Source of the DNA: a virus | Lineage: Duplodnaviria; Caudoviricetes | Direction: 5' to 3' (one strand) | Virus record (IMG/VR): IMGVR_UViG_3300035530_000066 | Location: 1 to 42,677 of that record | Length of the DNA stretch: 42,677 nt | Shown: one piece after another, positions 1 to 42,677 of the stretch | Numbering within the stretch: the first letter of the stretch is position 1 | Layout: every line of letters starts with the position of its first letter | The notes under the pieces: model-generated | The model's database searches: none | What the model saw: only the letters and a program-made list of their open reading frames with translations | Told to the model about the DNA's origin: nothing | Made by a program: the position numbers and the translations under genes

Positions 1-408
1 TACAACAATACTAAAGGTTAAAGGTTCATTATGTCGGTTGACAACTTGCAGATATCTATTGTCAATAATAGATATGGTAGCAATACCTTCTGCACCAACA
101 AACATACCGTTAGTCGAACCTTCGGTTGTATCTAATACATACACCTTAACATATCGCATACGTAAATCGCTATCTGTCCCATAATCCTCCCAACTATCAT
201 ATTCCCATGACGCATTACTATCTATAATAGTTGTATAATGGAAAGTTCGTAATAATGAATTTAAATGGTTCACTAATGTAGCTACATCTTCTAGATGGTC
301 ATTTACATTTTTTAAATTTCGATCATACTTATTAGTTAATGCTACAACAATCGGATCTATTAAAGCTTCTACGTAGTGTTTAACTTTAGGTAGAATGTAA
401 TTAGCCAT
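1..408 (-). CDS. Hypothetical protein, partial (runs off window start)
   Basis: Not in the ORF track. ATG at 408 follows an AGGAG RBS, and the frame MANYILPKVKHYVEALIDPIVV... stays open to base 1. Confidence 0.75.
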   Translation of the reverse strand, partial: MANYILPKVKHYVEALIDPIVVALTNKYDRNLKNVNDHLEDVATLVNHLNSLLRTFHYTTIIDSNASWEYDSWEDYGTDSDLRMRYVKVYVLDTTEGSTNGMFVGAEGIATISIIDNRYLQVVNRHNEPLTFSIVV

Positions 409-470
409 AATCTACTTCTCCTTTATATGTATAATAAAAAATAACAATAACTCCAAAGCTATATAATGGA

Positions 471-501
471 TATAAGAGAGGGATGGTATCCCTCTCTTAT
501 A
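471..501. terminator. Intrinsic terminator hairpin
   Basis: TATAAGAGAGGGAT-ggt-ATCCCTCTCTTATA, a 14-bp perfect stem downstream of the recombinase unit. Confidence 0.7.
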
Positions 502-566
502 ATTACAATACTATTTATTATATTTTATTTCTATCTACAAAATAAGCCAACATACCTTTAAAGAAT

Positions 567-779
567 TCATTTGTAAGGATACCCATATCGAATAGTTCCT
601 TGTTCAAGTCGATATACTAATTGTAGGATAGAACAAAGTTCTTTATATCGATCAATACAATATTGTACTGTAATACCAGTATCAGTTATCCAATCAGTAA
701 AGTTTTTAGGTAATTTTCTGAGATCTGCCAATTGAAATAATCGCAACACATATTCCTGGATTTTATGATCCATTAACAA
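567..779 (-). CDS. Small hypothetical protein, probably translationally coupled to the recombinase
   Basis: 70-aa ORF whose start overlaps the recombinase stop; a hairpin follows. Confidence 0.55.
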   Translation of the reverse strand: MLMDHKIQEYVLRLFQLADLRKLPKNFTDWITDTGITVQYCIDRYKELCSILQLVYRLEQGTIRYGYPYK

Positions 780-2100
780 TATTGATTACATCTAATATAG
801 ACATATACGATCTTTTTTCTTTCTTATTATACGTCCAATATCCTCTCGAGTTAAGGATATCTGAAATTACATTACCACCTTTTAATACCTTATTTACAAA
901 CTCTTTAGGTTTGATACTTAGAGAATCACTTAATCCAAAAGTCGACCACTCATTTTGGATATAACATAATTGCCCTAACAACTCAATTGCCCTATCGAGT
1001 TCGTAATTTTCATTCAACTGAGCACGTATAGATTTTCTAGTAAGGGGAATGTCTGGCAATAGATCACAAGTTTGTGTAACATTATTTCCGCTCAATCCAA
1101 ACATTTTATTTTTCTTTAAATAATGAAAATTACTTAATCCTGATAAAATACCTTGGTATTGTGAAATGATTGGCTGTACTATTGGACCAGATGCATTATT
1201 CTTACATCTACATACGACTGTATCTACAAGATTCAATTCATTTGCTACACTAAATGATTCAGGGTACTGACAATTTTTATCTGAATCTTGTAGTATTTTT
1301 ATACCACGAGCTTCCAACAATGTAGATGTTAGAAAAGTAAATTGACTTCCTGCATTTTTAATACTATCATTAGCTTTCATGTATTGCAAATCTTTAGGCG
1401 ATTTAGAATAAGGATCTAAATCAAACTTATTTCCAATGTGAGCTGTAATGATAAAATAGATTCCACCTTTAGCAGCAAGTGCAGGTATCTGTCTCATCAT
1501 TTGGGTTTTCATATTCCCATCATTCATATATACAGTATTGAGTTTAGAATCACCCAATTTGTGCTTATCGTATAACTCTTCTTCTTTAGTGGAATTGAGT
1601 TTTGATAGAGAATCGATAACAAATATTGTAGGAATAAACATCATTCTTGATTTAAGAGTCTTATTGTCAAGAAATGGAGTTTCTATTATGTAATCTTTTT
1701 TATTCTTTACTTTGTGTTCGACTAACTGTTTGATAAAAGTGAATAGCGAACTTGTATCATGAGTAGAGTTATCCCATAAAGCTATAACATCTGGATCTAT
1801 ATTAGAGTCACACATATCGATAATACGAGACTTTCCTGCTATAGAAAATTCACTATCGTGGATCAACAATTCACTACCTTCATATCGAGCAGCTGCACGT
1901 ACTGCTAAGGATAAAGCTTCTGTCGATTTATATCGCTGAGGTCTACCAACAATACCATTGACTCTACTTAGTCCACCATTGAGAATCATATTGTCTTTTC
2001 CAGAAACAAACTTACCCGTAGCAAGATCAAATTGAGTACCAGTATTTAAATATGGAGTAAATACGCTAGTTGATACATTTAGTGCGGAAAGAATACCCAT
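763..2100 (-). CDS. RecA/UvsX-like recombinase (phiKZ-type)
   Basis: Variant P-loop GIVGRPQRYKST, DSE motif, Walker B IFVIDSL, IITAH strand, KNN motif; 445 aa. Confidence 0.85.
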   Translation of the reverse strand: MGILSALNVSTSVFTPYLNTGTQFDLATGKFVSGKDNMILNGGLSRVNGIVGRPQRYKSTEALSLAVRAAARYEGSELLIHDSEFSIAGKSRIIDMCDSNIDPDVIALWDNSTHDTSSLFTFIKQLVEHKVKNKKDYIIETPFLDNKTLKSRMMFIPTIFVIDSLSKLNSTKEEELYDKHKLGDSKLNTVYMNDGNMKTQMMRQIPALAAKGGIYFIITAHIGNKFDLDPYSKSPKDLQYMKANDSIKNAGSQFTFLTSTLLEARGIKILQDSDKNCQYPESFSVANELNLVDTVVCRCKNNASGPIVQPIISQYQGILSGLSNFHYLKKNKMFGLSGNNVTQTCDLLPDIPLTRKSIRAQLNENYELDRAIELLGQLCYIQNEWSTFGLSDSLSIKPKEFVNKVLKGGNVISDILNSRGYWTYNKKEKRSYMSILDVINIVNGS

Positions 2101-2127
2101 AAATATATAACCCTCTACAATTTAAGG

Positions 2128-2655
2128 TTAAGAACACCTACTCACGGTGTGTAATGGATAGGTATCAAACGAATCCAACGACGTTTGAATCTTATCTTCC
2201 GTCGGTCGATCATTCTTATTTGTATCCATACATACCATTTCAATGTAACCGTCGGCAGCTAACTTGTCTGTAATTTCAGAAGGATAATCGTGCAAATAAT
2301 ATACAGTCTTAATTCCTGCATTAATTAACAATTTACAACATGATAGACAAGGTTTAGTTGTACAATAAAGAGTAGCCCCTTTAAGCGATACACCTTCATA
2401 TGCTGCATTTGCAACTACATTAGCTTCAGCGTGTGTAGCCATACATCGTTCTAACTGTTCACCTGAAGGAATGTCTTTTCTAAGACAAGTATCAGGAGTA
2501 CAATGTTCTACTCCTCGAGGGGCACCATTATACCCAGTCGACAGAATGCGTTTATCTCTTACAGCAACTGCACCAACTTGACGTTTGCAACAAGTCGATC
2601 GCGAAGAGACCAAATTAGCAATACCCATAAAAAAATCATTAAGTGGCAGTCTCAT
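2128..2655 (-). CDS. dCMP deaminase
   Basis: RSTC..RQVGAV, TGYNG, HAEANV and PCLSC zinc-deaminase motifs. Confidence 0.93.
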   Translation of the reverse strand: MRLPLNDFFMGIANLVSSRSTCCKRQVGAVAVRDKRILSTGYNGAPRGVEHCTPDTCLRKDIPSGEQLERCMATHAEANVVANAAYEGVSLKGATLYCTTKPCLSCCKLLINAGIKTVYYLHDYPSEITDKLAADGYIEMVCMDTNKNDRPTEDKIQTSLDSFDTYPLHTVSRCS

Positions 2656-2731
2656 GATTGAAATTATCTCCTTAAAATTTTTATTTATAAATTATATATA
2701 ATACTCAAAATATGTATCTATTTACACAATT

Positions 2732-2766
2732 GATATAGAGGATGAGCAAAACTCATCCTCTATATC
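2732..2766. terminator. Intrinsic terminator hairpin
   Basis: GATATAGAGGATGAG-caaaa-CTCATCCTCTATATC, directly after the stop at 2773. Confidence 0.75.
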
Positions 2767-2772
2767 TCAATA

Positions 2773-3237
2773 TTAAGATACCAAATACCCAGGCTCAGAA
2801 GATATTACATATAGATCGATTGGTTTATAAAATCTATATCCATCGTCAGTTGCTATATCTATAATACGATCTCCATATATGGAGGTTCTCAGTATTTTGA
2901 TATGGTTAAAGTATCTATAGTAACAGAGTAGTGTTCCACGAAATACGAATTTATCGTCAGTCATGTGAAGAAAACTTTTTGTACCTTTATGATACGCTAC
3001 CAGTCCTATGTAAATTGTATCTTTGTCGTTAATAGGAAAAAGCTCTACATCAAGATATCTATTTTTAGTAATAGTATTAAAGATTTGGTATAGATCACTA
3101 TATTTGATTGGCAATGGAAATTCACCTCTGATTACCAAACTACCATCATCTTGAAAAGTTTCATATCCAAATATCAATTTAATGCAGATAATCAGTTTCG
3201 AACAATAGTGTCCAATTGTAGTCAGTGCATTTTTCAT
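2773..3237 (-). CDS. Hypothetical protein
   Basis: 154-aa ORF with a GAGG RBS, downstream of 3250..3909. Confidence 0.75.
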   Translation of the reverse strand: MKNALTTIGHYCSKLIICIKLIFGYETFQDDGSLVIRGEFPLPIKYSDLYQIFNTITKNRYLDVELFPINDKDTIYIGLVAYHKGTKSFLHMTDDKFVFRGTLLCYYRYFNHIKILRTSIYGDRIIDIATDDGYRFYKPIDLYVISSEPGYLVS

Positions 3238-3249
3238 AGTATCCTCTCT

Positions 3250-3909
3250 CTACCACTGTACATTATTACTGACGTTAGCCAAAATATTCTTTTCTATAGG
3301 CTGAGAAATATCCACATCTTTTTTTCCAAAATGTATAAAAGCGCCAGACAATATAAATTCGATCGAATCAGTATTAGTATCTAAAATAATTCCGAATTGA
3401 GAATCATCAAAGATCGAAACATATTTAAGATCATCTTTTGTTTTACACAAATCTTCCAAATTCACACATTCGTTATGTGTATTGTAAATATGAATGGTCT
3501 CGATATTTAAATCTAAATAATTAGACAAATTCAATACATTCAATTTGTCACATTCTAAAGTTAAGCAATATTCTTCAACATCTTCCATAAAATCAAATGT
3601 AAATTTCGGTTTAGTCATATCACTCATATCAAAATGAGTAAATCGCGAAATATCATTTATCCATTTGTCAGTTCCCAAACATACAAAATATTTATCTGAA
3701 TAAAAAACCATACCTTCTTTACTTGTCGGAATTATTATACAACTAATAGAATCCGAATATGGATCTGTTACATAATTTATACTATACGGATCAGGATACT
3801 CGGTCTTAAATATGGTATCAAACCATTCCTCTACACAAGCATTCCAATCGATAGTATCACCTTCATCCTTTAGAAGGGCGCTAATCATTTTGTAAGTCGA
3901 TTTGTTCAT
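3250..3909 (-). CDS. Hypothetical acidic protein (start revised to MNKSTY)
   Basis: AAGGAG RBS precedes the ATG at 3909; the longer ORF-track start overlaps a promoter motif. Confidence 0.75.
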   Translation of the reverse strand: MNKSTYKMISALLKDEGDTIDWNACVEEWFDTIFKTEYPDPYSINYVTDPYSDSISCIIIPTSKEGMVFYSDKYFVCLGTDKWINDISRFTHFDMSDMTKPKFTFDFMEDVEEYCLTLECDKLNVLNLSNYLDLNIETIHIYNTHNECVNLEDLCKTKDDLKYVSIFDDSQFGIILDTNTDSIEFILSGAFIHFGKKDVDISQPIEKNILANVSNNVQW

Positions 3910-3978
3910 AATTATAACTCCTTTATTGTGAGAGATTGTATAAAGATATGTATTATTATTAGATGTATATCTGTTGTA

Positions 3979-3991
3979 GTAATATATATCC
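3979..3991 (-). promoter_or_regulatory. Putative early promoter (GGATATATATTAC)
   Basis: Contains TATATTAC, the phiKZ early promoter consensus, 70 nt upstream of the ATG at 3909. Confidence 0.6.
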
Positions 3992-4054
3992 AAGATATGC
4001 ATGAATCATCATATAAGGTAATATGGAATTATATACAAATGAGGAAATATAAAA

Positions 4055-4999
4055 ATGAAATATACAGGGAGTTTCAAAGATTTTAAATCTTTTACTACAT
4101 TATACGGAAAAGTAACTTTACACCCATCAACTGTAAGAAATCTTAATAACATTTTACAGAATCTATCTCTAATTTATAATCCAGAACAACTGCAAGCGTT
4201 TCGGAAGTTATTAGCCGAACACGCTATCGATATCGAAGATCCGCACGATATTGAGATCGATAATTTAAGTGAAAATATCTTAATAGACATTTATGAAAAG
4301 TGGTTGACTTATGGAAACCACGATAGTTATGAAGAGTTTAAAGTGATATTTTTTAGTGCGATATATTTAGCTACTACAGATGAACAACTATTATCAGATT
4401 CTGAGGATTTAACTGTATCCGTAAGGTATCTACATAAACTACTTTATCTGTTTCATACAGGACCTTTTTATTCACACGATCCAATATTAGATCAAATGTT
4501 TATTGGAACTACTTTCGATAAACGAATTATATATTCAGTATATGATACACTCAATCCTTCTTTAGATATAGAAGAACCTATGAAGTATAATTATGGAACA
4601 TATGTTATAGAATTTGATGTTAACACTATACAAGAAGATACTTATTACTTTTTAGCTACTTCTGTATCAAATCCAGATATTCCTGTAGTATCCATATACC
4701 GAAAAAGACTTACCCCTCTGGTATTTTGTATGGATATCAATGATGGCATTAGTCAGGATAAAATTACTATACCGATTTCTTTATCTCGCTATCGAATTGT
4801 AATCTCTACAAATGATGATGTTATTGATATTGGAATATGTGACAGTCAACAAAATAAAACTATTTATTCTATGCCTAGAATTACAAACCCTAACAATGCT
4901 GTAGGCGATACCAAACGAACACAAATAGCGCATGCTAAATGTCTTCAATATTACGGAATGCCAGTCTCTTCGGAAGAATTGATATATCTACTGACTTAA
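4055..4999 (+). CDS. Putative virion structural protein, paralogue of 5012..7090
   Basis: N-terminal EH..DIEDPH...YEKW..G...EEF segment aligns by eye with EH..NTNNPH...YNEW..G...EDF of the next gene. Confidence 0.65.
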   Translation: MKYTGSFKDFKSFTTLYGKVTLHPSTVRNLNNILQNLSLIYNPEQLQAFRKLLAEHAIDIEDPHDIEIDNLSENILIDIYEKWLTYGNHDSYEEFKVIFFSAIYLATTDEQLLSDSEDLTVSVRYLHKLLYLFHTGPFYSHDPILDQMFIGTTFDKRIIYSVYDTLNPSLDIEEPMKYNYGTYVIEFDVNTIQEDTYYFLATSVSNPDIPVVSIYRKRLTPLVFCMDINDGISQDKITIPISLSRYRIVISTNDDVIDIGICDSQQNKTIYSMPRITNPNNAVGDTKRTQIAHAKCLQYYGMPVSSEELIYLLT

Positions 5000-5011
5000 A
5001 GAGAGGAATTT

Positions 5012-7090
5012 ATGTCACTTATTAACAAAGTGGGCATTACTGGAGTGATGTCTAATTGGGATGAATATGCAACGGACGAAGCGTCTGAGCATTTAGAATC
5101 TCAAACAACTCAATATACTGTACCAGAAATATTAGAAATGATTCGAGAAATAAAACGATCTTTTGATCCATCTATTCTCGAACGGATGATGTTATTGTTA
5201 GATGAGCATTTACATAATACAAATAATCCCCATAAGACTGATTTAGATTCTATGGGAACTAGTGTAGTTGCGGAGTTATACAACGAATGGACTAAATTGG
5301 GATATACTGGATCAGTTGAAGATTTCATTAGAGTATTATTCCAATATATTGAAATTGCCGATTCAGAAACTACTATAGAAGGAACTTCTACAAGTAAGTT
5401 GGTTTCAGTTAAAGGTGCTAAAGATATGTATACGTACCATTTAACTGACCCGGAAGCTCACAACGAAATGTTTCGAAGTGTATTTCCAGGATTAGTACCT
5501 GAAGTAGCTCCTAAATGGAGTCTTCAAGCGATTGTAGGGACTGATCCAGAAATCGTAGTAGAACGGGATGCACCTTGTACATTTCATGAACATAGTGGAT
5601 ATATTGGTGAAGTACCGGCCAATACTTTACCTATCGATCACACATACGGTGAACCGTATTTTTCGATCTGGGGAAAACGTAAAAATTTAGTAACTCATAG
5701 TACTACATTAGAGGATGGTATATTTATTGGTGGAACTACTTCCATCGGTGAAGAACAGTATTCTCCAAAACATGAATATGATGCTAATATCTTTTGTGAA
5801 GATACTGACAATATTACACAAGAACATGGTTGGAAAACTCATCCAATTGCATTTGAAGTTGGAAAAGTATATACTTCTTCAATTTATGTATATCCAGACC
5901 ATAAACATATTTTTACGATCAGTATCCCTGAGACCTTAGCTGGACCTAATGCTCGAATACATGTTGATATAACTAATCCGAAAAATATATTTAAACCAAT
6001 AAATCATAGAAGTGATATCAATAGTTTAGAAGTAATCAATTTACCGAATGGGTGGTCGCGTATTATTCACTCATTTAGAGCTCAATCTACTACCGTCGAA
6101 TCTATCAAATTTTTATTTTTAGATATCTTAGATGGTGATACTACTTATATTGGTGATGGGGAAATTAGTGGATACCTTTGGCAGGCTCAAGTAGAAGAAG
6201 GTCTAAATGCATCTCCTCCAATATATACAGAAGAGTTTGTTGTCGAAAGACCAGCTACTATTGCACATATCCCATTTCGTAACAAGTTTGAACCCAAACT
6301 TGGTACTATTGTAGTTGAAGCTAAGAAACCTAGAAATATAAAAAGAAATAATGTACAATACCTATACGCTATTGGTGATGGTATAGATACAGTAACTAGT
6401 GGAAAATTTCCCACTATAAGAAATCAAGAATTGTACATAGAATCTAAGAACAGTTTTGGTGATTTGTTGGACTATGAATGGTTAGGTCCAAAGTCGTCCG
6501 AAACCATACACACATTTGTACATAGTTATAATAAAAAATATCACATATATCAGGACTCCAAAAACTATCCAGTAATTAATTCAGTAAGTGATACTTCAAT
6601 TACTTATGTAGATGTAATCAAATATATTCTAACTAATCAATATGCTGACATTATAGCATCTGGTAATCATACCACTATGTATGACTTTCAAAATACTATT
6701 AAGACTACTAACTCAGATGCAGGAACTGTAAACAGTTCTATCATCGACGAAAATACAATATATATAGGTGATGATTCTGAATACGTAGATATGGAATCGA
6801 CTGATGATCCTAATGAAAATTCTGAATTAGCCGATTTCGTCCTGGGTGAAGTATATCCTAGTGCCCAAGCGTTTTATTCGGATAATTCCGTAGGTACGGT
6901 AGACTTAGTAAAAGGTTTAGAAACTGTCGAATTGACGGTTATGCTTAATAAGTATGAAGATTTATATATAGGATCTAATGTTGGTGGAACTGAACAATTG
7001 GATGGATACATTAAAAGTATCACATACTACCAAAAATCTAACAATGAATTAGAAGTAGAATTTCTTGCAGGAGAGTATATCCATGAGTAA
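5012..7090 (+). CDS. Virion fibre/spike protein with carbohydrate-binding / LamG-like beta domains
   Basis: H..NNPH motif, LPNGWSRI, YLWQAQVEEG..ASPPIYT, GTIVVE and terminal LYIGS...LDGYIKSITYY, typical of phage spike/ConA-like proteins. Confidence 0.65.
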   Translation: MSLINKVGITGVMSNWDEYATDEASEHLESQTTQYTVPEILEMIREIKRSFDPSILERMMLLLDEHLHNTNNPHKTDLDSMGTSVVAELYNEWTKLGYTGSVEDFIRVLFQYIEIADSETTIEGTSTSKLVSVKGAKDMYTYHLTDPEAHNEMFRSVFPGLVPEVAPKWSLQAIVGTDPEIVVERDAPCTFHEHSGYIGEVPANTLPIDHTYGEPYFSIWGKRKNLVTHSTTLEDGIFIGGTTSIGEEQYSPKHEYDANIFCEDTDNITQEHGWKTHPIAFEVGKVYTSSIYVYPDHKHIFTISIPETLAGPNARIHVDITNPKNIFKPINHRSDINSLEVINLPNGWSRIIHSFRAQSTTVESIKFLFLDILDGDTTYIGDGEISGYLWQAQVEEGLNASPPIYTEEFVVERPATIAHIPFRNKFEPKLGTIVVEAKKPRNIKRNNVQYLYAIGDGIDTVTSGKFPTIRNQELYIESKNSFGDLLDYEWLGPKSSETIHTFVHSYNKKYHIYQDSKNYPVINSVSDTSITYVDVIKYILTNQYADIIASGNHTTMYDFQNTIKTTNSDAGTVNSSIIDENTIYIGDDSEYVDMESTDDPNENSELADFVLGEVYPSAQAFYSDNSVGTVDLVKGLETVELTVMLNKYEDLYIGSNVGGTEQLDGYIKSITYYQKSNNELEVEFLAGEYIHE

Positions 7091-8546
7091 TAAAGTAATA
7101 GTAAACGTAACTCAAGAATGGTCTGAGATATTGACTATAGCTTCGGAGGATAGAACTCTCTACGCTGAAAATAGTGGAGCTTATGTCTATATTACATTTG
7201 AACCAATGTTTGATACAACAGAAATTCCAGAAGATGAAATTAGGTATATTGGAGGAACTACAACAGCCATTGCTATTCCTACCGGATCTTATGTGTATGT
7301 AAAATCGCACCAACCCGAAGGTAAAGTTTTCCATTTACCTAAAGGAATGAAAGATCCAGATAAAGATATGGCTACCGTTAATGCTAAAGTAGATGATGTA
7401 TTATCACAACTTATATCTCACGTAACTGAATGTGGTAATGTTCATAGTCTTACACGAGAAGATCTTGATGTTCATAATTTACCAAATGCTACTAGTGACG
7501 ATACGTCTGTAGATAGTTCCGAAGTTTTACTTACTACAAGAGGTGGAGAATTACTTCGGCAGTTAATATTGACACATCTAGATAATAAAGAAAACCCACA
7601 TACAGTCACTAAAGCTCAAGTAGGATTAGGGTCTGTCAACGATTTTCGTATTGCTCTCGACGATAATGAACTTATGGATACGAGTCGTAATGATCTGTAT
7701 GCAACTATTAAACATGTACATCAGATCATATATTCTCGAGAACAGTTAGTTGTTGATATTAAACCAAATACTGTTGTACAAGTACCTTGTGATGAAGTGG
7801 GATCTGCCGATATTGGAATTTGCGATCCTGCTCCAAAAACTCTATTATTGACCGAAAATACTGTAGTCTGTCCCATCGGTCTCCAAGTCGCATATTGTGA
7901 CGGAATCCGACATTATTTGTCCCAAACAACTACAGAAATTTTGTCAATTAATAAGATTGATATATCTCCTAGTGTAAATCCAGTTCCTGGATATCATTAC
8001 ATCTATGTAGATATTGACGACAATGGAAGTATTTCTCACTTAGGACACACTACTGATAGACCTTACTATGGAAAATATCCTATCGATGGTACTATGGATT
8101 TTTTTGATGTGGTTACAAATACTATGTATAATTCTGAGGGTCAGCAGATTTATAGAGTATATTTAGGAAAAATATATATTGAAGAATCGAATGTTTTTTC
8201 TAATTGTGTACCAGTACCCAAAGGTAGTAGTTACATTACTAGAGCTAGCGTATTAGCTTCCCCTAATCAGACTTATATATTCGATAATCCATTCTTTGAA
8301 GCTGTAGATATTATACCTAAGATATTTATCAACGGTCAGTGGTGTGATCCAAAATGGAATGATCAGGCCGGAGTAAGAGCTTCATACGACTTTCAACGAC
8401 CGGATCATCTCATTGTACAGACAGGTACTATGGGTATAGCTATGCCAGCAATTTCCGCCGGTAATGCATTTACTAGTGAATCTGTACCTACAACAGTAAC
8501 TACAGATGCTCCTCTGTTGTTAGAAATATATAAACGGGGGGTATAG
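7083..8546 (+). CDS. Tail fibre protein (start revised to MSNKV)
   Basis: HLDNKENPHTVTKAQVGLGSV fibre repeat; AGGAG RBS before the ATG at 7083. Confidence 0.75.
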   Translation: MSNKVIVNVTQEWSEILTIASEDRTLYAENSGAYVYITFEPMFDTTEIPEDEIRYIGGTTTAIAIPTGSYVYVKSHQPEGKVFHLPKGMKDPDKDMATVNAKVDDVLSQLISHVTECGNVHSLTREDLDVHNLPNATSDDTSVDSSEVLLTTRGGELLRQLILTHLDNKENPHTVTKAQVGLGSVNDFRIALDDNELMDTSRNDLYATIKHVHQIIYSREQLVVDIKPNTVVQVPCDEVGSADIGICDPAPKTLLLTENTVVCPIGLQVAYCDGIRHYLSQTTTEILSINKIDISPSVNPVPGYHYIYVDIDDNGSISHLGHTTDRPYYGKYPIDGTMDFFDVVTNTMYNSEGQQIYRVYLGKIYIEESNVFSNCVPVPKGSSYITRASVLASPNQTYIFDNPFFEAVDIIPKIFINGQWCDPKWNDQAGVRASYDFQRPDHLIVQTGTMGIAMPAISAGNAFTSESVPTTVTTDAPLLLEIYKRGV

Positions 8547-8551
8547 AGTTT

Positions 8552-9412
8552 ATGTTTGATTATGAAGAATATAAAGCCGGTATAGAAAACATTTATTACC
8601 AACTAGATGTCATAGACAAACAGATTAGTTGTTTAGGGAATGAGGGGTTTGATAATATCGTTAGGAGATTGGGAAATACGCTTACTGGAATATTCAATAC
8701 CTTTAAAACGATTACAACTAAATTCCATAAAAGTACTAAACGTGGCGAATTGAGATGGTATAAAGAATCTAATCTATTTACTACTAAGAAAATAGCTAAA
8801 TTTACCTATACAGAACTCATGTACTTAAAATTGCCTATACCTAGAGGGATGAAAAGTACATACACCCAATATACCGACGCTTTAACAAGCTCTTTAGAAA
8901 ATATCAATATGTCCCCTCTAGTTAGCTTATTTGGGGCAGCAATAAAAGATATTCATGATACCATTCTCAGTGGAGAATTTGACATTAATAAAAATATTTC
9001 CAGTATGAATAATCTTTTTGATCAGAAAGTTCTAAGTATCATTGAACGGACTATGAATAAAGTAGATAACCCTAAATATAAAATTCTTGAAAAAGAATAT
9101 GGGGAATTATTTAAATCGACAAAAGAATTTGAAGATCTATTTGCTAGATTATTAGATATGGAAAAGTATTACGACGAAACAAATTGTATAACTACTAAAT
9201 TAGATAAGATCGAAAAGTATATACAAAACATCATTGAATCTAAACAATTAGAAAATATTAATAAAGCTAATCTTAAATCGCTTAGTGATGTGATATATCG
9301 ATACGCTAAAGCTTTTGATATTTATGGTGCACTTGTATATAACTTACAACGAATTGAGCATAACTTTGTTGAATGTTTAAAGGTCATTGCTACAGAAAAA
9401 CATATAACATAA
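8552..9412 (+). CDS. Putative virion (head) protein
   Basis: Helical 286-aa protein in a structural operon; GNE near the N-terminus resembles the S/A/G-X-E head protease site of phiKZ-like phages (inference). Confidence 0.55.
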   Translation: MFDYEEYKAGIENIYYQLDVIDKQISCLGNEGFDNIVRRLGNTLTGIFNTFKTITTKFHKSTKRGELRWYKESNLFTTKKIAKFTYTELMYLKLPIPRGMKSTYTQYTDALTSSLENINMSPLVSLFGAAIKDIHDTILSGEFDINKNISSMNNLFDQKVLSIIERTMNKVDNPKYKILEKEYGELFKSTKEFEDLFARLLDMEKYYDETNCITTKLDKIEKYIQNIIESKQLENINKANLKSLSDVIYRYAKAFDIYGALVYNLQRIEHNFVECLKVIATEKHIT

Positions 9413-9417
9413 ATGAG

Positions 9418-9452
9418 TAGAGAGTACTTCCCAAGATGGGAAGTACTCTCTA
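9418..9452. terminator. Bidirectional terminator
   Basis: TAGAGAGTACTTCCCA-aga-TGGGAAGTACTCTCTA between convergent genes. Confidence 0.8.
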
Positions 9453-9459
9453 TTTCGTT

Positions 9460-9753
9460 TTACTTTTTAGCTAATTCATCTGCTTGCTTAAATACTTCGC
9501 CCAGTTTTACCTTTTCGTCGTCTGTACCAACAGTAAGAATACGAAATACTTCATTTTGAGTATAATATTTGGATACATACTCTTCCACTAACATACTCTT
9601 ATTTTTAATTGGAGTAGACCAAGTTCCATCAGGTCGAGCTATACCCTTAAATCTATTTGGACTACCCATTTCGATATGTCGTTTAGTTGGTGGATAAGTA
9701 GAACATATACACTCGGCTTTACCAATGATAGCATAATATTTCATCTTAGACAT
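9460..9753 (-). CDS. Small tail fibre-associated protein (possible chaperone)
   Basis: 97 aa, immediately downstream of a fibre gene, with an AGGAG RBS. Confidence 0.6.
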   Translation of the reverse strand: MSKMKYYAIIGKAECICSTYPPTKRHIEMGSPNRFKGIARPDGTWSTPIKNKSMLVEEYVSKYYTQNEVFRILTVGTDDEKVKLGEVFKQADELAKK

Positions 9754-9769
9754 CTAAACACTCCTTACT

Positions 9770-11947
9770 TTAATTATCAAAATCAAAAGCTTTCATAACT
9801 TTTGTAACATTACTAATAAGCTTAGGCATACTAAACTGCGAACTACCTTCAGTATATCCGAATCTATAACACGAATCTGATGTATTACAAATTAGTTGTT
9901 GTTCATTAAAAGAAATTACCAAATCGTGATCTTTAGCATAGGTTAATAGGGTAATATATTCATTTGCATCTAGAATTTGTCCTTCCATAGGTACATACCC
10001 AAATGGGATAGTGTCAGTCAATACTTCAATAATTGTACCAATAGGATTAGCATCTACACTAATAAAATCTTGATAAGTACTAGCTTGGACTGTTTCATAT
10101 AAATCTAACTCATAACTGATAGGTATTCCATCTTTGGATGAAATGACCAATTCAGAAATATGATATTCATTAGCAAGTAATTCTACCAAAGTACTTTTAA
10201 TTGGTGTTCCAATAATTCGTAATCTAGTAGGTATTTCTGAATTAGCTGTATATGCCAATATATCTCCATCTAAAAATATACCACTAGTATCCAGATTAAA
10301 TTTCCCGATACCATTTACAAAATCAGCATTTGGAGATATCTCAATATAAGAATTGGGAAAAGTATCAGATACACTATAAATATTTTCAGGAATAGTATAA
10401 TCAATTATGGAGATATAATTATCAATTAACCAAATTTCGGGCAATTCGAGATATGCAACATCATCTCCATCTAACCGTTCGGGATCATTTAAAATTTCCG
10501 GATACCATTCTGACAAATATGTTGCAGTTGCTGTAGCATACGGAATCCTGGCTTTAAATTTGAATACTATATTAGACAAATCGGCAGTATTCATACACCG
10601 CAAATGGAAAGTATATTTCTTATGGGGTACTATCGAAATCTGGTGATCTTCACTACTGTTATTAACAACAATACTTGATATAGGAGTAGAACATAATTGT
10701 ACAGGTTTATTGAGATCCGTTTTTAAATGATGATATACTAATCGTTTAGTCCTATCGGGTGTCATATATTTATTATTAATCAATCCATTTTCAGCTTCTG
10801 AGATTTCAGCAATTGGATAATTTTGTACTAATCCTAAATTTATATCATTTTTAGTTAATCCGTGGACATTACCAAGAGCTTCTCTATGTAGAATAAATTC
10901 ATTTCTTAAAGTGTTGTGTTGATTAAGAATATTCAAAACATCACTATATATTTGGTGGGTTAATGCAGTAGTTGCTAAAGTATTAGTACTATCACTTCCC
11001 ACTTCATTACTGATAGCATTGGGTAAATTATTTAAACCTAATTGCTCCTTAGTCACTTTGTGTGGATTATCTCTCGAGATTAGATGATCTTGATATTGTG
11101 AGTGAGTATGTTCTCTAGCGGCGGCATCGATACTTGCACATGTAATCATATGAGGATTGGATTTACTCGATATATGTGTAGCTATTACTTGAGACAACTG
11201 ACTGACTAAATTATCAGCATATGCTGTAAGTGATTGGGATAATGAAGTTGATAAAGTTGCTAAATCCGTCTTTGATGCCATATCGTTAGTTCCAGTAACG
11301 ATATACGAGATCATATATTCGAGATAATTTGTCAAAGAATCTTTAACATAACTTAGTGAGATCTGACTAATTTTAATCGAATCATCTATATCGACACCGC
11401 TTAACTTTACAACTAATGAGGAATTATATACGCTATTAACTTCATAAACGATAGGATATTCACCTGGTTCATCTATGGTATAATACACTTCTCCATCAAG
11501 GACAATTTCTATTTTACCACTATTTAATTGTGGAATTTTAAGAATCAATAAATACTTACCAGTATGTGTATATAAATTAGTTGATAATAGTTTTAATGTA
11601 GCAACCTGTCCAACCTCACTGCAGTCGAAAATACACAACCCATCATTACTGTACATGTTAGTAATAAACCATTCTCTAGAATTGGGAACGACATTAATTA
11701 GTGGATCAGAAATTACTGGTATAAAATTTATTCCATATAACTGATTAGAAAATTTATTTATTAAAGCTTCTACATTTCTAATATATTTAGTAATAGCTTC
11801 AAGTGTAACTAAACTATTTGGAGAACCAGATTCTACTGATTCACAAATACTATCAGCAATTACATTACCCAATACTAAAAAATTAGTATGTAAATTATTA
11901 ACTTCACTATTCTTTCCAGAAAATCCATTTTGGGTAACAGTACTCAT
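9770..11947 (-). CDS. Tail fibre protein with C-terminal tail-collar domain
   Basis: NPH/NVH repeats (DNPHKVTKEQLGLNNL, GNVHGLTKNDINLG); C-terminal PIGTI...IPFGYVPMEGQ...Y..L...FSMP is collar-like. Confidence 0.78.
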   Translation of the reverse strand: MSTVTQNGFSGKNSEVNNLHTNFLVLGNVIADSICESVESGSPNSLVTLEAITKYIRNVEALINKFSNQLYGINFIPVISDPLINVVPNSREWFITNMYSNDGLCIFDCSEVGQVATLKLLSTNLYTHTGKYLLILKIPQLNSGKIEIVLDGEVYYTIDEPGEYPIVYEVNSVYNSSLVVKLSGVDIDDSIKISQISLSYVKDSLTNYLEYMISYIVTGTNDMASKTDLATLSTSLSQSLTAYADNLVSQLSQVIATHISSKSNPHMITCASIDAAAREHTHSQYQDHLISRDNPHKVTKEQLGLNNLPNAISNEVGSDSTNTLATTALTHQIYSDVLNILNQHNTLRNEFILHREALGNVHGLTKNDINLGLVQNYPIAEISEAENGLINNKYMTPDRTKRLVYHHLKTDLNKPVQLCSTPISSIVVNNSSEDHQISIVPHKKYTFHLRCMNTADLSNIVFKFKARIPYATATATYLSEWYPEILNDPERLDGDDVAYLELPEIWLIDNYISIIDYTIPENIYSVSDTFPNSYIEISPNADFVNGIGKFNLDTSGIFLDGDILAYTANSEIPTRLRIIGTPIKSTLVELLANEYHISELVISSKDGIPISYELDLYETVQASTYQDFISVDANPIGTIIEVLTDTIPFGYVPMEGQILDANEYITLLTYAKDHDLVISFNEQQLICNTSDSCYRFGYTEGSSQFSMPKLISNVTKVMKAFDFDN

Positions 11948-12002
11948 ATATAACTCCTTTTAATTGACACTGAACGAATTGGTATTTAACTATAAGATGG
12001 AT

Positions 12003-12037
12003 ACTATAGGGTAGTCCTATTTGGACTACCCTATAGT
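12003..12037. terminator. Intrinsic terminator hairpin
   Basis: ACTATAGGGTAGTCC-tattt-GGACTACCCTATAGT. Confidence 0.7.
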
Positions 12038-12061
12038 TTAATCCAATTTTACTAGCTATAA

Positions 12062-12202
12062 TTAATTGATATTTTTAGTTACAGTATTTATAAATCCGAT
12101 TAATATTCCTAACAATAATCCGATAATGATTAAGACTGGAATAAATATAGTATTCTTATATTTACCAACCATCTTTCTATAAAGATTTTTTAATATAGTC
12201 AT
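12062..12202 (-). CDS. Small single-pass membrane protein (46 aa, below the ORF track cut-off)
   Basis: MTILKNLYRKMVGKYKNTIFIPVLIIIGLLLGILIGFINTVTKNIN*, with a GAGG RBS and a hairpin on each side. Confidence 0.65.
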   Translation of the reverse strand: MTILKNLYRKMVGKYKNTIFIPVLIIIGLLLGILIGFINTVTKNIN

Positions 12203-12272
12203 AATAATGTCCTCTGACTATTATACGTTAAATATATAAATTTATCATCCTTATAATATAGCAAATAAAAAA

Positions 12273-12315
12273 ATAAATAGTACCCTCTCCCATATAGGAA
12301 GAGGGTACTATTTAT
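12273..12315 (-). terminator. Intrinsic terminator
   Basis: 16-bp stem ATAAATAGTACCCTCT/AGAGGGTACTATTTAT with a U-tract on the minus strand. Confidence 0.75.
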
Positions 12316-12327
12316 AACACTGAAGTC

Positions 12328-13359
12328 TTAGCAGCCAATATATCTCAACCAATGATCGAGATACTTCCGATTTTTCATTACACTGTCGATCTTTTTCTGA
12401 TCGAGACGAAAGAAATCGATCGGATTTCTAGGCATAGGACTTTTAAACGTGATGTCAGAAACCTTAAAGATCTTCTGAACTGAATATTCCTCATCTGTAG
12501 GATTCTCACCCTTGATATTGTTGGTGGGAGAATTGAGTACAGCCACATACATTGTGTATGTCTGATGTACTCCAACAGACACTTCATCTTTCACGAGAAA
12601 TTGTCGAACTGGGGTGTACGAATACGCCTGAAGAATTTCAGATGAGAATCTTTTTACTTCATGCATACACTCAGCAATGGTATCATACTCTTCAGCTTCA
12701 GCGTCAAGGATATTATCCAATTTAGCTTTAGGATAAATCTTAGAAGCCAACTGATGATTCCGATTGGCAAATGCCCACGGATTCATATATGTTGCATAAG
12801 TACAATCCAAAATGGACAATTTCTCAAGAGTTGCATCGATGATGTTGTTGTACATCGCATCACCAGTACCTGCACCACCGACCCAATTTTCGATATAAGA
12901 AGCTACAAAGCTTCCTTGGATCATCGGATTTTCAGGGTAAGCTTCATCCTTAAAGATGTTAGTAATTTCAAATACCAGAACCAACTTCCGACCCTGATCA
13001 ACCGAACCAACAGAAAAGACACAGCCTTCCCATACGTTAGTTACTCCCTGTCGTGCGTTGGGTTTGGGGTGACGACGGAAAAAGTTAGGACGTTCAATCA
13101 TCTTTCCGCCAGGCAAACCGACAAGCATGGTAAGTCCACGTTCACTATTACCACCACCCATTTCCCACAAACAAACATTGTCAGGAGCTTTAATGTCGCC
13201 AGGAATAACGATGGTCGATACGTTAGAGATTGACCGATTTGCCAGCTGAATAATAGCACTAATGTTCGGAGTCACATAACTACCGTTACCTCTGGGGTTA
13301 TTGACAAAATACCGAGGTTCAACATTTGCATCTTCTGTGACTCTTACAGCATCGTTCAT
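12328..13359 (-). CDS. Hypothetical protein (putative early gene)
   Basis: 343 aa, AAGGAG RBS, visibly higher GC than neighbours, own promoter motif and terminator. Confidence 0.8.
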   Translation of the reverse strand: MNDAVRVTEDANVEPRYFVNNPRGNGSYVTPNISAIIQLANRSISNVSTIVIPGDIKAPDNVCLWEMGGGNSERGLTMLVGLPGGKMIERPNFFRRHPKPNARQGVTNVWEGCVFSVGSVDQGRKLVLVFEITNIFKDEAYPENPMIQGSFVASYIENWVGGAGTGDAMYNNIIDATLEKLSILDCTYATYMNPWAFANRNHQLASKIYPKAKLDNILDAEAEEYDTIAECMHEVKRFSSEILQAYSYTPVRQFLVKDEVSVGVHQTYTMYVAVLNSPTNNIKGENPTDEEYSVQKIFKVSDITFKSPMPRNPIDFFRLDQKKIDSVMKNRKYLDHWLRYIGC

Positions 13360-13414
13360 AACAGTTCTCCTTTTAAAAAATAGTTAATAGATATACTACA
13401 ACTTATTCTTATAT

Positions 13415-13427
13415 GTAATATATATCT
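13415..13427 (-). promoter_or_regulatory. Putative early promoter (AGATATATATTAC)
   Basis: TATATTAC 56 nt upstream of the ATG at 13359. Confidence 0.6.
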
Positions 13428-13527
13428 AAAATTTATTAGATATATCTACATACGAATATCACCTTACTACACACTACCATATATAATTACATACATGTAT
13501 TTTATATTACAAAAAGGATATTAACAA

Positions 13528-16098
13528 TTACCATTCTCTAAAACATGATACACTAAACATATCTGGAGTTGTAGCTTTTATATAAATCTGATCTCTAGTA
13601 ATACGATCAACCGTAGCTTGTGGTGGAATAATCGAACTTGATCGTTTAATACAATTTAATTCGATATCTATATTTTTAGTTCCAAAAGGATTCATTACCT
13701 TATATATAGTAGCAGGTTTAGTACAAACAAATCCACTAACGGGAAGATGTACAGTATCTCCTATAGGATAAGAATAAATCAAATATCCACCATGAGATTT
13801 TTTATAAATAATTCCTAAATACTTTCGAGAAATATTATCTGCCCAAGAATAAGTATTAATATTATAAAAATGAGACGATAATGATACTCTCATCCTATTT
13901 AACCTTACTTCGTTATTGGTCGAATTTGTCAAGGTGACTAATATTTTAGATATAGAAACATTCATTGTAATAGGAAAGTATACGTGTGTTTCATTATCAT
14001 TTATAGTATCAGGAATATATGAATTATTACTTAGAATTGTAATAGTATTTCCATTACTGTCAATTCCTTCTATCGTGATACTTGTAGGAATGTATTCAAT
14101 TTCAGTTTTCTTAAACATCAACACGATATCAGCAACTTTACGACACATTCCAAAATCGTGTGTAATAGTTGTAGTATTAGTCCCTAATTCTGTACTATAA
14201 CTATCACTATCTTCTTGGTAAATATATTGGATAGGATAATTTGGATGTTCAGAAGTAGCTGTAAGCATACCATAAAAAGGATCGCTATTCGAATTCATAT
14301 ATGGCCCATCAGCAAACGGATCAACTCCTCGATCTTTAATCCCAAATTGTGGTGGAACTCCAGAAACTTCGACAGATGGAATATTATTGTGGATACACAT
14401 AGCTACAAAATATGGATGATCTTCTACCATATCTGGTATATCAAATACTATATCCGATGTCATTGGACCATAAGTTTTAATCGTATCACTACCTTCGTGT
14501 GTAAATTTAATATCTTTACTGATTGCAAATTGGTCGTCATACAAACCACCAAATAAAATATCAAAGGATAAATCCCAATTAGTAGTATATGCAATTTCTT
14601 CAACAGTTATACTTAATCGAGAAGTGTCTTTGTAGGTGTCTAACTCTGTACCAAACCCAACAGTACATTTAGTTTGTCCATCTTGCCACATCAATCTATA
14701 TGTACGGATAGGTACATTATCTTTAGTAATACGAACTAAGGTGGGATGCGATCTTCCTAAAGTACGAGAAAATTCAATCCCTTTTATATCTCGTTTAATG
14801 TGTAATTTATAATTTACTGTAATAGATGTAAAAGGTAAATTGTCATCTTGAACAAATGTAGTATACTTACCTTTTTGTACTGCATAATACAATTGGCTAT
14901 CTCCAAATAGTGTACCATTACTCGTAATCATACCAGAATGCGAATCATACAAACTATCCATTTCGTGTGTAAGTCGATTAGCTAAAATATTACAAGTAGG
15001 TAAGTTTATATTTGTATGATCATATGTTTCAGGAATAAATCCTAAAGAAGAATCTACTATGATTGAAGGTTTAGTAGCTTTAGCTGATATTATTGTACCT
15101 TTCAGCATATATCTATCATCATGATTATGATCTTCAACAGCTGCACCGATACTTTCTGGAGTATGTGTATGATTGACCTTGGCTGCACCAATACTTTCTG
15201 GAGTATGTGTATGATCTACAGATGCAGCTCCACACTCTTCGGGCGTATGAGTATGTACCTTATTCGCAGCTCGTATTTTTTCAGGAGTAATTTGATGAGG
15301 ATTAGGTGCTTGTAAATGTATACTTAAGGCATTTTCAGTTGCTGTACATCGTGCATCGATGTCATCATCAATAATTACTTTAAGGTTTGCTAAATCGATT
15401 TCTAAATCGGTATATTTAACAAAAGATGATAAATCTAAATCATTATTCTGTTGCTGCAATTTCTCACTAATATACTTTTCTAATCTATCAGCAACCTGAT
15501 GAAAAGATATTGACGATATAGAAATATCATCTCCGGGAATAGCAGAATCAACATAGATATGAAATTCATCTAAACTCATATTTGTTGAAGATACCAATAC
15601 ACTATGAGTTCCAACAGTATCAACAATATCAAAAATATAACCATCATTATTAGTTATATAAAACTTTCCACTCTGTAAAGTGTCAATAGTAAAGATCAAT
15701 AAATATACACCAGCTTCAGTGAGAATAGAATTTCTAATAACTATCCTATTATCTTCTTCTCCAGTCCATACTAATCGATTGACTAATTTAGTATATCCCT
15801 TAATTACATACCCTTTTTCCGGATCATTAGTTACATCCTGAAGATTAATAGATGTTAATGTATCTGTAATTATAGGACGAACTTTATTTTCAACATCGTT
15901 ATTAATAAGACCGTCAACAATTTTTTTATCCAAATGTAAAAATAGATCATATACAGATTTAGCAGATGCTAACTCTAATATACTCCCCTGTTTATAATCA
16001 AATGATATACCATTTGTTGGCATTCCACTTAAATGTAATTCATTCGTTATCACTTTATCTGAAATTACACACTTTTCATTAACACTAGAATTAGCCAT
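13528..16098 (-). CDS. Tail fibre protein with HTHTPESIGAA repeats
   Basis: NPH motif plus 14-aa His-x-His repeats; N-terminal domain similar to 9770..11947 and C-terminus similar to 7083..8546. Confidence 0.75.
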   Translation of the reverse strand: MANSSVNEKCVISDKVITNELHLSGMPTNGISFDYKQGSILELASAKSVYDLFLHLDKKIVDGLINNDVENKVRPIITDTLTSINLQDVTNDPEKGYVIKGYTKLVNRLVWTGEEDNRIVIRNSILTEAGVYLLIFTIDTLQSGKFYITNNDGYIFDIVDTVGTHSVLVSSTNMSLDEFHIYVDSAIPGDDISISSISFHQVADRLEKYISEKLQQQNNDLDLSSFVKYTDLEIDLANLKVIIDDDIDARCTATENALSIHLQAPNPHQITPEKIRAANKVHTHTPEECGAASVDHTHTPESIGAAKVNHTHTPESIGAAVEDHNHDDRYMLKGTIISAKATKPSIIVDSSLGFIPETYDHTNINLPTCNILANRLTHEMDSLYDSHSGMITSNGTLFGDSQLYYAVQKGKYTTFVQDDNLPFTSITVNYKLHIKRDIKGIEFSRTLGRSHPTLVRITKDNVPIRTYRLMWQDGQTKCTVGFGTELDTYKDTSRLSITVEEIAYTTNWDLSFDILFGGLYDDQFAISKDIKFTHEGSDTIKTYGPMTSDIVFDIPDMVEDHPYFVAMCIHNNIPSVEVSGVPPQFGIKDRGVDPFADGPYMNSNSDPFYGMLTATSEHPNYPIQYIYQEDSDSYSTELGTNTTTITHDFGMCRKVADIVLMFKKTEIEYIPTSITIEGIDSNGNTITILSNNSYIPDTINDNETHVYFPITMNVSISKILVTLTNSTNNEVRLNRMRVSLSSHFYNINTYSWADNISRKYLGIIYKKSHGGYLIYSYPIGDTVHLPVSGFVCTKPATIYKVMNPFGTKNIDIELNCIKRSSSIIPPQATVDRITRDQIYIKATTPDMFSVSCFREW
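15121..15300 (-). repeat. 42-bp coding tandem repeat (about 4 units)
   Basis: GCTGCACCRATACTTTCTGGAGTATGTGTATGAT at 15140-15173 and 15182-15215, with degenerate flanking units. Confidence 0.85.
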
Positions 16099-16263
16099 AA
16101 CTTATCCTCACTTACAAGTAATATAGTTTACTTTTATATATTATGGACAAAATATTACATATTTTATACGTACAATTGGTCGCAATCTTATAACTAAACA
16201 TATAAATTTCCTCCGATTTTGACAAAGTATTTAACACAATTGTGACAAAGGAGAATCGCTACC

Positions 16264-19200
16264 ATGGCTGAATTTCAAGAAATCGATGCTCTTGTGCAAG
16301 TTTCAAAAAATGCACATATTTCATGGGACCCAGCATCCGGGTCTCCTATCCCTTTACATAAATTAGTATACGATACAGTTACTAGGGTAATCAAACGTGG
16401 AGATGGTATTAACTTTTTCGATACCTTACCTGTTTGGTTAGATTTTAATAACTTAGATGATATAAAAACTTTCGCTGACGCTAACGTTATATCACCTACA
16501 GAAATCGACAATAATGCTGTAGTTTGTATTAATTCGGAAAATAAAGTAGCTGCTACAACTATTAATTATTCTGAATTAGTTCGAATGACTACTTTAGTAT
16601 CTAGAGCAGCCAATTATGCAGATGCTGATCATCATCACGTAATTTCTAATATAACTGATGCGGGAACAGCAATTGGACGATCTGTCGGAATATCTCCAGA
16701 AGAAATATCTGCTATTGGAAATGATGGTAAATTGTCTAAAAGCTTATTCAATCAGACTGTCGAATTATCAGACAATACTTCCGACTTGTTAAGTTTTCTA
16801 ATACTAACAAGAGCATCTAAAGACATGTTAACTAAAGGAGATCTCCCCGATGGTTATTATGATGAATTTATTGATGGAGATCAGATAGAAGTTAATAATG
16901 GTACTCTTTATTTTGACTATATATCTCTACCTACAACTGAACCGACAAATATAATTTCGAAATCTGTACAAACATCTTCAGAATTAGAAAAAGCTCATGC
17001 GATGATTCGATGTAAATGTACAGATGTTATCAATAGTGATATCATTGTTGAGATGTCTAGAAATGGTGGATACACTTGGTGCCCAGTACGACTTACTGAA
17101 TTACCTATGATAAATAGTCAAATTAAATGTTATAGTGGAGATGTTGATTTTGAAAATAAAACTGAAAATGGATCTTTCGATCTATCAAATGCAGAAATGG
17201 AAAGTAATAAAGATGACATCACTACATTTACTGTAGATACAGAAAATGTTAGTGGTCATTTTGATATTGCTGTTAGTGAGAGAGTGGGGGTAGGTAGTAA
17301 AGTAATAGTTATATCGACTGAAGAAGTTGGTGACGAAATAGTTACTACACATTACGAATTTACTATCATCGAACTTATTGGTGATGGTACAGAAGTAGAT
17401 AGTGTAAAATTCGCTGGTGATTTGTCGGTTGGTGAATTTAGTCTATCGGACATTTCTAATATACTTTCTACTGGGAATACAATTAAAACTAATCGAGTCT
17501 CCATCTCAACGCCAGTCCCATTAGCTTCTGGTGATCCATATCAAGGCGGTACCGCTATTGGACCTTACGATTTTGCTGACGGGCAAACTGGATTTTTGAT
17601 AGTACCACCTAGTAGTACTTGGTTAACACAAACACATTATGGGTATTATAATATCGACATGACTACATTAGGATTGTCGAGTAACTTATCCCCAGATTGG
17701 ATAGATCCAAATACTGGTATAAATAATACTCAACTACTTTGTACCTACAATGGTAGTGATGAATATACCGAACCTTATAACAATCCGGTTCATCATTGTA
17801 ATAACTTAGTATATGATGGGTGCAATGACTATTTTTTACCTAATAAAAATGAATTACATTTCATATATCAAAATAGAGCAGTATTAAATGAAGCTTGGCC
17901 TTCGGATTTTGTATGGTCTAGTAGTCAATGCGATAATATAGAAACTACTTGGGACATTCAACCAACTGGTGAATTCGTAAGTTATGGGACTATTGGTAAT
18001 AGATCACATATCCACGATACAATTCCTGTAAGACGTATTTTATTAAATGAATTGTATATCGGTGTTTATAAGTCCTATTCGGATAAATATGCGACAGCTT
18101 ATTTGCCTTGTACACATACTGATGTAAAAGATATCATATCTTATACTGTAAATTCAAATATGCCAGAAACTACATGTTACACCATAGTTACCGATAACGA
18201 ATATAGAATTTATAAAAATAATGAATGGAAATCGATAGTCAGAACCAACGATTCGATGGAATTAGAATATAATGTTAATGGTGTTTGGACAGAAGCTGTC
18301 AGTACCAATACCTATGCTAATATTTCAAAAGCACTAGAGTATGTCGACAATCGTATGACTTTAATCGATTTGCTAAAAATTCCACAATACCATTCTGGTA
18401 GTATTAGCGGTATTACAGTATCACTCATGAAACCTTCAGACTCAGATATTGTACCAGAATTTAGTAATGGTTCATACGTAGGATTGATAGCTACTAAAGA
18501 TGTAACAATCGAACAAGAGTTAGACTTAACGAATACACAATTTCAAGATATCAAAGGGAATATTACTAGATTTATTGTTGACATTGCTAATTCAAGTGGG
18601 CACTTTAATGCTCCTATAAATGACAATATTCAAATTGGATCTAGAGTATATGTTAACGATCAGGTCATTGAGATTATCGGAATTGTAGACGATGGTACCA
18701 GTGCCAACAGTATTGAATTTTATGCACCTATGGAAGTGCGAGAATATACTATCGATCGAATTACTAATATGTACATAGAATTAAATACAATTACTACACT
18801 TAATGATTTACATAATACTAATACTGCTACAATTTCTACTGAAAATATAGATATTCATACAATTGATGAATTAATTCCATCAGAGGTTCCTAATGGTGGA
18901 TCTATATGGTATACATTTAGATACGGAGATGAATTTAAAACTTATTACAATACAGAATTAATTACTATCGCTAAATTAGAAAATGGTCAATGGTATCATC
19001 TTGATGGAATTCAAAATTGGATAGAAGATATCCAAAATACACCACAAACGGCAATTACTAATTCGTTACTTAATAATACAATATACCGTTTAACTAGTTA
19101 TGAATTCTATAACATACCAATGTTTGTTTTTCTTACCCTATTCTCAGAAATAGGTATTACTATGTATACTGATGAAGTTGCTCCTATTGTCGATCGATTT

Positions 19201-20037
19201 GCTATTCATGGTTTACACGACGATGCATATTTAATTGCTGACACATATGAACAAGCTTGGTCTTCTGGTGAAAAAGAAGATCTGAAAGATATTATAACTC
19301 ACTTTGTTGTAGATACACCCAATCAAAGTGGGCACTTTAATGCTCCTATCAATATCAAAATAAAATCAGGATGCCAGATATATATGGCTGGTAAATATTT
19401 TACAATCCAATCTGTCGAAGGTAGTGGTATCGATACTGATAGTGTTACACTTGCAGAAAATACTATCTTAAGTAAAAGTACTTATCCAGTTGACGGAGTT
19501 TATGGTATAGATAATACTTCTACCGTTGTAGCTGATGACATATATAGTGTAATGCTCGATATGTCGGAACATGGTTTGGAGTCATTAGAACAAATTGTTA
19601 GTATAGGTGACGATAACGTATATTACTTTGTAGGTGACGGTAACACCTTTAAAGTATATCTTAACAATGTATGGTATTCAGTCGTAACTTATACCGAAGG
19701 ACATTGGAAATATACTGATGGTGTACAATGGATAAATTCTCCATTAAATACAGCACAGTCAGCAATAAGTGTTGCTGCATCTAATGTACTGAATAGGATG
19801 ACTAAATCTCAATTAGAAACCCTTCCTGTCGATGACTTGGTTAATATCACACACATTTGTGCAGCTATGGAATATAGTGCTATTACCAACAAAACTCTAA
19901 GTAAAGTCATATTTAAAGGAAAGGATAAAAATACTGAAGTTACTGAGACTGACATTAAGTGGAGGATTACTAGTACTTATACGCTACATAATGTCAATGA
20001 GATTCATGGAATAAGAATTCAATGGAAATATAAGTAA
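16264..20037 (+). CDS. Large virion/tail protein with three internal repeat modules and a DUF1566 (Lcl/CLec-like) domain
   Basis: Three IT.F.VD..N.SGHF modules; HCNNL..DGCNDYFLPNKNEL...VWSSSQ...IPVRR matches the DUF1566 pattern (DW.LP...EL, YWSSS, VR.VR). Confidence 0.7.
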   Translation: MAEFQEIDALVQVSKNAHISWDPASGSPIPLHKLVYDTVTRVIKRGDGINFFDTLPVWLDFNNLDDIKTFADANVISPTEIDNNAVVCINSENKVAATTINYSELVRMTTLVSRAANYADADHHHVISNITDAGTAIGRSVGISPEEISAIGNDGKLSKSLFNQTVELSDNTSDLLSFLILTRASKDMLTKGDLPDGYYDEFIDGDQIEVNNGTLYFDYISLPTTEPTNIISKSVQTSSELEKAHAMIRCKCTDVINSDIIVEMSRNGGYTWCPVRLTELPMINSQIKCYSGDVDFENKTENGSFDLSNAEMESNKDDITTFTVDTENVSGHFDIAVSERVGVGSKVIVISTEEVGDEIVTTHYEFTIIELIGDGTEVDSVKFAGDLSVGEFSLSDISNILSTGNTIKTNRVSISTPVPLASGDPYQGGTAIGPYDFADGQTGFLIVPPSSTWLTQTHYGYYNIDMTTLGLSSNLSPDWIDPNTGINNTQLLCTYNGSDEYTEPYNNPVHHCNNLVYDGCNDYFLPNKNELHFIYQNRAVLNEAWPSDFVWSSSQCDNIETTWDIQPTGEFVSYGTIGNRSHIHDTIPVRRILLNELYIGVYKSYSDKYATAYLPCTHTDVKDIISYTVNSNMPETTCYTIVTDNEYRIYKNNEWKSIVRTNDSMELEYNVNGVWTEAVSTNTYANISKALEYVDNRMTLIDLLKIPQYHSGSISGITVSLMKPSDSDIVPEFSNGSYVGLIATKDVTIEQELDLTNTQFQDIKGNITRFIVDIANSSGHFNAPINDNIQIGSRVYVNDQVIEIIGIVDDGTSANSIEFYAPMEVREYTIDRITNMYIELNTITTLNDLHNTNTATISTENIDIHTIDELIPSEVPNGGSIWYTFRYGDEFKTYYNTELITIAKLENGQWYHLDGIQNWIEDIQNTPQTAITNSLLNNTIYRLTSYEFYNIPMFVFLTLFSEIGITMYTDEVAPIVDRFAIHGLHDDAYLIADTYEQAWSSGEKEDLKDIITHFVVDTPNQSGHFNAPINIKIKSGCQIYMAGKYFTIQSVEGSGIDTDSVTLAENTILSKSTYPVDGVYGIDNTSTVVADDIYSVMLDMSEHGLESLEQIVSIGDDNVYYFVGDGNTFKVYLNNVWYSVVTYTEGHWKYTDGVQWINSPLNTAQSAISVAASNVLNRMTKSQLETLPVDDLVNITHICAAMEYSAITNKTLSKVIFKGKDKNTEVTETDIKWRITSTYTLHNVNEIHGIRIQWKYK

Positions 20038-20045
20038 TACGTACA

Positions 20046-20081
20046 TAGAGAGTAGTATCCCATATGGGATACTACTCTCTA
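20046..20081. terminator. Bidirectional terminator (perfect 36-bp palindrome)
   Basis: TAGAGAGTAGTATCCCAT|ATGGGATACTACTCTCTA between convergent genes. Confidence 0.8.
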
Positions 20082-20089
20082 CATATACA

Positions 20090-21646
20090 TCAAAACATAC
20101 TATTTAATTTCGCCTCTACCGTCTCATCTTTTTTATCCACTTTACCACCATCTGAGTATATATCTCGAGTATAAGTAGGTTTTGTGTATATATCATCTAC
20201 TATCCCAAACTCTGTAAACTTATAAGCAAAAAATTTATGAACTTCTGGAGTATCATCTACATATCGATGTTTATCGCGCTTAAATGTCATGTAACTATCA
20301 CCAGCTTGATTCTTTTCAATACAAAGATAAATACTCAAATCAACTTCCCTCTGAACATCTAGAGAATCTGACATATGAGAAGCATTAAATCGCTTTACGG
20401 GATTTACTATACCACTAGCTACAATATCTGCTGCACCCCGATTAAGCTGATGTGCACTACCCAATAATGTACCTTTAGATTTAGTATAATTGCAAAGATT
20501 ACTATATAGCTCTTTTACCAATAGATGATTACCTACACTAGTAGATTTTCCGTTGGAACTACTCTTCTTCATACAATTGATATAGTCGATAAGAGTAGCG
20601 ACCATAAAATATCCTGAATTTTCATATTTTTCATATGTCTGTCTAAACTCATCAAATCCAAATTCACTTGGCAAATATCTTTCTATGATAAAATGATATC
20701 CTTTTTCACTAAAGAAATCATAAATGTATTGAATTATATATTCGTCGGAAATATTGTCTGCAGATGAATTTGTATTTGTTTCATAGGCATTCCTAAACCA
20801 CCACATCATATCCTCATTAGCCTCATTCTCTAGAGAGAGAAATAAGATCATAGGTTTTTTACCTTGAGGGTGTGTTGGTGGTACATTATACGACACAATC
20901 CATTTGGCAAGAAGTTTCAAAAGTAAAGATTTACCATGATTCGATAGTGCATTAAATATAACTGATTCTCCTAAAGTTACTCCACCACGTTTCCCACACA
21001 TCATATTGAATCCTTGTAATCCGGTTTTCATGATATGATGTTCTTTTCTTTCGGTGTATGTATTTTTGGCTATCTGGATTGAATTCTTATCCATAAAATC
21101 AATTTTCTCTACCCTACCACCACTATTTACCATACTTGACAAATCGAATACTGCACTTATATCTTTACTAACATTTAATACATCATTAAGATATACTCTT
21201 TGTTCAGTTGAATCTACTGTATCGGCACAACGATTCAAATACCCAAACATCTTTCGAGTATATAAATTACATTTATTCCAGATGATAAAATTATTAATCT
21301 TATCATTAATCCTAATTAATCTTTCTTTTGTTATTGGACTTTCGCTTGAAAATAATACTCGCAATTGCTGATACACTTCTTCATTCTGAGAAACTGCAGG
21401 ATCGGATTTAAACTTCAACAATAACATAGTTAATTCTGTAACATTTTCATTAGTAAGTTGATTAGCTATTATCTCTTTAATCAATCTAATAAGAAATTTT
21501 ATAAGATTAGTTTCAGATACTAAATTGTGCATATTATCACTGATTATATCAATTAATTCATTAACTACTCTCTGAGATTTCTGATCATTTATATTTATCA
21601 ATAGAGCGATAGCATCTAGGAAAATTTCAGAATTAGAATAAAGCAT
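20090..21646 (-). CDS. DnaB-like replicative helicase (phiKZ gp118-like)
   Basis: KTGLQGFN, ALSNHGKS Walker A, FLSLEN, IDYIN, AHQLNR and KHR motifs; two genes from the capsid gene, as in phiKZ. Confidence 0.9.
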   Translation of the reverse strand: MLYSNSEIFLDAIALLININDQKSQRVVNELIDIISDNMHNLVSETNLIKFLIRLIKEIIANQLTNENVTELTMLLLKFKSDPAVSQNEEVYQQLRVLFSSESPITKERLIRINDKINNFIIWNKCNLYTRKMFGYLNRCADTVDSTEQRVYLNDVLNVSKDISAVFDLSSMVNSGGRVEKIDFMDKNSIQIAKNTYTERKEHHIMKTGLQGFNMMCGKRGGVTLGESVIFNALSNHGKSLLLKLLAKWIVSYNVPPTHPQGKKPMILFLSLENEANEDMMWWFRNAYETNTNSSADNISDEYIIQYIYDFFSEKGYHFIIERYLPSEFGFDEFRQTYEKYENSGYFMVATLIDYINCMKKSSSNGKSTSVGNHLLVKELYSNLCNYTKSKGTLLGSAHQLNRGAADIVASGIVNPVKRFNASHMSDSLDVQREVDLSIYLCIEKNQAGDSYMTFKRDKHRYVDDTPEVHKFFAYKFTEFGIVDDIYTKPTYTRDIYSDGGKVDKKDETVEAKLNSMF

Positions 21647-21769
21647 CGGGTATTTCGCTCCTCGTTTATATGAATACTCTAATATAACCTTTCTTATCTA
21701 ACAATAACATACTATGATTTAGACCTATAGTTTTTTAAAAGTTTGATAAATAGTCAACTCGAGGATAAT

Positions 21770-23113
21770 ATGCTTATGGATTCTGTAACCCTTGATCGAT
21801 ATCGAGATAGTACATACAATAGTTTAAATTTGCTATATGCTAGTATGTGCATAACTCCCAATACTCATCCGTTATATGTCGGTATGATTAGACGTAATAT
21901 TATTGTATTAGATGAACAGTTAGATGAATATAAAAAATCTAATCACTTATCATCTAAACATCTATATACTTTAGAAACATTAATTAGTCATATTAAAATT
22001 ATATTAAATGGTAAAGGAGAAGAATATCTTTCAGGTTTAGCCCCATTAGATATTAAAAATGTATTACAATTAAGTGAAAATTCTCCACAATATAAATTCT
22101 ATATACCTATGCTCAGTATTATATGCAATTTTAAATATAAATGTGATGCACATATAGGATCTCTACATATAATCGAAGATACCATAGGCATTCATATTGA
22201 TGAAAATTGTACATACTCTTTTAGCAATGACAATATCGATAATGTTAGGAATAAGTATTGGAAATATATTTTCAGTTTTGATTTCAGTCAATCGACTTTT
22301 TCTGAAATTATCAGAAGATTTACCATATCCTCTTTTCCCGTAAGTCAAATTCATAACGAACTCACCATCGGTGAATTGTGTAAATGTTTAGCTACAAATA
22401 CCACCAAACTAGTTTATAAATTGAATAATGTCGATAGGACCTATTTTAATAATTTACTATCACAAATAACCAATACTCAACATAATCTATACATTGAAGA
22501 TAGTGATATCTTTAAAGAATTAGCTTCATATTTAAACTTCCCTATAGAAGCCATTAACTATCTTATAGGTAATTCATCAACTGTAGGTGGTAAATCTGCA
22601 TTAGATTCAACTTCGTTAAAAAATTACTTTATCAACACCATTTCAGGAATGGAAGATCTTGATGACGATGACGATGATGATGATACAGATGTAGATGATA
22701 CTGATTCAGATGATGATACGGATGACCTCGATGCCGATGAAGATACCGACGCCGATGATGATGAAGATGATGATGAAGATGGTGACGATGAAGATACTGA
22801 TGACGACGCAGACGAAGAATCTGAAGATGATCCAGAGGAAGGTACAGATACAATATCATCCGATGACGACTTATTGCCAGCTTCTTCCCTAGGCGACATT
22901 ACTATCGAATTTTCACCAAAAGATGAATCTATCGTCGATATCATATATAAGGCAAAGGTATGTGATTTGGTTAGAGAATATAAAAAAGATCCACCCGAAG
23001 ATCTCAAAATAGAAGAGTTGCTCCTTCTAGAGAATTGGTGTACCAAATGGATCTTTTTGGTCAGTGCACGAACCACAAAAGACTTGTTGAGTGAATTGTC
23101 AATAACAGTCTGA
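21770..23113 (+). CDS. Protein with long acidic tract (positional equivalent of phiKZ gp119)
   Basis: Lies between the helicase and capsid genes; GAGG RBS before the ATG at 21770; D/E tract at about 22650-22870. Confidence 0.7.
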   Translation: MLMDSVTLDRYRDSTYNSLNLLYASMCITPNTHPLYVGMIRRNIIVLDEQLDEYKKSNHLSSKHLYTLETLISHIKIILNGKGEEYLSGLAPLDIKNVLQLSENSPQYKFYIPMLSIICNFKYKCDAHIGSLHIIEDTIGIHIDENCTYSFSNDNIDNVRNKYWKYIFSFDFSQSTFSEIIRRFTISSFPVSQIHNELTIGELCKCLATNTTKLVYKLNNVDRTYFNNLLSQITNTQHNLYIEDSDIFKELASYLNFPIEAINYLIGNSSTVGGKSALDSTSLKNYFINTISGMEDLDDDDDDDDTDVDDTDSDDDTDDLDADEDTDADDDEDDDEDGDDEDTDDDADEESEDDPEEGTDTISSDDDLLPASSLGDITIEFSPKDESIVDIIYKAKVCDLVREYKKDPPEDLKIEELLLLENWCTKWIFLVSARTTKDLLSELSITV

Positions 23114-23147
23114 GATATCCAGACTCAAATACTCCGGAGAAATATAA

Positions 23148-25352
23148 ATGAGTAATAATGCTTTTAAAGACTTTGTCGCGCAGTTGGAAGAATATCAGAT
23201 CGAAACCGATGAAGGTGCTCTGTCTCTGATTGAGAAAGAGACCATTGGAAAAATCTGGAATAAGTCACTTGACTTCCTCGAGAGTCGTAATCTGGTGTCT
23301 GGTGCTGGATTGGAATCTCTCAATTCTTTCGATAGGCCCATCAGTAACCTCAGTCAGAATACAACCCTTAGCCATGTTGGCGTTGAAGCAATTGTCGATT
23401 TCTGTCGTGACTGTGATATTGCTAACGACCAGCTGTTTGCCGCAGCTTGTAATGTTGGACACCTCCTTTCCCACAACGGAAGTATGTCTGAACATTTCAA
23501 TTCTGAGAGAGCTGGCATTGAATCTCTTGACAATGTTAACTTTCAGGATCTTGGTAGTGTTTTTGGTAGTTATTCCGCAGCTACTCTGAAGCAGGATGCT
23601 TCTGCAGCTTTGGAAGCTTTTGGTCAGGATGTCGACAAGCTGACAACCGATATTCGTATCAATATCGCTATTACCATCATGAAGTTTCACAAGAATATCC
23701 TTGATAGGATTATGTTCCGTAAACCTTGTGATTCTAACGTGATTCAGTTTTCCGTTCCTTATCATGAAGTCTATGACCTGGAAAAGGCTGCTGCTAAAGA
23801 TACTCGTGTTCGGAATCTTGGAGATCATCGAGTCAACTTTATTGACCTTTATAAGGAACCCGGAACTGCCAATACTGAAGCTAAGAAGATCATTCCTCTG
23901 AAAGCTAACGACACTGGCGCTACTGCTAAGTTGGTTGCTGACGAACAGATCCTGTTCGGTAAGGAAGTCAACCTGTTTGACATGGCTCTGGACGCTACCA
24001 AGTTTGGTCATAGTCATATCGACTATACCGATTTGGTTTCTGAAGGTGTCCTGTTCGATACAGCTTTTCTGACGATTACTGAGGATAATGAAGGTACTAT
24101 CAGAGAAGAGATCTTTGCTATTCCAATGAAGATTCGTTCTGGTGCACGTTTCCAGATGAGAAACAATTCTCGAGATTCCGCGGATCGTGACTGTCGTATC
24201 TCCGAACGTGTCAACTTCAACAAAGATACAACCAAGGCTGATGGTACGGCTTCTAGTGTTTTGGCTGCATTTGCTGGCGATGCTTATCTTCAGCTGAGCC
24301 TCAACATCACCGGTGGTATCAACCTCAAGACTGCTGATACTATGGTTCAGGGTCAGGTCTCTGGCGTTGTTGTAACAGAAACTGGCGAAACTCCTGTTGC
24401 GGCGGTTACTGACCAGTTTAGTAAACTGTCTTTTGAACTGTCTCACTATACTCTCGATGCTCGTTATAGTGAAGAGAATATGCGTAAGACCACAGCCGCT
24501 GTTCGTATGAATAAGCGTCCTATGGCTTACGAAATCCCAGTCGGACGTAACTACGTTGTTGACTATTCTCTCGCTCAGACCAAACCTACTGAAGTTCTCG
24601 GTACTGTCGCTCAGCTGATTTCGATCGGTAATGATGATCGTGGTCTTAAGCTGATCACTGCTACTATGGATCAGGTTTATGATAGGCTTGAAGCTGAGAG
24701 TGGCGGAAGTATGTTTGCTGACCATCGTGACCGTGTCGCATTCGATTTCGTTGCCGGTAACAAAGTCCTTCCGTCGATCTTCAAGGGTGAGATTGATCTG
24801 GCTAACGTAGAATCAGTCCGTAGCTCTGATATCCTTTCCGACGTTCGCTGTCTCGTCGAGAAGTTCTTGTTGGAGATTACTGCCAAGATGCACAACGATA
24901 GTATGTACACGAGTGCTCTGGATAATGGCGAAAAGCCTCATTACAAAGTCGTCACTTCCAGCCCCATTCTTGCTACATGTTTCAGTATTCCTCACGTCCA
25001 CAACCATCTGAACCTGAAGGTTGGTGTTGATGGTGAGACTGTCGAATATGCTCGCATCCTCCCCAACGGAACTCGTCTTGATATCATCACCACTACGTTT
25101 AATAGTATGATTGATAAGATCATCATGATTCCGTATCGGAAGAATAATCCTCAGTCTGAGTTGAACTTTGGTGTGAACTGCGATCGTGGTCAGTTTGTCG
25201 CTAACTATACTCCTGTAGTCAATCAGGGCGTTTCTCGTCGGGTAGCTGTTAACTCTCGAGAAATTCCTTATACCACTAACCCTCTCGGTGCCATCATCCA
25301 GGTCAAGAATGTATCTCAGTACTTCAACGACTTTGGTACCCTCGACATCTAA
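23148..25352 (+). CDS. Major capsid protein (phiKZ gp120-like)
   Basis: 734 aa, high-expression codon bias, propeptide with GLE/GVE/GIE/ALE protease-type sites (ALEAFG), downstream terminator, synteny with the helicase. Confidence 0.88.
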   Translation: MSNNAFKDFVAQLEEYQIETDEGALSLIEKETIGKIWNKSLDFLESRNLVSGAGLESLNSFDRPISNLSQNTTLSHVGVEAIVDFCRDCDIANDQLFAAACNVGHLLSHNGSMSEHFNSERAGIESLDNVNFQDLGSVFGSYSAATLKQDASAALEAFGQDVDKLTTDIRINIAITIMKFHKNILDRIMFRKPCDSNVIQFSVPYHEVYDLEKAAAKDTRVRNLGDHRVNFIDLYKEPGTANTEAKKIIPLKANDTGATAKLVADEQILFGKEVNLFDMALDATKFGHSHIDYTDLVSEGVLFDTAFLTITEDNEGTIREEIFAIPMKIRSGARFQMRNNSRDSADRDCRISERVNFNKDTTKADGTASSVLAAFAGDAYLQLSLNITGGINLKTADTMVQGQVSGVVVTETGETPVAAVTDQFSKLSFELSHYTLDARYSEENMRKTTAAVRMNKRPMAYEIPVGRNYVVDYSLAQTKPTEVLGTVAQLISIGNDDRGLKLITATMDQVYDRLEAESGGSMFADHRDRVAFDFVAGNKVLPSIFKGEIDLANVESVRSSDILSDVRCLVEKFLLEITAKMHNDSMYTSALDNGEKPHYKVVTSSPILATCFSIPHVHNHLNLKVGVDGETVEYARILPNGTRLDIITTTFNSMIDKIIMIPYRKNNPQSELNFGVNCDRGQFVANYTPVVNQGVSRRVAVNSREIPYTTNPLGAIIQVKNVSQYFNDFGTLDI

Positions 25353-25376
25353 GTTGTAAAGTTGTAAAAGTGTGCT

Positions 25377-25411
25377 ATATAGGCTAGGGAACTAAGTTCC
25401 CTAGCCTATAT
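25377..25411. terminator. Bidirectional terminator
   Basis: ATATAGGCTAGGGAACT-a-AGTTCCCTAGCCTATAT. Confidence 0.8.
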
Positions 25412-25421
25412 TTATTATTTG

Positions 25422-25988
25422 TCATACAATAATACTTGGAAGATCGCATTTAATAAATGCCCATGCACATGCAATTGCATCCGCTTCATGTTCTACCATC
25501 TTTTCAATTGGATTCTGTTTAGTCTCCTTAAGCTCAATATTAGAATTGAGTAAAATAGCTTCCTGTACAGTTATCTTAGATGCCTGTCCATGTTCTGTAA
25601 CGATACGCTTAATGCACTGCGGAGCTAGTTTAAATACAGGCAAACCTAAGTTAGTTCCAATAACTCGCTCGATTGTATGAATACATAAAACTAATGCAGC
25701 ATATGCTGCAGTTCGACCTGGTTGCCAAAAAGCACTTTCAGTTACAACATAGTCCGGCTTATACCTTACTAATGCACATAACTCTTCTTCCAGATGAGCA
25801 AGTTGTACATACGATTTGTTAAAAAGTACTAACTTTTCTTTATATTTATTAAGAGCTCTTTTGCCTTCGATCTTTCCTCGTTTACTGACAAAAGCCTTAC
25901 CTGTACTTGTGTTATATTCAGTCAACGCCCATCCGGTACAGGTAAGGCCTGGATCAAAAGATAATATTTTAACAGTACATTTAAGCAT
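25422..25988 (-). CDS. ruvC: RuvC-like Holliday junction resolvase
   Basis: ILSFDPGLTCTGWA, PDYVVTE, P..IK...G.ASK, HEADAIA. Confidence 0.9.
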   Translation of the reverse strand: MLKCTVKILSFDPGLTCTGWALTEYNTSTGKAFVSKRGKIEGKRALNKYKEKLVLFNKSYVQLAHLEEELCALVRYKPDYVVTESAFWQPGRTAAYAALVLCIHTIERVIGTNLGLPVFKLAPQCIKRIVTEHGQASKITVQEAILLNSNIELKETKQNPIEKMVEHEADAIACAWAFIKCDLPSIIV

Positions 25989-26123
25989 AAATACATTCTC
26001 CCTATGTATAAATATTAGCTCAATAAGTCCTTCAAAAAATACTTCAGAATATACATATCTAAAATTTCCGTGACATATATACTTATACTATATCTAAATA
26101 TCTTTCGTAGTAATATGGGACTT

Positions 26124-27788
26124 TTACCTATACTTATACCCATTTTGTATCATTTCTTTTAAACACAATTCTTCAATTTCTAGATAGTTAGGTAATCCAT
26201 AATACATTTCACAAATATACATAGAGTTTTCTTTAGGACTTATAGCTTGGGAGAAATAATACTGAGTCTCTTTTCTTGATTTATTTTCAATCTGAATAGC
26301 TGTACTTAATTTAGTTTCTTTACTGATATTACATGCACATTGAGTATTTGGATAATATGCTGAAAAATCTTCATCTGATACAAATACATGCAACATCGTT
26401 TCAAAATCCGGGCGTTGAGCTATAGCATTAATCCCTACACCTTTACTACTCTCAGGCTTTAGGACTGTACCTCCAAAATTTTGTATCAGCTTTGTAAATT
26501 CAGTTTGCATTTCAGAGCCAGCAGATGCAGGAACTTTACCATTTTTCATACAATAATCAAACAACGAATTAGTTACGCAAACTGTCTGTTTCCCGAAATC
26601 GTCAAAAGATGTAATACCTGAAAGCAAATACAAACTATTGATATCTTCATTTTTCCATTCCATTAACATCAACGACAAAGCATCAACTATATTGTATACT
26701 ACATAGTCAATAAATCGTCTAGACTGCATAACTAGATGAGATTCTTCTTTACCTAATGATAGTTTTTGCAATTCCATATTTTCATGCTTAAGAATATTGG
26801 CAAGAGTATAACTCGGAAGATACCCTTTAGCTTTTCTTAAACGTCCATAAAGTGCCTCGCAGTCAATAAATTGAGTATACCCTGTAAGATAAAACCAATG
26901 CCACTTATCAATAAAGTGATCTACCTTTCGTTTATCTTCTTTATAAAAAGCTTTTCGATATATAGAAGGTACGTCTGGATGGCACATAATATCGGTAGCA
27001 CTCTCACCATTCAACTCTAATCGCTTAAGTATTTGAGGAATATCAAATCCTAAATTCCAAATACCTACAAAATCTGTTTTATTTTCGTGGAGTTTAGAAA
27101 AAATCCATTTAATGATATCAACTTCATTTTCACAAATTTGATAGTATATTTCCAAATTATACTTTTCAATAGTCGGTTTCAGTTCTACATCAACTAACTC
27201 TTTAACTTTATCTAAAGTAATAGCCTTCTTTATAGTACCATGTTCTTTAGTTTCTATTACTTCGTGTAGATAATATTTGTGAATTCCTACATATATTTTG
27301 TTTTCATGAGTGAGTGTAATGAGATTAATTTCTCCCAAACTCCCTGGAATAACTGAAGTTTCAATATCAAGCATGCCCTTGGTAAAAGGAATAAATTCTT
27401 CATCTTCAAAGTTTATATTGTATTGTCTACGAACTAATGTATTTATGGAAATATCTACCCCATAAATATAGGGATAATTACACAACTTTTTAATATTTGT
27501 ATATCCTCTAGGGGGATACCCATATATCTTCTTATGGATTTCATAAGCTAGATCTTTTTCAAATACTTTAAATTCATCTAACTCATCCAAGTCACAATAT
27601 TCTTTTTTAAATTGATGGGTTTGTTTACCTTTCTTAGTAATCCAAAAAGATCGCATGGGATCTCTATGTATCACCAGTTTGGGTTGTGGATTACCATTAT
27701 CATCTATATAACTAGCTTTAACAACAACAGCGTCTGAATGCTGTTCCTTATTATACACATAAGTAGCATGATTCCATTGCAGTTTCAT
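26124..27788 (-). CDS. Split family B DNA polymerase, exonuclease plus motif A subunit (phiKZ gp82-like)
   Basis: ExoI LDIETS, ExoII WNLGFDIP, ExoIII YNIVD, motif A DFSAYYP; motifs B and C are absent. Confidence 0.87.
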   Translation of the reverse strand: MKLQWNHATYVYNKEQHSDAVVVKASYIDDNGNPQPKLVIHRDPMRSFWITKKGKQTHQFKKEYCDLDELDEFKVFEKDLAYEIHKKIYGYPPRGYTNIKKLCNYPYIYGVDISINTLVRRQYNINFEDEEFIPFTKGMLDIETSVIPGSLGEINLITLTHENKIYVGIHKYYLHEVIETKEHGTIKKAITLDKVKELVDVELKPTIEKYNLEIYYQICENEVDIIKWIFSKLHENKTDFVGIWNLGFDIPQILKRLELNGESATDIMCHPDVPSIYRKAFYKEDKRKVDHFIDKWHWFYLTGYTQFIDCEALYGRLRKAKGYLPSYTLANILKHENMELQKLSLGKEESHLVMQSRRFIDYVVYNIVDALSLMLMEWKNEDINSLYLLSGITSFDDFGKQTVCVTNSLFDYCMKNGKVPASAGSEMQTEFTKLIQNFGGTVLKPESSKGVGINAIAQRPDFETMLHVFVSDEDFSAYYPNTQCACNISKETKLSTAIQIENKSRKETQYYFSQAISPKENSMYICEMYYGLPNYLEIEELCLKEMIQNGYKYR

Positions 27789-27905
27789 GTTTTATATCCC
27801 CACAAAATAAAATATTTACCTATCTATAATTATACATATCATAATTCAGATTTATCATTTTTTACAAATGAGAATATAAAAGAAAAAATAAATAATTTAA
27901 ATAGT

Positions 27906-27949
27906 AAAAATAGAGAGCTATCCGGATATCCGGATAGCTCTCTATTTTT
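27906..27949. terminator. Terminator (perfect 44-bp palindrome)
   Basis: AAAAATAGAGAGCTATCCGGAT|ATCCGGATAGCTCTCTATTTTT. Confidence 0.8.
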
Positions 27950-27966
27950 GATACATAAAATACTTA

Positions 27967-28422
27967 CTATACGGAAAGAAACTTCTGAATACGATCCTGA
28001 GCTTCTTTCAGGTTGTCCTTATTCAGACGGGATTTGGCCTGAACTGTCAAACGTACTTCACCATAGGACGAAATACTTTCACCAGTTTTCGGGTTGTGAT
28101 GTTCCTTATACGCCCGCATTGACGTCTTTTCAACTCCACCAGGAGTTCTTGTAGACAACTTCACTTCTGATTCTTTGGGATCATCCCCTGCCTTTTTCGC
28201 AGCCTTGATAGCATCTCCCAGCTGGGATGCCAGAAAATCAACACTACCGTCGCGGTACAGATTATTAAACTCTGCAACAGCCTTAACCATCTCCTCAGTA
28301 ACCCCATGCTGATTAGCCAGCTTGAGATAATCTTTCTGAGTCATACTGAAGGTTGTGTCATTGGTCGAGGTCGCTTTTTCGCCAATGAACTTCGAAACAT
28401 CTTTAAATTTGGAATCTGCCAT
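27967..28422 (-). CDS. Putative abundant DNA-binding protein with HU-arm-like motif (start revised to MADSK)
   Basis: GGAGG RBS before the ATG at 28422; Lys-rich; KEHHNPKTGESI resembles the HU arm RxGRNPxTGExI. Confidence 0.55.
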   Translation of the reverse strand: MADSKFKDVSKFIGEKATSTNDTTFSMTQKDYLKLANQHGVTEEMVKAVAEFNNLYRDGSVDFLASQLGDAIKAAKKAGDDPKESEVKLSTRTPGGVEKTSMRAYKEHHNPKTGESISSYGEVRLTVQAKSRLNKDNLKEAQDRIQKFLSV

Positions 28423-28501
28423 GAGTTTTTCCTCCATGGAATTAGGGTGGTAAATGGTAGACATTAATCCAATAAATCGTCTACATATTTGGTATGCTTA
28501 T

Positions 28502-28530
28502 CAGTTAAATAATATATATTTATTTAACTG
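28502..28530 (-). promoter_or_regulatory. Promoter motif (AAATATATATTAT) inside an 11-bp inverted repeat
   Basis: CAGTTAAATAA...TTATTTAACTG overlaps the motif at 28509-28521. Confidence 0.5.
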
Positions 28531-28543
28531 TTCAACATTCCTT

Positions 28544-29377
28544 TTACGTGGTAAGGTGAATATCAATTTCTTTTCTATACTTAAAAAATAATTCAACAAA
28601 ATATTTATTTACTTGCAAATTCGAATAAATCAAATTCATTAGATTGGAGTTATATAACGGCAATCTCGAACCCATAGATCTATAATTCATCATTTCAAAA
28701 TAGAAATCTTCTACCTTATTAAAACAGATATCTAATCCATAAATATCTTCATCAAAAGTTTCTGGGATATTAATTAACATGAGAAACTTTGATACTGTAC
28801 ACCTACCAATAAATTGTTTAAGTTTGCATAATAGAGAATACATTATAGTCGATTCTCCCATACGCAAATTATAAGTATTAGTATTTATATTGACTAGTAT
28901 ATCATAAAGATTTAAAATATTGGGAGATCGCATAGACATACATTCAATTAATCGTAAACAGCATTTAATTTCCTCTTCAGTCAATGACAATTCTAATCTA
29001 CGAATCGTATAACAAAATTGTGTTTGGATGTCGACAAAACAAAACGGATTAAAACAATATATTGCACTATTTGCTGTTTCGAATAGACTCAATAACATAC
29101 TACCACAAAATGGACATATCCGAGTCGAATTTAAAGCAAAGAGATTATCTACATTACGAAATTCAATATCTACATCTCCATTAGTTGTAAGGTCATTACC
29201 CACTATTTCAGCAGTAATATTTGCTGCTTGATAATCTGGATGATAAGGAAATTCAATTTCTACTATCTTATTTGGAATAGTCGTACTACTTAGAGTAAGT
29301 CTAGATACGACTTGCCCATCCGGATATTTGTTAGGAACTGCTACCTTAACTTCATATTTATCAATTGTATTTTTCAT
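28544..29377 (-). CDS. Zn-finger protein resembling the C-terminal part of NAD-dependent DNA ligase
   Basis: CPFCGS...IYCFNPFC matches the LigA C4 finger; no KxDG adenylation motif. Confidence 0.55.
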   Translation of the reverse strand: MKNTIDKYEVKVAVPNKYPDGQVVSRLTLSSTTIPNKIVEIEFPYHPDYQAANITAEIVGNDLTTNGDVDIEFRNVDNLFALNSTRICPFCGSMLLSLFETANSAIYCFNPFCFVDIQTQFCYTIRRLELSLTEEEIKCCLRLIECMSMRSPNILNLYDILVNINTNTYNLRMGESTIMYSLLCKLKQFIGRCTVSKFLMLINIPETFDEDIYGLDICFNKVEDFYFEMMNYRSMGSRLPLYNSNLMNLIYSNLQVNKYFVELFFKYRKEIDIHLTT

Positions 29378-29591
29378 AAACTTGCTCCCACATATAAAAA
29401 GTATACATCGTTATTTCTCTAGTATACTATTTGGTTATAAAATTTTTATATATTGAATATAATAATTTAATTCTAACATTAACCTTATCAGATTGTATGT
29501 ATGTATTTTTATTTATATGTATATTGGTAGTTATATATTTTCATCAGATTTATCCATCCTATACATCAATTATAAAATAAATGAGGGTGAT

Positions 29592-32129
29592 ATGAAAATA
29601 CAAAAACTCCACCTAACTCGATATAAACCATTTAAGTTTAAAAGTATAAAACGATTGGTGGTCGATATGACTGCCGAAGATACGCAAATATTAATAGGTA
29701 GTAACGGTTCAGGCAAATCATCTCTACTAAGAGAATGTACACCTTTTCCTTCTGTTAGAAGTAATTTTGAAAAATGTGGAAGTAAAGTTGTTGAATTAGA
29801 ACATGAAGGTTCTAAGTATATTCTAACTAGTAGATTTGCTGAAGCTCATAGTCCACATAGCTTTGTTAAAGATACTAAAGAACTCAACATAAGTGGAGCT
29901 ACCAAAATACAATACGAATTAATTGAAACGTATTTAGGTATTACTCCTGAATTGTATAAACTAATTACTGTCGGTTACGATATAGCAAATATGTCTGTAA
30001 GTAATAGGAAGAATCTTCTACTTAATCTAAATCCTACAAACATGTCCTTAATTTTAGACAAACATAAAAAGGTATGTACTAAACTTAGAGAATATAAAAA
30101 TAATTTAAAATTGTTATACAAAAGAAAAAAAGATATTACCGATAAACTACTTAACAAAGATATTATTGATGAAATTCGTAAGAATCAAAAAATCTTACAA
30201 GATAAAAAGAATACTTTAAACAAATGGATATATACTCTAGATACGTACATGCAAACATTGAAATCTGATAACGTTCAATGTGAATCTATAGATATTAACC
30301 AATTACGATCTGACATCCAAGAGATTATAAAAAATTCTATCGACTTTAGTCACATTTCTAGAGATATTAACCACGACATAATTTGTGGGGAATATAAAAA
30401 TAGAATCAATAATACTGAAATGTGTATAAGACAGATTGAAAGTGATATACAATCAACTATAAGAGAATTGTCAGAATATGAAAAATATACAAATAACGAT
30501 ACTGACGATAAGGATAAAATAGTTAATCGAATTAATGAATTAGAAAAAAATATTGATAATATCAAAATTCCGGACATGTATAAAAAATATATACTCCCAA
30601 AACATGAAATTGATACGTTGGAACTATCCATATACGATATCAAGCAACTACTCTCCAGATTTAGCGAAATTCCCCTCATCTCAACAAATACTTCTATATA
30701 TGACAAAATTCAAAATACTATCAATTCTCTTAGTTATAAAATAAAAGATATTTGTTTTAATAAAGCTCAGATAAATAAGGATTTAGAAGACTTAAATAAT
30801 AACAAATTGGATACATCAATAGGATACCCTAGCGATTGTCATTTCGACAATTGTAAGCTCAAAACTTTATATATAGAAAAAATAGATTCTTATAAAACTA
30901 CAAAAGAAAAACTGATAGACAAATTAAAGAAAGTTACTAAGAAATATGATAGATATGTCGCAACTAAAGATAAACTAGTTGAATTCTATCGTGTAAACAA
31001 ATCTAGCTATGAAACTTATATAGCCTTATTAGGAATACTTAATGAATTATATACAACTAAAAAAGTATTTAGCAATCTAGCTACTTTAGAAGTTTTGAAT
31101 AATAGACCTAATTCTATATCGCACTATTTAGATAATCTAATCGAAGTATCTAAATTATACCACAAACGAATTGAATTAATTGAAGAATTAAATATATTTA
31201 AGAAACAAGAAAAGACTATAAATACACCAAATAATATGTCAGCTGAACTTATACAAAAAATTATAACAGATAAACAAAAGCAGTTAACTCAACTACGTGA
31301 CAAACTCGATACTACAACAACCAAAGCTCAGAAAGAGAAAAGTGACTATCAAATATTGTTGAGATATACAGAAACTGTAAAGTATATTAAAGATATACAA
31401 GAAACTTATAAAACTTATACATATATTCAAGAACGAAATTTAGTATTGGAATACTATCAGAAATTAATTGATATTATGTATTCACTTATAAATGAATATG
31501 ATACAACTTTACTTGATATTAACGAAACTATTAAAGAACAAGATAGTTTATTGGATAGATTAAATCAAGAAATTCAAATTATGATAGATGATATAGAAAA
31601 AGATAAGATCAAATATGATCAAATAGAAAAAGCATTATCCCCTACTTCTGGAATACCACACACTTACATGATACGTTTTCTAAATACGATTATATCCAAT
31701 ACTAACAAATTTATAAGTAAAGTTTGGTCTTACAATTTGCAGCTAGTCCCATTAGATAATAATAAGTCGATAGATTACCAATTCGCAATCCAAGTAGGAA
31801 ATATTAAAGTAAATGATATTTCTACATGTTCTGATGGACAAAAGACTATAATTAATTTAGCTTTTACTTTAGCTATGATGGTACAATTAAAGCTTCACGA
31901 TTATCCGTTATATGTAGATGAAATTGATAAATATCTTGATCCTACACATGCTCAGGTATTGATTGAGTTGTTTGGGTGGTTAGTTGACAATAAACTTATT
32001 GGACAACTACTCATGATTAATCATAATAGTATAATGGAAGGTATACGTGGTGATATCCTAGTTATGGATGAAACTAATGTAGTATTACCTACTACATACA
32101 ATGAACATGTAATTATGGATAAGTACTAG
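29592..32129 (+). CDS. sbcC: SbcC/Rad50-like SMC ATPase (start revised to MKIQK)
   Basis: Walker A GSNGSGKSS, long coiled coil with central CHFDNC, signature CSDGQ, Walker B LYVDE, H-loop INH; GAGG RBS before the ATG at 29592. Confidence 0.9.
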   Translation: MKIQKLHLTRYKPFKFKSIKRLVVDMTAEDTQILIGSNGSGKSSLLRECTPFPSVRSNFEKCGSKVVELEHEGSKYILTSRFAEAHSPHSFVKDTKELNISGATKIQYELIETYLGITPELYKLITVGYDIANMSVSNRKNLLLNLNPTNMSLILDKHKKVCTKLREYKNNLKLLYKRKKDITDKLLNKDIIDEIRKNQKILQDKKNTLNKWIYTLDTYMQTLKSDNVQCESIDINQLRSDIQEIIKNSIDFSHISRDINHDIICGEYKNRINNTEMCIRQIESDIQSTIRELSEYEKYTNNDTDDKDKIVNRINELEKNIDNIKIPDMYKKYILPKHEIDTLELSIYDIKQLLSRFSEIPLISTNTSIYDKIQNTINSLSYKIKDICFNKAQINKDLEDLNNNKLDTSIGYPSDCHFDNCKLKTLYIEKIDSYKTTKEKLIDKLKKVTKKYDRYVATKDKLVEFYRVNKSSYETYIALLGILNELYTTKKVFSNLATLEVLNNRPNSISHYLDNLIEVSKLYHKRIELIEELNIFKKQEKTINTPNNMSAELIQKIITDKQKQLTQLRDKLDTTTTKAQKEKSDYQILLRYTETVKYIKDIQETYKTYTYIQERNLVLEYYQKLIDIMYSLINEYDTTLLDINETIKEQDSLLDRLNQEIQIMIDDIEKDKIKYDQIEKALSPTSGIPHTYMIRFLNTIISNTNKFISKVWSYNLQLVPLDNNKSIDYQFAIQVGNIKVNDISTCSDGQKTIINLAFTLAMMVQLKLHDYPLYVDEIDKYLDPTHAQVLIELFGWLVDNKLIGQLLMINHNSIMEGIRGDILVMDETNVVLPTTYNEHVIMDKY

Positions 32130-32156
32130 AAATAAAAATATAAATACTACCAGACA

Positions 32157-32195
32157 ATGCTCATATGGCTACCACAATGGTAGCCATATGAGCAT
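32157..32195. terminator. Bidirectional terminator
   Basis: ATGCTCATATGGCTACCA-caa-TGGTAGCCATATGAGCAT. Confidence 0.8.
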
Positions 32196-32209
32196 CTTTT
32201 ATGTCAAAT

Positions 32210-32623
32210 TTATCCTAACTTTTCTCTTGGAATAGTAAGGTTATTTGAAGTACTTATACCATCACTACTATATTCTACGATTTGATTATAAGTATGATGA
32301 CAATACTCAATTCTCTCTTTTGTTCGATTTATAAGTAATGCGATATCGTAGATTCCACCAGTAATGTCAAAATTGCCTATAATCTCACTCATAAACAACT
32401 TACCATTACCACTCAAATGAACTCCGGGGTGAATCATTGATAGCCTATCTATCCAGCAACTACCCTCTTGAGACAAGGTAGCACCTTCAGCTATATATCC
32501 CCCCTTTTCGCCCAAATGTAATCCATATTTGTTTGTACATGAATATATCCTGTATAATTTGTACATGTTCCCTTCACTAACTCTAACCTTAAAATCACTT
32601 TTATCAAATCTATATTTTCTCAT
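32210..32623 (-). CDS. Phage protein of the LYRI...GGYI...LSQ.G..W family (usually followed by hexapeptide repeats)
   Basis: KLYRIYS...GEKGGYIAEGATLSQEGSCWI; AGGAGG RBS. Confidence 0.65.
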   Translation of the reverse strand: MRKYRFDKSDFKVRVSEGNMYKLYRIYSCTNKYGLHLGEKGGYIAEGATLSQEGSCWIDRLSMIHPGVHLSGNGKLFMSEIIGNFDITGGIYDIALLINRTKERIEYCHHTYNQIVEYSSDGISTSNNLTIPREKLG

Positions 32624-32665
32624 AAATATACCTCCTAAGTATAAATTATATAAGTATTCTATTTG

Positions 32666-32678
32666 ATAATATATATCT
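32666..32678 (-). promoter_or_regulatory. Putative early promoter (AGATATATATTAT)
   Basis: Variant of the shared motif, 43 nt upstream of the ATG at 32623. Confidence 0.55.
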
Positions 32679-32705
32679 CAAATGAATTCAACAATACTTA
32701 TACAA

Positions 32706-33179
32706 TTAATAAACCATATAATTATTTGTATTAATTAAATCTGAAGACTCGTATAACTTATTTACCATCAATTCATATCTTCGCTTATCTAATATATTTA
32801 TTTTGGTATTATTATACAAATCTTTATATGTAGCCCACAAAACTAACTTTACATATTCATTATCTGATAATATGATTCTATCTACAACATCTTCATCGGT
32901 TTCAAATTCATCTCTTACTAATACGGTAAGATTGTCAGCTATCTCTACTCCATAACTTTTCCTAATCCTATATATAACTACCGGATCTAAACAATCTTTA
33001 AGTAGGGAAGTAGCTATTGCTACATATTCATCTAGACCATTCATCATACAAATTACTCGTCAAGTTGTACTTAATAGATGGCACAAGTATTTTATATCAG
33101 AAATGTCAGTAAAGTTAGTGCGATTATTTATACTAAATTGGATCTGGGAAAAATAAGTAACTAGTTTTAAATTATGCAT
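32706..33179 (-). pseudogene. Hypothetical gene interrupted by one in-frame TGA (33060-33062), or two adjacent ORFs
   Basis: An RBS-bearing ATG at 33179 (MHNLKLV...STT*RVICMMNGLDE) is in frame with ORF 32706..33047, which has no obvious RBS. Confidence 0.45.
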
Positions 33180-33242
33180 AAATTCTCCATAAATTAATAC
33201 ACCAAATAGTAATACTCAAATATAATTTTAAATAATAAAAAG

Positions 33243-33271
33243 GCTTACTCTCCATATGATGGAGAGTAAGC
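33243..33271 (-). terminator. Intrinsic terminator
   Basis: GCTTACTCTCCAT-atg-ATGGAGAGTAAGC with a minus-strand U-tract. Confidence 0.75.
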
Positions 33272-33291
33272 TCTTAGATATATTATTGTAT

Positions 33292-33516
33292 TTATTTATT
33301 AGATCGAGCTTTTGCTTCTTCAAGAAAATCTTCGGGAGTTTTATCCCAGAGATCTTTCAATAGTTCCCAATCTGAATTGGTTATTATTTTTTTATTCCAA
33401 GTTTCTATCAATTCTTTAATCCGATGAATACTTGTTGGACCGTGAGTATTTACATATTCCACAATCTTGAGTACTACTTCCGCCGAAACTACAACTTTAG
33501 ATAATTCATTTGCCAT
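33292..33516 (-). CDS. Hypothetical protein in the lysis operon
   Basis: 74 aa, AAGGAG RBS. Confidence 0.75.
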   Translation of the reverse strand: MANELSKVVVSAEVVLKIVEYVNTHGPTSIHRIKELIETWNKKIITNSDWELLKDLWDKTPEDFLEEAKARSNK

Positions 33517-33540
33517 AGATATCTCCTTAAATATTTGTCA

Positions 33541-34002
33541 TCATTTTACGAATTTTAAAATGGGAAATTTATCAAGAAAACCCATATCAACTATTGTAGT
33601 AAATAAGATATCATAATTTTCCCACAAAGTTTTAACTGCTGTAGTTGCTGCCAATTTTGCATCTACTAATTCGGGATCTTTTGATGGATCAAGAGTACAA
33701 TCTTCTGACATCTTTTTATCTAGAATTGTAATGTATGTATGTGATGTTACTGTTGCCAATTTTCCCGCTTTCCTATATATGTCAGCAATCGTTGAAAGTT
33801 TAGTATATTGTTCATCCGACATATCTCCTTTGACAGTCATATCAGCAGCTACTTCCATAACTGAATAGTATACAGTAGCAGCAGTTTTAATAGTCGCATA
33901 ACTAGTAGTATTAATAGTTTGTTTAGCACAACCTACGGCAATTAATACCATCCACAATGTAAAAATATAAGATACTATACCCCGATGTTTCATATGACTC
34001 AT
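33541..34002 (-). CDS. Lipoprotein
   Basis: Signal peptide with lipobox IAVG-C. Confidence 0.75.
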   Translation of the reverse strand: MSHMKHRGIVSYIFTLWMVLIAVGCAKQTINTTSYATIKTAATVYYSVMEVAADMTVKGDMSDEQYTKLSTIADIYRKAGKLATVTSHTYITILDKKMSEDCTLDPSKDPELVDAKLAATTAVKTLWENYDILFTTIVDMGFLDKFPILKFVK

Positions 34003-34007
34003 CTCCG

Positions 34008-34334
34008 TTAAAGTTGATCTTTTATTGATTGTTTTTGTTGCATATTAAATTCTTCAATACGAATCTGCTCTTTACGAATCCACACCCTTAGCTCGTCAAT
34101 AGTATTACAATTATCTTTATAATTACCATACAATCTCAATATAAATTCACTAACGTCTCTATCGTTATAAGTACCTTCAGGAATATTCGGTAAAGGTTTA
34201 TATGACAACAACTCTTCTGGTGGAGTTATAATAGTCAATTCTTTTTGTATTACTACTACAGGCTTTGTCGTACTACATCCTAACATTCCTAACAATATAA
34301 AAATTATAAAAATGTATTTAGTCGATTGTTGCAT
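34008..34334 (-). CDS. o-spanin (Rz1-like lipoprotein)
   Basis: Lipobox MLG-C, Pro-rich TPPEELL...P.P, CN...L helix; overlaps the upstream i-spanin gene. Confidence 0.78.
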   Translation of the reverse strand: MQQSTKYIFIIFILLGMLGCSTTKPVVVIQKELTIITPPEELLSYKPLPNIPEGTYNDRDVSEFILRLYGNYKDNCNTIDELRVWIRKEQIRIEEFNMQQKQSIKDQL

Positions 34335-34713
34335 TTTGCTCCTCCATACTTCGTATAGTATTCATGGTATACTGTAATACTTCTGAAGATGTATTTGGTA
34401 AATTCTTACTATACTTTTCCAATTCATCTATCTGATTCTCTAACTCTTTTGCAGCTTTTTCTCGTCGGGCTAAGGTAGATACTACTCTATCGTATCTACT
34501 TTTCCACATATCTATTTCTTCTTTATGTATCATATTGTTATAATTAACTTCGACTTCTTTTGCGAGTACTTGCTGTTTAGCTTGTTCTAAAGCTATGACA
34601 GTTCTATTGTGATTGTTAACATAAAATACCACTACACCTGCAAGTATAACTAATAGCAATATCTTACAAGTTGTACCTTTACAAAAAGATAATATACTAG
34701 CGATTCCAAGCAT
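34318..34713 (-). CDS. i-spanin (Rz-like)
   Basis: N-terminal TM helix followed by coiled coil; 17-bp overlap with the o-spanin gene. Confidence 0.75.
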   Translation of the reverse strand: MLGIASILSFCKGTTCKILLLVILAGVVVFYVNNHNRTVIALEQAKQQVLAKEVEVNYNNMIHKEEIDMWKSRYDRVVSTLARREKAAKELENQIDELEKYSKNLPNTSSEVLQYTMNTIRSMEEQNATID

Positions 34714-34781
34714 ATTGACACACCTCTTACTATATAATTTAGTAATAAAATAACAAAAAATATATACCTATAAGATAGACA

Positions 34782-34811
34782 AGAGAGATGTCTCATATGA
34801 GACATCTCTCT
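34782..34811. terminator. Terminator (perfect 30-bp palindrome)
   Basis: AGAGAGATGTCTCAT|ATGAGACATCTCTCT. Confidence 0.75.
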
Positions 34812-34818
34812 CATCGCT

Positions 34819-35358
34819 TTACAACTCGTATACGTAAATATCTATGTCGCTAAATATATTACCGATTATAGATTCTACCTTATTCCAATCACCTCTAGCT
34901 AATCCACAACCAATCTTAGGAATACCAATAGTGTGATCGTACCAGTTGTCATGGATCAGTTGCATACAAGATTCGACTGCATCCAAATACAACATATCAT
35001 TACAATTCCAATATGTATATTGTGTATATGCGTTGATGATATACTTATGTGAAGTATCAATGATATGTTTTGGAGATGGTGTACCCGCTATATGATCATG
35101 GAACATTACTCCATATGCTGGTGGAGCTGTTCTGAGCGCATAGGGTGTTACTGAACTATATGTTAAAGTACCCAATTTATTTCTATCACCTTTATCTGTA
35201 AACTCTATATCGACGAATTGAACAATATCATAGTTTTCCTTTATCTGTTTAGCGATACCTTTTCTCATCGTATGAAAGCAATTACACCCATGAGCTATTG
35301 TAGCTACCTCACCACAATCAAAAGCTTTAAGTAGATCACCTTTTCTATATATGATCAT
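34819..35358 (-). CDS. Macrodomain protein (Poa1/TARG1/DarG-like ADP-ribose hydrolase family)
   Basis: KGDLL, IAHGCNCFHTM.KGIA, IINAYTQ, IPKIGCGLARGDW. Confidence 0.88.
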   Translation of the reverse strand: MIIYRKGDLLKAFDCGEVATIAHGCNCFHTMRKGIAKQIKENYDIVQFVDIEFTDKGDRNKLGTLTYSSVTPYALRTAPPAYGVMFHDHIAGTPSPKHIIDTSHKYIINAYTQYTYWNCNDMLYLDAVESCMQLIHDNWYDHTIGIPKIGCGLARGDWNKVESIIGNIFSDIDIYVYEL

Positions 35359-35377
35359 AATTTCTCCTATTCTGTAC

Positions 35378-36406
35378 TTAAAATTCCCACAACTCTTTAT
35401 CTTTCCGAATACATTCTTCGTAGAGAGATAACATCAATTCTTTAATTTGCGGATGAGGTTCTCCTGTAGTACCTAATGCTCTAAGGTTAAAGATATGTTT
35501 CCATTCTTCAATATTAGCGGTCACTAAAAGTTCAGTCTTCAATCCAAGTGGCAATACATTACGAGCTAACTGAGCTTTCTTATCATAATCATTAATGAGA
35601 GTATTATATCCACTCTCACAAACTGTAGAAACAAAAGTATATACATCTTCAGGAGTAAGAGATCTACCTGACTTAGATATTATCTGACCGCGATCAAATG
35701 TAATATCTGATACATCTACAGTATCCAATATATCTGCATCTAACCAAGATGGTTTAATGATAGTAATACCGCCATGTTTATTATAATTCACATAACGGGT
35801 ACTTTCTTGAGCGAAACTGCATAATCTATGTCGTACTATCTCATTTGCAATAGCTCTGTCACATACAAATTTTACTGACATCGTATCATGAATTCGACGT
35901 TTCTGTATAGATAGTGTAGAAGGATCTAAAATTTCACACCATTCATAACCTTTATCAAAATCATTCTCATCTTCTATATATGATTGGATATTGAGCGATT
36001 TGTCGATATTTACAACATCCTCAAATAATGCAGGATAAGCTTGATATAATGTCTTCAAAATATATTCTATATCTGAAGAACAATTAGCACTAATCCAATC
36101 TTTACAAAAATTACGAAATGCTCTAACATTTCCAGAAAGAATATATCCCCTTTCTGAAACTGAATGTTCGAACCGATGCATACTCTTCGGTATCGCTGAT
36201 GCAATTGCTGGACTCCTCTCAATTACTATATTCATATGTTCAAGCATAGCTGTATGCTGATTTTTAATCAGCCGCTTAACAAAAGCTTCAGCGGAATTTG
36301 GAGTAATAGCTTTCTCAGATTTATAACACAACCTAGCCGCTTTTTCAATACCTTCAATTGAATTGATATTATCTAAAATTTCATAACTAGCATTTATATA
36401 TTCCAT
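35378..36406 (-). CDS. thyX: FAD-dependent thymidylate synthase
   Basis: AARLCYKS, HTAMLEH, RAIANEIVRHRLCSFAQESTRY, ARNVLP. Confidence 0.93.
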   Translation of the reverse strand: MEYINASYEILDNINSIEGIEKAARLCYKSEKAITPNSAEAFVKRLIKNQHTAMLEHMNIVIERSPAIASAIPKSMHRFEHSVSERGYILSGNVRAFRNFCKDWISANCSSDIEYILKTLYQAYPALFEDVVNIDKSLNIQSYIEDENDFDKGYEWCEILDPSTLSIQKRRIHDTMSVKFVCDRAIANEIVRHRLCSFAQESTRYVNYNKHGGITIIKPSWLDADILDTVDVSDITFDRGQIISKSGRSLTPEDVYTFVSTVCESGYNTLINDYDKKAQLARNVLPLGLKTELLVTANIEEWKHIFNLRALGTTGEPHPQIKELMLSLYEECIRKDKELWEF

Positions 36407-36455
36407 ATATATCTCTCCAATTAATTTGATTAAGTTTTTAATTTAAAATATAAAA

Positions 36456-36487
36456 TAGAGTGGAGACTAATAATAGTCTCCACTCTA
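36456..36487 (-). terminator. Intrinsic terminator
   Basis: TAGAGTGGAGACTA-ataa-TAGTCTCCACTCTA. Confidence 0.78.
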
Positions 36488-36494
36488 CATAGTG

Positions 36495-36719
36495 CTAATC
36501 AATCAGGATCCTTCGGACAGGGATTACACCAAACTGATAGCTCCGATAGCAATACACCTTACCATCCAAATGCACACCCCACGAGAGAATAGTAGAGTCA
36601 TACTGACTACTAGACCATACATGATTGTCACAAAATAATGTCCAGTCTATACCAAGGAATGATCTATTTTCCCAGATGTAACATAACTCGCTCTTATTAG
36701 GAAGAAAATAGTCATTACA
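36495..36719 (-). pseudogene. Start-less DUF1566-like cassette homologous to 17821-18047
   Basis: Translates as CNDYFLPNKSELCYIWENRS...VWSSSQYD...VIPVRRILID*; in-frame TAA four codons upstream and no start codon at its 5' end. Confidence 0.85.
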
Positions 36720-36761
36720 TTGGTGAAGTTATCTTATTACCTACAAATTACAAATAATAAA

Positions 36762-37175
36762 CTATTTACTAGTTATTATATCAATAGCTGGAATATCGCG
36801 CAGATTTAAAATATCATCTTCAGAAGGCATTACAATCGCTCTTACTCCAAATCGCATTTTATTTTCGCCATATAAGCTCTGTGCCAGTTTACCCATCTTC
36901 GTATCAAGAAATTTGATATTACATTTTACCATCCCATCTTCTGTTATATGCAAATTAGTACATTTGATACAAACATTTTTAGAATTGATAGTTAATGCAT
37001 GATCTACATCGTCCGATCTAAATGTATCGGAATATACTAATTCCCCATAATAAATTTTTCCAGGATATTTTTCGATATAACATTCAAATGGTTCTCGCGC
37101 ATAGTTGTGTCGAGTGTATTCGTTCGGACCATCCACTTTACATACGATTTGATCAGCAATATCAAAAGTAGACAT
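36762..37175 (-). CDS. Prohead-protease-fold protein (T4 gp21-like), probably catalytically degenerate
   Basis: YGEL..., IN.KNVC, IKFLDTKMGK, FGVRA resemble GELxHP / ILDTPxG / VSSRG but lack the His and Ser. Confidence 0.55.
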   Translation of the reverse strand: MSTFDIADQIVCKVDGPNEYTRHNYAREPFECYIEKYPGKIYYGELVYSDTFRSDDVDHALTINSKNVCIKCTNLHITEDGMVKCNIKFLDTKMGKLAQSLYGENKMRFGVRAIVMPSEDDILNLRDIPAIDIITSK

Positions 37176-37196
37176 ATAACTTCTCCCATATTGTAT

Positions 37197-37355
37197 TTAT
37201 GAATAGATTATATCTAATCCATTTAACGCATCTACATATTCGATCTCTAAAGTATCCGCATATACTATTTGAAATTCTGCATATTTAGATAACCAATGAA
37301 TTTCAACAGGCCGATCGTTATATGTACAATAATGATATTTAGCTTTATTATCCAT
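37197..37355 (-). CDS. Small hypothetical protein (start revised to MDNKAK)
   Basis: ATG at 37355 lies directly after the DHH stop; the longer ORF-track start overlaps the DHH gene. Confidence 0.6.
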   Translation of the reverse strand: MDNKAKYHYCTYNDRPVEIHWLSKYAEFQIVYADTLEIEYVDALNGLDIIYS

Positions 37356-37356
37356 A

Positions 37357-38226
37357 TTAAAAATCCTTAGCAAACTCGAGTTCAGATAGATGTTTAACAG
37401 AGTAGCCACCAGCCCCTCTATGACCACCCCCTTGATATCTTTCACACAATTTACCAACATGAATATTTTTCTTCGGATCAACTTCACGAACCGATACTTT
37501 CCAATGTCCTCTATTATGCCGATAAAATCCGATAATCAAATCATGCTTAACTGGATCAACTACACTATCAAACATCATCGAATTGACTAATCCGACATTG
37601 GCAACGATAGCGACATATCCACAAAAAGTACTCTCAAAAGCTCTTGATTTCATAAGAATTCTATTATCTCTTATTTTTCTAGATAAGATCTTTCTACCAA
37701 TACGAATAGTCTTATCGACGAAATTGTCATCATCAAATAATTTATTCCATAGAACAAATGCTTGCTTATTATTATTGACTGGAAATAGATCCATGTCGGA
37801 TAGACCTTCTTCAAATTCCATCACATCAGGCATATCCATAAATCTGCCAGTATCATAACATCCAATCAACTTAACTGCTTTGGGAAAAGGTACATCAGGA
37901 TATACATATTGCCAAGTCAATTCTGTACCACACATACTTGAATCTCTAATACCTTCAATATCTTCTCCTATAATTTCATGAACCTTATTGATAGCTAATT
38001 CGTGATGATCAATCCATATCAATCTACAATTCTCTTTAAGCCACAACATATCTTCAGGTTCGAATGTGAAGTCAACTACATATACGGTTTCTCCTTTTGC
38101 CAGTCTATCTTTTCTCAATTCATAACCATAATTAACCGGGACAGGATAAGCTGTCGGATCGGCACGTTTAATAATAGCAGCAGCAGCTTTACCATCCGTA
38201 TCGATATGAAAGTATACTGTAGACAT
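37357..38226 (-). CDS. DHH-DHHA1 family phosphoesterase
   Basis: H.DTDG, VVDF, WIDHH, SVR, GGGHRGAGG. Confidence 0.92.
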   Translation of the reverse strand: MSTVYFHIDTDGKAAAAIIKRADPTAYPVPVNYGYELRKDRLAKGETVYVVDFTFEPEDMLWLKENCRLIWIDHHELAINKVHEIIGEDIEGIRDSSMCGTELTWQYVYPDVPFPKAVKLIGCYDTGRFMDMPDVMEFEEGLSDMDLFPVNNNKQAFVLWNKLFDDDNFVDKTIRIGRKILSRKIRDNRILMKSRAFESTFCGYVAIVANVGLVNSMMFDSVVDPVKHDLIIGFYRHNRGHWKVSVREVDPKKNIHVGKLCERYQGGGHRGAGGYSVKHLSELEFAKDF

Positions 38227-38285
38227 AAGTCTTCTCCTTTTAATAAAAGATTGTATTATTAGATAGATGATATATATACATTTTA

Positions 38286-38298
38286 ATAATATATACTT
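38286..38298 (-). promoter_or_regulatory. Putative early promoter (AAGTATATATTAT)
   Basis: Variant of the shared motif, 60 nt upstream of the DHH ATG. Confidence 0.45.
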
Positions 38299-38328
38299 AT
38301 CTTAAAAATCAAAAAAAGAAATAAATAG

Positions 38329-38358
38329 AGAGAGGTACCCTATGTTGGGTACCTCTCT
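38329..38358 (-). terminator. Intrinsic terminator
   Basis: AGAGAGGTACCC-tatgtt-GGGTACCTCTCT with a minus-strand U-rich tail. Confidence 0.75.
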
Positions 38359-38359
38359 A

Positions 38360-38572
38360 TTACTCACTAATCGAACTAGCTAACTCGTTTAAACCTTCAA
38401 TCCTCTCGAGTAGTAACTGTTCTCGATCCCGCTCATTATTACATAGGAGATTTAATCGTTTAAACTCCACTTGTATCTCGCGAAGTTCTTTAATCTCCTC
38501 ATGGACCTTTGAAATTTCTCTCAGAATTTGTCCCAATTGTCGTGCCATTAATGACGAATTTTCAGTTAACAT
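38360..38572 (-). CDS. Small coiled-coil protein
   Basis: 70 aa, GAGG RBS, heptad pattern. Confidence 0.7.
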   Translation of the reverse strand: MLTENSSLMARQLGQILREISKVHEEIKELREIQVEFKRLNLLCNNERDREQLLLERIEGLNELASSISE

Positions 38573-38652
38573 ATTATTTCCTCTCTTGATTGGAATCGGA
38601 GGAAGGCATACTCTAATATATTAGAGTACACCTTCCCTGGATATATTCGAAG

Positions 38653-39018
38653 TTATCCTCGCGTTAATGCGAAGATACGAAACTCCGACATGTTGCCGGA
38701 AATTTCGACTTCGAAAAACCCAGTTTCCTCATCCATACAATCAATGGGGAGTTCCTCTTCCTCCCCATCCTCGCTCTTGACGAGGATGTTAAAATTTGTG
38801 CGCTGATTGATGAGCGAAGGCTTTACCCAGCCTTCTACTCGAATCAGTCCTTGGAGTGGGAGCGGAATAATATCCTCAACCTCGACTAACTCCACCCTAC
38901 TTTGGGCGGAGTCAGTTAGGTTTCGGATAAGTAAAGCTCGCCCTGAATCTCCATAGACTAACCTTCCCCCCAGCCTGCACTGCTCAATATCATAATCTAC
39001 GTCGTGAATCATATACAT
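38653..39018 (-). CDS. Small acidic hypothetical protein (putative early gene)
   Basis: 121 aa, GGAGG RBS, duplicated leader, hairpin at 38601-38636 downstream. Confidence 0.8.
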   Translation of the reverse strand: MYMIHDVDYDIEQCRLGGRLVYGDSGRALLIRNLTDSAQSRVELVEVEDIIPLPLQGLIRVEGWVKPSLINQRTNFNILVKSEDGEEEELPIDCMDEETGFFEVEISGNMSEFRIFALTRG

Positions 39019-39105
39019 AATGCACCTCCAGGTTTGATAAGTTATAATTTAAGAATATAGTAATATATTTTGAATTGCCTCACTATATTAGGCAATAAAA
39101 ATTTG
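39013..39105 (-). repeat. Duplicated leader, copy 1 (promoter motif, pseudoknot, RBS)
   Basis: Direct repeat of 39356-39448 (offset 343); ATACATAATGCACCTCCA is identical in both; TATATTAC at 39060-39067. Confidence 0.85.
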
Positions 39106-39142
39106 GGGGGAGAATCCTAATATATAAGGATCCCCCCGAGGT

Positions 39143-39361
39143 TTAGCATGTCCAAAACGCTACCCTGACGTGGATAGCATCTACGGGCCGAACAACAATG
39201 CCTCCGCGAGGACATAGCTCACGGATGAGGGTGCCCTCTTCACCTTCATCCGTACATTCCTCAAACATATCATCCATAAGTGGACGATATGTCTCCTCAC
39301 CATATACAAAACTTCCGTTACGATCTACCTCTACTACCTTTTCGTTATATTCTACATACAT
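39143..39361 (-). CDS. Small acidic hypothetical protein (putative early gene)
   Basis: 72 aa, GGAGG RBS, duplicated leader, GC-rich hairpin at about 39105-39137 downstream. Confidence 0.8.
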   Translation of the reverse strand: MYVEYNEKVVEVDRNGSFVYGEETYRPLMDDMFEECTDEGEEGTLIRELCPRGGIVVRPVDAIHVRVAFWTC

Positions 39362-39448
39362 AATGCACCTCCAAGTTTAATAAGTTCTATTAGGAGAATA
39401 TGGTGATATACTTTAAACTGTCTCACCACACTAGACATTGAAATTTTG
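39356..39448 (-). repeat. Duplicated leader, copy 2
   Basis: Direct repeat of 39013-39105; TATATCAC lies at the same 42-nt spacing from the ATG. Confidence 0.85.
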
Positions 39449-39569
39449 TAAAACTTTAATTAAACCGCTTTGATTTTTACACCAGCGGCAAGGTGCAGAT
39501 AGTAGTCTCAAGCAGTATCTTAGGATACCTCGACATGACCTATCGTCGGCTAATGATCCAATCTATGGA

Positions 39570-39836
39570 TTACCAATCCATATCGATTACATCACCATCC
39601 ACATAATCGGGATGGTGGGATGCAACCACGACTGCGCCAATCCGAGGATCGTATGTACATACGACACTGGCGGCGGAGCCGTGAGCGATATGGAAAGCCA
39701 TTCCATATCTCCATACAGGACCACGACCACCGATAACCACAATATCACCTTTGGACATTTGTGGCATATTTGGTATCGGATCTGTAGGAGCGATTGGACC
39801 ATCAACACCGATATCCCACTTTACGATATCAGGCAT
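39570..39836 (-). CDS. csx3: Csx3/Crn3-family cyclic oligoadenylate ring nuclease homologue
   Basis: VVIGGRGPVWRYG.AFH.AH....V.TYDPRIGAVVVASH matches the Csx3 signature (GRGPIWLY...H..H...YDPRLGAVVV.SH); AAGGAG RBS. Confidence 0.88.
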   Translation of the reverse strand: MPDIVKWDIGVDGPIAPTDPIPNMPQMSKGDIVVIGGRGPVWRYGMAFHIAHGSAASVVCTYDPRIGAVVVASHHPDYVDGDVIDMDW

Positions 39837-39933
39837 GATAGACTCTCCTTAAAGATCTTTCGTACTCGAATAACCCTAAGATTATTCAATTAAAAGATCA
39901 TAAGTTAAAGATTATAGTACATATATTACAAAA

Positions 39934-39946
39934 ATAATATATATCT
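39934..39946 (-). promoter_or_regulatory. Putative early promoter for csx3 (AGATATATATTAT)
   Basis: Same 13-mer as at 32666, 98 nt upstream of the csx3 ATG. Confidence 0.55.
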
Positions 39947-40018
39947 ATATATGTTTGAATAGCTTTTATCGACAATGATATAAGCATAAATTATTAATTT
40001 TAATAAGAGGAATTTAGT

Positions 40019-40375
40019 ATGGAAAAGAAAAAATTTTTATATGTATTATCTTGTAGTAGTGATAATGTAAGTAGAGCAACTCGATGTTTTCAATTTGCTC
40101 GAGTATCTCAAGAACATGGACATGATACTCATGTGTTCTTAGTTGATGATGCTGTAAGTATTTGTAATCCAGAATTGGTATCCAGAATCCATGCACCAAC
40201 TGGAGATTCTTTAGAAGATCATTTGTCTGCATATATGCTTGGAAGTGGAAAAGTATGGGTATGTACTCCGTGTGCCAAAAATAGGAATATTACAAATATC
40301 CCTGACGGATTTGAACTAAGTACAGCTCATAAGTATTTAGAATTGGCAGCTGAACGTGAAGTTATTTCTTTCTAA
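40019..40375 (+). CDS. DsrE/DsrF-like family protein
   Basis: RA...F.FA, GH...VFLVDDAV, VWVCTPCA..R.I, LA.E..VISF; 118 aa. Confidence 0.85.
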   Translation: MEKKKFLYVLSCSSDNVSRATRCFQFARVSQEHGHDTHVFLVDDAVSICNPELVSRIHAPTGDSLEDHLSAYMLGSGKVWVCTPCAKNRNITNIPDGFELSTAHKYLELAAEREVISF

Positions 40376-40393
40376 ATTTATAAAATAGGTTAT

Positions 40394-41437
40394 GTGACTA
40401 TGGAATCCATACTACCTATCCGATTCCAATATATTCTTCATATGGTAGGGTGTTTATTTATACTATTTCAATTTTTGCATATCGGGTTAAAACCTAGATA
40501 TATTCAAAAAATTGTATATGGGATGTATTGGTGGATTGTAACATATCTTGGTCTATATAGTGGATATATATTTGTAACTTATTATAGCGGAAATGCGCAG
40601 ATAGCTAAATTGGGATATTATTATTTAGTATTTTTATCAGGATTATCTATATCACTATCTATATTTACAACAATCAAAATTATCAAACAAAAAATATATA
40701 AGTTAGTATTATTAGATTTTTGGATACTAATAATTTTATTAACTGGATTATCATTAATACAATTAGATCAATCGATAGGGTTATTAGGAAAATCCTACAA
40801 TCCACTCACTTGGTGGATACCTATGTTTTGTAAACATACCTCTCTAATTTTATATTTAACAATTTGGTGGTTTATAAATTGGGAATTAGATAATGGTTAT
40901 ATTTGTTGTAGTATAAAAAAGACCATGTCTGCTCCCGTTGTAGTAGTTTGGATGTACATTCTATGTTTAATTATTCCTATATTTCAAGTACCCTTATCTA
41001 TATTTAGAGTAGGTCTTACTACTATACACAACTACCAAGCTCCAACCACAGTAACTCCAATATTAAGTTTTTTATGGTCACCAATGTTTTCAGTATTACT
41101 AATCTGGATACTGTTGCGATTTTTCATGAAATATAATAACTATGTCATAATGAATAAGAATAGATTTTACTACACAACTAATATAAATCTATATTGGATA
41201 TTTATATCCTATTTTGTCGGAATAATATCAGCTATATTTATAAGCTATGTAGGAAATGCTCTTAATTGGAATATTCATTTTTCTATGATAGTTTGTATAA
41301 TCATATTTACTATTACACATATGCTTGAACGTACAATTGGTGCAAGTAATTCTAAATATATACGACCTACTTCTTATGGGTGGACTTTAGGTTGTGGTAT
41401 GTTTACATCTTATGTCCTATTATCCTATTCATTATAA
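40394..41437 (+). CDS. Polytopic membrane protein
   Basis: About 9-10 hydrophobic segments over 347 aa; no recognisable soluble domain. Confidence 0.75.
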   Translation: MTMESILPIRFQYILHMVGCLFILFQFLHIGLKPRYIQKIVYGMYWWIVTYLGLYSGYIFVTYYSGNAQIAKLGYYYLVFLSGLSISLSIFTTIKIIKQKIYKLVLLDFWILIILLTGLSLIQLDQSIGLLGKSYNPLTWWIPMFCKHTSLILYLTIWWFINWELDNGYICCSIKKTMSAPVVVVWMYILCLIIPIFQVPLSIFRVGLTTIHNYQAPTTVTPILSFLWSPMFSVLLIWILLRFFMKYNNYVIMNKNRFYYTTNINLYWIFISYFVGIISAIFISYVGNALNWNIHFSMIVCIIIFTITHMLERTIGASNSKYIRPTSYGWTLGCGMFTSYVLLSYSL

Positions 41438-41440
41438 AAA

Positions 41441-41476
41441 ATATAGTAGAGTCTCTCCTAAGAGACTCTACTATAT
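41441..41476. terminator. Bidirectional terminator
   Basis: ATATAGTAGAGTCTCT-ccta-AGAGACTCTACTATAT between convergent genes. Confidence 0.8.
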
Positions 41477-41478
41477 CT

Positions 41479-41766
41479 CTACTTTCTATTTGCTCTTCTG
41501 GCTTTACGAGCCAATTTATTCTTCTGTCTTCGAATTAAAGTAGCTTTATCTTTAGGAATTTTAGTTTGGCGGGTTTTGCGATTTATCCCCTGATGACCTT
41601 TTCGATATTGATCCAAAACTTTTCCAAATTCTTCCCCCTCCATAATGCTTTTAGTAAAAGCATCAAACTCCTCTTTGTCGGGTTTATCGATAACTTTTTC
41701 TTCACCTACGACATCTTCAACTACCTCTAACTCCTTTACATCATCTACACTTTTAGTATCATCCAT
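41479..41766 (-). CDS. Hypothetical protein with acidic N-terminus and basic C-terminus
   Basis: 95 aa, AAGGAG RBS. Confidence 0.75.
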   Translation of the reverse strand: MDDTKSVDDVKELEVVEDVVGEEKVIDKPDKEEFDAFTKSIMEGEEFGKVLDQYRKGHQGINRKTRQTKIPKDKATLIRRQKNKLARKARRANRK

Positions 41767-41788
41767 TCTAAACTTTCTCCTTACAAGT

Positions 41789-42274
41789 TTATATATCTAA
41801 CAATACAACTTTAATATCTTTTTTAACTCCAAACAATTTCGCTCGATCTAAACTCCACATAAATACATCAATTCGATCTGTCCATCGCTCATTCATAACA
41901 TCTGTAATTGTAAATATACCTATTTGATCTATATATATTTTTTTACCATAAGTCCATCCTTCCCAAAACAAATTCCTACTTACAGCTACACAACCTTCTC
42001 GTACTCGTAGACCACTAGCTGTAATATATGGGTCATCATCACATTCTATCTTCCTAGGAGTATAAGCACTCACTACTACAGTCCGTTGTGTATATGTAAC
42101 TAATAAATATTTCACTAACTCATAACACTGATCACCTGCTCGCTTATAACCATCCCGCTCGATGCGAGTTATCTCCAATTTGTGTTTTAGTTCAGAATTG
42201 ATATTAAGTGTGTCAACATGACGCACCAACAGAATACAACCAAGTATACAAATTATTATAGTTACGTATTTCAT
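41789..42274 (-). CDS. 3D-domain (MltA/Sps-like) peptidoglycan-lytic protein with N-terminal membrane anchor
   Basis: VSAYT, ITASG, VAVS, TDVM, RIDVF; hydrophobic N-terminus. Confidence 0.82.
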   Translation of the reverse strand: MKYVTIIICILGCILLVRHVDTLNINSELKHKLEITRIERDGYKRAGDQCYELVKYLLVTYTQRTVVVSAYTPRKIECDDDPYITASGLRVREGCVAVSRNLFWEGWTYGKKIYIDQIGIFTITDVMNERWTDRIDVFMWSLDRAKLFGVKKDIKVVLLDI

Positions 42275-42300
42275 TATTAGATATTCCCATTATGTAAATT

Positions 42301-42675
42301 TTATTGTATGGTCATAATAATCGGTTCAATAAACTCAACTTGGGATGACAAGTATGTAACTTCGTAATCAGCAGTATCAATATATTCAGTATATACTACA
42401 TCGCCGAAATGTTTAAATATAAAGATATCAATAGCTTGAATAAAAGAATCAAGTGGAGTATGATCATCTCTAAGTGAAATTCTACAAGTCAATTGTGAAT
42501 CAGAAATATCTTTATTAGTAAAAAGATGTACAGTCCCTAGTTGTACATTAAAAATAGCTAAATGGAATTCACTTAAGTTCTCTGAAGCATCCATAGAGAT
42601 ATGAAATATTTGATCCTCTACAGATATAGAAAAAGTAGCTTGCAGTCTATTTAACCCAAACTCTTTACATAACGA
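42301..42675 (-). CDS. Hypothetical protein, partial (frame open to window end)
   Basis: The frame continues upstream of the ORF-track ATG (SLCKEFGLNRLQATFSISVEDQIFHISMDASE...). Confidence 0.65.
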   Translation of the reverse strand, partial: SLCKEFGLNRLQATFSISVEDQIFHISMDASENLSEFHLAIFNVQLGTVHLFTNKDISDSQLTCRISLRDDHTPLDSFIQAIDIFIFKHFGDVVYTEYIDTADYEVTYLSSQVEFIEPIIMTIQ

Positions 42676-42677
42676 GG

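Follow-up and report, generated by a model that had tools for sequence, protein, structure and literature searches.

The window considered here, a 42,677-nt stretch of DNA that makes up the whole of its viral record, carries on its minus strand a small gene (csx3/crn3; 39570..39836) whose 88-residue product is, on the evidence of sequence and modelled fold, a genuine member of the Crn3/Csx3 family, and which probably provides the phage with a ring nuclease directed against type III CRISPR, one that would cleave the cyclic tetra-adenylate (cA4) alarm molecule of the host during infection. This role, raised as a candidate in an earlier note on the same DNA, is the best reading of the gene, and is based on the family membership, fold, residues and stand-alone context of the enzyme. 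The enzyme and the strategy are both already known; it is the pairing of Crn3 with a phiKZ-like phage that is unreported in the literature searched.

The family assignment draws on several lines of evidence. The Pfam Cas_csx3 profile (PF09620) scores the ORF at 63.9 bits against a cut-off of 21, TIGR02579 scores it at 63 bits against 55.4, five PADLOC Csx3 models match it, and the sequence match in the PDB is the Csx3 of A. fulgidus (AfCsx3; E 5e-10). The motifs of the protein are GRGPVW (residues 37-42), H49-x-x-H52 and YDPRIGAVVVASH (62-74). An AlphaFold2 model built on a 55-sequence alignment has a pLDDT of 96.7, and its best listed PDB matches are all AfCsx3, with a TM score of 0.80, an rmsd of 1.9 A and 35% identity over the structural alignment. 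The profile and structure searches against A. fulgidus Csx3 that had been proposed earlier both found a match, and the Csx3 identity and signature first read from the sequence are confirmed by profile cut-offs, fold and residues. The DUF1874 fold of AcrIII-1/Crn2 was not found (Pfam gives only Cas_csx3, and no AcrIII-1 stands among the listed fold matches), and the SAVED domain of AcrIII-2 is absent from the protein in Pfam, fold and PADLOC searches.

Fundamental to the proposed activity are five residues, H49, H52, D63, R65 and H74 (minus-strand codons 39690-39692, 39681-39683, 39648-39650, 39642-39644 and 39615-39617, respectively), which in the sequence alignment to AfCsx3 correspond to H57, H60, D69, R71 and H80, and which are invariant or nearly so across 55 aligned relatives. 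According to the available text of PMC7371418, H60 and D69 of AfCsx3 are essential, R71 and H80 are strongly needed, and Mn2+ is likely held by H57 and H60. Fold, the five residues and the G-R-G-P loop are alike in the phage protein, A. fulgidus Crn3/Csx3 (PDB 6VJG, 3WZI, 6YUD) and M. mazei Csx3. Within the cA4-contact loop of AfCsx3 (S44-G45-R46...I49), G45 and R46 are kept as G37 and R38, whereas S44, which makes a side-chain contact with cA4, is replaced by Gly and I49 by Val, both at positions that vary among the aligned relatives. The phage copy further differs from AfCsx3 in having no type III locus, in being about 16 residues shorter (88 vs about 104) with one predicted helix, and in belonging to a separate subfamily.

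Csx3 is the only CRISPR-class PADLOC match among the 42 of 42 ORFs scanned, no CRISPR array occurs among the 20 largest of 39 repeat families, and no Rfam match reaches its gathering score, all of which agrees with the earlier observation that the window holds neither cas genes nor an array. The gene stands alone in so far as it has no cas neighbours, but the earlier description missed its membership in an optional four-gene cassette of about 1.6 kb, headed by csx3 (38328..39929, minus strand; left edge uncertain by 14 nt, 38314-38328), which is missing from a sister phage, L071. In L071, which shows 82-95% nucleotide identity to the window over four main blocks, the DsrE leader is joined straight to the DHH-gene leader and window positions 38328-39929 are skipped; 17 of 21 window genes between 28.5 and 42.6 kb have counterparts there, and the four missing are exactly those of the cassette. 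The backbone flanks are a DHH/DHHA1 phosphoesterase gene (37357..38226, minus; 95.5% identical in the sister phage) and a DsrE-family gene (40019..40375, plus; 98% identical). csx3 is an accessory gene of variable presence, a common trait of anti-defence genes. The GC content of the cassette is 41.8% vs 32.3% elsewhere in the window, and that of csx3, at 48.3%, is the highest of the 42 window genes (median 32.8%); because these values lie far above the backbone, gain of the cassette is favoured over loss on compositional grounds, though unproven.

The other three cassette genes, all on the minus strand, encode products of 72 (39143..39361; acidic, with TATATCAC 49 nt upstream), 121 (38653..39018; acidic, with an exact TATATTAC 49 nt upstream) and 70 residues (38360..38572). 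None has a family in Pfam, PHROG, NCBIfam or PADLOC and none matches the fetched relative loci; an Atlas search with the 72-residue protein gave no usable match, and the 121-residue protein has no relative in IMG/VR. A carbohydrate-binding/DUF4627 lead for the latter from Atlas was unconvincing (125-133 shared features, low-confidence model) and was rejected. Two of the cassette genes have in common a 93-bp promoter and ribosome-binding-site module (39356..39448, minus), which is 78% identical to its copy at 39013-39105. An intrinsic-terminator-like hairpin closes the cassette (38329..38358, minus), both of whose edges are T-rich look-alikes. Strong hairpins also lie between cassette genes at 38601-38636, 39098-39137 and 39854-39899 (z -4.8, -3.3 and -2.5 in the folded stretches), and are possible terminators, processing sites or operators.

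The last of these is the predicted csx3 leader hairpin (39854..39899, minus), which ends just before the ribosome-binding site and belongs to no Rfam family, with nothing near a gathering score in 38200-40100; the search of that stretch likewise gave no lone CRISPR repeat in the leader, though few repeats are covered by Rfam. The strong ribosome-binding site described earlier is borne out by a Shine-Dalgarno-like AAGGAGAG at 39843..39850 (minus), 6 nt before the csx3 ATG. Further upstream is a candidate cassette-type promoter module (39909..39925, minus), which by eye resembles those before the 72- and 121-residue ORFs with a 1-nt insertion, and then, where the backbone DNA borders the cassette, the phage promoter-like motif GATATATATTAT (39934..39945, minus), from which the sister phage version differs by one mismatch. 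The earlier claim of an early-type promoter copy holds in part: ATATATATTA is present upstream of csx3 (39935-39944, minus) and the motif is enriched by position, but its count alone is unremarkable (five in the window vs 2.44 +/- 1.67 expected; 9 of 100 shuffles reach five) and its distance is unusual, 105-108 nt before the ATG vs 27-67 nt in seven of the ten genes preceded by its looser form. Four of the five copies, that of csx3 included, stand upstream of genes. With motifs picked after inspection of the sequence, ATATATATTA precedes 4 of 27 genes with intergenic leaders, where shuffles average 0.44 (p 0.001); the looser TATAT[TC]A[CT] precedes 10 of the 27 vs 3.6, a number that none of 1000 shuffles reaches. 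ATATATATTA resembles phiKZ TATATTAC and an OBP/N1M2 motif described as early (PMC7058600 and PMC8244752, accessible text), and by analogy with phiKZ and OBP csx3 may be expressed early. An exact TATATTAC at 39922 was dropped as a csx3 promoter, for it sits on the plus strand and carries a variant in four of eight oil-field runs examined (T>C at 39926 in X2, X3, X5 and X17, which also alters the minus-strand csx3 leader). A sigma-70 scan of the window was uninformative (10 sites vs 6.7 +/- 2.2 expected).

What kind of phage carries the gene? PHROG matches (38 ORFs) include a major head protein (phrog_3231; 23148..25352, plus), a DNA polymerase (phrog_3011; 26124..27788, minus), a DnaB-like helicase (phrog_3213), UvsX, RuvC, SbcC and an Rz-like spanin. 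Of the 311 phage records that the polymerase matches, the best 30 belong to jumbo phages (229-322 kb) and are 25-30% identical; a tblastn search of 50,697 phage records gave nothing for the head protein. Since the head protein is unmatched and the polymerase so divergent, the phage is placed by its sequence in a distant, deep-branching phiKZ-like lineage. With the phiKZ-like jumbo phages (Chimalliviridae) it has in common the polymerase, head protein and helicase families and a similar promoter motif, together with PhuZ in L071 (4506-5567; phrog_4733, E 2.9e-45), past the end of the window; it differs from them in the low polymerase identity, the unmatched head protein and the lack of an identified chimallin. 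L071 (32,815 bp) extends beyond the window, carries terminase and is rated 12% complete, which implies a jumbo genome of roughly 270 kb; both records are fragments. No chimallin ORF was named in PHROG scans of the window and L071 (about 52 kb), and a genome walk through IMG/VR, which ended at terminase, led back to L071 and otherwise to one short contig, again with no chimallin identified. Of the earlier description as a nucleus-forming phiKZ-like phage, the second half stands, while the first, with no chimallin gene identified in about 52 kb and PhuZ only in L071, is no more than plausible.

An Rz-like spanin implies that the host has an outer membrane. The named DsrE homologues (3 of 53 matches) come from Desulfogranum, Desulfopila and Desulforhabdus at 34-40% identity; these are sulfate-reducer genera, and a weak hint of a sulfate-reducer-type host may be taken from them. 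The DsrE-family gene is accompanied by a 347-residue membrane-like ORF without a family (together 40019-41437, plus), conserved in the sister phage, and the two are a possible auxiliary sulfur-related module. At 34819-35358 (minus) the window also encodes a Macro-domain/DarG-like protein (PADLOC DarG, E 7.9e-11; NCBIfam far below cut-off), found in the sister phage as well, which is a possible second anti-defence protein judging from that match.

Relatives of the phage Csx3 were gathered by pattern scans from a 13-sequence alignment, whose exact short patterns undercount (2 viral, 52 metagenome and 14 genome loci), by tblastn (3 plasmid records) and with the Csx3 profile (658 clusters at E<=0.001, gene context not included). 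Selected neighbouring ORFs were scanned, 136 against Pfam, 29 against PHROG and 26 more against Pfam. Among cultured phages there was no tblastn match in 50,697 records; the protein has no PHROG family and no BFVD structure match at E<=0.001, and one apparent relative (L001) was a spurious match of 25 residues. As to the survey of csx3 in related phages suggested earlier, the gene is absent from the sister phage, and the same subfamily is present in other phage-like loci. In a 67-row tree, from which six near-duplicate loci, two that were misaligned, P0010, P0011 and fragments shorter than 60 residues were left out, the phage protein falls within a 39-row subfamily (support 100/98), separate from AfCsx3, together with 16 CRISPR-linked loci, 8 mobile-element loci, 6 short loci that gave no cas match and 8 proteins without context. 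Planctomycetota type III operons make up most of the CRISPR-linked loci, and Card1-type or APE2256-type genes adjoin many of them. The mobile ones are L002 (terminase, RadC), L004 and L017 (RadC), L015 (topoisomerase; the weakest call), the conjugative elements L006, L009 and L010, where csx3 follows TraD coupling-protein genes, and a prophage-like Pyramidobacter record in which crn3 lies two genes after a repressor/HTH pair. In several phage-like loci (L002, L003, L004, L017) a RadC/JAB gene was also seen no more than about 1 kb from csx3.

More narrowly, the phage protein belongs to an 18-row group (95/95) in which none of the nine context-bearing loci, eight of them contigs under 3 kb, has a cas gene among the ORFs scanned; RadC occurs in three, one of which also has terminase, and five more have PHROG-matching neighbours. 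In a second tree of 42 rows this group was not recovered as a clade, and the CRISPR-linked copies nest among the mobile ones, with the outgroup root on a very long branch. In AU tests on groups named after the first tree had been inspected, placing the phage Csx3 with 14 CRISPR-linked rows was rejected (p 0.017), and placing it with a set that included the two mobile rows nested among them was not (p 0.068). Six of the seven best-scoring relative loci are non-CRISPR, and because the best-scoring relatives of known context are mostly in phage-like loci outside CRISPR, a mobile gene pool is, as far as sequences can tell, a more likely source of csx3 than a host CRISPR locus directly. The earlier proposal that the phage captured a host ring nuclease thus gives way to a mobile donor, which fits better, although the CRISPR-linked group is not firmly excluded (p 0.068). 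The Planctomycetota CRISPR-linked copies may themselves descend from mobile ones, as has been proposed for Crn2/AcrIII-1.

Nucleus-forming jumbo phages escape DNA-targeting defences and stay open to type III CRISPR. Such RNA-triggered signalling, which the phage nucleus would be unable to block, would be countered by the destruction of cA4. In the reading preferred here, csx3 would be transcribed from the phage promoter at the cassette edge, host Cas10 complexes would recognise phage mRNA and generate cA4, and the phage enzyme would lower its level, so that Card1/Can2, Csx1 and other effectors that respond to cA4 would be less active; systems that use cA3 (NucC) or cA6, and target cleavage by Cas10 itself, would be unaffected. 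The choice of cA4 as the presumed substrate is made because cellular members of the subfamily adjoin Cas10 and Card1-type CARF effectors. In the published mechanism (PMC7371418, available text) Csx3 dimers stack head to tail around cA4, and Mn2+-dependent cleavage yields linear di-adenylate; in the phage protein the D63/R65 face would likewise meet the H49/H52/H74 face of the next stacked dimer. The cassette would have come from the mobile gene pool and been kept where hosts use cA4 signalling. The neighbouring DHH/DHHA1 phosphoesterase could in principle clear linear oligoadenylates, but the sister phage has it without csx3.

Type III immunity is effective against nucleus-forming phages; its native route is cA3/NucC, and the cA4 effector TtCsm6 works too, as far as the accessible portion of bioRxiv 2022.06.20.496707 goes. 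Because TtCsm6 can stop such a phage, the selective pressure from cA4 effectors is real, and since the native defence there runs through cA3/NucC, the benefit of a cA4-specific enzyme would be confined to cA4 systems. Several precedents argue for a modest effect: in vivo, the relief given by M. mazei Csx3 was only partial beside that of AcrIII-1, AcrIII-2 brought none in its assay (PMC12751052, available text), and the orphan ring-nuclease homologue PfCsx15 has little or no activity and sequesters cA4 rather than cleaving it. The Gly in place of S44 and the distant promoter motif also count against the anti-type III reading. Cellular Csx3 was moreover read by its authors as a host regulator and not as an Acr.

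The high GC of csx3 (48%, against about 32% for the contig) might be taken to mean that the contig is an assembly chimera with a host CRISPR locus. Such an artefact is scarcely credible, because single contigs bridge the cassette edges and the neighbours are not cas genes. The 24 runs listed all carry the label oil field metagenome with the year 2020 and may stem from a single campaign; in X2 and in X4 a single 1,817-bp contig (38167-39983) crosses both edges, and in X5 separate contigs bridge each (39368-40474 and 38101-38706). A second contig in X2 and in X4 carries the cassette-less join 38313-39930, so that both forms are reliably seen in two of the eight runs examined, at similar depth (20 vs 15.3 in X2, 32.8 vs 28.5 in X4). 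No such join was found in X1, X5, X7, X10 or X17, where a depth of about 5 is uninformative, and a joint in X3 (38329-39931) was discarded as unreliable, with a 22-nt side and loose ends. The same coexistence, which marks the cassette as dispensable, lends something to a different view, that the cassette is a passenger from another mobile element, kept or drifting on account of another ORF, with a Csx3 that is active or was recently so yet irrelevant in the host of this phage; the high GC of the cassette suggests recent arrival, and three of its four genes have no family. That view is unlikely, given that frame, ribosome-binding site and the full set of catalytic residues are intact even though no relative exceeds 73% identity, and that unrelated phages and conjugative elements carry the subfamily time and again away from CRISPR loci, a recurrence which suggests repeated selection for activity.

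The activity could also be directed elsewhere. The shorter form of the subfamily, its one predicted helix and the Gly for S44, along with the precedent of PfCsx15, would suit a sponge or nuclease for another signal, such as a CBASS-type cyclic oligoadenylate, or cA4-binding filaments without efficient cleavage. This we regard as improbable, since the catalytic His/Asp/Arg set is complete, the cellular members keep company with type III effectors, and the characterised Csx3 proteins are cA4-specific. Very improbable is a role in RNA housekeeping as a Mn2+-dependent deadenylase or oligo(A) trimmer, an in vitro activity that was the first to be described for AfCsx3, perhaps in partnership with the DHH phosphoesterase: Csx3 binds cA4 much more tightly than RNA and is much more active on it, and the sister phage retains the DHH/DHHA1 gene, which lies directly downstream of the cassette, without csx3.

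As an anti-type III ring nuclease, the phage Csx3 would resemble AcrIII-1 (viral Crn2, DUF1874), likewise a small virus-encoded destroyer of cA4 with the same presumed purpose. AcrIII-1 differs in its unrelated fold, in being metal-independent (eLife paper, as far as available) and in being proven in vivo, whereas the phage Csx3 is a candidate. That AcrIII-1 is the classic viral ring nuclease, and of a different fold, was rightly said earlier, but from the accessible literature it is not the sole one: AcrIII-2 (viral SAVED; PMC12751052), Crn4b of phages and plasmids (PMC12830947), Csx16 and Csx20 are also host-type ring-nuclease domains found alone in a virus, all of families other than Crn3, and AcrIII-2 has a composite active site that sandwiches cA4, as in Csx3. 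When 28,114 phage genomes were searched with profiles that included Crn3, AcrIII-1 was reported in 36, Csx20 in 4 and Csx16 in 2, and the main text, in its available part, does not name Crn3 among the phage families (PMC12409355). Term searches found no mention of Csx3 in PMC7824862, PMC11656645 or PMC10848311; a 2026 review (PMC13282480), in the portion accessible, names no counters to nucleotide signalling other than predicted phosphodiesterases and Tad1, and lacks the term 'ring nuclease'. No paper on a viral Crn3 was found in a search made largely outside subscription journals. The closest parallel is the crn3 of Pyramidobacter sp. YE332 (NZ_CP133039.1, WP_317539484.1), which is of the same subfamily at 55% identity and stands alone in a phage gene context; it differs in lying in a temperate-type Synergistota element, was auto-annotated by RefSeq and groups with the CRISPR-linked branch, and no functional study of it was found.

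A bolder proposal, which we hold to be possible yet doubtful, is that the Crn3 subfamily of phages, prophages and conjugative elements constitutes an undescribed anti-CRISPR family, with the present copy destroying cA4 in a nucleus-forming jumbo phage. If true, a nucleus-forming lineage would possess in Crn3 a tangible answer to such signalling, and viruses would have recruited one more ring-nuclease family; the view that the cooperative, Mn-dependent mechanism of Crn3 is fitted to regulation in the host and not to attack would also be put to the test. The surprise is limited, the anti-cA4 strategy itself being well known. A direct comparison is offered by the natural plus/minus cassette pair, and by the mobile and CRISPR-linked members of one subfamily.

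Some further features came to light among the relatives and the sister phage. The IMG/VR csx3 copy near RadC at L003:1941-2084 contains an in-frame TAG, either a broken gene or an alternative code. At L019:3467-4969 a Csx3 domain is apparently fused to the C-terminus of a 501-residue protein whose gene closes a Cmr operon; this may be a fusion of effector and ring nuclease or else a read-through artefact. In L035, L036 and L038 archaeal-type Csx3 genes lie beside RNase H or actin-like genes, with no cas among the ORFs scanned, and are possibly further mobile copies from another subfamily. Finally, a second variable region between the sister phages is located at L071:11508-12898, upstream of a thymidylate synthase gene.
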